From contig OZ218959.1 of NCBI GenBank assembly GCA_965112735.1, forward strand, positions 1,178,001 through 1,242,000: 64,000 nt of DNA, read 5' to 3'. Position numbers and translations under genes: made by a program. Shown in pieces: positions 1-64,000 of this stretch. The notes under the pieces were generated by a model. The model saw only the letters and a list, made by a program, of their open reading frames with translations. It searched no databases and had not been told where the DNA came from. Source of the stretch: Phaeosaccion multiseriatum. Lineage: Eukaryota; Protista; Ochrophyta, other classes. Positions within the stretch are counted from its first letter, which is position 1, and every line of letters begins with the position of its first letter.

Positions 1-1028
1 TCCCCCCTCTCTTCTTCTCTTACTGCCGCTGCTCTTTCCTCCACTGCTTCGCCCCCGCAGGCTCTCGTCCTCATCTAACTCACCATCAATGTCGTCTCCC
101 TCATCGTCGTCTTCTTCTCCCGCCCCGTGGGCATCCAGCATTCTATTCAGTAGAGCCTCCTCTTCCGCCTCTATCTCCTCCTCAGTCTTCTTCCTCTCCT
201 TGCCCTTGCCCTTGCCCTTGCTCCCTTTTCTACGACCCTTCCGTGCTGCACCTTTCCGCTCGTCAGCGTCCGCTTCTTCTTCTTCTTCTTCTTCTTCTTC
301 TTCTTCTTCTTCCTCCTCCTCCTTCTCCTCCTCCTCGTCTTCCTCCTCCTCCTCGTCTTCCTCCGCCTCCTCCTCCTTCTCCTCCTCCTCCTCCTCCTCC
401 TCCTCGAACACCTCTGCTACTAATGACAGATCTTCACTCTGGGCTAAGGTTCTGCAGTTCCGTTTGAGGTACTTAAGCAGAGGCTCGTGCCTCAGCTGCA
501 TTTGCTGCCATATTGACTCTGTGTCCTGTCCATCTACGTGTAGCTCGTCCAGCTCGGCGCCTGAGCTTTTCCCTCGCCTCGCCCTCTTGCCTTTGTTGTC
601 CGCAGCGTCCTCTTTCGCAGTGCCATCAACAGACTGAATAGCAGGAGCAGGAGAGCATAACATGGGTTAAGAGGAGGAGGGAAGGTTGGATCGAGAAGGA
701 AGACGTCGCAAGGCCAGGATGGGGTGGCAGCCAGGCTTGGAATAGTCGCCGCGCTCTCGTGCCTCTCTCCCCATGCCTTGGGCCCCCCGATCGCTGGATT
801 CGGCCGGGTCCCTTCTCTCCCCACTCATGTTCCAGTGGTGAAGCAAGAGACGAGGAGCTCGCACAGCACCCCCCTAGCCGAGGCGCTCGCCCTCCTCACC
901 TTGGCGTAGTCGAAGAGAGACTTGAGCACCGATGCGAGCTTGCCTGCCAGCTCCTCCGAGGGCTGACAGAAGTCTTCAGGCCTGCTCGCAATGCCCTCTA
1001 TAGTGGCGAGGCTCTCCTGCAGAGCCAT
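1..1028 (-). CDS. MPP10: U3 snoRNP / SSU processome protein Mpp10, 5' part (continues past window start)
   Basis: Exon 1028-900 (MALQESL...LKSLFDYAK), GT-AG intron 899-634, exon 633-<1 reading ELDELHVDGQDTESIWQQMQLRHEPLL, which matches the Mpp10 N-terminal L.vdgfD.EQIWqQl.l pattern, followed by an acidic Glu tract. Confidence 0.85.
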
Positions 1029-1128
1029 GGCTTCGATGGCTAAAACACGAAGCTTGGAGGGCCAAAGGAGATTGGGGGGCTGGAGGCATACGGGCCAGTT
1101 TTCACTGCTTCATTCTGTCCCATTTCCC

Positions 1129-2538
1129 ATGGCCTTCCTCCTCGCCTCCCGGCAGCAGCAGCACAGGCTCTGTTCCTTCGTATGGACTAGCTCTAGCAGA
1201 GGAGTCTCCTCCTCGCCGCTTGCAGCCAACAGGTACCAGGGCCTCCCGCAGAGTTGGAGGAGGTGCAGCATGAGAAGGCGAACGCTCCAAAGAAGCACCG
1301 CGTCGCCGACGTGGGCCGTGAGAAGCAGCAACAGTAGCAGGAGCAGCGGAAGCAGGAGCAGTAGCAGCAGCAGCGGCAGCAGCGGCAGCAGCGTGCTCGA
1401 GTCGGAGGTGAAGAAGTTCCGCCACCTGCAACACGAGTGGTGGAACACCTCTTCTCGATTGGGCACGGGGCCTCTGCACACAATGAACGCTGCTCGGGTG
1501 TCCTTTGTGCGGGACGAGTGTCTCACACACATTGCCGAGGTGCGCGCTGACGAGGATGGCTTTGCCTTGCCCTTGCAGGGGTTGCGTATTGTGGACGTGG
1601 GGTGTGGAGGGGGCGTTCTCAGCGAATCGCTGTCTCGTCTGGGTGCGTCGGTAGTGGGTGTGGATCCAAGCATAGAGAACATTGCGGTGGCCGCTGCGCA
1701 CAGCCAGACGGACCCTCTCACGAGGGGCATTCACTACAAGGGAGTTACTGTGGAGGAGCTGGCGGAGAGGGGCGAGCAATTCGACGTGGTGGCAGCGCTG
1801 GAGGTCATTGAGCACGTTGACCAGGTGAGTGAGCTTGTACGTATGGATTGCGTGCCCCTTTCCCCCCTTTTGTTGTTTCTTACTCACTTTTGCGTTCACT
1901 GTATTTTTATTTAACATACACGTGTAGGCCAAGGCGTTTGTGGAGTCTCTTACGCGGCTGGTTCGGGTCGGGGGCCTCGTGTTTGTGTCAACCATGAACA
2001 AAACCGTCAAGGTAAGTGGAAAGGGCTCTGCGGTGGGGAGGGAAAGGAGTCTCATCGGTTGGGGAGGGAGAGGAAAGCCATTATGATGGTTCGAATCGAG
2101 AAGCAAGCGTGCTCTTCTGTATATACTGCCCTCTTCCACAGGGAGAGTCTCAGACTTCTGTAACGGGTACATGACCGAAGAGGGCTTGCATTGATTGAGT
2201 CTAGAGCTAGATCTTACATGGAAGCGACCTCTCCTTTTGCTCCTCCCCACCTCTCGCTGTTGCAGGCCTACTTGATGACCATCGTCGGGGCCGAACACAT
2301 CGCAGGCATCCTTCCTGTTGGGACGCATGACTGGGACAAGTACGTTCCGCCCACGGAGCTGGAGAAGCTTTGTCGCGAGAGGGGCTGCAGCCTGGTGCGA
2401 GAGTCCGGCCTTATTTATAACCCCGTCACCGACACGTGCAAACTCGACGACTCTGACCTCGACGTTAACTACATTGCGTGCTTTCGACGACGCGACGACC
2501 AACACGCGGGGGAGAAGGAAGGAGGAGGAGCACAGTGA
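1129..2538 (+). CDS. COQ3: Ubiquinone biosynthesis O-methyltransferase (COQ3/UbiG), mitochondrial
   Basis: Exons 1129-1824, 1928-2011, 2266-2538 with GT-AG introns. Motifs EVKKF...WW, PLHTMNAARV, SAM motif VDVGCGGG, FDVVAALEVIEHV, STMNKT, GAEHIAGILPVGTHDW. Arg/Ser-rich N-terminus resembles a transit peptide. Start codon uncertain (in-frame ATG also at 1027). Confidence 0.93.
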
Positions 2539-2626
2539 TGAATGACTCTTGGCCTGTTGCAATGACGAAGAGCCGTAAAGTGGGCTTGTGTTGGGGTGAG
2601 AGCTGACCAGGGACAAGAAAGCTATA

Positions 2627-2757
2627 TGTAAGTACTTTGGAAGTGGGTATCTTTGGCTCTTTGCAGGGCTGCAGTAAGCCTTCAAGATTATATACTCTTG
2701 AAGGCTTACTGCAGCCCTCCAAAGAGCCAAAGATACCGCACTTCCAAAGTACTTACA
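2627..2757. repeat. Near-perfect inverted repeat (about 61-bp arms, central TATATA)
   Basis: TGTAAGTACTTTGGAAGTG...CCTTCAAGA (2627-2687) is the reverse complement of 2696-2757, apart from one substitution and one 1-nt insertion. Confidence 0.95.
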
Positions 2758-2764
2758 CAGTGCG

Positions 2765-4738
2765 TTACAGTAATTCAATAGGAATGCCACGCACGACTGA
2801 GAGAGGAGAAGACAGCATCTTCGGGACCAAAGTGGCCAGGGCTGTGAAGTCCTCCTTCTCGAGGTACACCTGCGCCGACAATCGGCAGTATATCAGCGCC
2901 TTTTCATCGCCACCAGTGTCGCCCCCCCCCTCTTCCTCCCCTTCTTGCAGTTCTTGACCGGATGAGTAGGCTCGTCCTCGTCCTCCTGCTCCTTCTCCTG
3001 CCGCTACTGCTCCTGTCGCCGAGCCCCCAGGCACCGGGGCGGTAGTCTTAACGATGATGTAAATGCCATGCTCTGCCACAAGCCTCTCCTGCATTGCAGT
3101 TGCCGCTTGAAAGGAACGCGTCGGCAAGACGATGTTAGTCATAAAACCCGTCATACTCGGCGGCACCAGTAGGCTTGTGCCCCAGGCAGTCGAGAGGTAG
3201 TCCCCCGCCCATTTGGCCAAAGCTGACACGTAGGTCCTAAGCTCGGCTTGTCCAGCCCAACGCTGGAAGGCAAGACTTGCATTGACGGATGCCATTGCTG
3301 TGTAGTCGCGACTTCCGACGTAAGAGAACCTTCCAACGAAGTCCCTGCGCCCCGTGGCTGAGATGACCCCCGGCATGGGGCAAACCGCACTCTGCCTCTC
3401 TTTCGAAACCCACAGGAAGGCCACCGTCTTGGGGGAGTAGCCCCACTTGTGAAAGTTGGACACGTAGTAGGCTGGTGGGAGGGAACAGTGTGGATGTATC
3501 AGTGAGAGTGACGCGTCGTGCTACATCGTACACACACTAGTACAAATAGGAAATGTCCTCGTCGACTTAACTCAGCCCACGCACCTGCATTGAGCTTCGT
3601 CACGTCAATGTCCACTTGTCCGAAGGCATGTGCCGCATCCACCAGCACGTCCACGTTACCGAGTTGCCGGCACTCATCCACGAGATCGGCGATGGGCAGC
3701 ACCACGGCGGGGGCGCTAGAAATGTGAGAGAAGACTGCGAGTTTGAAGCCACTGCCGCTACCGCCTGCCCTCTCCTCCTGCTGTAGAGCCCTGCGAACCG
3801 CCTCCAGCACCTGCTCCGGCCCTCGCATGGGAAACTCCACATGCACCGTCACAGTCACCACGCCCTTCTCCTCACCCAGAAACCGCAGCGTCTCCACCAC
3901 CATCGGGTATGCGGTACTCAGGATGAGAACCTTGTCCCCCCTCTGCCATGGAAGTGAGCGCAGTACTGCGTTGACCCCGGAGCTCGCGTTGTCAACAAAC
4001 ACCAAATCGTTCACGTCTTGGGCTCCGACGGCTGCTGCCACTGTTTCCCTCGCTTGGTCTACGACGGTGTAATAGTCCTTTCTCATCCACACGTCTGCAT
4101 TATGAGGCAGGCACATGTGATACGTGTCGTTTGGAAATACACCCCCAGAGGACAGTGATGGAGCAGTGGATAGTGATGGAGGAGGATATATACGAGCCTG
4201 ATGGACCTCACCTGGTCTGGACTCGGCCCGCAGCTCGAGAGCGTGCTTGTACTGCAGTACTCGCCGAGCCACCTGCAATCCACCGCAGTTGTTCATTCAC
4301 AGTGTCAAATCTTCTCCCTTCTCCTTTCCTCACAGTTGCTGTAGCATGCACCGCCACCCCCCTCCCCCACTCCCCCCTACCCCACCCATGGCACAGCCAT
4401 ACACGCACCGCTCCGTAACTGCCGTGGTTGAGGTTTGTGTAGCCCGCATCAAGCAAGAACTCTTGATCCCTCATGGCTCTTCCAAAGGGAGGAGGGGCCT
4501 CGTCCTCTCCTCCGATTAGAGAAGCCATCCACTTGGCCGATCCGAACGTAGGCGGGGGTGCAAGAGTAGCCCTTCGTCTTTGCCGAGAAGCGTTGACCCA
4601 GAGGAACAGGCACCCCGCCAGGAGCGCTGAAACAAGAATGGTGTGTGCCCTGAAGACTATGGCGCTACCAGCCACCAAAATATCGTCCAGCGATTCTTCC
4701 ACCATCCCCATCAGTCCCGTAACTCCGTCCAACTCCAT
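2765..4738 (-). CDS. Class-V PLP-dependent C-S lyase (L-cysteine desulfhydrase / Egt2 / isopenicillin N epimerase-like)
   Basis: Exons 4738-4409, 4272-4212, 4094-3585, 3471-2765. Motifs NLNHGSYGA, FVDNASSGVNAVLRS, SHISS, LVDAAHAFGQ, PLP-lysine SNFHKW, GSRDY, RLSAQVY. Confidence 0.88.
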
Positions 4739-5376
4739 CGTTCCAAATGTAAGCCCCTTACACCATATCTAAAAACCTCATTGGGAGACGGTTCTATCTT
4801 GCTATCCCTGATCTATTTACAAAAGCCGTGGAGTGGAGTCACTCAACTGAGGGGAAGAGAGGGAGAAAGGTCCTGTATATAGAGGGAGAAAGGTGGAATG
4901 ATCAAGAGGAAGAAGTTCACGTGTTGAAATCCGGTCGTCGACATTTGGGTGTAGCCATTCAAAAAAAAAAATCGCCCCCCCCCCCTGATATTACAGCTCT
5001 TTGAGCCGTCTAAAGGGCTTCTTGCTGGCCACAACAGCGACAGGAGGAGGTCAAGGTCCCCCCCCAGGCCAGGAGCCAGTATCTAGGAAGGGAGCTACGA
5101 AAAACCGCAACAGGTGAGGCCAAACTGCCATTTTTGATTTTGGTCAGGTGTGCCACGGCAGAGATAAGGCAGAGAGAGCTGTGCCTCTACGCAATTGTGT
5201 GGGGGGGGGGTACGAAGAAAATATGTGCCACAAATTAAGCTGGCGAAGCCGCACACACTCACTTCGTCTTGGGATAGGCACACTGGTTCTCTACAGCCCC
5301 TTCGTGCCAACCGCTCACACCCGCCCCCTGCCTTCCACTCGACATCGGCCTGGCGCTTGGACGAGCAGTGTGGACT

Positions 5377-7152
5377 ATGGACGACAAGAGGTGGGCAAGT
5401 AGACCTGCGTACCTGCAGCATGAGGAGCAAGGCGGCGCAAGCGCTACTCTGGAAGGAGGAGACATCAGCAGCGACGGCGACATTGTTGTGGTCGAAGACG
5501 ATGCCTCGAGTTCCATCCCATCGCCCCTGCAGATTGACTCGTCTGCGTTGGGCCCTCCCAAGAGCAGGGATTCTGCCTCCCCCGTGCTGTCAGGTAAATC
5601 CGGCTCTCTCTTTCTCTTTCTCTCTCTGTTTCTCTCTCTGTGGTGTGTAGGCCACCACCCTCTGGCCGAGTTTCTTTCCTTCACTGGCTCTTTGTTGTTC
5701 GGCAGACTCTCTGAGATAAGAACAAGAAGAGAGATACCCAGCGAGCGGTGTATGCTGCTGCTGCTGCTGCCTGTCCGCCTGCCTGCTTGCCTGCCCTTCC
5801 TTGCCGCCCTGCTTACCATACGCGCGTCCACGCATGTCGCAATTGTTCTTTCCACCCCCTCTCTGCTCCGTTGGAATGTTGGCAGGGATCATTCCTCCTC
5901 CCATGGGCGTCTTCTCACCGGGGGGCTCATCGGTTGTGAGGAGCAACCCCCACCAGCAGCGAGCGGTAGTGGTGAGTCCCACCATCCGCCGGGGGGAAGG
6001 CTTGCAGAGGGGCCTGGCTTCACAAGCCCTCGACCTCGACTATGGATCGGGGCACGAGGAGCAGGATGTCGGCAAGGGTAGTGTCACTCTTTCCCCGCGG
6101 CGAGGGGAGCAGCAGGTGCAGCATCATAAGCAGCAGCAGCGGCCGCAGGGGCTGAAGAGGGGCAGCGACAGGGCAGAGGAGGGAGGTGTTGACAACTCCT
6201 CCCCTAAGCCCTCCCTCGCCAGCCGCATTGCTGCACGCCTCGTCAGCAGAGGACACTACAGGCATGTGGGCGGCCATCCTGCTGCCGAGGGGAGTGCCGT
6301 CGACAGTCACAGGGCATCAAAAGGAGCAGTTGGTGATCCACCGGCAGACGCAGAGGGGACAGCAGCAGCAACGCCTCAGGCAGCGATGGATCGCTTCCGT
6401 CAGCAACGGCAAGAGGAGGCGACTTCGAAGGTGGAGGTGGAGCACGAATTGGCAGAGACATCAGAGCGCGTCTCAACACGTTTATCAGACTTGACGCAGG
6501 TATGTATGGCTACGGTTAGCGGGCAGTCAGTCAGCAGTGTGAGCACAGGGTGGGTTTACTTGTGTACTCCCTCTCTCTCCAGGCCTCACGCCGGTCTCCT
6601 CTGACCTTCTCTCTCTTTGCCTTGTCGCCTGCACCCTCCGAACCAAACCCCTCCTGCCTGGTGCTCCCTCCGCCCACTGCCATCCCATGCGATGCACAGG
6701 CCGAGCTGATGGCACAGTGTGGCGCCGAGTGGAGGCTGGCGACGTCGAGACAGGGCCAGGCGTACTACTACCACAGAGGCACCCGCCAAACCTCATGGCA
6801 GCTGCCTGAAGGTGAGGAGAGCGCAAGCGTTTCCCCTCCCAAGCGACCGGCATGATCCAAAAGTCGTCCACCAACTGGGCATGCATGCGTGTGCGCGTGC
6901 GTGAGTGTGTTTGGATGGTTGATGTTAGGTGCACAGCGTGTTTCACAGCGTGACACCCGAACGAAGGCCACGGCGCTTCGCTCTACCCATCGCGTCCCTC
7001 ATCTTCCTCCCTCCACCCCCCTCCCCCCCCCCTTGCACCTGCCAAGTAGGAGCCGTGTTTGTGAAAGACGGAACGAATAGTGATGGCTCCCCGCGGCTGC
7101 GCATCTTTGTCCTGGAGGAAGGCAGTCAGCAACCTCTTCAGCGGCACTTTGC

Positions 7153-7185
<33 letters not shown>

Positions 7186-10100
7186 ACGGACGGCCGAGGA
7201 GGAGGAAGACGAGGACAAGAAGAGAGGGCTGCTTGAGGAGAACAACACGGAGGAGAACAAGGAGGAGGAGGGGGAGAGCGGGAAGGAGGGCGGCGAGAGT
7301 CCCACCCTGCCGCTTGTCGTGGATCATGACAGCGAGGCCCCGAGCGTGGAGAAGACCTTGTCTCCTCAGGCTTGTGCCACACCTGCTGCCGCGAAAGCTG
7401 GCGGTGAGCGGCCTTTGCCGTCCACTGGGGTGGGTGGTACGGTCGCAGTGGTGACGCCCGGGGGGGATATATCCCATGCTTCGACCTCTGCGGATGATGA
7501 GTGGATCACAGAGCGGGAAGGAGAGAGGGCGCGCGGTCTAAGTGAGGACGACTACGACGAAGAGGTGGATGTGGAGGTGCTGTGGACAGAGGAACGCGAC
7601 GCTCAAGGCGTGGAGGGCGACGTCGAAGAAGATGGTGAAAGAGAGGAGGAGGCTGATGGTGATGGTGATGACGAGGCTGAGGCTGAGGCTGAGGCTGCGT
7701 CCCCCACCTCGTCGTGCTGCTCGCCCATGCCGTGGATGAGGGCTTACCCGCAGGCGGAGGAGGAGAACCGAGAGGGCTCCGGGCCGGCCTTCACTGTGCA
7801 TCACAGAGACGACAGTGCCGCTACCGCTGAGGCGCTGGACTTCTTGGATGGCGACTACGAGGAGGAGGACGACGACAAGATACAGGTAGCGTACACGCTG
7901 CGTTCGGCCACTGACTGAGCATGTGTAGAGAAGGCAAACTATCTCTCCCTCTCTCTTTGTGTGTGTACTTTCGCGTCTTATGTTGGGTGGATCGATCTGC
8001 CTCTTCCAGCCCTCTCAAACGCTTTGTCTCCTGCCCTCCCCGCATGCCTCCACCCTCCCCTCCCCTGCCCTTGCCCCTTCAGGACCAGGAGAACATCTTT
8101 AGACCCACCAACCCCTTCGCTGCCGTGCTCGCAGCCTCCCCCACGCACGCACTCACGCGGCCAACAAGCGGTCCCAGAGCCCCTTTGGCGAGGATTGGTG
8201 GCGACAGCGAGCACGAGGGGGTGGACCTCCTCTACGCTTCCTGCAGCTCAAGTGCGGGAAGCAGCAGCAGCAGCAGCAGCAGGGGTGGTGGGGGTCGTGG
8301 TGGTACATCTTCTTCTTCTTCGTCTCCGTGGCTGCAGGCTAGCGTGACCGTGTCCGCGGCGAGAGTTGGTAAGCTTATAGGACAAGGGAAGGAAGGAACG
8401 GGGAGAAGAGGGTGCGAAGGAGTGTATCTCGCATCTGTGTACCCTTGTTTTGTCGTGGCCCTCTCTCTTACCTCACCATGCACTCTTTCCCTCTCTCCTT
8501 GCCCCCACGTTCCGTCCGCCGTTCGGGCGCAGCTGCCTCCGCCGGCTCCACGCTGGCTCCTGCGTTTTGCCCGTGCTGTGGCGAGCGCTTCTCTCTGTCC
8601 GCCATGGCCGACCATTTGGACGGATGCCCCGAGGTGCGGGCGTGGCAGGAGCAGGGGTTGGTGGTACAGCAGCCGCAAGGAGATGGAGATGGGGAGGGAG
8701 GGAGAGGGGAGCACGAAAGCGGCAGTGATGTTACTCGCCCTGCTGCCCTTGTGCCAACTCGGCTTCAGCAGCTTGTGTGCATTCTCTTGCCTGTGGCAGC
8801 GACTGGCAGGAAGCCAAGGCAACATCAGCAGCAGCAGCAGCAGCAGCAGCGAGGTCGGCGACAGACTGCAGCGGCTGAGGCTGAGGGGCCAGTAAGAACA
8901 GTCCGTGGTGCCCAATGTCACAGCGGCTCGACAGTCGCCTCGACAGTCTTGTCGGAAACCGCGGCGGCCCCTGACCTCCCGCAATTGGTGACACAGGACA
9001 GCGGCAAAAGGAGAGAGACAGCGCTTCGGGCGCTGGAGCAAGGCAGTGAGGAGCTCTTCCCCCTACCGCGTGCGAGACATGCGGAGGACGACATTGTAGT
9101 GTTTCGCGACACGGAGGCCCACCAACGACAAGCCAAAGCCCTATCCCAAGCACTAGCTCATTCAGCATCCTTGCTCCTGCAGCCGCGAGAGGAGGAGGAG
9201 CAGGGAGAGGAGGGGGAGGAGCGGCCACCTCAGAAGGACAACGAGCAGGAGGCCAAGAGTGTTGTTGTACCTTTGGACGCAGCAGCGGGCGGAGACTCGC
9301 AGCTGCCTCAGGAGGAGCAAGGTCCGTGGCATGGCGAACAAGGGGCGAGCAGCAGGGTCCTCCGCCGGGCCGAGTCGGCAGGCACTGTTATGGGCAGCAG
9401 CGTGGTGCCTGGCCGTACAGCCTCTGCTGGTGCGAGGAGATCGGGCGAAGTCAGGAGCACCGGCCAGCACTATCACCAGCCCGCTGCCCACCAGAGCTCA
9501 GTCGACATCAGCAACCGCAGCAACGAGAGCGCAGAGAACGACGAGAACGATGCGCCTCAACAGGAGCGACCACGGCCGAGTGCTGGCGGCAGCAGTTACG
9601 ACGGTTACACGGACGCGGCTGAGGAACAGGAGCAATGTCCTGACTGCAGGTGCGTCCGCTGTGATGCAAAGGGGCCGATGCCCCCCCCACCCTCCACCCC
9701 AACCCCCCCTCCTCTCTCTCTCTTCCGCCGTCACGCTACGTACTTACTCCCTGGCTGACCCATCCTCCATCCCCTCTACGTACTTACTCCCTGGCTGACC
9801 CATCCTCCATCCCCTCTACGTACTTACTCCCTGGCTGACCCATCCTCCATCCCCTCTCTCACCCCAACACCCAAAACAGCCGAACATTTGCTCCTGGAAG
9901 GCTGGCGGCGCACCAACGCGTGTGTCGCAAAGTGTTCCTGGAGCGGCGGCCGGTCTTTGACGGGCAGGAGAAGCGCATCAAGGGCACGCTGATGGAGTTC
10001 AGGCACATGATACCAGGCTACTCGGCCCCGGGCTCTCCTTCTGCCTCTCCTCCTCCACCCGGAAACCCTCCTCCAACGCCTCTTGCTGGTGCTGCTACTT

Positions 10101-10885
10101 CCACTACTACTGCTACTGCTGCCGCTGGTGGTGGTGGCAAGCTGTCATCGGCCGCGAGGGTTCCTCCCTCGCCGATGCTGACCCCTGGCGGGACGGGAGG
10201 AAGGGCGCCATTCGCGTCTCCGGGGCGAGGTGGTGGTGATGGTGATGGTGATGCTCACGAGGAGGAGGGGGAGGCTGGTGACAACGCTCAGGCTGGGTGG
10301 GCGACGTGCCCCTTTTGCACAAAGAAAAAGCACAGCAGCGCCTTCTCCCAGCACTTGCTGCAGTGCAAGATTCGCTCCATCGCCCGCACCAAGAGAAAGG
10401 CCGCCGCTACCGCTACCGCTACCGCTTCGGCTTCTTCTCCTTCTTTCCAACCCGCTGCCCCTGCTGCTCCTGCAGTTTCGTCGGTTTCATCAGCGTCCAA
10501 GGGTAAGGGCGGCGCCCCTGGGGGGCTGAGTTGCCCACACTGCCTGCGAGTCTTCGCCCCCGTGAATTACAGCTACCATGTCGAAGTGTGCTCCAAAGTC
10601 GTCAACCGACCCAGGGGGTATGGGATGGGTAGACTGGGAGGAGGAGGAGGAGGAGGACGAGGAGGAGGAGGAGGAGGAGGAGGAGGAGGCGGCGGCAAGA
10701 GTCCGGGTAAGATGGCACTGACCACTCCTGGCAAGAGTGGCCGGCAGCTGCGAGGGGGAGGAAAGGGCAGTCTGGCTGGTGACAGCACCCCTCGGACGGC
10801 CGGTGCCACCCCCGCCACCCCAGCAGGGACCACCGCGACAGGCGCAGGCACAACAGCGCCTTCCACCTTTACGCCTTTTCGGTAG
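5377..10885 (+). CDS. Large low-complexity protein with one WW domain and four C2HC zinc fingers (ZC2HC1-like)
   Basis: Exons 5377-5593, 5886-6499, 6700-6811, 7050-7885, 8083-8368, 8533-9649, 9880-10885, all phase-compatible. WW: EWRLATSRQGQAYYYHRGTRQTSWQLP. Fingers: CPCC..HLDGC; CPDCSRTF..HQRVCRKVF..RPVFD..KRIKGT; CPFC..HLLQC; CPHC..HVEVC. 5' end uncertain. Confidence 0.75.
9736..9855. repeat. 3 x 40-bp intronic tandem repeat
   Basis: CTACGTACTTACTCCCTGGCTGACCCATCCTCCATCCCCT repeated three times. Confidence 0.95.
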
Positions 10886-10939
10886 AGGTGTTCCTTCTTA
10901 CCGTGCAGCAAAGAAGGAAAGAAGGGCTTGGGTGGGTGG

Positions 10940-11130
10940 CGAGTGCTTAGCCCGAGTGCTTGACCCGAGTGCTTGACCCGAGTGCTTGACCCGAGCAGCA
11001 GCTACAGAGGAAGCCTGCCGTGTGAGATGAAGAGAGGTACATGGCACATGCAATGAGTTATGCCATACCCATATGCCCTATACCCATATGCCCTACCCAT
11101 ATGCCCTATACCCATATGCCCTATACCGAT
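10940..11130. repeat. Two short minisatellites between convergent genes: (CCCGAGTGCTTGA)n and (ATGCCCTATACCCAT)n
   Basis: 13-mer about 4 copies at 10940-10995; 15-mer about 4 copies at 11060-11130. Confidence 0.85.
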
Positions 11131-11355
11131 ATACAGTCTGGGCGGGGGGGGGGGACATCATGAGCAGGGGACACTGCGAAGGGGTGAAGTGTGTTAAGTT
11201 TTTAGTAAATAGTACTTCTAGAGGAGGACGTTTCTGTTTCCCTGCTCTCTTTCCCTCCCGGGAGGATTGAGACCGATCTACCCTACACTCTACACAAACA
11301 AACACCTCTTACTCTTTCTATCCTCTGAGGCCCAAGGAAGATGCAATGCGAGGGC

Positions 11356-11465
11356 TCAGGGCGGCAGCTTCCACGAGGACATGCTTCCGAAAGACTGGTC
11401 TGGCAAGGTGCTAAACACGCTCTTTCGGTCCAAGGTCCCAGTATCCTGCTTCTCCTCTTCCTCGC

Positions 11466-11497
<32 letters not shown>

Positions 11498-13408
11498 TCG
11501 TCCTCATCTTCCTCCTCCTCCTGCTCCTCCTCCTCCTCCTCCTCCTCCTCCTCCTTCTCCTCCTCCTTCTTCTTCTTCTTCTTCTTCTTCTCCTCCTGCT
11601 GCTTCTTCTCCTCCCCCTCCTCCTCATCCTCCTTCTCCTCCTCCTGCTCTGCTGCTGTATCACCGACTGCTGTACCACCAAATGCTGGTGCGGTAGCCCG
11701 TCTCGTGCTTTGGCCCTTCGCCTCAAAATCGTCCCTCCTGCTCTTGCTCCCGCTCTTGCTCCTGCTCCTCATAAGGCTCCTGCTCCTACGCTCCCCAACT
11801 TCGCTCTCCTCTTCTTCTCCATCTCCTCCTCCTTCTCCTCCTCCTCCTCCTCCTCCTCCTCCTCCTCCTCCTCCTCCTCCTCCTCCTCCTCCTCCTCCTC
11901 CTCCTCCTCCTCCTCCTCCTCCTCCTCCTCCTCCTCCTCCTCCTCCTCCTCCTCCTCCTCCTCCTCCTCCTCCTCCTCCTCCTCCTCCTCCTCCTCCTCC
12001 TCCTCCTCCTCCTCCTCCTCCTCCTCCTCCTCCTCCTCTTCCTCCTCCTTCCCCTGCGATGTGATCGTCGGTATCATTGTCGCACGTGAGCTGCTCCTGG
12101 CTACACGCACCAAGGCTGCGCGTGGTGTTGAAATGTGCCGCTTCGTGCGTATCTCGACAGAAGGCGTGGCTGGCGTGGGGGAGGAGATCAGGGAGGGGGG
12201 GGGGATCAGTACACAGTGTGGGATGAAGCTCACACGCATACCCACACACGCACACACGCTCACACGCACACACACACACACACACACACGCAGCCACTTA
12301 CCGCAGCAGGGCCCGAGCCGCAGGTCGGAGCAACGGATCTGTTTGCAGGCAGAGAGACACAAACGATTGTCCCTCCTCGCTCAACCCGGGGGGGGGCGGA
12401 GGAGGGCTGTCCTGCACCACAAGCGCAAACACGGCGGCAGCAACGTTCCGGAAGGGGGCTCGGGCCGTGTACATTTGGGCCACTGGAGGTAGAGGAGAGT
12501 GGGAGGGAGGAGGTAGGGAGGGAGGGAGGCAGGGAGGGAGGGAAGGGGGGGGGATGGATGGAGGGAGCGACGGAGGGAGGGAGACGTGCATCGACGGGGG
12601 TGGATGAGAGCGGCTCGTGTGTGCCTGTGTTGAAAGAGAGAGAAGGAGAGAAGATAGGAAGATAGGGGGGGGAGGGAAAGAGAACAAGGGAACCCTGTGG
12701 CCCCCCACACGAGAGCGCGTCAGGTTCGATCGGTCCAATCCACAACCTCTCTCTCTCCCTCTCTCGCCCTCTCTCTCTGTCTCCCCCCCCCCCCCCTCTC
12801 TCCCTCTCTCTCCCTCCCTCCCTCCCTCTCTCTACCAATACACAGCCGTCACTTGCCTGTCAGTCCCAAGCTCCATACGTCACCCTTCATACTGCTGCTC
12901 CTGCTCCTGCTCCTGCTCCTTCTGCGGCTCCGTGGGCTGTGCTCTGATGCATCCCATCTACAGGCGTACCGTTCTGCGTCAGACGTCCGAGTAGCATCAG
13001 CGGCGGCAGCAGCAGTAGCAGCAGTGGCGGCGGCGGCGGCGGCGGCACGAAGATGGGGGCCCCTGTCTGGATCGAGCAGGGCCTGAGACCGAATGAGGCC
13101 ATTGTCTGGATCGAGCAGAGCCTGAGAGCGAAGGACCTCCGGGGCCATGAAGAGGGGCGTTCCCGTCACCCCCTTCATCGGGGGGTCTTCGCCTTCTTGT
13201 GGCGCCCCTCGTCCCTCTCCATCTTGCCGTTGTGGTTGTTCCTCCTCCCCATCTGCTGCAGCTATCGCCCCTCCTCTCCCTTCGGCCTTATCGCTTGGCC
13301 AGTGCATGTCATTGCCAGGTGGAGTGACTCTCGTGCTGCAGCCGAAGTCCGCGAGCTTGATGACCCCCCCCCGGAAGAGAAGCACTTGCAGCACGCAGTA
13401 CCAACAAG

Positions 13409-13505
<97 letters not shown>

Positions 13506-15398
13506 CGATTGATCTCAGGTACTTAGTACTTTACCACCCATCACAGATCGATGTGGTGTGGCGTGGGATACAACATGGAACCGTTGGGCGTTGGTTGCAA
13601 GTTCGAACTGGCCTGGCAACACACACAGACCTAAACAGATACACACACTCACACACACTCACTCACTCACTCACACACACACACACACTCACGATTGGAG
13701 GGCTTGAGGTCGTTGTGGCGGATGAGCTTTCCGTGCAGGTACGAGAGACCTTTGAGCAGCTGACGAGAGTAGCGCCGCACAATAGCCTCGCTGAAGGGGC
13801 CGAACACCTTCAGGGCTGCCGCTACGCTGCCTTCGCTCGCAAACTCGAGGAAGATGTTGAGCTTGGTGCCCACGCGTTGGCTGCCGAGGCACTTGATGAT
13901 GTTGTCGTGGCTCATGCTCTGCAGCAGCGACATTTCCTTCCGTAAGGCCTCCACTTGCCTGTCCTGCCTGCTGCTACTACTCGTACGCTTAGGGCGGTAC
14001 TGTGTGGGTCGCCGACTCTGGCGTATCACCAACTGCTGCTGCTGCTGCTTCGACTCAGGCAGGCATTCTCTCCCCACCCCCCCTTGCCCAAGCTTGTCCT
14101 CCCTGTCTTGAAGCTCGTCGAGGTCAGACAAAGCTTGGCAATCCTTCCCCTCGTCCTCTTCCTCCCCTTTCTCCTCTTGGTGGGATTGCTTGTCGTTGTG
14201 TTGGTGGTGGTGGTGGTGGCGGTGGTGGTGGTGTTGGTGATGATGGTGGTGATGGGGAGCCCGGCGTGGCCGCTGCTGAACCTTCTTCAGGCTAACTTGC
14301 TTCACAGCAAAGCAGAGGCCTGTCATTGCGTTTAGACGGCGTTCCGGGTGTGCACGTCCGTGAGCAAGACGAGGATATATAGAGAGAGAGGCACCAGAGT
14401 ATCAGCTGGGCCGCAGAGGTAGGATGCCCAGCAGTTTCTCAGTACTTGTACTTCTTTGGTACATCGTGGGGAGTAAAACGTCTTTCCTTTCTTCCTAACA
14501 CTGTCGCACGCGTGCTCTCACCTGTGCGGAGATCGAGAGCGCTATAGACCCGGCCAAAGCTGCCTTGCCCAAGGAGAGTCCCCCGCTGCCACACCAAGTC
14601 TCGTCCCCAAGCATCCGCCTCCTTCCTCGCGCTCTCCTCATCGTGTCCATCCTCTCCATCGCCCTTCTCCTCCTCCTTCCCCTCCTCCTCCTCATTCTCG
14701 CTTGTTTGCTCTATCGAGCAACGTGTCGAGTGACTAGTGCGTTCAACGCTTCTATCCCTTACCTCATCGCCTCCGGCCTTGGTTGCTCCAGGCAAGATCG
14801 CCCTCTGTGCTGCAGCCTCACCGCCCCGAAACGGTGCCACCGTAGCCCCTGCTGGGGAATAACGACCGGTCCCTTTCCGCAGCAGATCACCGAGCCGCCC
14901 TCCATCGGTTGTTGAATGCCACGTAGAACTCAAAAGTTTGGTGGTAGTGGCACACTTTACTTCCTTCAGCCACCCACCCCCTTCCTTGTTCTCCTCCTCT
15001 TCTTCATCATCACCATCGTCAATCATCTGAGACTCGATCCGCGATTTCACTGCCTCAAAGGGCGACTTTTTCGTCCTTGCTCCTGCGCTGCTTGTGTTGC
15101 TGCTACTGGTGGCGCCACTGCCATCGCTGCTGCTGTCCTCGTCGCTACTGCTGGTTCCACTACTACTGCTACAGCTACTACTTGCGCTGCTACGACCGCT
15201 ACTACTGGCGTTGCTACTTCTTGAGCTGCTACCACCACTGCGACAGCTCCTGCTACTACTGGAGCTGCCAGCACAATCTTTCCCCAGCACCGCCCTCAAC
15301 AACTTCTGATTGGGGTTAAAACCCTTCGCAAGCAGCTGCTTGTGAAGAATAGCGTACAGTGCATCGGGACCTTTCCCCTCTGTATGGAAGATGTCCAT
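11356..15398 (-). CDS. Ser/Thr protein kinase, STE11/MEKK (MAP3K)-like, with long insertions
   Basis: Exons 15398-14522, 14319-13693, 13384-12857, 12482-12302, 12169-11356. Motifs WQRGTLLGQGSFGRVY, FAVKQV, LRKEMSLLQSMSHDNII, IFLEF, HNDLKPSN, IKLADFG, GTPLFMAPE, DVWSLG, CLQTDPLLRP. Intron 12856-12483 has a GC donor. Confidence 0.88.
11836..12038. repeat. Pure (CCT/GGA)n run of about 200 bp, encoding poly-Gly in the last kinase exon
   Basis: Uninterrupted TCC repeat. Confidence 0.95.
13411..13505. repeat. (CAA)n microsatellite in a kinase intron
   Basis: About 31 pure CAA units, lying just upstream of the acceptor on the minus strand. Confidence 0.95.
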
Positions 15399-15716
15399 GC
15401 GCTTTGGAAGGAAAAGAACTCAACTGTTCCAGTTTCAGTTTCAGCTGCCCCTCAGCTCGACTCGTTGACATACGCAATTTGGGTTTCAGCTCGTGACTGA
15501 TCCTTTGTGGCGACGACCCTTCCCTGTATCAAGAAGCAGAGAACGAATTAGAAAGAGCAGTAAACAGAGCCAATCACCCCCTGCGTCAGTCACCTCCGCA
15601 CAGTATCCAGTGATAGCTGATTGCACTGCATTCGGCTTTGAGGATACTGTCTTCCAGCAACACAAACTCCGCTCTCCACCCTCCCATCCGCTCTCTCTTT
15701 GCCCCCCAAGCACACC

Positions 15717-16782
15717 ATGGCTGACTCTGCGGTGAACCCCAAGGCGTACCCTCTTGCGGGAGCAGACCTGACTGTGGCCATTCTGGACCTTGTGCAGCAG
15801 GCGAGCAACTACAAGCAGCTCAAGAAGGGAGCGAATGAGGGTAAGGTTCAGAGGCGATGGCAAGGGGAGCGGATTGTGGAGAGGACAAGGAAAGAAGAGG
15901 TTACTGTACGACTGAGGAATACATCTAGCATGCTTATAAGTGGTCGTCATCGCTCTCTCTGCTACTGCTGCTGCCGCCGGTGTCGGTGGATGTCTTGGAT
16001 CCGCACCTCTCCTCTTCCCCGCCCCCCCCCCCTCCCCTCTCCTTCTGACCCCTCTTCCCTCCTTCCCTCCCTCCCTCCCTCCCCCCTTCGTTCCTTCCTT
16101 CCTTCGTTCCTTCCTTCGTTCCTTCCTTCGTTCCTTCCTCCTTTTCTCCCCTAGCCACCAAGACGCTGAACCGCGGCATCTCCGAGTTCATCGTGCTGGC
16201 GGCGGATGCCGACCCTCTGGAGATCCTCCTCCACCTCCCCCTCCTTTGCGAGGACAAGAACGTTCCCTACGTGTTCGTGCCCAGTAAGGTGCGGTCCTCA
16301 GCTTCAATTTGAAAATGTCTGTGCTGGAGTCAGGGGTTCAATGGAGGGAAGGAAGAGAGACATGAGAAAAGTTGTTTTGAATGTTTGTGTCACACCACGT
16401 GTCTTCCGTTCCCTGGCCCCTTGGGGGTATGGATGGGTCTCAAGGCGCCGCTCCGCCACTCCCTCATATGATGTCCTTTTTTAGCGAATTGTTCTTATCA
16501 GCACCAAGAGCACTCTGAGGAGATTTTCAGTTTTTAGGTACAGTGGGCTGAATGCCTTGACCTCACCAAAGACCACGAAACACCTACATTATGACCCTGA
16601 ATCCTGACACCGCTGCCCTCTTTCCTCTGCTCCTTGCGATCACACACCCGCAGGTGGCGCTGGGACGTGCGTGTGGAGTGTCACGACCGGTGATTAGCTG
16701 CAGCGTGACGACTAACGAGGCCTCGCAGCTCAAGGACCAGATCCAGACACTTAAGGACCAGATCGAGCAGTTGCTCATCTGA
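15717..16782 (+). CDS. SNU13: Snu13/15.5K/NHP2L1, K-turn-binding protein of box C/D and U4 RNPs
   Basis: Exons 15717-15840, 16155-16288, 16654-16782: [14 protein letters not shown]...[68 protein letters not shown]...IEQLLI. Confidence 0.98.
16465..16554 (+). ncRNA. Intronic box C/D snoRNA-like RNA in SNU13 intron 2
   Basis: CAT + ATGATGT (box C-like, 16468-16474) ... CTGA (box D, 16548-16551) + ATG terminal stem. Outer stem TCAAGGC/GCCTTGA, internal hairpin TGTTCTT/AAGAGCA and a C'-like TGAGGA. The sequence before box D, TAGGTACAGTGGG, is 12/13 complementary to the conserved LSU rRNA segment CCCACUGUCCCUA. Confidence 0.7.
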
Positions 16783-17729
16783 GGAGGGCAAGCAAGCCAA
16801 GCAATCTAGCAGCTGCTCATCTCCAGGGGGGCAAGGGAAGCAAGAGTAGACGCAATACGATTCGATTTGATTCGATTCAAGTCTGATGTGCACGGGACCG
16901 TGTGCGCACGAGCGCGGCTCTACCTTCGCCTCTTACCGTGTCTCCTCCCCCCGTTTAGGTAGAAGTTTAGGTAGCCAGGGGCGAGGTGGATTTGGGGAAG
17001 AGGGGCGGGGGGGGGGGGAGGTCGCACACAATAAGCCCGAATGACGGTGGCGACAGAGGGAGACGGCGGAAGGGCTCTCGAATCAAGAGCCCACTCCTGC
17101 CACGTCATATCCCAGGCTAATACAACAGGACAGGCGCTGTGCCACCGTTGGTTCTACACTTGCATGGTTCTACACTGGCACGCGTGGCCCACAGCTGACG
17201 GCTCAGGAGTGTGTGTATGTTTGTATTTGTATTAATGTACAGTGGGCGGGGGGGGAGGTCGCAGGGGCTGGATATACAGCAGCAGAGCTAACACGCCCCC
17301 GAGAGAGCAACACAGCACTGACGCCCACAAGTGACCGTGCGTCAGCCATTTGCCGCCTCTTCCTTTGTGGCGTTTCACAGGCCAAGACAGCGCCTGCTCT
17401 GAGGCAAAGGACTGCACGCACAGAGCCGCAACTCCGACTTTTATTGTTTCCCCAAAGGGAACGGAAGCAGCTGTTGTGTTGTTGCTGCGCTGTGCATAGA
17501 TCGATCGCTCCCTTCCGGCCATCAATGAGCCACACAGCGTCAGCACACGACCAGAGCGAAGACAAGTCTGTGACTGGCCTCGCCGATGTGCATCCCCGAT
17601 GACAGAGACCCAGAGGACGAGGACAAGACAGCTGCTCCTGCTGCTGCCCGCCCTGCTTCTCTGCCCCTCCCTCATGTCCCTCGCCATTCATGGTTGGTGC
17701 TGCACAAATTGACATGAGGAGGGACTCCA

Positions 17730-18468
17730 TCAAAACTCTTGCACCCCGAAGAGGTGCTTTCCCCCCTCGTAGGACGAAATCATGATAGCACAAGCCGGCG
17801 CCACTCGCATGAGGCGAGCTTTGAGGCCCGAGAAGGCGCCTTGCAGACCCTCCTGCCGCACAATGCCTAGAAGGACGGCCAAGCTGCCTTGCCCTCCCCT
17901 GGGACACGAACTCGTGCTGCAGCTTCTGCTGCTGCTGCTCGTCGTGTGGATGATGTCCTCGGTGTATGACTCCACTTGCCTTCGCGTCTTGACCACATCA
18001 AAGGGGTGCGTCACGAGAGACGCCACCGTACCTGCCCCTGCCCCGGCCACAAAGGACCGCAACATGACGTCACCAGCTTCATCGGAGGAGTTGTGCTGAC
18101 TTACTCCTGCTCCTCCTCCTCCTCCTCCTCTTCCTCCTCTCGTCCTCCGCTGCTCCTGCAGGCCCTCTAAATTGGCGCGGATGGCGTCGTATCCCACCCA
18201 ATACATGACACTGAAGGGCACGTCCCTCCACAGTGTGGGCCCCAGCCCTTTCCATAGACCCAAAAACCCGCGCTCGCCGCGCACTGTGGTCAGAAAGATC
18301 CTCCGTATCGAGGAGCGCTGCCCCTCTTCTTGGGCGAGCATCTTTGTGCGGATCAGTTCCAGAGGCGAGACCACCGTTTGGGTCATCGACCGAGCCAAAC
18401 CCCCCGCTAGCGCTGGAACGGCCGCTTGCTTCAAACCGGCGCTGGTGCTGCTACTGCTATTACTTCTC

Positions 18469-18500
<32 letters not shown>

Positions 18501-19654
18501 GCCACTACTACCACTGCTCCTGCCGCTCTGATCGCTTGTTGCCAGCCGCGCCTGCAAAGTCTCCTTCAGCGAGTCGTAGCACGTAAAGTATATGGCTGTT
18601 TGTGGCACAGCCATGAGGAGCGTGGGGCTGAGGCCGCTGTACAGGCCGCTCACCCCCTCCGTGCGGCCTGCGGTGTTGGACGAAAGTGGATTGGGGGGGG
18701 GAGAGGGAAGGAAGAATGGCAGGCAATGGCAGAGTCGTAGATGGAGGTGAGACGCACGCACGCACACACGCACGTAAGGCATACACACGCACGGCATGTG
18801 TGTCCCATCAGCCTGCTCCAGCTCCTGCCCCAGCTCCTCCCTCACCTATCCGAAACAGAGCTGACAGCACGCCTGTGCCCCGATTTATGCCGCCAGTTAA
18901 CGCCCCATTCTGCCCCCCATTGGCGATTGGTTTGGAGAGCAGGTGGACAAGCTTATGCCCCCTGTGTGGAGGGGATAGCGACAGTGGCGATGTGGTTAGG
19001 GAAATGATCACACCCTGGGGCGCAGAGATGGATACGGGAATCAGGGTGGATGGAGACGAACAACGGCAGAGGACAGACAAACGTAATGAGAGTTACATGC
19101 AACACTTACCTGGACACGCAGATATCCGTCAACCCATTTCGGACCAAGAACACGCCACAGCTGTTACAGCGGACCAAGAGGGAACTTTCCGCCTTCATGG
19201 CTGCTGATGCGGCTTCTGAAGCTGCTTCGGACACCACTGACGCTCCACTACTCGCCTGCATCCTCGTCTTGACCACATCCAATGGTGTTACTGCCAGAGA
19301 CGTGAGTACCGCCCCCACACAAGCGGAAATCATCTTCTCCAATAGCGGAGCAGCTCTTGGAGGCTGAGGAGACGGGTTGCAGTCAGAAGACCCCGGAGAG
19401 GAAACAGCAGTGGCGGCAGCCGTGGTAACAGCTGCAGCGGCTGCAGCTCCAGCCGCATTTGCGGCCGATGTCCGCAGACCCACCGGTGCTGATGTCGCTG
19501 TGTTGGATCCCAACCCTGAGCTGAGTATCCTCCGCGCCACGGCAGGCGGGGCCACGACCGGAGATGCCTGCGTCGGCTGGTGCCGCCGCTGCTGCTGCCG
19601 CTGCTGCTGAGCTCCTCCGTCTCCCCCCCTCGTTATGGCCACCACGGCCACCAT
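17730..19654 (-). CDS. Mitochondrial carrier, SLC25A39/SLC25A40/Mtm1 subfamily (probable glutathione carrier)
   Basis: Exons 19654-19110, 18961-18846, 18667-17730. Three carrier signatures (TPLDVVKTRMQ, SPLELIRTKM, HPFDVVKTRRQ). Subfamily motifs GLSPTLLMAVPQTAIYFTCYD, GLGPTLWRDVPFS.MYW, RVAPACAIMISSYE. Confidence 0.92.
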
Positions 19655-19921
19655 CTCGGGGCAAGCGCGTAAGCGCGCACACGGCGGGTGGTGGTCAGAT
19701 GGCACTCGATACACATTGTAATTTGTCAGAAGTCCTCAGATGGCACTTGATGGAGAGAAAAGAGAGGAGAGACTTACTGACAAACCGCCAATTATTGAGA
19801 GAGGAAAACACAAAAAATAGATAACAAACAAGAACGAGGCGAACGGACTTGGAAGGAGAAGCAGTGGGGGGCTGGGTGTCTCTCTTTGTCTTCGGGCCCT
19901 CTCCGGGAATCCTGGGAAAGG

Positions 19922-22900
19922 ATGGATCGCGGCGCGGTAAGAGTAACATGGTGAAGAGATGCCAGCTTTACAGAATCCTTCCCCCTCCTCCTTTCTGTCT
20001 CCACGCCCCTCCCTTCTTCTCTCTCCTTCTCCCTCTAAATTTGGAGCTCTCCCTTAATCAAACCTCAAACCTCACCCCCCCACCCCACCACGGTTTGAAA
20101 GCATGTAGCTCCTGAGTGGGGGGTGTGAAATCTGCGTCTGCTTAATGATGGAGCGCAGCCCCTTCCCCTCTGTCAGGCTGTCATCTCGCCCCTTCTGACC
20201 CTGCCCCAAGCCTTCTTACAAAGCTCTTTGCGCGGACTGTCCCTCCCCTCGCCTCGCTGCCTCCCTCTCAGATGGGGGTGGCGAGCGACAGGCGCCTCGA
20301 CCTTTCTAACATTCGCAAGTATGTCAAGCTCAATAACCAGTCAAGGGAGAACCGCGCCAAGCTCGTCGAGCACAAGGGCTGGCAGAATGGGAGGTAAGCG
20401 CACTCCTTACTTTATGACTCTAGTTCATTCATCCTTCACAAGTTGGCCAACGGAAGCGTTATTTGGGGAGAAGAGAGACGGTGGGAACTCTCACACGCTA
20501 CGATGGCTTGTGCGTGTCATGGTCGAGGAAGATAGTGCCTACTCGAAGCGCATCTGTTGTGCTTTAGCATTCTTCCTTCCTCTCTTCTCACCGCACCCCG
20601 CCTCCTCCTCGACCTCGCTTTGCTCTGCCTCTGCTCAGACGAACAAAGACTGTGATCAACGACGATGCCATTGAGACAGACGAGAATGGTTACAGTAACG
20701 TCGAGTCCTTCTGGGCGGCGGCCAGCTATGGTGAGATCCTCTCCAATTCAGAGTATCCCCTCTACATCCAGAAGAAGCACTCCACATGGCCCCTTTCCCT
20801 TTCAAGAACCCCTATCCTCTCGCTCTGTATGGATGGATTCACGCCTCTATCTGCGCGTCCTATCTACTGCGCTCACTCATGTACATTCCTCACCTTTGAG
20901 CGTTATTTGCGCCCCCATTCCCGTGCGCGTTTGTTTCAGGTGAGTTGGCTCCGTCCACCCCTGCCATGAATGGAGGTACAGCGGACTCAACTCCACCGTC
21001 TGGAGGTTCTTTGGCTGCTTCGGAAGCGATTGACAGAGAGGAGGACGGAGAAGATGAAGTGAGAGAAGGGGAAGAGGAAGAGAGGCAGGAGGGGGAAGCT
21101 GGAGGGCAAGGTGCAGGGTCGGAGGATGAGGAGGAAGAAGGATTGACGTCAGCGCACGAGCCGACCCAGCTGGAGAAGACTCCATCTGAAGCAGAGGCGC
21201 AATCAAGCTCAGATGACGACGATGGAGGAGGAGGAGGAGGAGGAGGAGGAGGAGGAGGTGAGGACAGCGACATACGGGGCGCTGACCATGAAGAGGACAG
21301 GAGCGAGCCCCCCTCTCCGCCTACTTCTGCGGCCAGCAAGCGAGGGGCTGGTGAGGACGAGGATGAGGACGAGGACGAAGAAGTGGAGGATGGGCCTGCG
21401 TCCGGTGCTGACGCAACTCCTGCGCCAAAGCCTAAGGCTAGCAAAGGAAGCAGCGCCAGGGGGGGCAGCAGCAGCAGGGGCAGCGCATCGCCCGCTCCTC
21501 ACAGGCGGCTCTCCTTCCTTCCCAAGGTAATTGAAGCAAGGAGCACTACCGTCTGTCTGTCTGTCTGTCTGTCTGGCTGGCTGGCTGTCTGGCTGTCCTC
21601 AGCCTGTCTGTCTGTCTGTCTTGGGGGATATCTGTATGTCTACCTGCGCGGCGTCTCGTGCCTTGGATGGCACCAAACGTGGAGAGGAAGAGCGGTCGTC
21701 GTTCGTAGGTGGCTGTCTCGCGAGGGGCATTTCCATAATCTGAAGGCTTCTCTCTTTTTCTTGGAGCTCACCCTTCCCTCTCCCTCACCACGCCTCGTCC
21801 CCACCTGCTTCCACATCGGGTACCACCCCACTCCCCGCCACTCTCCACTCTGACCGACTCTCACACCCGCCACTCTCCACTGTGATTGACTCTTACAGGG
21901 ACTGCCCACTCCAAGGAGCGAGGACGTGGTGGTGTTTGACGATGATGACGAATCGACTGATGAGGAGGCCCCAGACTTCGCGGCTCCCTCCCCTGATGCA
22001 GCGGCCGCAAAGGCCAAGGCTGCCAAAGCGAAGAAGAAGGGGGGCATTGAGAAGGAGGAGGGGAAGGAAGAGGAGCAGGAGGAAGGTGGTAGAGGGAAGA
22101 GCAGCAGAAGGTCGAGCAGGAAGAAGAAGCAAGACGGAGGCAAAAAGTCGAGTACGGAGTCTGGGGACGACGATGGGAGCAAAGGTCCTAAGGAAGGGAC
22201 CAGCAGCAAGAAGAGCAGGAGTGGAAAGGCAGGGGCAAGAGCTGAAGCTGACCGAGAGAGCGGGAAAGAGGAGGAATCAAAGAAGGGAGGCAAAGGGCGA
22301 AGAGGGAGGAGAAAAGGTGATGAAGACGAGGGCAGCATTGAGGGCGAAGTGGGCGTGAAGGGGAAGGGGAAGGCAAAGGTTGGAGGGAAAAACAAGAAGA
22401 AGAAGGCACTCGAGTCGGAGGAGGAGTCGGAGGACGAGGACGACAAGGAGGAGGAGGAAGAGGAGGAGGAGGAGTCGGAGGAGGAGGAGGCAGAGAAATC
22501 TCAGGAAATGAAAGCAGTGAAGGGCAATCGTATAAGGAACATCTCCGAGGCCAAGGAGATGTCGACCGATGAAGAAGAGGAGGAGGAACCAGGGCAGGCG
22601 GTGAAGAGTGGCGAGCAGAAACGCAGCAGCAGCAGTAGCGTCGCCGCCGCCACCACCTTACCGACTGCACCGGCAGCAGGGGACGATGACTCGTCTGGAG
22701 AGGACAATGCAGGGGGGTACGACGATTTCGGCGGGGGAGAGATGGACAATTTCGGTGATGACGACTTTGACGGAGGGGGGGGAGAGGAGGAGGCGAGAGA
22801 CAGCGATGAAGCGTTGGCGCGGGAGAAGGACGACGATGAGGAAGAGGACGAAGAGGAAGAGAAAGTCCAGGACACGAAGACGAAGGGCAAGAGCAAGGGG

Positions 22901-24912
22901 AATGACAAGAAGAAGAAAAGGGGTGACTTGTCGAGTGATGAAGAAGAGGAGGAAGGCAGGGTGGCCAAGGGAAGCAGCAGCAGCAAGAAAAAGGGGAAAG
23001 GAAAGGGCAAACAAGCCAGGCACGACGAGGAGGAAGAAGAAGAGGATTTCGTTTCCATAAGCACTCCTGCGAAGAAGCGCAAGGTGGGTAGTAGTAAGAA
23101 GAGGAAACAGAAGAAGGAGGACGAGAAGAAGAAGAAGAGGGCGATGAAGCGGAAGCGGAGCGGGCAGAGGGAGAGTGACGACGACGACGACAGCGAGGGA
23201 GAAGAAGGCGAGACAGACGGTGAGGCCGGGACACCCTTCAGGCGTGATCCCCACTTCCGAGCTCACCATGAGAGGATCAAAGGTAAGAAGGAAGAGAGGC
23301 ATGATGGTACCGGAGGTGGAAGAGTGGTAGTAGTAGTATTACAAGTAGTAGAAGCGCATGTATAAAAAAAACTAGTTGTAGTAGTTGCAGTTGTAGTAGT
23401 AGTCTTAGTAATAGAAGTTATAGTTTTTGTTGTAGCAGTAGTGGTAGTAGTGGCAGGAGGAGGGGGAGGAGGAAGAGACGCACAATGGGTGAGATGGAGT
23501 ATCTGGGGAATGGGTTTGTCATCATCATCAGCAGCAGCTGACGACCCCCCCTTTCTTTCCGCCCTGTTTGCCCTTTGCGTGTTGCCCGCGTGTATGCCTC
23601 GTGTGTGTTTGTGCGTGTGTCCACTCTCAACGCACAGCTCCACCGCCACCGACGCCTGGAACACGACGCTTCGGTCGGAGACGCATACCTAGACTCAAGT
23701 TTTGGCTGGGAGATAGGGTGGAGATGAAAATGAAAGTTCAGGGGGCGGGGGCAGAGGACATCGACAGCGATGAGGACCTTAGGGGGAAGGATCCTGTGCC
23801 CAAGGTGGTCGGAATCATGGTCCATGACGACAACACGGACTGGTCTTCTGGTAAAGCTCCACTGGGCGGAAGCATCGTCCGGGAGACCTCACGGACGAAG
23901 AGGTTCGTCGATGAGGATCACTGGTGCACAATTCACTTACTCTGTCCCTGACCGAAACGAAGTTTGCTGGTTTGTTTCTGTGTTTTGGAGGGGGGGCTCC
24001 TTGTGAGTTTGAGTTTGTGACCTGCGTATGGCACAACTGAATAGAGAGTGGGAGAAGGAAGTTGCAACCCATGCCTCGGGTACTGGGAATTGGCATACGG
24101 TATAGGCTATTGTGTGTTTTGGTTAGGGCTGGTCTTACTCTTGTACCCTTGTCCTTACACGCCCACTTGGAAGCCCCCTGCACACTTGATGCCTGTCGGT
24201 TGTGTTCACGACCCCTCTTTCCCCGCTCCCCTCTCCCCTCTCCTCCTTCTTGTCTCTCCCAGAGCGGCCAATGCGAAAGCCCAAGCCAGCAAGAGCCGCA
24301 GCAGTGGGAAGGGGGAGAGCGACCCATCGGGGCTTCCTCCCATCTCTCCGTCCTCGTTGGAGCCTCTAGAGCATGGCAAGGAGTACCTCGTGGAGGCAGA
24401 GACAGGCGATGTGTGGGACGAGGAGGAGGCGCAAGTAGTGGAGAGACGTGAGTGGGGAGGGAGGGGGAGGGAGGAGAGGGGAGGAAGGGCCCTCGGTCGG
24501 TCGGTCGGTCGGTCGGTCGGTCGGTCGGTCAGTCATTCGGTAGCAGGCCTCTATTCATTCGCGAACCGTTCTCTATTCCTTCGCCTCACGACGACCGTAC
24601 GCTGTGCGCCCCCTCCCGCCCTCCCCCGGCTTCTCCTTCTCCTTCCCCTGCCCCTCGCTCGTACTGTACAGACATCGTCCGCCGGCTTCGTAACATGACC
24701 TTCGGACCGCTGCCTGCCAGCGCAGAGAGGCAATCGGGCAAGGAGGGCACTGGGGAGGCGGTGCAAGCCTTCGACGTGGCGCAGGAGGCGGGCGTCTCGC
24801 GGTGAGGGGGGGCGCTTGGGCATGTGCTTGGGCTTGGGCATGTGCTTAGGCTTGGGCCTGGCGTGGCGTGGCGGATGGGGCCCGAGGGCACCGCACACAC
24901 ACGTTTACCCAC

Positions 24913-24944
<32 letters not shown>

Positions 24945-26182
24945 GCGCCCACTTGGTCTCTCTGCAAGGCCGCGCTCCTTTTTTCTCCCATCACCCCGTA
25001 CTAATTTTGTTGACTTTTGTTGGTGCTCCGTTCCTTCGGTCTGGCAACGCACAGGTGGGTGTCGGGCTATCTCAACCTCCCCCCCGGGGCCGTGAAGGAC
25101 GCCGAGCACGTGGCCATGAGCACGCAGCAGTATTGGGTGTCATCGTGTCAGCCCAACTCGCTCGAGGTAAGAGGGATGGAGAGGGAGGGAGGGAGGGAAG
25201 GAGGGAGAAAGGGGGGGGGAGTGAGTGAGTGAGTGGGTGAGTGGGTGAGTGAGTCGTGAGTGAGTGAAGGTGGGGTGGGTGTGGGAAGTGAGTGAGTCAC
25301 GGGCGGAGGACTGTGTTGAGTCTATAATCGGCTTGGAATGGGCCAGACAGACAGAGCTCCTGCATGAGTGATCATGCTAAAAGGGGCCAGAAACGCTCAG
25401 CAACACTGGATGTCTGGATTTGTCTTTCAGTGCGCGTTAGACTAATTTGCACTTCGCCTACTACTACTCCACGCCTACATGACGCATACACACGCACACG
25501 CACACACACACGCCCACACACCCACACACCCATACACCCACACGCCCACCCCGTCTTAGGTTGCCATCGCAGAGCCGCATCACGAGGAGGCTGCCTTCGA
25601 TCCCTCGCAGGCGCAGCGCTACCTGCTGTCGTCGGGCGATCAGTTCTACGTGCCTATGAACAATGTGTACCGCCTGGAGAACCACTCAAAAGAAGCCACC
25701 GCCAAGATCTTCTGGACCATTCACAAGGTGAGGGAGTGAAGGAGTTGAGCGTGCGAAGTAGTGAGTGAGAGAGTGAGTCGGTGAGCAGCATGTACCAAGT
25801 CATCATCCCCTCCTTTGCATCATTCAAGCCATCAATCCATGGCCCCGCGTGCACTGAGGCTGTGGTATTCTTCCTGTTGATGCTTCGCTGCTGATGCCTT
25901 CTTGCACTTGCGCGCACATGTATGGGCATGGCCGTAGAGGGTACTGCATTTTGCATTAGTTCTCTGACGCGGAAGGCTGGCACTACCAACCCGTTCCTTT
26001 TCCATCTTGTGCATTCCATTCGCCTTATGGTTCATGGTGCTAACACCTCAAGGGGAAAAGGCGTGTTAGTCCCCACAGCCCTCTCTCCATGCGTCCAATC
26101 AACCCGTTGAATCAATCCGAACAAACCCGCCCCCCCATCTCCCTCTCCCTCTCCCTCTCCCGCTCAGCCCGTCGACTCGTGA
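19922..26182 (+). CDS. CENPC: Centromere protein C (CENP-C/Mif2)
   Basis: Exons (19922-19936 tentative), 20272-20393, 20639-20730, 20940-21526, 21899-23282, 23638-23902, 24263-24447, 24672-24801, 25055-25166, 25560-25727, 26168-26182. N-terminal GRRT...DENGYSNVESFW, CENP-C motif GTRRFGRRRIPRLKFWLGDRV, and C-terminal cupin SGYLNLPPGAVKDAE...GDQFYVPMNNVYRLENHS...KIFW. Confidence 0.85.
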
Positions 26183-26683
26183 GGGGCTGCTGATTGGCTG
26201 ATTGGGCACTTGCTTGCGAGAGGAAGGAAGTCGTTAATCAGTCCAGGCCCCCTCTTCCGCTCCCGACCGCGTGGTGGTGAGATGGGAGTGGATCTCGCGC
26301 AGTCCGGCAGTGGATCAACATCACGCCTTCCGTGCTTGGGAACCAGCGGTCAGGGGAGAGAGCAGGTGGAATGGATGGCAACAGAAGCACAACGTCTCAG
26401 TAGTATATAGACAACGTCGGGCTGCATCACAAGCATCGCCACAGATTCTACAGCAGCTGGGATTTCCATTCCTTGCCCCTCGCTTCAGGCTCGCATGCTT
26501 GTGATGGGCCGGCCATCAAGGAAGCTGTGGTCACCGCGCCGAGACTTCGACCTACGTGCAAACCATGTCGGATGTAGTCATTGATTGGATGTATTTTGGA
26601 GCGTTGACGTGCCCAAGTCGTCGTACAGGTCCGTCGATGCTCTTCAACCATTTCGGATTGGTTTGCACTTATCATTGAACCAC

Positions 26684-26714
<31 letters not shown>

Positions 26715-26997
26715 GTGATGAGCTTTAAGAAAGAAAGTGCGAATCGATATCGAAGCTTCTCAACACTGCTGAGGGTGGGCTTGGCTAGCCATGACGCATG
26801 AATCGATTAACCTTCTCCTTCTCTTCTTCTTCTTCTCCTTCTTCTTCTGGTGTTGGAGGAGCTAGAGGTGCAAATGACCTCAGTGCAATGTGTTCAACAG
26901 GGTCCACTTACTACGGTTACTGCTTTTCAGACCTTACAACGACCGTGAACTCCGCATGAGGCGCAGGCTCCATTCGACGCATTAATCAATCCCTTCC

Positions 26998-27156
26998 TCG
27001 ACCCCTGACACACTATCGCCCACATTCTCGATAGCCCGCTATCGGCCCCCCCGGGGGCCGATAGCGGATAGCGTGCCGGCTGGCGCCGGCCGATAGCGGA
27101 TAGCGCGCCGGCTGGCGCCGGCGATAGCGGATAGCGGATAGTGTGTCAGGGGTCGA
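26998..27156. mobile_element. Putative MITE, 159 bp, with 20-bp terminal inverted repeats
   Basis: TCGACCCCTGACACACTATC ... GATAGTGTGTCAGGGGTCGA perfect TIRs, flanked by direct repeat CCTTCC on both sides. Internal GATAGCG repeats and a hairpin. Confidence 0.7.
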
Positions 27157-27322
27157 CCTTCCCCTCCCTTCCCCGCCCGCTCTAATGAGAGGGCCAAAAA
27201 ACTGAAACGAATATTCCCACTCCACCTCACATTTTGGCGCGTTGTGAACCGCTCGACTTTCGCAGCAATAGCTTTACCCATCCAGAGTCTCACGACAGTC
27301 GAAGAGGGAAGAAGCGCTCAGG

Positions 27323-29259
27323 ATGATGAAGCGCAAGCGACAGCGTCAGGTGCCCGTGCAGGCACTCGTCCTGGCCGGATTAAATTTGGTGCGCGAGACC
27401 TCCACGTTTCACTCCAACCCAGTGTACTTCACGGCGTCATGTCTTAGCTGTAAGAGGAAGGTCGGTTTTCTTGGGCCTGAGGTAGTACGTGACTCGGACC
27501 TAAGCAGGAGCAGCATGCACAGCGTCTCGCGGCAGCAATCGTATCACCAGCACCACTCCTTTCCGGGAGGACTGCATGAGCCGGGAAGAGTCGGCTCCCT
27601 TTCGTGGAGCGCCAGGGCTACTGCGAATGCCACTGCGAGTGCACATGGCACGAGGAGAAGGAGAAGTAGTCGCAGCAGTAGCAGCAGTAGCAGCAGTAAC
27701 AGCAGGAAGGACACCTTTGTTCAGGCAGGTTTCGTGGGGTCGGAGGCAGTTGCCTTCGCATTGTGCCTTGTCAAAGCAATGGTCGAAGTCATTCAAGGCT
27801 TGTTCAACCGATACGACTTTCTGCTTACGACCAGCCCCCTTTACACTAAGTCCATCTCTGCGGGCCTCATCAGTTGCCTGGGCGATTTCATCACGCAACG
27901 CCTGGAGCGGAGGGGCTTTGGCTCTACGAAGAATCACAGCAAGGAAGGGACGAAGGGTGTTGCCACCAAGTGGAGATTGTGGGGGTCAGACAGCACCGAC
28001 GTCAGGCGTTCTTTCGCTGTGATGTGCGAAGGTGAGGAGGCATAAAGTACTCACTGTTCTTTTGGCGTCTCTGCAGCGTTGGAAGTGATCGGCTCGTGAG
28101 CTTAGTTTCCAGTGTGTAGAGGGTGCGTGGTGGTGCATTCATCGGCCATGCTGGTGGAGCAACCCCCCCTTCTTTTCTATGTAATACCTTGCCCTTCTCT
28201 TCCGCCTCTCCTCCTCCGCCCCCCCCCCTCCGCTATCTCCCACACTCATCCACCTACCGTCCTTTCCATCCTTCTCGCCTGCCCCCCTGTGCCTGTCTGT
28301 CTGGCCCCTCCCCCCATTGAACTGAGCAGGCGTGTTTCTCACAGGGCCCCTCCTTCACGTCCTCTACAGCCGGTTGGAGCACTACCTGCCCTCCGTCGGA
28401 GCAGAGGGTTGGCTGCCCGCAGCTGGCCACGTGCTTGCAGACACGCTGCTCTTTGACCCTCTCTTTGTCGTGGCGTTTTTCTGCTTTACGGGCCTTTTGG
28501 AGGGCAAACCGTTGCTGCGAGATGTGCTGCCGAGGCTAAGGGACAACTTTTTCTCTGCCGTGCGGGCGTCGTGGCTGGTGAGTGCGGCGGAGTGAGGCAC
28601 ATGAGAAGAGCGCTGTAGAGGGGAGGAAGAGGAGGAGGAGGACGGGGGTGGGGTGGGGTGTGTGGGGGGGGAGAAGGGGTGTGGAAGGAGGAGAGGGACG
28701 GGGGGAGAGACGGAGGAGGGGAGGGACGGAGGAGGAGGGTGAGAGGAGGAGAGGGAGGAGGAGGAGGAGGAGGAGGAGGAGGAGGAGGAGGAGGAGGAGG
28801 AGGAGGAGATGAGAAGGAGGGAGGGGCCGGAGGAAGAGGAAGAGGATGGAGGGGGCGGGGGAGGGCTGGACTTCACTGACCCGCCCCCTGCGCCCACGTG
28901 CTCACACCCACCCACGCACCCACACTGCTGTCGCATATCAATGCACGTATTCACACCCACCCACCCACCCACGGAACCACACACTCCACCTACCTCCGCT
29001 GCTGTCTCACGTCAACGCAACCAACAAACCAACCAACCAACCAACCCAGGTGTCAGTGTGCTTCTGGCCCGTGCAGTACCTCGGCTTCCGTTACCTTCCT
29101 CTGCACTACCGAGTCATGCTTGTCAACGTGTGCGATTGCGTGTGGACGGCAGTGCTGAGCTTCTACAGCCACAAGAAGGGGGAGGGGGAGAGGGAGAGCG
29201 ATGGCAGCAGCAGCAACAGCAGCAGCAGCAGCAGCAGCAGCGAGCAAGCGGCCGCATAG
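27323..29259 (+). CDS. Mpv17/PMP22 family membrane protein
   Basis: Exons 27323(start uncertain)-28031, 28330-28577, 29050-29259. Motifs Y..LL...PLYTKSISAGLISCLGDFITQ, GPLLHVLYSRLE, ADTLLFDP, FWPVQYLGFRYLPLHYRVMLVN...WTAVLS. Confidence 0.88.
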
Positions 29260-30742
29260 TTAGTTGAGAGGAGAGTGACCGTGGCGACGGAGGGGCGACA
29301 GGGGGGGGTTGGGCCTGTCATGGCCAGTTTTGAGGAGGAGGAGGAGGAGGAGGAGGAGGAGGAGGAGGAGGAGGAGGAGGAGGAGGGGCGGGGAAGAGCG
29401 GCCATAAAGAAAGAAGGGGTGGGCCAGGAAAACACGCCTCCACAACAACGTGGGGCTGTTTTTTTTCAATTTTGGTTGGAGTAAGCTGGTGATAAACTAA
29501 TGTTTCCTCCAAAGACCAGCCGCTTACTTTAAGGAAACACTTTGTTCCCTGTTGTTTTTCGTTGGTCAAGTACTGTCTGTGTATGAACAAAAGAAAGGGG
29601 CTTCCGAAAGACCTCGCTACCCCTTTTGAAGACCTATAAGAGCTTTTTGTACAGTGTTTTCATTCTTACTATTACTGTGCAAGTGGAGGCCGTCCAGATA
29701 TCGTATCACCAACCCCTGCCTCACCCACTTGGCCGCGTCAAGTTGGTCCATGTACCGTGAGTTAACGGGCGAAGATAACGGTACGGCTCATCTGGAGAGG
29801 GGAAGACAGCGGGTGCGCTAATAAAACCGTAACCGTAATCTCTCATGTCTCTCTCTTCTGTTGCCTCCGTCAAAGATCCGGTGGCACCTCTGCGCACCTA
29901 CGCCGTAAGGTGTTGTAGAAGGAACAAACGCAGAAGGGGGACGCCGTGGATGGGCCCAGGGGAGCTGTGGATGGACAGTACCAAATGTGCAAGCTTGGCC
30001 TTGATTGAGGAGCAAGAAAAACCCCAAAGTCAAAACCAGCGTATGCCACAGGGTCACGCACGGCCCGGGCCACTTTTGAAGGGGTTTCGGCTGCTCATCA
30101 ACTCCAAGCTTGCAAAATACAGACCTACAACCCAGAGTGGGTGGTGGTGTGAAAGGCCGAGGACAGCACGCTCCCCTCCCCACCCAACCCTCACAGGATG
30201 GGCTTGCATGCTTGGACTACTTGAAGGGCTTCCAACGTCTTCAAGTCAGCGCGGGCCATCTTGCTGATTTGGCAAGCGCTGCTGGTGAGCCCATCAAGCC
30301 CAAGCTAGCAAAGCGTATACTTACAACCCAAAGGGTGGTGGTGTGAAAAGGCAGACCACAGCACAGCACAGCCTACACCCTCTACAGCCTCATTGTTAAA
30401 GCAATGCGAACGAGCCCTGGTGCAGAGAGCGGAGTGGCCGTTACACGCCATCCTCTCTCTCTCAGGCAGCCATCTGGGCGGCTACCATGCGTCAAGAAAT
30501 CACGGCCCCAGAAAACCAGCCCACGCCACTCCCTTTCTTCCGCTGTGGTCTCACGCCCGAAAACGCACGGAGCCGCGAGAAGATTAGTCGACACGCCGGG
30601 GAAAGTCCTCAGCCAGCCGCTCCTGCCGCACCTCCTCCTTTTGATCCGCCACACACACACTCCGCCGCAAGGGCACGACTCTGAAACCAGCAGGCAGACT
30701 GAGGTTTCCGGTCACTGCACTGGCCCCCATACATCCCTTCAG

Positions 30743-31141
30743 TCATCTATTGCCAGCCTTCATCTTGGCTATTGCCTTCTGTTGCTCTCGCCAGCGCTCC
30801 TCGGCCTTCTTGGTAGTCGCCTTGGACTCCTTCTTTCTTTCCCTCTGCTCAAACAGCCGAGAGAGAGAGAGAGAGAGAGTGAGAGAGAGAGAGACCGAGA
30901 GAGAGAGAGAGAGACAGACCGAGAAGGAGAGAGAGAGACCGAGAAAGAGAGAGAGAGACCCAGATGGTTGAGCAAGTCAGAAGAGGGCCTCAAGTATGGG
31001 CTAGGTATGGGAGAGGAAAGTGGAAAGGGAAGGGAGGGGAGGGATGGGGCAAAAAAATGCAGGCAGCGGACTCACGTATTCTCCTGCGATCGCCTTCTCG
31101 TTCACAATCTTATCCTTCGTACGACTTAGCTTACCACCCAT
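30743..31141 (-). CDS. 55-aa basic/charged microprotein with an N-myristoylation-like start
   Basis: Exon 31141-31076 (MGGKLSRTKDKIVNEKAIAGEY), GTGAGT donor, (CT)n tract and CAG acceptor, exon 30844-30743 (RERKKESKATTKKAEERWREQQKAIAKMKAGNR*). Phase-0 join. Confidence 0.65.
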
Positions 31142-31687
31142 CTTTGCCTACTCTGTGTGTGCAATACCATCGCAAGTAAGAGCGCAGGTGGGGCGGTGGA
31201 GGGGGGCGTTACTGCAGATCAGTGAAGGGCGCTGGGTGGGTTTCCTGAATGTATATGCATGTATGAGTGCCCGCTCGAAGCTCATCCCCCCTCAGCTTCC
31301 CCTCTCTCTTCATCCGTCTTTCAAAGCTCCACCCCCACACACAGCACAGCCCAGCCACATCTCCCTCACTCACCTTCACGTCCGCAGCGTCTTTTGTTTC
31401 TTCGAGGCCCCACCCCGCTTGCTCTTCGCCCCCCTCCTTGCTCGATAGAAAGCAGAGGGATTGGAAAGGGAGAGGGGGTGAGAGAAGAGAGAAGATGATT
31501 TGCAGTTTCAGCTCGCTCATTGGAAATTGGGTTCAAACCTTCGAAGTATCCATGAGCGAAGGGAGAGAGAGGACATGCAAAAAGACCGGAGGATAATGGC
31601 TGAGCCATAGGTCCTGCTTCAGTAGTTTCTGGTCGCAATAGCAGGAAAAGAAGGGGTGGAAAGCGCGGTTGGTAGTGCCGTGGGAAG

Positions 31688-32556
31688 ATGGAGGGAGACA
31701 GTACGGTGGGGAGAGATGAAGTTGGCGCAGCTGGCTTGGTTTGCCTGCAAGCCTACCTGGGGTCGGCTTGCCCTGCTCTCCTCTGCCTGACTGACGCTGG
31801 GAGCAGCTTGCCGGAGGGAAGCGCAGCTACTGGAGGAGGAGAAGGAGGCAGGAGCGGCAGCAGCTTCAGGAAGGCGTTGGAGGACGCTCAGGTGGTGCAT
31901 CTGCTGTCTGGCTTTACGCAAGATAAAGCTTTCTCGGCGCTGCAGGTGGAGCTCACTGCTGGTGGAGTAGAGTCGCAATCAGAGAGCAATAGCAGCAGCA
32001 GCAACAGCAGCCCGTCTGTCGAGGGGGAAGAACAAGACAGCGATGGGAGCCCGCCAGACCCCTCTTCGGCCACTGCCGCTGCTCCTGTGACCAGCAATGG
32101 CTTCCGCTTCGAGCTGTGCATTCGTCCATCGGGAAGCCCCAGCCTTGCGTTCCTCAAGTCAGGCGCTGCAGCGACCTCGGGCGTGCTCTCCCCCAACCTG
32201 CCTTTGCGGGAGCAGCTGCAGGTCATGACCTTCCCCTTCTCCTCTCCCCAGGGAAAGAAGCAGCAGGATGAGGACGGGGCAGGCGCTGCTGTATCACCAG
32301 CGGCTGGGGATGAAGATAAGGGGCCGGAGTTGTTGCAGGCGCTGCAGCTCTTCACCGCGCAGTCCTTCGCGCCAGCCGTGGCCAGGTGCGCAGCGTCCGT
32401 TGGTCGATCGCTCTGCAGCAGACTGAGTGAGAGCAAGATGCGCATGTGTGACATAAACCTCTCTCTCTCTCTCTCAGTCTGTCTGTCTATCTTTCTGCCT
32501 CTATCAATTCCTTGGGTGATCCTTGTGGGTGGGCTGTTTTGGCCTCCTACTCCTCA

Positions 32557-32588
<32 letters not shown>

Positions 32589-35184
32589 GTGGTGGTTGTG
32601 CCACTCACCCTTTCACACGCCCTTAAAACGCTCGCCCCCCCCCCCCACACACACACACACCGTCTAACTCACCTCAATCCCAGGTACATTGCACTCAACC
32701 CGGGAAGGGGCGACAATAACAAGCAGGACAAGAAGCGCGAAAGCAGCTTCGCCAACCTGCAGAACAAAATCAAGGTGAGTTCAAAGCAAGCAAGGCCGTC
32801 TTCTTTCCCAAGTATGATCACTTCTTCTGCTTCCCGGCCCCTCCGACTCTAGGCCTCTCTAGGCCTCTCTAGGCCTCTCTTCCCCCGTCCTTCACTCTCA
32901 ACCATCGCCACCCCCTACCCCCCCCGGCGCGGGGAAAACACCACCGAAACCTCTCCTGATTCCAAGGCTTGCTCACGCTGCCTCCCTGCCTCCTCTCCGT
33001 ACCCTACATTGTCCCATTTACACCCTTCGTTGTGCATATGCGGGCTGTCCTCCACTCTCCTCTCCTTTTGGTCCTCACCCCCCCAGGAGTTGGCATTGGC
33101 ACTATCGCAATGCCAACGGCGCTTTAGCATCCCGGCAGTCAACCTCACGGCACACCCCGACATTGCTGCTGCCGCCGCCGGTGTGTCTGAGGGGCAAGCA
33201 ATCGACCTCGATAGGCTCGGCCTCATGGAGAGGGTCAAAGATGACACATTCCTTAACAAGGTAAGGATGACGTGTCTGTCGCTTACTCTTGCGCATAGTA
33301 TTATTATTCCTGCATTTTCTACTTGGCAAGGCGGTGACCTGTCGGTGTGAAAGAGGCTCTTGGTTCGCCAGTTGCGCGCCTCTAGTTGCTTCCTTTACGG
33401 CCCCCACCAAGATTAGGAGTCCGCCCTCCTTGGCTTGTACGTTGTTGAAATGTCTCACACTCTTTATGTGTACGTACCCCACGAGTGGGTGCGTGCGTGA
33501 GTGAGTGAGTGAGGGAGTGCGTGAGTGAGAGAAGTGGTAACGTACCCCACACCCCTCTGATGCGTGCGCAGGTGCAAGCCATCGCCAATGTGTGGGTGAG
33601 GGATATCCAAGAGATGGCCAGTCAGGGCAAGACACCCCTGCAAGAGAACATTCTGGAAGAAGTGAGCTTCTGGAAGAGCTTGGGGGAGGCCCTTCTCATC
33701 ACCAGGAAGCAAGTCGAATCCAAGGAAGTGCAGGCGAGTGTGTGTGTGTGGGAGGGAGGGAGGGAAGGAGGGAGGGAAGAATGCGAGGATTGAAGGGGGT
33801 TGGAGATGAAGAGTGCTGTGTTGAGGGGCGGTAGCTGCAGTACGGAGGGCTGCAGGGTCGCTGGAAGAGGGTATTAGGGGGATTGCTTCCAGGACGCTTT
33901 TGCTTCCTTTGAGCTATCGAGCTGCCAACTCAAGGCTTACCCACCACTCACCGTCTACCCACCTACCCACCTACGTACGAACACGTACCGTTACGTACCA
34001 ATGTCGCGTTGGATGGACGACTGCACGAATGTGTGACTGCGTGAACATATGATTGCAGATTACTGTGCAGCTGCTGGAGAGGTCCAAGCGCTTCTTGGCC
34101 ACCACTGCCGTGGCGGAGGCAAGCAAGCAGCTCAACGACGTCATCGCGAGGGTCACGGGCACCAACAGCATCAACTGTGAGTGCGTGAGTGCGTGAGTGC
34201 GTGTATGTGTGTGCGTGCGTGTGTGCGTGGGTGTATGCGCGCGTGTGTATGAGTTTGTGTGCGTGTGTATGTGTGTGTATATGTGTGTGCATGTGCGTGT
34301 GTGTGTGTGGCAGTCTTACTATCCCGTACCCGTCTCTTCTGTCCTCCTCAGCCTTCCTGGACAACTTGAAGCTCAACGCCCTGCTCAGTGCAGCTGACCT
34401 CCCCCGCCTCGAGGCCTCTCTCAGCGCTGTCTTCTCGGGCTACGACAAACTCGCCAACACGGCCAGCTACTCCGTTGAGCGGGCCACAAGACTGCTGGCC
34501 AAGGTCAGTCAGGAAGGGAGGGAGGGAGGGACGGAGGGAGGGAGGAAGGAAGGAAGGAAGGAAGGAAGGAAGGAAGGGAGGAAGGAAGTACGTAAAGTAC
34601 ATGTGGGTGCCAGTCATTCAGCTTCAGCTAGTCATTCATTCAGTCAGTTAGTGAGTGCCTGCCTGTTCGACTACGCGGGCTGCCCCCCCCCCCCCCTCCA
34701 TCCAATCCAAAGCCATTGTACATCATTCTCCACGACCGTCTCTGTGATCTATCCAAATTCTGTCCTGCTCAACTTCACCCGCAGGTGGATGCGGAGCTGT
34801 CGGACAGGATGGTGGGTATCCTTTCCAGCCTCCCAATCCCGCTCATGAAGCTGCCCTACAGCAGCTTCGACGAGCTCATCGGACAGGCCATTGGTGTGTT
34901 CGAAACCTCATGGCGGCAAGGCTTCGACCAAGTCTCTCGCACCATTGTGAGCTTGGCCCCCAAGAGGAATTGGGATAAGAAGGAGGCTGAGACTTTGCTC
35001 AGGGGCTTGCCCATCGAGCACGCAAGTCTGCTAGCAAGGCTGAAGGCCGTCAAGTCGCTGAGGGATGAGCACGAGCAGTTTAGATCTGTGGTACAGGGCG
35101 TCTTCTCGCTCTCCGGGGGCGAGGTGGCCACGATAGCTACTGCTACTGCTCCTAGTACCACAGCAGAAGGGGGAGACTCGTCTC

Positions 35185-35225
<41 letters not shown>

Positions 35226-38200
35226 GCCGAAGCCAAGGCGGGGGCGGGCGGGCTTGGTGTGTCCATGCTGGTGGAAGTGGAGGAGGCCTACCTCCGTATG
35301 TATCGCATCGACGTGCTGGACCTTGGCGAGGAAGCAGGGGGGGCGGGGGGGGGGGGCGGTGGCGCGGCCGCCTGGATGGCAGCTCGTGACGCTTATGAGC
35401 AGCGAATTGAGAGGGTGGAGGAACGCATTACTCAGCTGCTCATCGGTCAGCTGCAGGGGGCGCAGACGGCAGATGACATGTTTCGCATCTTTGCGCGCTA
35501 CAAGCCTCTGTTCTACCGGCCTCGCATTCAAATGGCCATCAGTCAGTTCCAGATGGAGCTGGTGAGTAACGTCAAAGAGGCGGTTACCATGCTCAAGGGC
35601 AAGTTTATTCAGAGGTACGAGGCGAGCGAGGCAAGGACTCTGGCCAAGCTCAGGGACATCCCTCCAGTGGCAGGAAGGATTCTGTGGGCGAGACAGATCG
35701 AGCGCCAACTGAAACTGTTGCTGAGTCGCATGGAAGACGTTCTGGGGGATAACCTCAAGGACAACGCTGAGGGCAAGCGAGTCAAGGCTGAGTGCAAGGA
35801 GCTGCTGAAGGGGGTGGACACCAATCGCGGCTTCATCGACTGGGTCACCGAGTGGAGTCAGAAGGTCAAGGATGGGGAGACGGGCCACCTGTTTTCCACG
35901 TCTCTGCTGCGGGTGGTGCCGACCATTAGTGGCAATTTACAGCTGACAGTCTGCTTCGAGGAAGAGGCAGTCACGCTCATAAAGGAAGTGCGCCACTTGG
36001 CAGGGGGAATCGAACTCGAGCAGCTCAGCGACAAACAGATTGCGCTGCTGGAGACGGTCAAGAAGCTCTCGCACAAGGCCAGTGCGCGCTACCCGACCGC
36101 CATGGCTCTGCAGGCCATTCTGAGGACGTACTACATTTCCAGAGCCACGCTGTCTCCAGACGGAGAGGCGCTCCTCAAGCCCTATCTGGAGGAGGTCAGG
36201 AGCGTTGTCGTTCATGCCTTCCCCGAGAGCAAGACGCGTATCAGCAGCGGCAGCAGTGGTAGCAGCAGCGGTGGCCCCGATCTGCAGCAGTTGGTGACAC
36301 AGAAGCAGGGGCAGGTGACGTGGGAGGCGGACGGGAAGGTGCTGAGTGAGTGGATCACGGCACTGTCCGACCATGTATTCACGCTGCAGGAGAGAGCAGA
36401 GGAGGTCAAGGCTGTGCTCGAGGGCGTCGAGGAGACGGTGGAGCACCTCAAGGTGGGTCGGGAGGCAGGCATATGGGCGGACAGACAGAGAGGCACATGG
36501 GGGGGCAGCCATTTGGGCAGGCATATGGACGGGCAGGCAGGCTGGCAGACAGGCCTCTGTCTGCCTATGGTGGATAGTCCAGTAAAAGAGCGCAGTACGT
36601 GTGTCAGGAACGACCGCGGACTCGCCATCCTCTCACAGTGTTGTTCTTTGTCTGTCTTGCATCTTTGACCTGACACGGTTTCACGTCCTCCCCATCCCAT
36701 CCACTGCCATCCCCACCCGTCCCACCGGCTCAGGTGTGTCCCTTCGAGCGAGAGGCGCTGGGGGAGGGCATGGCGTCTCTTCAGAAGCTCGTGGACAAGC
36801 TCTCTGTGAAGGGCTGCAGCAACTTGGGCGTGTGGGTGAGGCAGCTCGACGCGAGGATGGAGGACGTACTGACGCGTCGGCTAGAGGTAGCCATGCAAGC
36901 CTGGGTACAGGCCTTTGACTCCTCCTCCTCCTCATCTTCTTCTCCAGCGCCGGAAGACGGGTCCTCTCGACAAGGAGAGGGAGGCGGAACAGGAGGAGGA
37001 GGAGAAGGAGGAGGAGGGGAGGAAGGGGAAGGGGCTGAAGTGGATGAGCTCGCTGCCTCGGCGTCCCTGCCTGTGGTGGAGCTCGAGTGCTCTGTGCACG
37101 AGTTGGTGCTTCACAACCAAGTCCTCAGCGTGAGCCCTCCTCTGCAGCAGGCGCGGGCCGCCTGGATTCGGCAGTTCCATCGCTACCTGGGCATTGCAGC
37201 TGAGCAACCACGACTCATCTTCCGGCGCTTCGAGGTGCTTGGGGGGGGGGTTGTGGGTGGGGGGGACGACAATAGCAGGGGGGCCAACGGCGACGGCGGT
37301 GGAGGGGGAGTAGGCCTTGATGGGCAAGGAGGAGGAGGGGGAGGAGAAGGAGGAGGAGGAGGAGGAGGAGGTCTGACCTATCGAGCCGTGCTGCATCGCA
37401 TCCCTCCCGCGATGCTGAAGAAGGCGTACGCGGAGATTGAGGGGCAGCTAGGGCTTGTGCAGGACTACGTCGACGGTTGGCTGCAGTTCCAGTCACTGTG
37501 GGACATGTCCAAGGGGGCGGTGGAGGAACAGGTCGGGGGCGATATCACGGCGTGGTGCACGCTGCTGCAAGAAGCCAAGCAGGCAAGGAAGGCCATTGAG
37601 AGCACCGACACCGAGAAGGCCTTTGGGCCCGTGATTGTCGACTTTAGCCGCGTGCAGGCGAAGGTCAATCTCAAATATGACTCTTGGCAGAGAGAGCTGC
37701 AGATGCAGTTCGCAGACATCCTCTCCACCGCCTTGGGGGAGGCCTTTGAGAGCCTGGGTGAGGCCAAGAGGAAGTTGGAGCTCACGTCGCTGACCGGGGC
37801 TACACAGGACGTGATAACTTCTGTAACGTACATTCAGGAGCAAAGGTACCATCAGGAGAGTGTGCAGAGACGCGTGGCGATCCTCGAGAAGGGAGAGAAG
37901 ATGCTCAAGCGGCAGCGTTACGCCTTGCCCGAGGGGAGCGTGTCGAGCTCCCGGGTCGTGGCGGAGTATGGAGACTTTGATCAAGTCTTGGGTCGGAGGG
38001 TGGCCACCATGGAGGGGCAGGTGTGTATGCTACAGTGGTATATGGTGTATCACCAACTTCAATGGTGGGGTGTGGTGTGGTGTGGTGGTTGAACGGATGT
38101 TGCCGCCGGCTGCCCCACTTGATTCGCACCCCTGCAGGCCCTTGACAATGACTATGATGTGTGTGTGCGTGCGTGTATGCATGTGTGTGCGTGTGTGTGC

Positions 38201-39339
38201 GTGTACATCAGGTGCCCATGCTCCAAGCCAAGGTCCGGACGGAGGACAGGCTTGCCTCCAAGCGTATGGCCGACCTCGCAGCGGACTGGGACGCTTCCAA
38301 GCCCCTGGGGGTTACGGGGGTGACATCTAGTGAGAGTGGCGAGGGTGGGGGAGAAGGAGGAGGAGGAGGAGGAGGAGGGGCAGCAAGTCCGATGGAGGCG
38401 CTTGCGGTGGTGAGTCGCTTCGAAGTGGCGGTGCAAAAGGCCCGGACAGAGTTCGACATGCTCGAGGCCGCCAAGCGAGCGCTCGATTTGGAGGCGTATG
38501 GTGCGGAGGACGTGCTGCTTCCCGTGCAGGGGGAGATTGCTGACTTACGCGGTGTGTGGACGGCGCTGAGGGGCGTCAATGAGAAGCTCTCCGAACTTCG
38601 TGAGACGGCGTGGAGTGCTCTTGTGCCACGCAAGGTTCGCAAGCAGCTGGACGGCATCAACGATGAGCTCAGGGCCCTCCCCAATCGGATTCGCCAGTAC
38701 GATGCCTACGCACAGTTCCGAGACAAGATTAAGGATAACTTGTCCGCCCAGCCGCTGCTCTCGGACCTTCGCTCAGAGGCTCTGAAGGAGAGGCATTGGA
38801 AAGTCATCTTTCGACGGCTGAACATGCGGGGCTCCCTCACCAGCCTCTCTCTGGGGCAGCTGTGGGACGCTGGGGTGGAGGCACGCAAGAAGGAGCTCAT
38901 GGAGATAGTGGCCACCGCGCAGGTGAGTGAGGAGCCTAGTGAGGGTGGGGTGGGGTGGGGTGAGGTTGGTGATTCAGTGGATGGGAGCCTAGTTGAGCTG
39001 AACGAGTCTGTCGTCCCTTCCCTTGTTTCTCACCCCATCTACCCCCCCCCCCCACCCACCCACCAACACACGCACGCACGCGCCCATTGACATACCATAA
39101 CACACAGGGCGAGATGGCACTGGAAGAGTTCCTCCGGTCTGTGAGGGAGTGCTGGCAGGACCTCGAACTCGACCTCATCTCTTACCAGAGCAGAGTGCGC
39201 CTCATCCGTGGATGGGACGGCCTCTTCGCCCAATTAGAGGAGCATCTTAACTCACTCAGGTTCGTTTCAGTTTCTGTTTGAGATACCATTCCTTCCACAC
39301 TTGAACCCTTCCCTCACTTTCTCTGCGGTGTCTCGCTCA

Positions 39340-39370
<31 letters not shown>

Positions 39371-41614
39371 GCACACACACACACCCACACGCACGCACGC
39401 ACGCACGCTCCCACAGCACCATGAAGAGCTCTCCTTACTTCAAAGCCGTGAAGGAGTTTCAAGAGGATGCGGCCCTCTGGGAGGGGAGGCTGGGGAAGCT
39501 GCAGGCCGTGTTCGACGCCTGGGTGGACGTGCAGCGGCGCTGGGTGTACCTCGCGGGCATCTTCTTCGGCTCCGCGGACATCAAGGCGCAGGTCTGACTG
39601 TCTTGTCCTGACACCTAGTAATACCTAATACCCCTCTACTCTTGTCCTGACACCCATTTGTACCCCTCTTCTTCTGTCCTGTCACCTAGCGTCCCTCTAC
39701 TTCTGTCCTGACACCTAGTAATACCCCTCTAGTTTTGTCCTGACACCCATTACTGTCCTGTCACCTACATGTAGCGTCCCTCTACTTCTGTCCTGACACC
39801 TAGTAATACCCCTCTACTCTTGTCCTTACAGCCATTAGTACCCCTCTTCTTCTGCCCTGACACCCATTAGCACCCCTCTACTTCTGTCCTGACACCTAGT
39901 AGCCACCCTCTACTTCTGACCTGACACCTGGTATAACCCCTCTGCTTCTGTCCTCCTAACACCTGACACCTATCACCTATCACCTCGCACTACTCCTGAT
40001 GCCTATCACTCCGCTCTGACACTCCGTCCTGCTGACACCTCCCTCCCCTCCTTTCCTCCTTCCTCACTCTCACTCTCTCCACTCAGCTGCCCGCCGAGTA
40101 CGCTCGTTTCAAGGGCGTGGACGGGGAGTTCTTGCAACTGATGAGGCGCGTGAGCCACAAGCCTGCCGTGCTGGGAGTGCTGTCCATTGACAAGCTCCTG
40201 CCCCAGTTGGAGAGGATGGAGTCGCTCATGAGCAAGATTCAAAAGGCGCTGGGCGAGTATCTGGAGAGGCAGAGGGGCGCCTTTAGCAGGTTCTACTTTG
40301 TGGGAGACGAGGTGAGTGAGGGAATGAGTGGGTGAGTGGGTGAGTGAGGGGATGAGTGGGTGAGTGGGTGAGGGAGGGAATGAGTGGGTGAGTGGGTGAG
40401 TGAGGGAATGAGTGGGTAAGTGGGTGAGTGAGAGAATGAGTGGGTAAGTGGGTGAGTGAGAGAATGAGTGGGTAAGTGGGTGAGTGAGAGAATGAGTGGG
40501 GAAGTGGGTGAGTGAGGGAATGAGTGGGTAAGTGGGTGAGGGAGGGGACTGGAGTAGAACTATCTAGTGTGTGGAAATGAAGGATTGTGATTGCTTAGCG
40601 TAGAGAGAGAGGCGTTTAACGCTGCCCCCCCCCCCCTCCCCGCCCTCGTCCTCTGCCATCCCCCCTTCAGGACCTGTTGGAGATCATCGGCAACTCCGGA
40701 GAGCCCTCCAAGCTCACGCAGCACCTCAGTAAGATGTTCGCCGCCCTCTCCAGCGTCAAGATAGAGGGCGGAGGAGGAGCAGCACCAGCAGTTGGTGATA
40801 CAGCAGCAACACCAGTAGCGGCAGGAGGAGAAGTAGGAGGAAGGAGTCCAGCGGGCCCCTTGCGTCTGACGTCCATGATATCGAGGGACGGAGAGGAAGT
40901 AGCTCTGCAGGAGAACGTCGTGCTCACCCTCGCCCCACAAGGAGGCACCGAGGCGGGGGCCGCAGTAGCCAAGACCAAGGGCATCAAGGAGTGGCTGGGC
41001 GAGCTCGAGGGGGGTATGCAATCCACCTTGGCCCACCTTCTCGTAAGTTGGGTGGTCGGTCGGTCTCTGTGGCTGCCGTTTTCCTACCCCCCCTCCCCAG
41101 AGAGGCTCTCCTTGTCATGCCTTGCGCGATGTATGTCGTGCTGACCCTGTTGCTGTCCTCCTCCTCCTCCTCCTCCTCCTCCTCCTCCTCCTCCTCCTCC
41201 TCCTCCTCCTCCCCGTCCTCCTCCTCCTCCTCCTCCTCCTCCTCCTCCTCCTCCTCCTCCTCCTCCTCCTCCTCCTCCTCCTCATTGTCGTCGTCATCCC
41301 TCCCCCCCGTGCCGGTCTCAGGGCGCTGCCGTGAAGGAAGCGGCCTCAGCCACCGAAGGCGAGGCCTTCCTAGCGTGGTGCGGCTCCTTCCCTGCCCAGG
41401 TGGTGATCTTGGCTGCTCAAGTGTCCTGGTCTGCAGGGGTGAACGAGGCCCTGGGAGGGGGCGGCGGAGGCTTGGAAGGATGCCTGGAGGGGCTGCAGAA
41501 GAGACTCAGGTCAGGAAGGAAGGAAGGAAGGGAGGAAGGAAGGGAGGGAGGGAGGGAGGGAGGGAGGGAAGAGGGAGGACAGCAGGAAGTGGAGCGGGGC
41601 AGAGCGGTCCTCCT

Positions 41615-41651
<37 letters not shown>

Positions 41652-43742
41652 GTTACGCTCTACCTCACTCCCCTGCCCCCCCGTCTATCCTTCTAAGGCG
41701 TTTCCCTTCGCACCTCACTCCCCTGCCCTCCCACTTCCTGACGATTACCCCCGTCTATCCTTCTAAGGCGTTTCCCTTCGCTCTTCCTTCCCCGCCGTGG
41801 ATGGGCCGTGTGTCATGTGTTTTGAGATGTAACGTCCATGTGACCCTCTGTGATGTCCATATGACCCCATCTGATGATGTCCGTATGACCCTCTCTCATC
41901 TGTCGCTCACCCACTGCCGTCCTCTACCGTGTACAACCAACACACACACTCAAAGCAAAACGCCTTTCCACTCAACCAACCCACCCAATCACTCCACCCA
42001 ATGACCCCTTAAAGACTGATGGCGGAGAGCGTCCTCAGCGACGTACCCCCTCAACTCCGGCGCAAGTACGAGCAACTCATCACCGAAGTAGTGCATCAGA
42101 GGGACGTCACGAGGCGGCTCAGGGCAGACGGGGTCACCTCCCCTTCCTCCTTCGGCTGGCTGTACCACCTGCGCTTCTACTTCGACCCAGCGGAGAGGGA
42201 CCCCTTGCTCCGCCTGGCCATTCGGATGGCGGACGCGTCCTTCTACTACGGCTTTGAGTACCTGGGAATTGGTGAACGCCTGGTACAAACCCCTCTCACG
42301 GACAGATGCTACCTTACCCTGACGCAGGCCTTGAGGTTTCGCATGGGGGGCAACCCCTTCGGCCCCGCGGGGACGGGTAAGACCGAGTCGGTCAAGGCGC
42401 TGGGGGGGCAGCTAGGACGGTTTGTGTTGGTGTTTAACTGCGATGAGGCCTTCGACTATGGAGCCATGGGGAGACTCTTCGCAGGATTGTGCCAGGTGGG
42501 GTGGGGGGGGGGGGGGGATAGCGGGAGAGGGGAGGGAGGGGACTCACTCATCCACTCACCCACTCACTCACTCACTCACTCACTCACTCACTGACTGACT
42601 GAGTCACTCGCTCACCCACTCACCCACTCACTCACTCACTCACTCGCTCTACTCACTCTGTTTCTCCCTCCCCCCCCTCCTACCCCAAACAACAGGTGGG
42701 TGCCTGGGGCTGCTTCGACGAGTTCAACCGCCTGGAGGAGCGAATCTTGTCGGCCGTGTCGCAGCAGATCCTCACCATCCAGAGAGGCCTCATCCAGCAG
42801 AAGGCCTCCATTGACTTCTTGGGCAGGGGCATCTCGCTCAACCCCAACCTTGGAATCTTCGTCACCATGTACGTATGGAAGGCTATGCCTCTTACATGTT
42901 TGCTTACGTGTGTACTTACACCTCCGGGGGGTGTAAGGGTGTGTTTGCGTAAGGCTTACATGTGATGTTATGTGGTGTTACGTAACGTTATAGCATTACG
43001 TATGTGTTACGTGACGGCATCTCATATCTCACAGGAACCCTGGCTACGCGGGGAGGAGCAACCTTCCCGACAATCTCAAGCAGCTGTTCCGAGGAGTGGC
43101 CATGGTGGTGCCCGACAGGCGCCTCATCGCCCAGGTATACATACATCAGTCCATCAGTCAATGTGATGCACACTGAAGTCAACGAAGGAGTCATGATGCG
43201 AATGTAGCCACGGCATACATACATACATACATACACCCCCTGCGATGATGTTTTGTCGCACCCGCTTCTCAGCATCCTGCTCCCTCCCTCCCCATTCTCT
43301 ATTTCTATCAATACCTCTCGCCCTCTCCCCTCTCCCTCCCTACCCTCCCTCCCTCCCTCCCTCCCCTCTCTCCTCCACCTCCCTCCCTCCCTTCCCACAG
43401 GTCATGCTCTTCTCCCAAGGCATTGCTCACGCCGAGGAGCTGGCTGGCAAGATCGTGCTCCTGTTCCAGCTATGCGAGGAGCAGCTATCCCCACAGACGC
43501 ACTACGACTTTGGCCTCAGAGCTCTCAAGAGCGTGCTGGTGGGGGCTGGAGGACTCAAGCGAGCGGCCCTGGCCAAGGGAGGTGAGTGGCAAGGCCAAGG
43601 TGGGGACTACCTCCAGTGGTTCGAATGATTTGAGGAGTGATTTGAGTGATTGGGTGACGCATGCGCAGCAGGCAGACATCATCTGCCTGCTGCATCTGCC
43701 TGCTGCGCGTCAGACCAGAACAGACTAGTTGTGTGTGTGTGA

Positions 43743-43778
<36 letters not shown>

Positions 43779-46757
43779 GTGGTACGTGCGTGCATGTGTG
43801 TGTGAAAGGAAACCAATGGAACGGTCTCTCTCTCCCTCCTCTCTCTCCCTCTGCGCAGTGTCTGGCAGTGAGCAGTCCCTCTCCTCTGTGGAGCAGGAGG
43901 TGCTCATCCGCAGTGCGTGCAACACCGTGGTGCCCAAGCTCGTGGCAGAGGACTCCATCCTCTTCTCCTCCCTCCTCAAAGGTAAGCTTGGGTATCAGGT
44001 GTCAGGTGTCAGGTGTCAGATGTCAGATGTCAGGTGTCAGGTATCAGGTGTCAGGTATCAGGTGTCAGGTATCAGGTGTCAGGTGTCAGGTATCAGGCGT
44101 CAGGTGTCTGGTGTGAGGAGTGAGGTGTCAGGTATCAGGTGTCAGGTGTCAGGTGTGAGGAGTGAGGTATCAGGTGTCAGGGGTCATGTATCAGGTGTCA
44201 GGTGTCAGGTATCAGGTATCAGGTGTCAGGTGTCAGGTGTCGGACCAGCCATCCACCCATCCACCCGTTCACCCATTCACCCACCCACCCACCCATTGAC
44301 ATGCTTCACCCACAGGCGTGTTTCCGGGCTGTGAGGAGGAGCTTCTTGACGATGCAGCGCTGGTGCAGCAGATGGAGATGGTGTGCAAGAGAAGGAATCT
44401 TGTGTTGGGCTCTGTGTGGAAGGAGAAGGTGCTGCAACTCAGACAGGTGGGTGGAGGTGTATGGGGGAGGGAGGGAGGAAGGGGATGGATGAGTGGTTGA
44501 GTGTGTGTGTAGTTTGAGTAGAAGATTGAAGAGTGAGTGAGTGAATGAGACAGTACATGGAGTAAAGTGAGTTGGTGAGTGAGAGGGTGACGTGTGGCAC
44601 GCTTTGATTTAGTTTTTGCCATGTATGCGACATAGCAGCTTAGCCTTCATCTTCCCTGGCCCTGCCTGTTTTCCCGTTTTATCCGCCTGTCTGCCCCTGC
44701 CTATATACCTCACCCATGCGCCTGTCCATCCGCCTCTATCTGTCAGGTGCTGGAGCTGCGGCACGGCGTGATGCTCATGGGCCCCTCAGGCAGCGGCAAG
44801 AGCTCCGCCTGGAGGGTGCTGCTGGAGGCCCTGGAGCTTGTCGATGGGGTCAAGGGCGAGGCACACGTCATCGATCCCAAGGCCATCGGGAAGGAAGCCC
44901 TCTACGGCTCGCTGGACCCAACTACGCTAGAGTGGACGGACGGGGTGTTCACCAAAGTGAGGGGGCGTGGCGCGGGGTGGGAGGGAGGGGATGGGGGGAG
45001 GGAGGATGAGGCTGAAAGAAGGGTGGGTGGTGTATGTGTTTCTGTTTCCTATATGAGGAGAGAGTGAGCTTCCTGTTTGCTCTTCCATCTCATTACTTCG
45101 TATCTCCCCCCCCCACCCGCTCCTCCCTCTGTGCCTCCCTCCCTCCCTCCGTCCCTCTCTCCCTCCCGCCCTCCCTCCTTCCCTCCTTCCCTCCCTCCCT
45201 CTGTCCCCTCCCTTCCCTTCCCTTCCTCCCTTCAGCTGCTCCGAGAGGTGATCCTGAACAAGCGAGGAGGGGCCGAACGCAGGCACTGGATCATATTCGA
45301 CGGAGACGTGGACCCCGAGTGGGCAGAGAACCTCAACTCCGTGCTCGACGACAACAAGATGCTCACGTTGCCGAGGTAAGCCCGGCCTGCCCGTATGCCC
45401 GTATGCCCGTATGCTCGTATGCCCGTATGCCTGTATGCCCGTATGCCCGTATGCCCGTATACCCGTATGCCCGTATGCCTGTATACCCGTATGCCTGTAT
45501 GTCCGTATGCCCGTATGCCCACATGCCCGTATGCCTGTATGCCCGTATGCCCGTATGCCTGTGTGCCTGTATGCCCGTATGCCCGTATGCCCGTATGCCC
45601 GTATGCCTGTATGCCTGTATGCCCGTATACCCGTATGCCCGTATGCCCGTTTGCGCTTGCTGTGTTGTTCTGCCCCTTTTGGCCTGCGTCTGTGCCCCTG
45701 ACTGCTGACTGCCCCTCCTGACACCTTGTTTGCATTGTGCCTCGGCTTTCTCTCTCCCTCTCTCCCTCCCTCCCTCCCTCCCTCCCTCCCTCCCTCCCTC
45801 CCTCCCTCCCTCCCTCCCTCTCTCTCCCCCTCCCTCCCTCCCTCCGGACGCCTTGTACCTATCAGTGGCGAGCGCCTCGTGATCCCCTCCTCTATGCGCA
45901 TCATGCTCGAAGTGGACTCACTCCAATACGCGACGCTGGCAACTGTGAGTCGCTGCGGAATGGTGTGGTTCAGCGGAGGCACCGAGCCCGGTACAGAAGG
46001 AGGCGATACGGCAGAGACTGCGGCAGGACCAGCTGCAGCAGTTGGTGATGCAGCAGCAGCAGCAGGAGGAGGAGGAGGAGGAGGAGAAGGAGCGGAGTGT
46101 GTGACTACGGCCATGTTGCTGCAGCACTACCTCGGTAGACTGCGTAGCACCAACCTAACAGATGACGACGCTGGGGACGGGGGAGGAGGAGGGGGAGGGG
46201 GAGTGGCAGGAGGAGGAGGAGGAGGAGGAGGAGGAGGAGGCGAGGGACAAGCGGCTTCAGGAGGAGGGGAGGAAGATGGGCGGCTGTCTGCCCAGAGAGC
46301 CTTCGTGGCCGCGATTGAGGGCCACTTCAGCAGCGCCGGAGGAGAGGGAGACGACCTACTCACAGATGGCGATTCAAGCGGCCTGGTGGTGGAGGGTCTG
46401 CGCTTCGCTCTGGAGCAAGACCACGTAATGCCCGCCACAAGAGAGAGGCTGGTGGCCACGCTCTTCTCTCTGCTGGAGAGGGGTGTTGTGTTGGTGCTAC
46501 AGTACGGCGAGGAGCACCCCGACTTCCCCATGGCGGATAATGTGCTCCAGGCCTTTGCGCTCAAGTGGCTCCTGCACAGTCTGTTGTGGGGATTCGCCGG
46601 ATCGAGCCCCCACGCCGGCAGACTGAAGTTGTCCGAGGTGCTGCTGGAGCACTGCCCAGGTGCTCTTGCCTCCTCTTTGCCTCTACCCGGCTCGGCCACC
46701 AGCCTCATTGATCTGCAGGTGAAGGAGGGCAGGATAGGGGAGGCGGGGGTTGGAGGG

Positions 46758-46818
<61 letters not shown>

Positions 46819-47822
46819 GCTGTTGTTGTTGCTGTTGTTGCTGTTGTTGCGGCTGCTCTTATTGTTGTTGCTGTTATTGTTGCTACTGCTCGGAACCTGA
46901 CACACTGACTACCATTTTCTCTTCTTCACCCTACCTTACTGCCTCGTGCATGCCATCCTATCCCCCCCCCTCACCTCCCCATCCCTCCCTCCCTCCCTCC
47001 CTCCCTCCCTCCCTCAGGTGAGCGTGGAGACTGGCGAGTGGGTCCCTTGGAGCAGCAGCGTGCCTCGCATGGAGATTGAGACACACAAAGTCGTGGCCAG
47101 CGATGTCGTCGTCACCACCACAGGTATGTAATGTTGCGTGAGGGAAAAGAATAGCTCCGGCTTGCAGCTTCAGTTTCAGCTTCAGTTTCAACTTAAATCT
47201 ATGTCGTGTGTTCGCGTTCAACGTACACGTAATCGTGTGTAATGGTGCGCTTCCCTGCCTCCCTCGCTTCCCTCCCTCCCTCCCTCCCTCGCTCCCGTCC
47301 CTTCCGCCCCCCCCCCCATCCACTGCCATACCCTCCTCAGACACTGTGCGCCATGTCGAGGTGCTTCAGGCGTGGTTGGCGAGTCACAAGCCGCTCATTC
47401 TGTGCGGCCCTCCCGGGTCGGGCAAGACCATGACCCTCACCAGCACGCTGCAGGTAGGCGAGTTGGCACGTTTTGGTCTACTATAGAAGCCTCTCAAGAG
47501 GGGGGCGACACCCTCACTCACTCACTCACTCACTCACTCACTCACTCACTCTCTCTGTCTCATACACACTCATAATACTCACTCACCCACCCACCCAACC
47601 ACCCAACCACGCCCCCAACTCTCTCCAGGCGATGCCCAACCTTGTGCTCGCAAGCCTCAACTTCTCGTCCTCCACCACCCCGGCGCTCATCCTCAAGACC
47701 TTCACTCAGTACTGCGAGACAGTGCGCACCCCGCAGGGGCTGGTGATGCAGCCTGCTCAGGTGGGTGGACGGCGGTTGCTTGGGGCGGTTGGTTGTGGGG
47801 CAGCTCCCTTCCCTCTCTCTCT

Positions 47823-47883
<61 letters not shown>

Positions 47884-47943
47884 GGGTGGACGGCGGTTGC
47901 TTGGGGCGGTTGGTTGTGGGGCAGCTCCCTTCCCTCTCTCTCT

Positions 47944-48012
<69 letters not shown>

Positions 48013-51000
48013 GTCTGTCCTGCTATCCGTCCTTCTGTCTCCCTCCCTCCCTCCCTCCCCCCCTCCCTCTGTCTGTCTGTCTCCCCCCCCCCTCCCCCCC
48101 CCTCTCTCTCTCTCGCACTTCCTCTCTCTCTCTCTTCCTCACTTCTCCCTGCGCCCCGTCCCTCTCTCTGCCAGGCCCTCGGTGTGGGCAAGTGGCTCGT
48201 CCTCTTCTGCGACGAAGTGAACCTCGCAGCCCCCGACAGTTACGGCACACAGAGAGTCATCACCTTCATGCGGCAGCTCACTGAGTACGGAGGGTTCTGG
48301 AGGGAGGACTGTTGTTGGGTCAAGCTCAGGAGGGTGCAGTTTGTGGGCGCCTGCAACCCTCCAACGGACGCAGGTGCGTGGTATGTGTGTGCGTGCGTGT
48401 GTGTGTATGTGGCGGGAAGGAGGTTGAGTGTAGCGGGTGGGTGTGTATATACAGTGTGTGTGTGTGTGTGCATGCGTGTGTGTGTCCACAAAATGACCCT
48501 TCGCTCCTCCTCCCCTACGGCCCCTACCATCCACTGCAACCCATCCAATGCCATCCAATGCCATCCAATACCATCCAATGCTATCCACTGCCATCCACTG
48601 CCCTCCACCACCCCCCACCCTACCCCCCCCCTCAGGCCGTGTGTCCCTTCCTCAGCGCTTCCTGCGTCACTCACCCCTCCTTCTTGTGGACTTCCCTTCA
48701 ACGGAGAGCCTGCACCAGATCTATGGCACTTTCAACGATGCCCTGCTCAAGTTGCACCCCTCCCTCAGGGGCCACTTGGAGGCCCTGACGGGCGCCATGA
48801 TCGATGTGTATTCGGCCAACCAGCGTCGCTTCACACCTGACCTTCACCCGCAGTATATTTACTCCCCTAGAGAGCTCAGTCGATGGGTAAGGGCGTTGTA
48901 TGAGGCGATGAGTCCCCTTGAGTCCATGTCGCTGGAGGAGCTTGTGCGGCTGTGGGCCCATGAGGCATTGCGGCTGTTTAGCGACCGTCTCGTAACGGCA
49001 GAGGAGAAGGAGTGGTGCGATAGGTACATTGACAGTGCCGCAGGGAAGCACTTCCCCGGGGTGGAGGGAGGCGTGGAGGCCACGCTTGCACGCCCTCTCC
49101 TCTACAGCTCATGGCTCAGCAAGAACTACTCCTCGGTGGATAAGCAGGTAGGTGGGAGTGTGGGTGGGTGGGTGAGCGAGTGTGTTAGGGAGTGAAGGAG
49201 GGAGGGAGGGAGGGAGGGAGCCAAGGTGAGTCAGTGAGTGAGTCAAGGCAGCCCTATACTACGCCCAGCCGCCCCCCCCCCCCCTCCAAGCCCATCCACT
49301 GCCATCCCCCCCCCCCCCCCCACTCCATCCGCTGCCATCCCCCACACCCCAGGCGCTGCGTGACTTCATCGCGGCGCGGCTCCGAGTGTTCTACGAAGAG
49401 GAGCTGGACGTACCCCTTGTGATCTTTGATGACGTCCTTGAGCACGTGCTGCGCATTGACAGGGTGCTGCGGCAACCCATCGGACACTTGCTGCTCGTGG
49501 GGGAGAGCGGGGCGGGCAAGACGGTGCTGTCTCGCTTCGTGAGTTGGATGAACGGCCTCAGCATCTTCCAAATCAAGGCCAGCAGACGTTACACACTGGC
49601 GGAGTTTGACGAAGATCTGAGAGGCATCATGAAGCGTGTGGGCTGCGGGGGAGAGCGCCTTTGCTTCATCTTCGACGAAAGCAATGTGTTGGGGGCGGCC
49701 TTTCTGGAGAGGATGAATGCGCTCTTGGCCAGTGGGGAGGTTCCCGGGCTCTTTGAGCAGGGGGAGGAGTACTCAAATCTCATGGCGAGCTGTCGGGAAT
49801 CGGCGAGTCGGGACGGAGTCATTGTGGACTCCGAGGATGAGCTCTTCCGCCGCTTCACCCGCCTGGTGCAGCGGAACCTTCATGTGGTGTTTACGATGAA
49901 CCCCGCCAGTCAGGACTTTGGTGATCGATGCACCACCTCCCCCGCCCTTTTTAACCGCTGCGTAGTCAATTGGTTCGGCACATGGGGCCACACGGCCCTC
50001 GCTCAGGTGGGCTACGAACTCACTTCACACGTGGATGCCGGGGACGAGGAGTATATTCCGCCTGAGGACGCAGCGCACCTGCTGGCCGTTGTGGACAGCC
50101 TTCTGGTGCCATCTGAAGGCCAGCAGGGAGAGGATGGTGTGGAGGCAGTCGGGTTGTCGATCGACATCCGGCACGCGGTGGTGGCTTGCTTGGTCAACAT
50201 GCACCGCTCTGTCAAGGCAGCCACGGAGCGCCTCGCCAGGCGTAAGGCAGTGAGACACTTCATCTCACCTCGAGATTATCTCGACCTCATTCGAAACTTC
50301 GTCAAGGTGACGCAGGAGAAGCGTGCTCAGCTAGAGGAGCAGCAGCTGCATGTCAACGTGGGGCTGGCTAAGCTACAGGAGACACAGGAGAGTGTGGCCT
50401 CTCTGCAACAGGGGTTGACGACCAAGGAGGAGGAGCTGGAGGCGAAGAACCAACTGGCCAACGCCAAACTCCAGCAGATGGTGGCGGAGCAGAACGAAGC
50501 CGAGAGACGCAAGGAGGAGGCGACGAAGCTGTCGGCGGAGCTGGAGAGGCAGAACAGCGAGATCTTTGCAAGGAGGACGGAGGTGGAGTCTGAACTGGGG
50601 GAGGCGGAGCCCGCGCTGCTCTCAGCACAGGTGAGAGTGATGTGCTCCATCGAGAAGCTGATTCTGACCCTCTGACTGCCGGACCCTGACCCTCTGCCCC
50701 CCTAGCCCCTTACTCTCTCTCACCCTCTGACCATCTGACTCTGACATCGGACCCTGACCCACTGACCCTCTGTGACCCGCTGACCCTCTGTGACCCACTG
50801 ACTCTGACCCAATCAGGCGAGTGTGCGCTCCATCAAAAGGGCTCACTTGGATGAGATTAAGCGCCTCGCCCGCCCCCCGCAGGCTGTGCAAACCACACTC
50901 GAGGCGGTGGCGACCATGCTGGGCCACTCCAATCCGGAATGGTCCGACGTGCGGAAGGTGATTGCGGCGCCCGACTTTATTGCTTCCGTGGTCGAGTTCG

Positions 51001-53811
51001 ACGCGGATACGCTGTCGGATAAAAGCATTCAGGCGGTGGAGGGCATCTTTGCGTCCGTGGCAGGGGACGGAGAGGGAGGGGGAGGGACGGAGCTTGACGA
51101 GGAGAGTGTCACACGCGCCTCCAAGGCGTGCGGGCCCTTATTCAGTTGGGTCAAGAGTCAGATCCACTTCAGCCGCATCACGCTGCGCATCCAACCGCTG
51201 CGGGATGAAGTGAACTCGCTGCAGGTGAAGAGCGATGACCTGCAGGGGCAGAAGGAGGAGCTGGAGGAAGCCATCATTGGGCTTGAGGCCTCCATAGCCA
51301 CTTACAAGGCTGAGTACGCAGAGAGCATTCGCGAGATTGAGTCCGTCAAGGCCGAGATGGAGAGTGTCAGGACCAAGGTGCGTGTGTGTGTGCGTGTTGT
51401 ATGTTTGAGTGCGCATGTGAGTGCGTATGTGCGTGTACGTGCGTATGTATGTGAGCAAGTGAGGAAGGTCCGTCCGTCCTCGAGCTCAAACCCACCCCAC
51501 CCAAGCGTCTCGTCCCCATTCCTCCGTAACGTCAACATTCCTCCGTATTGTCGACGTTCCTTCTGACCACCGAACAGTGCCAACGAGCAGAGGCGCTTCT
51601 ACAGAACCTTCTTCACGAGAAGGAGCGCTGGGAGGGCAGCAGCAGAAGCTTCCAGGACCAGATGAGATCCCTCCTCGGAGATTGCCTGCTGTCAGCCGCC
51701 TTCGTCAGCTACGTGGGCATCTTTGAGTACCGCAGCCGGCGAACCCTCATGGGGCAGTGGAAGACCATTCTCGACGGGCTCAGAGTGCCTTATCGAGCCA
51801 ACTTGTCCCTCATTGACTACTTGAGTAAGGTGTCGGACCGCCTCGAGTGGCACAGTCAAGGCCTACCGGCGGACGACTTGTGTGTGGAGAACGCCATTGT
51901 GCTTCATCGCTTCAATCGCTTCCCGCTGGTTGTGGACCCTTCGGGGCAGTCAACGGCCTTCCTCATGGACCATTTCAAGGACCGAAAGATCACCAAGACC
52001 TCCTTCCTCGACGCTTCCTTCATGAAGACGCTTGCCTCGGCAATTCGCTTCGGCACCCCTCTGCTGGTGCAGGATGTGGAGTCCATCGACCCCGTTCTCA
52101 ACCCCTTGCTCAACAAGGAGCTACATAAGACGGGAGGGCGCACCCTCATCCGCCTGGGCAGCGAGGACATTGACTTCTCCCCACGCTTCCTCATCATCCT
52201 CACGACGCGGAACCCCGCGGCGCAGTTCACGCCGGACCTGTGCTCCCGTGTGACGATGGTGAACTTTACGGTTACACCTGCCTCTCTGCAGAGTCAAGCG
52301 CTCAGCTCTGTGTTGAGGGCAGAGCGGCCGGATGTGGACGAGAGGAGGAGGCAGGTCCTGCAGCTGCAGGGGGAGCAGAGCGTCAAGCTGAGGGGCCTGG
52401 AGGAGCGCTTGCTGGAGACCATCAGGTGCGGTGCCGCAGTTGGTGATACAGGGGCCAACCCAACCAACCCCTCCTCCCTCCTCCTCCTCCTCCTCCTCCT
52501 CCTCCTCCTACCTCCACTCACTTACCCCCCTCCTCCTCTCCTCCTACTTCCACTCAATCACTCTGTCCCTCCCTCCCTCCGTCACTCACTCACTCACTCC
52601 CTCCCTCCCCTCCTCCCATCCCTCCCCCAACCGTGCCCAGCACTGTGCAAGGCAACATCCTGGACGACAACACCGTCATAGAGGCGCTGGAGAGCCTCAA
52701 GACCGAGGCAGGGGACGTGGAGAAGGAGGTGGAGCGGACCCAAGCCGTCATGGAGGAGGTCGAGGCTGCCTCTGCCGTGTACGAGCCCCTGGCCGTGGCC
52801 TGCAGCCGCATCTTCTTTGCCATTGAGAGCCTGGCGAGCGTACACTTCCTCTACCACTTCTCCCTCCAAGCCTTTTTGGAGATTTTGGGCCTCGTGCTTA
52901 GCGGAGGAGGAGGAGGAGGAGGAGGAGGAGGAGGAGGAGGAGGAGGAGGAGGAGGAGGAGGAGGCACCGCACCCACTCCGAAGCAGCAGGACGCCAGTGG
53001 GAGGCTGGCGGAACTGCGCAAGAGACTTTTCTTCGAGGTTTGTAGGAGGGCCTGCCGTGGGCTCCTGCAAGAGGACAGGCAGGTGTTCGCACTCCGACTG
53101 GCCCAGATCTTTGTACAGGGCAGGCAGGACGGCATCGAGCTCAGCCATCTCGAGATGGAGGTGCTGCTCAAGGGAGCCGCCGCCGTCATGTTCAGCGGAG
53201 AGGCGGACTGGAGGGGTGGGGGTGGCAGTGGCAGTGGCAGTGGGGGGGAGGAGGAGACGGCGGCGGCAGCGGGGGTGTCGGTGAGGGTTCGCGGAGGCAG
53301 CGATCGCCAGTGCAGAGAGCTCTCGGCGCTGTGCCTACTGCCTCGCTGGGGTCCCAAGCTGCTGGCGAGTCTTCGGAAGGAGGAGGCAGGTGGAGGAGAT
53401 GGTGATACGGCTGCTGCTGCTGCTAGGTCTTGGGCAGCGGTGCTGACGTCACCCGAAGCCGAGAATGCTCTCCCCGAGACGGGATGGGCCGACGTTGACT
53501 CAGAGCCCTCCCCCGAGCTCCGCGCCTGGATGCGGCTCCTCGTCGTCAACGCCCTCCGCCCGGACCGCACGCTCTCCGCCATTGGCGATTTGATCTCCGC
53601 CATGTTCGGATCGGACTTTCCCTGGGACGAGTCTGTGGACCTTGCTGCCGCGGTAGGAGGGTCGGATGGCGCAAGTGGGAGGGGATGCACGCCGGTGCTG
53701 CTGTGCAGTGAGGCGGGCCACGATGCGAGTCACAAGGTCGAGGCTTTGGCAGAGGGGCTGGGGAAGAGCCTCGCTTCGGTGGCCATGGGCAGCGCGGAGG
53801 GCTTCGAGATG

Positions 53812-53864
<53 letters not shown>

Positions 53865-54345
53865 CCTGTTTATATGTGTCTGTATTTGTCTGTCTTCTCC
53901 CCACTCCTGCCCACCCTCCCCAACACCCTCACTCCTACCCCCCCCACCCTCCTCCAGGCCGACCGCTGCATCAGCCAAGCCGCTAAGGACGGCAGCTGGG
54001 TCCTCCTGCGCAACACCCACTTGTGCCCGGAGTGGCTTGTTCAGCTTGAGAAGCGCACACACACCACTCTAGCCCGCCCCCACCCCGCCTTCCGCCTGCT
54101 CCTCACCAGCGACATCAGCCCTACGCTGCCCACCGCGCTGCTCCGCGCCTGTCAGATCTGTGTGTATGAGGCTCCGAAGGGTATGCGGGCCAATGTGCTG
54201 CGCTTCCTCAAGGGGGTGCCGCCAGAGCGTGAGTGTGTGTGTGTCTGTCTGTCTCTCTCTGTGTGTGTGCGTGTGTGTGAGTGTGTGTGTGTCTGTCTGT
54301 CTATCTCTGTGTGTCTGTCTCTCTCTCTCTGTGCGTGTGTGTGAG

Positions 54346-54378
<33 letters not shown>

Positions 54379-54489
54379 CTCTGTCTGTCTGTCTCTCTCT
54401 GTGTGTGTGTGCGTGTGTGTGAGTGTGTGTGTCTGTCTGTCTGTCTATCTCTGTGTGTCTGTCTCTCTCTCTCTGTGCGTGTGTGTGAG

Positions 54490-54528
<39 letters not shown>

Positions 54529-57500
54529 GTGTGTGTGCGTGTGTGTGAGTGTGTGTGTCTTTGTGTCTCTCTCTCTGTGTGTGTGTCTGTCTCTCTCTGT
54601 GTGTGTGTGTCTGTCTGTCTGTCTCTCTCTGTGTGTGCGTGTGTGTGAGTGTGTGTGTCTGTCTGTCTGTCTCTCTCTGTGTGTGTGCGTGTGTGTGAGT
54701 GTGTGTCTGTCTGTCTATCTCTCTGCGTGTCTGTCTCTCTCTCTCTGTGTGTGTGTCTGTCTGTCTATCTCTCTCTGTGTGTGTCTCTCTCTCTCTCTCT
54801 GTGTGTCTGTCTGTCTATCTCTGTGTGTGTGTGTCTCTCTCTCTCTCTCTCTGTGTGTGTGTGAGTGTGTGTGGTGCTTGTGTATGCCGATGTGCTTCTA
54901 TCGCATTTATATTTGGGCTGTTTGTGTAGCAGGGGAAAATGCTGCACACACACGCGCACGTTCACTCGCACACACACACGCGCACACACGCACCCACACG
55001 TACACACACACTCAACCCCACCCCCCCCAACACACACGCACACACACGCACACACACGCACACACACAGGTATGCAACATGCGCCCACAGAGCGCAACCG
55101 TGTGTACGTGGTGCTGGCGTGGTTGCATGCGATGGTGCTGGAGAGGCTGCGCTACTTGCCGATCGGCTGGTCAAAGGCCTACGAGTTCAGCGAGGCGGAT
55201 GCCACATGCGCATTGGGTGCCATCGACACGTGGATAGACAACGCGGCGGGGGGCAAGACGGTGCGGTGGGAGGGACGGAAGGGAGGAGAGGGAGGGAGGA
55301 GATAGAGGGAGGAGAGGAGAGAGTGGGAGGGGGGAGAGAGAGAGGGCGGGCAAGTTTGAAATTGCTCATCCTTCTTACCACTTCCACTACCCTCCCGCCC
55401 CCTTCTTCTGTCCCTGCGTTGGCTGTTGCTTGCCTCCCTCCCTCCCTCCCTCCCTCCCTCCCTCCCTCCCTCTCTCCGGCCGTCCGTTCCTCAATATGTG
55501 CAGCACATTTCCCCCGAAGACATTCCCTGGGAGGCGCTGCGCACGCTCCTGAGTCAGAGTATCTATGGAGGCCGTGTGGACAACGCCTTCGATCAAGAGC
55601 TCATGGAATCGTTCGTGGAACGGCTCTTTGTGCCCCAGGCATTCGATCTGGACTTCCCTCTGAGCGTGGTGACTGATGCAGATGGCACCCAACGGGCGCT
55701 CGTCACCATGCCGGACGCAACGAGTAGGGAGGACTTCATGGTGAGGGAGAGCGGGAGAGGGGTGGGGATGGCAGTGGATGGAGAACAGTGGGATAGCAGG
55801 GCATGGAGAAGAGGGGGATGGCAGTGGACGGAGAAGAGGCCTCTGCTGTTGCTGCCGGGGCACTGCCCTGAGCTTCAAGAGCTGCCTACCGCCACTGCCC
55901 TCCCCCCGACAGCCCTACTCACTCACTCACTCACTCCCTCCCTCCCCCTCCCCCTCCTCCATCCCCCCCCCTCTCCTCCGCCTACCTACCCCCGCAGAAA
56001 TGGGCGGAGTCCTTGCAGGCCAGTAACCCTCCCACGTGGCTCGGCCTGGCTCCTCACGCAGAGGCGGCGCTTCTTACGGCCCGAGGCATCCGAGTCCTCA
56101 CACACCTCATGCACATTCAGGATGAGGCGGAGGAGGACGGGCTCGGCTCGGCTGTTTCTACTGGAGGGGGTTTGCTCAGTCCCACGGGAGGCCTGTTCAG
56201 TCCCAGGGGGGGGCAAGGAGAAGGAGGAGGAGGAGGAGGAGGAGGAGGAGGAGGAGGTGCTTTTGGATTCGGCACAGCGACGGAGGCAGGGGGACTGGAG
56301 GAGGGAGATGAGGAAGACGAAAGCGGTGGTGGTGGGAGTAGTAGTAGTGCTGGTGCTGGTAGGGGAGGAGGAGGAGGAGGAGGAGGAGGAGGAGGAGGCG
56401 GCGGCGTTGGAAGCCACAAGCTCAAAGCTTTGCTGACCACTGCAGGTGGGTGGCTTAGCGCACTCCCCAGCCAGCTGGAGGCGGGCCGTCTGGCGAGTGA
56501 GAGCGGCTCCTCGGACGCGCTGCACCGCTGCCTGTGCCGGGAGGTGCAGCAGGGAAGAGCGCTGCTGGAGAGGGTCAGGGCCGACCTTACTCTCGTTCAG
56601 GCTTACTGCGACGGGAGGATGAAGGTGCGGGGCGGGACGGAGGGGGAAGGGCGGGGGTGGCCAAAGGGTAGGAGGCAGAGTGTCTGGGTGGTACGATTGA
56701 GTGAGTGAGTGAGGGAATGAGTGTGTGAATGAGTGAGTGAGTGAGTGAGTGAGTGAGTGAGTGGTGAGACGTGTTGGGTGGAAATTCGGAGAGCGTTCCA
56801 CTCCTCCCCATTGCCGCTCCCTCCCTCCCTCCCTCCCCCCCTCCCTTCTTTTCTGTCCTCCTCATCCCTCTCTCTCTCTCTCTCTCTCTCCGTCCTCCCT
56901 CTCCCCCCCCCCCCCATCTCTCTCTCCCACAGGGTACAAACGAAGTCCGTGCCCTCGTCGCCAGCCTCGTGCGCGACATCGTCCCCCCTCAGTGGCTGAG
57001 CAGGAGCACCGCAGGGACAGTGCCCCCTGCCCTGGCTGCCAGCGGGTGGGTGGCAGACACCAAGTTGAGGGTGCAGCACTTGGCAGAATTGGCCGCCTCC
57101 GACAAGGATGCGCACGCCAGGGAGTACTGGCTGGGCGGGTGAGTGGTGTGACTGGAGGCATATGGTGGTGCTTCCCCTCGCGACGGAGTGGCATGGTGAC
57201 AGGCCAGCTGCATGTACCTGAGGGGGGAAGAAGGTCGTATGGGGCCCATTTCGATTGTTCATGAAGTCACGCCTGCCTGCCTGCCTTCCTACCTGCCTGC
57301 CTGGTTGCCTGCCCATATGCCTGCCCATATGCCTGCCCATATGCCTGCCCATATGCCTGCCTGTCTCAGACTCTTCAACCCCGAGGCCTTCATGACGGCG
57401 ACGCGGCAGTACGTGGCGCAGTTCCGCCAATGCTCTCTGGAGGACCTCTCTTTGCGCTTCCAAGTGGGTCCGAGCAGCGAGCAGGACGGCACCAGCTTCA

Positions 57501-57835
57501 GCGTTCGGGGTATGGCGCTGGAGGGGGCGGGGTGGGGCGCAAGTGGGGCGGGTGGTGAAGGAGAGCTGAGTCTAAGCGACGAGCATCGGGCGGCCCTGCC
57601 CGTCAGCACGCTGTCCTGGGTCACCGAGTCACAAACGACGACGACGTCGGAGGGCCAGCAGCAGCAGCAGCAGCAGCAGCAGCAAGAGCAGCAAGTGATG
57701 CTCTTCCCTCTGTACCTGCACGGCGGCAGACAGGACTTGATTCAGCAGCTCACTCTGCACCGGCCACTTGCAGTGCCCGAGTCGGTTTGGAGGCAGAGAG
57801 GGGCCGCGCTGATTGCTTGGAACAAGGCCCTGTGA
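31688..57835 (+). CDS. DYNC1H1: Cytoplasmic dynein 1 heavy chain (38 exons)
   Basis: Tail motifs ([39 protein letters not shown]), linker [12 protein letters not shown]-loops GPAGTGKTE (42361), [24 protein letters not shown], stalk/MTBD and AAA5/6. Exons: 31688-32385, 32684-32774, 33087-33260, 33572-33733, 34059-34176, 34352-34503, 34785-36452, 36734-38020, 38212-38922, 39108-39259, 39417-39591, 40087-40311, 40671-41042, 41322-41509, 42015-42495, 42696-42868, 43035-43134, 43401-43581, 43859-43981, 44316-44446, 44747-44956, 45236-45375, 45866-46718, 47018-47123, 47341-47453, 47629-47760, 48175-48373, 48636-49147, 49353-50630, 50817-51377, 51578-52425, 52641-53811, 53958-54228, 55070-55260, 55504-55740, 55998-56624, 56933-57138, 57370-57835. 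Confidence 0.97.
39597..39975. repeat. Degenerate intronic minisatellite, core TGTCCTGACACC
   Basis: About 10 diverged units of CTTCTGTCCTGACACC(TAGTA/CATTA)..CCCCTCTA. Confidence 0.9.
40312..40540 (+). repeat. Intronic 28-bp tandem repeat built from GTGAGT/GTAAGT
   Basis: GTGAGTGAG(G/A)GAATGAGTGGGT(G/A)AGTGG about 8 times, starting at the splice donor. Confidence 0.9.
43992..44240 (+). repeat. Intronic heptamer array (TCAGGTG/TCAGGTA)n
   Basis: About 30 units directly visible. Confidence 0.95.
45387..45649. repeat. Intronic octamer array (GCCYGTAT)n
   Basis: About 32 units directly visible. Confidence 0.95.
46759..46880. repeat. (TTG/CTG)n intronic microsatellite
   Basis: Directly visible; source of the spurious poly-Cys in the ORF track. 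Confidence 0.9.
54229..54870. repeat. Compound (GT)n/(GTCT)n/(CT)n intronic satellite
   Basis: About 640 bp of higher-order repeated microsatellite blocks. Confidence 0.95.
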
Positions 57836-58480
57836 AGGAACAGGGGGGAGGTGGTGAGAGCACCCCTCCCTCCCCTCTCAAAGAGAACGGCGCCCTGAAT
57901 CATGATTAGTGAATGATTACAATGTCACATTATATTATTATTGGTACAGTTTGGAACCCGGCCGTGCAAACCCTTTTGCTGCCTTTTGCACCGCACCCCC
58001 TCCCCCCTCTTGTTTTGCAAAGCCCCGACATGTACCGACTCGGAGGTCCAACCGAAGCAAAGTCTGTAGCTGCCATGGCGCTTGCTCTCTCCTTGATGGT
58101 CTGATGCTTCACTCGTGACAGAGACCTCGACTATCGAGTTATTAGTCGATAGAGCCCCCCTAGTTCGACCCTGAGCCTTGAGACACATGGAGCCCATCCC
58201 TGCCCCGAACCAAATTGCCTTGCCTCAAAGGCCTCAGAGGCAGAGAGAAGTGACAAGTGCTCAGCTCTCGCTGCTTATAGATGCCCCAACGCCACCTCAA
58301 CGCCACCTCAACGCCACCTCAACGCCACTCGGTGTGGGGGCGCCTGCTCGAAGCACAATGGGAAGGAGCATGGAAGTCATCGAGTGCACTCGCCTTTGAG
58401 CACTTTCGCTTCTTCTTCTTCTTCTTCCTGTGCGCTGATACGCGAGCGTGCCAGGCTCAGAGGAACAGAGACAGGTCAGA

Positions 58481-58630
58481 CAGGTGGTACGCCAGGCAGG
58501 CAGATGGTACGCCAGGCAGGCAGGTGGTACGCCAGGCAGGCAGATGGTACGCCAGGCAGGCAGGTGGTACGCCAGGCAGGCAGGTGGTACGCCAGGCAGG
58601 CAGGTGGTACGCCAGGCAGGCAGGTGGTAC
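58481..58630. repeat. 20-bp tandem repeat (CAGRTGGTACGCCAGGCAGG) x7.5
   Basis: Directly visible, between the convergent dynein and PIG-F genes. Confidence 0.95.
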
Positions 58631-58933
58631 CGGACCCGGCCAGAGAAGGCGAGAGGGGTCTCGTGTGTGCACCCATCCGATCACGCCCTTTGTTGTCCTT
58701 CTCGGGCCGTGGGGGTGGTTGGTAGACACGCCTTGTCGCTGCACCAGAGGACTGGCTCAAATGGCTTGAGGCCTCCCAGAGTGTGACCCCGTTACACCCC
58801 GTTGCCCCTTAATGGAGAGAGAAGGAGCAGGAGTTGAAGAGTGCTGGTGCGGGTGGGTGCTGGTGCTACTGGTGCCAGCTCGTCGGGCCATACCCGTCAC
58901 CCAGCTGCCGTGAGCACACACACAGCCAGTCAG

Positions 58934-59778
58934 TTACCCTCCTTCTCCTCCGTAGGGCTTGCTCCGACGAAGGCGCTGCACAGTGTTGTAAGTCCACAAG
59001 CCGAGCGCCCCCGCGCCGTATCCCAGCAGCCCTCCCACCATCACGCTCAAGGGCCACACCTGCCACGGTCTATTCCAGTCCAGGCAGATCGGCACCGCCC
59101 CCAGCCAAGCTCCCTGCAGGGTGGAGATGGCCGTTACACACTCAAAGGCGGGGTTTGTGGCCAGGAGGCGAGGGGCAGGGGGAGGAGAGGAGGGAGGAGT
59201 CCGTGCAGAGGGGAAGGCTGTCGAGATGCCCAGAGGCATGAAGGAGAGGGAGGAGAGCAGCACTGCACAGCAGAGGCTCTGAGGGAGGTGGGTGGACAGC
59301 GGGACCCCTAACGCCAGCATGCCCAGAAACAGGAGCAACGCGCCACCCACGAGGCCCACGAGACCGAAGACGATGACGGCCAGTATCCTCTGCTGTGATG
59401 GTAAACAAGGTTCGTTCGCAGAGGAAGAGTTGGGGGCAAGGAGGTGAGGTAGGGCGGGCATCAGCAGCAGCAGCAGAAGTAGTTCTGCCTCTCTACCCTC
59501 CAAACAAAGTGAGAGAGGGGGGGGCTTGGTTCACTCACCGTCTCCAGGCCCTTGCCTCCCCGCGAGTACGAGACGTTGGCCGCACCCCACCACCGCCCCG
59601 CAGCTACAACTACCCCCACCCCCACGGCCCTTAGGCAGCAGGCCGCGAGAGGCCCCGCGGGAAGCCCCATCATGCCCCTTTCAAGAGGGCCAGGCCCGTC
59701 CGATAGCAGTGGGAAAAGGGGCCATGCCGCGGCCCTCAGGAGGAGAATTGGTAGCACCACCTCCAGCAGAAGCGTCAT
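58934..59778 (-). CDS. PIGF: GPI-anchor biosynthesis protein PIG-F/Gpi11
   Basis: Exons 59778-59539 and 59392(or 59389)-58934. Hydrophobic protein with the family motif GAWLGAVPICLDWNRPWQVWP. Confidence 0.9.
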
Positions 59779-60082
59779 AAGCTATGTAAACATGTACTTG
59801 AGGAAGCGAAGAAAAAGAAATGGAGAAGGAACGTAAACCAAGTGATGCGGCAGTTGGTGATATATACAAGTGCCGCGGCAGTTGTGAAACGGTTTGGCAC
59901 ATGGCACACTTCACACTTCTTCAAATAGTATAAATATATTTCTGTATGTTATGGTCGCATCAGCGTGCTCCGCTTCTGCACGCCTCAAGAGTCTCTCTTC
60001 TTTCTCCCTCCCTCCCCCCCCTCCTCCCCTCCCTTTCCCTCGCCCCCTCCAAGCTGCCTCTGCACATGGTCGCGTGCTGAAA

Positions 60083-63000
60083 TCAAGCGTCCAAGTTGGT
60101 GATAAAGAGTGCCACCTGTGGATGCAGCCCCGCCTCCTGCAGCGTCTCGTTGCTGCTCTCGGGGCCGTATGTCTTCTTGGGGTACGGGGTGGACATACTG
60201 AAGTTGGTGATGGCGATGTCGTTGTCGATAAAGTACAGCTCCAGAAAATCCCTGTTGTTTTGTTTTGTGTTGTTTTTATTGTTGTTGTTGTTGTTGTTGT
60301 TGGACGAGGTGAGACGATGACACACAGGCGTGTGCGGGTCGGCAGGCAGACAGAGAGGCAGGCAGGTAAGAGACCGACGGAAGTGGGGTTGGAGGGGAGG
60401 GAGGGCCAGAGAGAGGAAGGGAGACAAGGAGCGAGGGCAAGCGCTGCAAGGCAAGCGAGCGCACCTTATCTGCTGAACGGTGTTGTTCTTGTCGAAGCGA
60501 CGGTTGACCTTGGCTCCAGTGGGCAGCTGCAGCCGGACGCGGGTTGCGTCGGGCCCGCTGGCTGGCTCGGGCAGGACAGCCTCTCTGCAGGTGGGGGAGG
60601 ACGAGAAGGATTAGTATTAGTAGTAGTAGCAGGAGTAGTAGTAGGAGCAGCAGCAGCAGGAGGAGTAGTAGTAGTAGTACAGTAGTAATAGTAGTAAAGT
60701 GGTAGTCGCAGTAGAAGCGGCAGTAGAAGGAGGAAACGACGGACAACACAAGATGAGTCTTCCACTGCAAGCATGTCTTCCTCTCTTCAAGGTCAGCGCA
60801 CTCCTCCCCCAGCCCCCTACCCTCCTTCTCGTCCTCCTGCTCGCCCTCCTCCTCCTCCTCCTCCTCCTCCTCCTCCTCCTCCTCCTCCTCCTTCCCCCTC
60901 CTCCTCCTCCTCTTCCTTCTTCTCCTCCTCCTCCTCCTTCTCCTCCTCCTCCTCCTCCCCCCCCTCGTCGTCCTAGTGGGCCCTACAACATGCCCCTACC
61001 CCACCTTAGGCGAGCAATGACGTCTTCCCTCTCCTGCGTGGCCTGCTCCTCCCTCCGCCTGTTCTCCTCCTCCTCCCTCTGCTGCCGCGCCACTTCCTCC
61101 TCTGCCATTGACCTGCGCCGCCGGTCCGCCTCCAGCGATTCCCGGTACTCCGCGTCCTGACACCAAGTCACCAAGCAGGAAGCAAGAAGGAAGAACCCAA
61201 CAACAGGAAGTGATGAGAACATTGAGGTCGTAACAGTTACAGATACAGTTACAGATACAGATACAGTTACAGATACAGTTACACTTTAGGTACTAGGCAA
61301 GGGTCAGGTCTACGCAAGCCGCCGTGTGGTGTCTTGTAATGTGGATGTTGGGGAGGGGGGGGCAACAGGGGCGGAGGAGGAGGAGGAGGAGGAGGAGGAG
61401 GCCCGCACACGCAGACACACGCACGCACACACACGCACACACACACACACACACACATGTTGGTGATACACACCTGCTCCTGCACGAGTCGCCGGCCTTC
61501 CTCTCTCTCTCTCTGCTGCCTGCGGATGGCCTCCAGCTGCTCGTTGGTAAGGCAAGGCAAGAGAGGGAGGAGGGAGGAAGCATGGCGAGGTGTAAAGGTA
61601 GAGAGAGGGTAGAAAAGAGAAGAGAGGGAGACGGCTCAGCAACCTATAAGGGTTGGAGAAGGCTCAGTAAAATGGGCCATGCATACGGTTACAGAGCGAC
61701 CTTCGGGGGATGGCACTGGATGGAGGAAAGGACACTTCCATCCTTCGCTCCAAGACAGGCACGGCGACGAAGCCCACACCGAGGGCCTTATTCCTTGATT
61801 GTCTTCTTCTTGCTTGGGATGGATGGTTACTCTCGCCGCGACACCTTCAAGTCTTCCTCTCAATGCAATACGTTCCCCTTGGCCCATTGGATCGCACAGC
61901 GTACGTCATCCTTGCCTTGCCTTGCCTTGCCTTCTCTCCCACCCCCACGCACCCACCCACCCACCCACCTGGTCCTGGAAGCGCGCCATTGCTCCAGACA
62001 CCTTCTCCATGAGCGTCTCTGTGGAAGCCGCCCCATCACAGCGCTCCACAATCTGAACAAGAGAACAAGAGAACAAGAAGGACAAGGAGGAGGAAAAGAG
62101 GGGAAGGCAGGCAGACCAAGGCACACGGAACGCATTCCTTCCCTTCGTCAGTCCTCGTCTGTTGCCCTTCTCTTCCGTGCATCCACACCTACATATACAC
62201 CTCCACCCCCCGCTCCTGTCTCCCCTTCCTAGCCGTCTCCCTCCTCCCGCCCACTCTCCCTCCCCCTCCCCTGCCCCTCACCTCTACTTGGTTGGTTTTA
62301 CAGATGAGCAGATTGAGGCTGGGGAACGTGGTGGCCCCAAGCTGACAGCCCACTCGATACGCGTCGGGATGCTGCACGGAACCACCCCACACCAAGACGC
62401 TGTGCTCGAGGAAGCCCACCAGAGTGTCCGAGCAGAGAGTACCGCTGCGGCAAATGCATGGATGTAATGCATGTGGTAGGGGCAGCAGGGACGGGAGGAG
62501 GGAGGAGGGCCCATGGAGACGTATGGGGACAAGGAGGGAGGGATGGGAGGGATGGGAGGGGGGTGGAGGAGGGTCGAGGCTAAGGAAGACTCGTCGACAG
62601 ACTCGGACAGAGAGACAAGAGAGACAGACACTTGCATCTCTCTCCTTCCATCTCTTCTCATGTTCTTTCGTTCTTGTGTAGAGAAGACCAGGAGAGCGGC
62701 ACAGCACGCACCCCCCCCCCCCCCCCCCACACACACACACCTACAGAACTTGTCTGTGTCCTGGTGCAGCGGTGAGTGTAAGTACACCAAAAGGAACTTG
62801 TTCTCTCGAGCCGCCTGGGCCACCGCCTCTCGGTAGCTGAGGACGCAGAGGGATGGGACACCACACGCCGAGGAGAGGAGAGAGGAGAGGGGAGAGCAGC
62901 GGAACAGGCCGAGGAGAGGATAAGACAAGGACGCAAGGATACGTAAGTGTGTGTGTGGATGAAGGCGTGCACAGCATGGGGGGATGTGTAATGGGGGCAG

Positions 63001-63161
63001 CGAGGGGCCGATTCTGTAGGCAGAGGCTGATTCAGTAGGCAGGGAGGTGAGCGACAGACGAGGACAAACACACCCACTCACTCACTCACTCACTCACTCA
63101 CTCACTCACTCACTCACCTATCTGCGATGAAGTCGGGCTTTTGCTCGCGTCCGTACTCCGC
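60083..63161 (-). CDS. FAF2/UBXD8-like p97 adaptor (UAS + coiled coil + UBX), 3' part
   Basis: Exons 63161-63118, 62836-62741, 62444-62282, 62052-61969, 61536-61474, 61156-61005, 60584-60465, 60251-60083. UAS: SYREAVAQAARENKFLLVYLHSPLHQDTDKFC. Coil: EQDAEYRESLEADR. UBX: RVRLQLPTGAKVNRRF...TPYPKK...TLQEAGLHP. 5' exons not resolved or beyond the window. Confidence 0.9.
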
Positions 63162-63301
63162 CTGTAGGGTCATATGCAACATAAAAGGAACAGACACAGA
63201 TATGGACACAGATATGGGGTGAGGTGACGTCACTTGGCATGAAGCAGCAGCTGGGGGGGGTGCTTGCTGCCTCTGGGCGGCGGGGGCAGCAGGGGGGAAG
63301 G

Positions 63302-63375
<74 letters not shown>

Positions 63376-63779
63376 ATGACAGAGCTACACTGCATGCATG
63401 CACTGGCTCGAACACAAGAGAAAGAGACAATGAAAGAGGCGTGTGGTTGGTTCGTTCTGCCTCCTCTCCTGTCCCGGGCCCTGCCACAGCATCCCACCTC
63501 ACATTATCATCCCCATTACAATACATTACAGCATCAATATATAATACTTAGTATATGTTATGAAACAACACTAATATATAATACATATGTCATGTATGTA
63601 TCCCACCTCCTCCTCCCCATTACGTTACATTACAACACTACTATATAATACATATGTCATGTATGTATATATATCCCACCTCCTCATACCATTCAAATGT
63701 ATCACGGTTGTGTATCCCACCTCCTCATCCCCTGCTTGTCTTGTGTTGCTTGTCTTGTCGCTCACCCCACCCACACTCC

Positions 63780-64000
63780 CTCACCCTCACGCCCATCCCA
63801 TTGTTAACTGCACCGTTAACTGCACCCCTCACGCCCATCCCATTGTTAACTGCACCGTTAACTGCACCCCTCACGCCCATCCCATTGTTAGCTGCACCGT
63901 TAACTGCACCCCTCACGCCCATCCCATTGTTAACTGCACCCCTCACGCCCATCCCATTGTTAACTGCACCCCTCACGCCCATCCCATTGTTAACTGCACC
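63780..64000. repeat. 30-bp minisatellite with 12-bp sub-duplications
   Basis: GTTAACTGCACCCCTCACGCCCATCCCATT repeated to the window end. Confidence 0.95.

What the first reader, a model, noticed from the sequence alone, without database searches (positions are those of the whole stretch)
16436..16562. Box C/D snoRNA-like RNA inside the gene for its own binding protein Snu13: candidate autoregulatory splicing switch
Seen: a 90-nt unit with C-like and D boxes, a terminal stem, an outer stem and an internal hairpin, about 100 nt upstream of the acceptor, in an intron free of microsatellites. The D-guide pairs 12/13 with LSU CCCACUGUCCCUA; the D+5 rule points to the C of ACU (about yeast 25S C2333 by my count). 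The one mismatch creates AG|GTACAG, a donor-like site (16538), next to acceptor-like TTTTCAG and TTTTTAG. Established: Snu13 binds C/D K-turns; human SNORD86 regulates NOP56 splice-donor choice; archaeal L7Ae autoregulates through a K-turn in its own mRNA. Inference: Snu13 binding controls productive versus NMD-targeted splicing of its own pre-mRNA, with or without retained guide function.
Basis: partly seen in the sequence, partly recalled or inferred. Interest (0 to 1): 0.8.

Follow-up and report, generated by a model that had tools for sequence, protein, structure and literature searches.

The report
Candidate snoRNA in SNU13 intron
The second intron of this alga's SNU13 gene holds a stretch that looks like an ordinary small nucleolar guide RNA of the box C/D type, but it is seen in this genome only, its RNA has not been observed, and nothing supports the proposed self-regulating splicing switch.

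Summary
These are a C box, D' and D boxes, a 7-bp internal hairpin, a 7-bp outer stem, and a 13-nt D guide that pairs 12/13 with conserved LSU rRNA. The single mismatch lies opposite yeast C2337, the snR64 site.

The host is a three-exon SNU13 gene of an ochrophyte alga. A spliced contig in a public run confirms the canonical mRNA.

The guide match alone is not significant: 2.8 such matches next to CTGA are expected per window. C box, D box and guide together appear in 7% of shuffled windows. The outer stem (2% of random places), the AT-rich island (lowest 1.4% of the window) and the position 102 nt before the acceptor make chance less likely.

Against it: the terminal stem has only 3 bp and the guide has only 8 contiguous pairs. 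No Rfam family matches. No counterpart was found in eight SNU13 loci of relatives or in metagenomes. No stable RNA was seen.

Verdict: probably (about 0.55) an ordinary, lineage-specific intronic box C/D snoRNA. Chance is about 0.3. The autoregulatory switch is an untested analogy (about 0.05).

The parts
15717..15840 (+). SNU13 exon 1 (ATG at 15717; donor G|GTAAGG)
   Evidence: Translation and splice sites. The spliced contig arithmetic fits: 184 + 134 + 309 = 627 record letters.
16155..16288 (+). SNU13 exon 2
   Evidence: 98% identical to many Snu13 proteins.
16289..16653 (+). SNU13 intron 2 (365 nt, phase 0, GTGCGG...CGCAG), free of tandem repeats
   Evidence: Spliced out in the run X5 contig.
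16654..16783 (+). SNU13 exon 3 with stop codon
16440..16446 (+). 5' arm of the outer (external) stem, TCAAGGC
   Evidence: Pairs with 16554-16560. A Watson-Crick stem of 7 bp or more in this geometry occurs at 2.0% of random places. It is part of the minimum-free-energy fold.
16468..16474 (+). C box AUGAUGU
   Evidence: G70/A71 can form sheared pairs with the D-box GA, U72 can pair with U, and G73 with C48 (reading of the sequence).
16490..16512 (+). Internal hairpin (UGUUCUU / AAGAGCA) between C and D'
   Evidence: Fold, in both the minimum-free-energy and centroid structures.
16515..16518 (+). D' box CUGA; the guide before it has only 8 contiguous pairs to LSU
16521..16526 (+). Degenerate C'-like box AGAUUU
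   Evidence: Sequence only. Weak.
16535..16547 (+). D guide, 12/13 complementary to LSU CCCACUGUCCCUA (8 bp, a U.C mismatch at T16539, then 4 bp). D+5 points to the yeast 25S C2333 equivalent.
16548..16551 (+). D box CUGA
   Evidence: It is the only CTGA of 487 in the window preceded by a 12/13 rRNA antisense 13-mer.
16554..16560 (+). 3' arm of the outer stem, GCCTTGA
16604..16608 (+). Branch-point-like CTGAC, 46 nt before the acceptor and about 56 nt after the D box
   Evidence: Sequence only. Inferred.
16524..16543 (+). Acceptor-like TTTTCAG and TTTTTAG and donor-like GTACAG, inside the guide region
   Evidence: Present. Their use would give in-frame stops. No junction evidence.

Best explanation
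Intron 2 of SNU13 carries an ordinary, lineage-specific intron-encoded box C/D snoRNA of about 85-90 nt (roughly 16465-16555). The proposed sequence of events is as follows. After canonical splicing, the lariat is debranched and trimmed by exonucleases down to the particle formed on the C/D motif by Snu13, Nop58, Nop56 and fibrillarin. The 7-bp external stem brings the two boxes together, because the terminal stem proper is only 3 bp. The D guide then pairs with LSU rRNA around CCCACUGU and would direct 2'-O-methylation of the C that corresponds to yeast 25S C2333. What is shown here: the sequence elements, the pairing, the gene structure and canonical splicing. What is inferred: that the RNA accumulates, that it binds the core proteins, and that it methylates. 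I put guide activity at that site at about 0.35 overall, because of the mismatch. Residence in the SNU13 gene gives co-expression with a core protein, as for other snoRNAs hosted by ribosome-biogenesis genes, and needs no special mechanism.
For: C box, D' and D boxes, hairpin and stems are at the stated places. The 12/13 antisense match ends exactly at the D box and targets a universally conserved LSU segment. C box + D box + guide arises in only 7% of shuffled windows. Three further features make chance less likely. The 7-bp external stem occurs at 2% of random places. The unit is an AT-rich island with GC 40.7%, against 53-54% in the rest of the intron and 59% in the window, which puts it in the lowest 1.4%. 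It lies on the sense strand of a repeat-free intron, 102 nt before the acceptor and about 56 nt before a CTGAC branch-like site; that this distance is usual for intronic C/D snoRNAs is my own knowledge (Hirose and Steitz 2001). The intron is truly spliced. Earlier notes of this scan report many intronic snoRNAs in this genome; these are leads only.
Against: No Rfam C/D family matches the sense strand, even at E up to 10 on 151 bases. The terminal stem is 3 bp with a non-canonical bulge. The guide has only 8 contiguous pairs before a U.C mismatch. In 120/120 eukaryotic LSU sequences the opposing base is C, so the mismatch is probably real. I could not find that the target is a known methylated position: in yeast the known site is C2337, four nt away. 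A 12/13 match beside CTGA is by itself expected 2.8 times per window. Eight SNU13 loci of relatives hold no counterpart. The whole metagenome collection holds none for the strict pattern. The loose pattern gave only chance-like hits. The RNA-like run shows only a depth-2.6 contig over 16332-16494, which does not match the predicted ends. The library type is unknown and small RNAs are usually lost.
Confidence: 0.55

Rival explanations
1. Chance resemblance. The intron merely contains ATGATGT and CTGA at a suitable spacing, plus a fortuitous 12/13 match to rRNA. No stable RNA is made and the stretch is ordinary intron.
For: A 12/13 match next to CTGA is expected 2.8 times per 64-kb window. The full C + D + guide combination appears in 7% of shuffled windows, and the scan read over a thousand windows of this genome. 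Two other 11/12 matches to rRNA lie inside the same 100 nt, which shows how common such matches are. The terminal stem is weak and C' is degenerate. No Rfam hit. Fold z-score 0.12. No conservation. No RNA with matching ends.
Against: Several partly independent features coincide: the external stem (2%), the AT-rich island (1.4%), the sense strand of an intron, and the usual distance from the acceptor and branch region. These were picked after the fact, however. The genome appears to have many real intronic snoRNAs (a lead only).
Confidence: 0.3
2. A real box C/D RNA that does not methylate the predicted site. It would be an orphan, a helper that only pairs with pre-rRNA next to the C2337-equivalent site, or a guide for another RNA that matches UAGGUACAGUGGG perfectly.
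For: The mismatch falls opposite the position methylated in yeast (C2337). There are only 8 contiguous pairs. The D' guide has no convincing target. Extra, non-guiding pairing by C/D snoRNAs next to methylation sites is documented in yeast (PMC3116282).
Against: The pairing abuts the D box in the exact register needed for guiding. One mismatch at guide position 9 is tolerated by some known guides; this is my own knowledge and was not tested. I could not search this organism's other RNAs for a perfect target.
Confidence: 0.1
3. The unit is a cis-acting sensor. When Snu13 is in excess it assembles on the intronic C/D motif and diverts splicing to the cryptic sites at 16530, 16537 or 16538. This gives a transcript with a premature stop that NMD removes.
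For: The unit lies in the gene for the protein that nucleates C/D particles. SNORD86 in NOP56 is a precedent (PMC11028025). The acceptor-like and donor-like strings exist, and their use would give in-frame stops.
Against: No alternative junction is seen; the dominant contig is the canonical mRNA. GTACAG is a poor donor compared with the gene's own GTAAGG and GTGCGG. The unit overlaps no used splice site and sits where ordinary intronic snoRNAs sit. Relatives' SNU13 genes lack it, and Tribonema lacks the intron altogether. Stops after cryptic sites are the rule in any intron.
Confidence: 0.05

Closest known systems
Intron-encoded box C/D methylation guide snoRNAs (for example yeast U24 in ASC1; human snoRNAs in ribosomal-protein and NOP56/NOP58 introns)
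   Same: One unit per intron on the sense strand. C box near the 5' end and CUGA near the 3' end. An antisense element abuts box D. An internal D' box is present. The unit lies about 100 nt upstream of the acceptor. The host gene acts in ribosome or snoRNP biogenesis.
   Different: The terminal stem is only 3 bp and is supplemented by an external stem whose 5' arm lies 21 nt upstream of the C box. The guide is interrupted after 8 bp. No family assignment, no orthologue and no RNA evidence.
Yeast snR64 (guides 25S Cm2337; PMC2806949)
   Same: It pairs with the same conserved LSU segment, CCCACUGUCCCUA.
   Different: snR64 methylates C2337. Here the register points to C2333 and the base opposite C2337 is mismatched, so this is not a functional equivalent. 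No sequence comparison with snR64 was possible.
SNORD86 in human NOP56 (Lykke-Andersen et al. 2018; reviewed in PMC11028025)
   Same: A box C/D unit inside the pre-mRNA of a C/D core protein.
   Different: SNORD86 is an orphan. It adopts two conformations and steers the choice of splice donor, and its NMD-sensitive isoform is abundant and conserved in eutherians. Here there is a plausible rRNA guide, a mid-intron position, no alternative isoform seen and no conservation.
Self-regulation by L7Ae-family proteins through a K-turn in their own RNA (archaeal L7Ae 5' UTR; yeast Rpl30 pre-mRNA) - from my own knowledge
   Same: A protein of the same family binds a K-turn in its own transcript.
   Different: Those K-turns overlap the translation start or the 5' splice site and act by direct occlusion. 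Here the putative K-turn is far from both splice sites.

Membership tests
Box C/D snoRNA | C box RUGAUGA near the 5' end | tested here: met
   AUGAUGU at 16468-16474. It has one deviation at the last position, which is not a pairing position.
Box C/D snoRNA | D box CUGA near the 3' end, able to form the GA/AG, U.U and G-C core with the C box | tested here: met
   CUGA at 16548-16551. The pairs can be drawn from the sequence. No structural test was done.
Box C/D snoRNA | Terminal stem of 4-5 bp flanking the boxes (K-turn stem I with a 3-nt bulge) | tested here: not met
   Only 3 bp (16465-67/16552-54), with a 2-nt bulge. My scan requiring 4 bp or more did not recover the unit. A 7-bp external stem may substitute, as described for some intronic snoRNAs; that precedent is my own knowledge.
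Box C/D snoRNA | Antisense element of about 10 or more bp to rRNA or snRNA ending 1 nt before D or D', with the target at the fifth pair | tested here: inconclusive
   12/13 with 8 contiguous bp, and the register is correct. rRNA of other eukaryotes served as stand-in; this organism's own rRNA was not available.
Box C/D snoRNA | Internal D' and C' boxes | tested here: inconclusive
   D' is an exact CUGA (16515-18). C' is only AGAUUU (16521-26).
Box C/D snoRNA | Stable RNA of 70-120 nt bound by Snu13, Nop56, Nop58 and fibrillarin | not testable with these tools
   No small-RNA run was found. The RNA-like run X5 shows only a depth-2.6 contig at 16332-16494.
Box C/D snoRNA | Match to a curated family, or conservation in relatives | tested here: not met
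   No Rfam match on the sense strand. None in 8 SNU13 loci. Metagenome scans negative or chance-like. The relatives are distant, at most 93% identical in Snu13 protein.
SNORD86-type cis-acting autoregulatory snoRNA | Lies in the pre-mRNA of a C/D core protein | tested here: met
   The host is SNU13.
SNORD86-type cis-acting autoregulatory snoRNA | Controls use of an alternative splice site that is really used, giving an NMD-sensitive isoform | tested here: inconclusive
   Only the canonical spliced contig was seen. Contigs drop rare forms, and there are no raw RNA reads and no NMD-inhibited sample.
SNORD86-type cis-acting autoregulatory snoRNA | Conservation of the arrangement among relatives | tested here: not met
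   Absent from the SNU13 genes of Tribonema (which has no intron 2), Ectocarpus, Discosporangium and four metagenomic or Logan relatives.

The most novel reading that the evidence does not exclude
The C/D unit is a sensor of free Snu13. Assembly of the particle on the nascent intron exposes or activates the juxtaposed AG|GT at 16537/16538 or the acceptors at 16530/16537, and so diverts SNU13 pre-mRNA into an NMD-targeted isoform. This would be a second, independently evolved case of the SNORD86/NOP56 principle, in a stramenopile alga and for a different core protein.
Probability: 0.05. Interest if true: 0.75.

Novelty: new member of a known kind. Interest (0 to 1): 0.3.

Why it matters
If real, this is one more unannotated methylation guide in a poorly studied algal lineage. 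It predicts a 2'-O-methyl site (yeast C2333 equivalent) that I could not match to a known site in yeast. SNU13 would join NOP56 and NOP58 as core-protein genes that host C/D snoRNAs, a tidy example of co-expression. Only the autoregulation reading would be of wider interest, and nothing here speaks for it.

Tried and rejected
(1) I first assumed from memory that the target was the conserved yeast Cm2197 (snR76) site. The published RNase H oligos and yeast-numbered rDNA loci showed this to be wrong. The target is C2333, and the D' guide's 8-bp match lies near C2197 but points to C2202.

(2) Perfect pairing in this organism through an rRNA variant is unlikely. C is invariant in 120/120 eukaryotic LSU sequences, but the organism's own rDNA could not be read.

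(3) Rfam at gathering and at permissive thresholds gave nothing on the sense strand. One multi-locus Rfam call failed internally.

(4) A search of viral contigs for rDNA was empty.

(5) Orthologue searches found no counterpart: eight SNU13 loci, blastn and nhmmer with the intron, and two metagenome pattern scans.

(6) Literature and supplement searches gave nothing usable on whether the C2333 equivalent is methylated in human, Arabidopsis or Dictyostelium.

(7) A scaRNA guide for U2 on the minus strand was rejected: the complementarity would include the CUGA itself, and no boxes fit.

(8) I did not submit the full spliced protein to the protein tools, because it has no single reference. I used exon 2 with its open flank instead.

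Full report
THE GENE. The region encodes a three-exon SNU13 gene on the + strand. Exon 1 is 15717-15840, intron 1 is 15841-16154, exon 2 is 16155-16288, intron 2 is 16289-16653 (365 nt, phase 0), and exon 3 is 16654-16783. The 128-residue product is 93% identical to Snu13 of Tribonema minus and 90-92% identical to those of brown algae. The organism is therefore an ochrophyte (stramenopile) alga. Intron 1 is filled with CTTC and CCCCTCCC arrays, while intron 2 has no tandem repeat.

TRANSCRIPT EVIDENCE. No run is on record as RNA. Run X5, labelled 'DNA?', nevertheless behaves like RNA. Its 649-letter contig (depth 362) lies on 15532-15839 and on 16652-16837. The 133-134 letters between those two pieces are exactly the length of exon 2: 184 + 134 + 309 = 627. 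Depth in X5 falls to zero in the intergenic stretch 16949-17145. This confirms canonical removal of both introns and gives a 5' UTR of at least 185 nt. Intron 2 is represented only by one contig of depth 2.6 over 16332-16494. That contig fits neither end of the predicted small RNA. At this depth and with an unknown library type, it says little either way.

THE OBSERVATION.
- C box AUGAUGU at 16468-74.
- A 7-bp hairpin at 16490-96/16506-12.
- D' CUGA at 16515-18.
- A weak C'-like AGAUUU at 16521-26.
- Guide UAGGUACAGUGGG at 16535-47.
- D box CUGA at 16548-51.
- A 7-bp outer stem at 16440-46/16554-60.

The terminal stem proper is only 3 bp (16465-67/16552-54) and leaves a 2-nt rather than a 3-nt bulge. 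My scan requiring 4 bp or more therefore missed the unit. Neither the unit nor the whole intron folds better than shuffles (z 0.12 and +1.65).

THE TARGET. I fetched 120 eukaryotic LSU rDNA fragments that sit as contaminants in prokaryotic assemblies. The search pattern left the mismatch position open and excluded what I recall from memory to be the human variant; I took none of the loci to be human. All 120 read CCCACTGTCCCT, so the base opposite T16539 is C in every one.

The RNase H oligos of van Nues et al. for L2197 and L2288 (PMC3116282) anchor yeast numbering. Five loci reproduce C2197 and G2288 exactly. In them the D+5 target is C2333 and the mismatch lies opposite C2337. C2337 is the yeast site linked to snR64 (PMC2806949). 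My own first guess, that the target was the conserved Cm2197 site, was wrong. I found no record that the C2333 equivalent is methylated in any organism, but the site lists I could reach were not informative.

IS IT MORE THAN CHANCE? Against two annotated rDNA units, 0.58% of all 13-mers in the window have at least 12/13 Watson-Crick complementarity to rRNA. With 487 CTGA in the window, 2.8 such guide-plus-box combinations are expected, and one was seen. The guide match alone is thus not significant.

Adding a C box 50-140 nt upstream brings the expectation to 0.09 per shuffled window, that is, 7% of shuffles have at least one. Three further features are each unusual:
- The 7-bp Watson-Crick outer stem occurs at 2.0% of random places.
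- The unit has a GC content of 40.7%, against 53-54% for the rest of the intron. That is in the lowest 1.4% of 91-nt windows.
- It lies on the sense strand of a spliced intron, 102 nt before the acceptor and about 56 nt before a CTGAC branch-like site.

These features were chosen after seeing the sequence, and the scan covered over a thousand windows of this genome, so I discount them. Together they still make a real RNA more likely than not.

CONSERVATION. I fetched SNU13 loci of Tribonema minus, two Ectocarpus assemblies, Discosporangium, and four metagenomic or Logan contigs that share the intron position after PSK. Tribonema lacks intron 2. None of the eight loci holds the guide within 2 mismatches. 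None shows any similarity to the intron by blastn or nhmmer. None has a convincing C/D pair with an rRNA guide in the gene.

The whole metagenome collection has no match to TGATG-N45-75-TAGGNACAGTGGGCTGA. A looser pattern gave 120 hits with no excess of G or T at the open position and no extension of the guide, which is what chance predicts. All these relatives are distant, so this is absence of support rather than evidence against a young snoRNA.

THE AUTOREGULATION IDEA. The strings TTTTCAG, TTTTTAG and GTACAG are there. The mismatch does create the GT. Use of either acceptor would meet an in-frame stop: the D box TGA itself after 16530, and TGA at 16592-94 after 16537. None of this is specific, however. 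Cryptic sites in introns nearly always lead to stops. GTACAG lacks the +5 G and differs from the gene's own donors. The only transcript seen is canonical. The arrangement is not shared by relatives.

In SNORD86/NOP56 the snoRNA is an orphan, adopts alternative conformations, and governs a donor choice whose product dominates the transcript pool (PMC11028025). None of these properties is shown here. I rate the idea at about 0.05.

VERDICT. The most likely reading (about 0.55) is an ordinary, lineage-specific intronic box C/D snoRNA that relies on an external stem and carries an imperfect guide for the LSU C equivalent to yeast C2333. Chance resemblance is about 0.3. A real but non-guiding or otherwise targeted C/D RNA is about 0.1. 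A cis-acting Snu13 sensor is about 0.05.

Noticed in passing
window 16490-16502: The 5' arm and loop of the internal hairpin read TGTTCTTATCAGC. This is identical, in the same sense, to 13 nt of a published U2 snDNA forward primer (CAAAGTGTAGTATCTGTTCTTATCAGC; PMC3464664). That is the conserved U2 snRNA stretch just 3' of the branch-site-binding GUAGUA. It is identity, not complementarity, so it is not a guide. I roughly estimate chance at 1-2% after allowing for the many RNAs compared. Meaning unknown.
   Followed up: partly
window 17237-17247 versus 16538-16548: The 11-mer GTACAGTGGGC of the guide/D-box junction recurs about 700 nt downstream, in the intergenic region after SNU13. There it stands next to a repeated GGGGGGGGAGGTCGCA motif (17010-17028 and 17250-17265). 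It may be chance or the trace of a small duplication.
   Followed up: no
window 13600-19500, run X5: Run X5, listed as 'DNA?', yields a spliced SNU13 contig and has zero depth in the intergenic stretch 16949-17145, so it behaves like an RNA library of this organism.
   Followed up: partly
L126 2396-2518: In a metagenomic relative, intron 1 of SNU13 holds GTGATGT...CTGA (122 nt, with a short terminal stem that my scan scored at 5 bp but that I could draw by eye as only about 3 bp) and an internal CTGA, 51 nt before the acceptor. No rRNA match was found for its D guide. It may be an unrelated snoRNA in the same host gene.
   Followed up: partly
window 26715-26772: A short C/D-like pair (GTGATGA...CTGA, 58 nt, 5-bp terminal stem) with a 9-nt contiguous match to LSU before the D box. 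Its context was not examined.
   Followed up: no
window 16499-16510: The stretch before D' (CAGCACCAAGAG) is 11/12 complementary to the 5' part of 5.8S rRNA (CTCTTGGTTCTG). It is out of register for D'-guided methylation, because 4 unpaired nt lie before the box. This is probably chance.
   Followed up: partly
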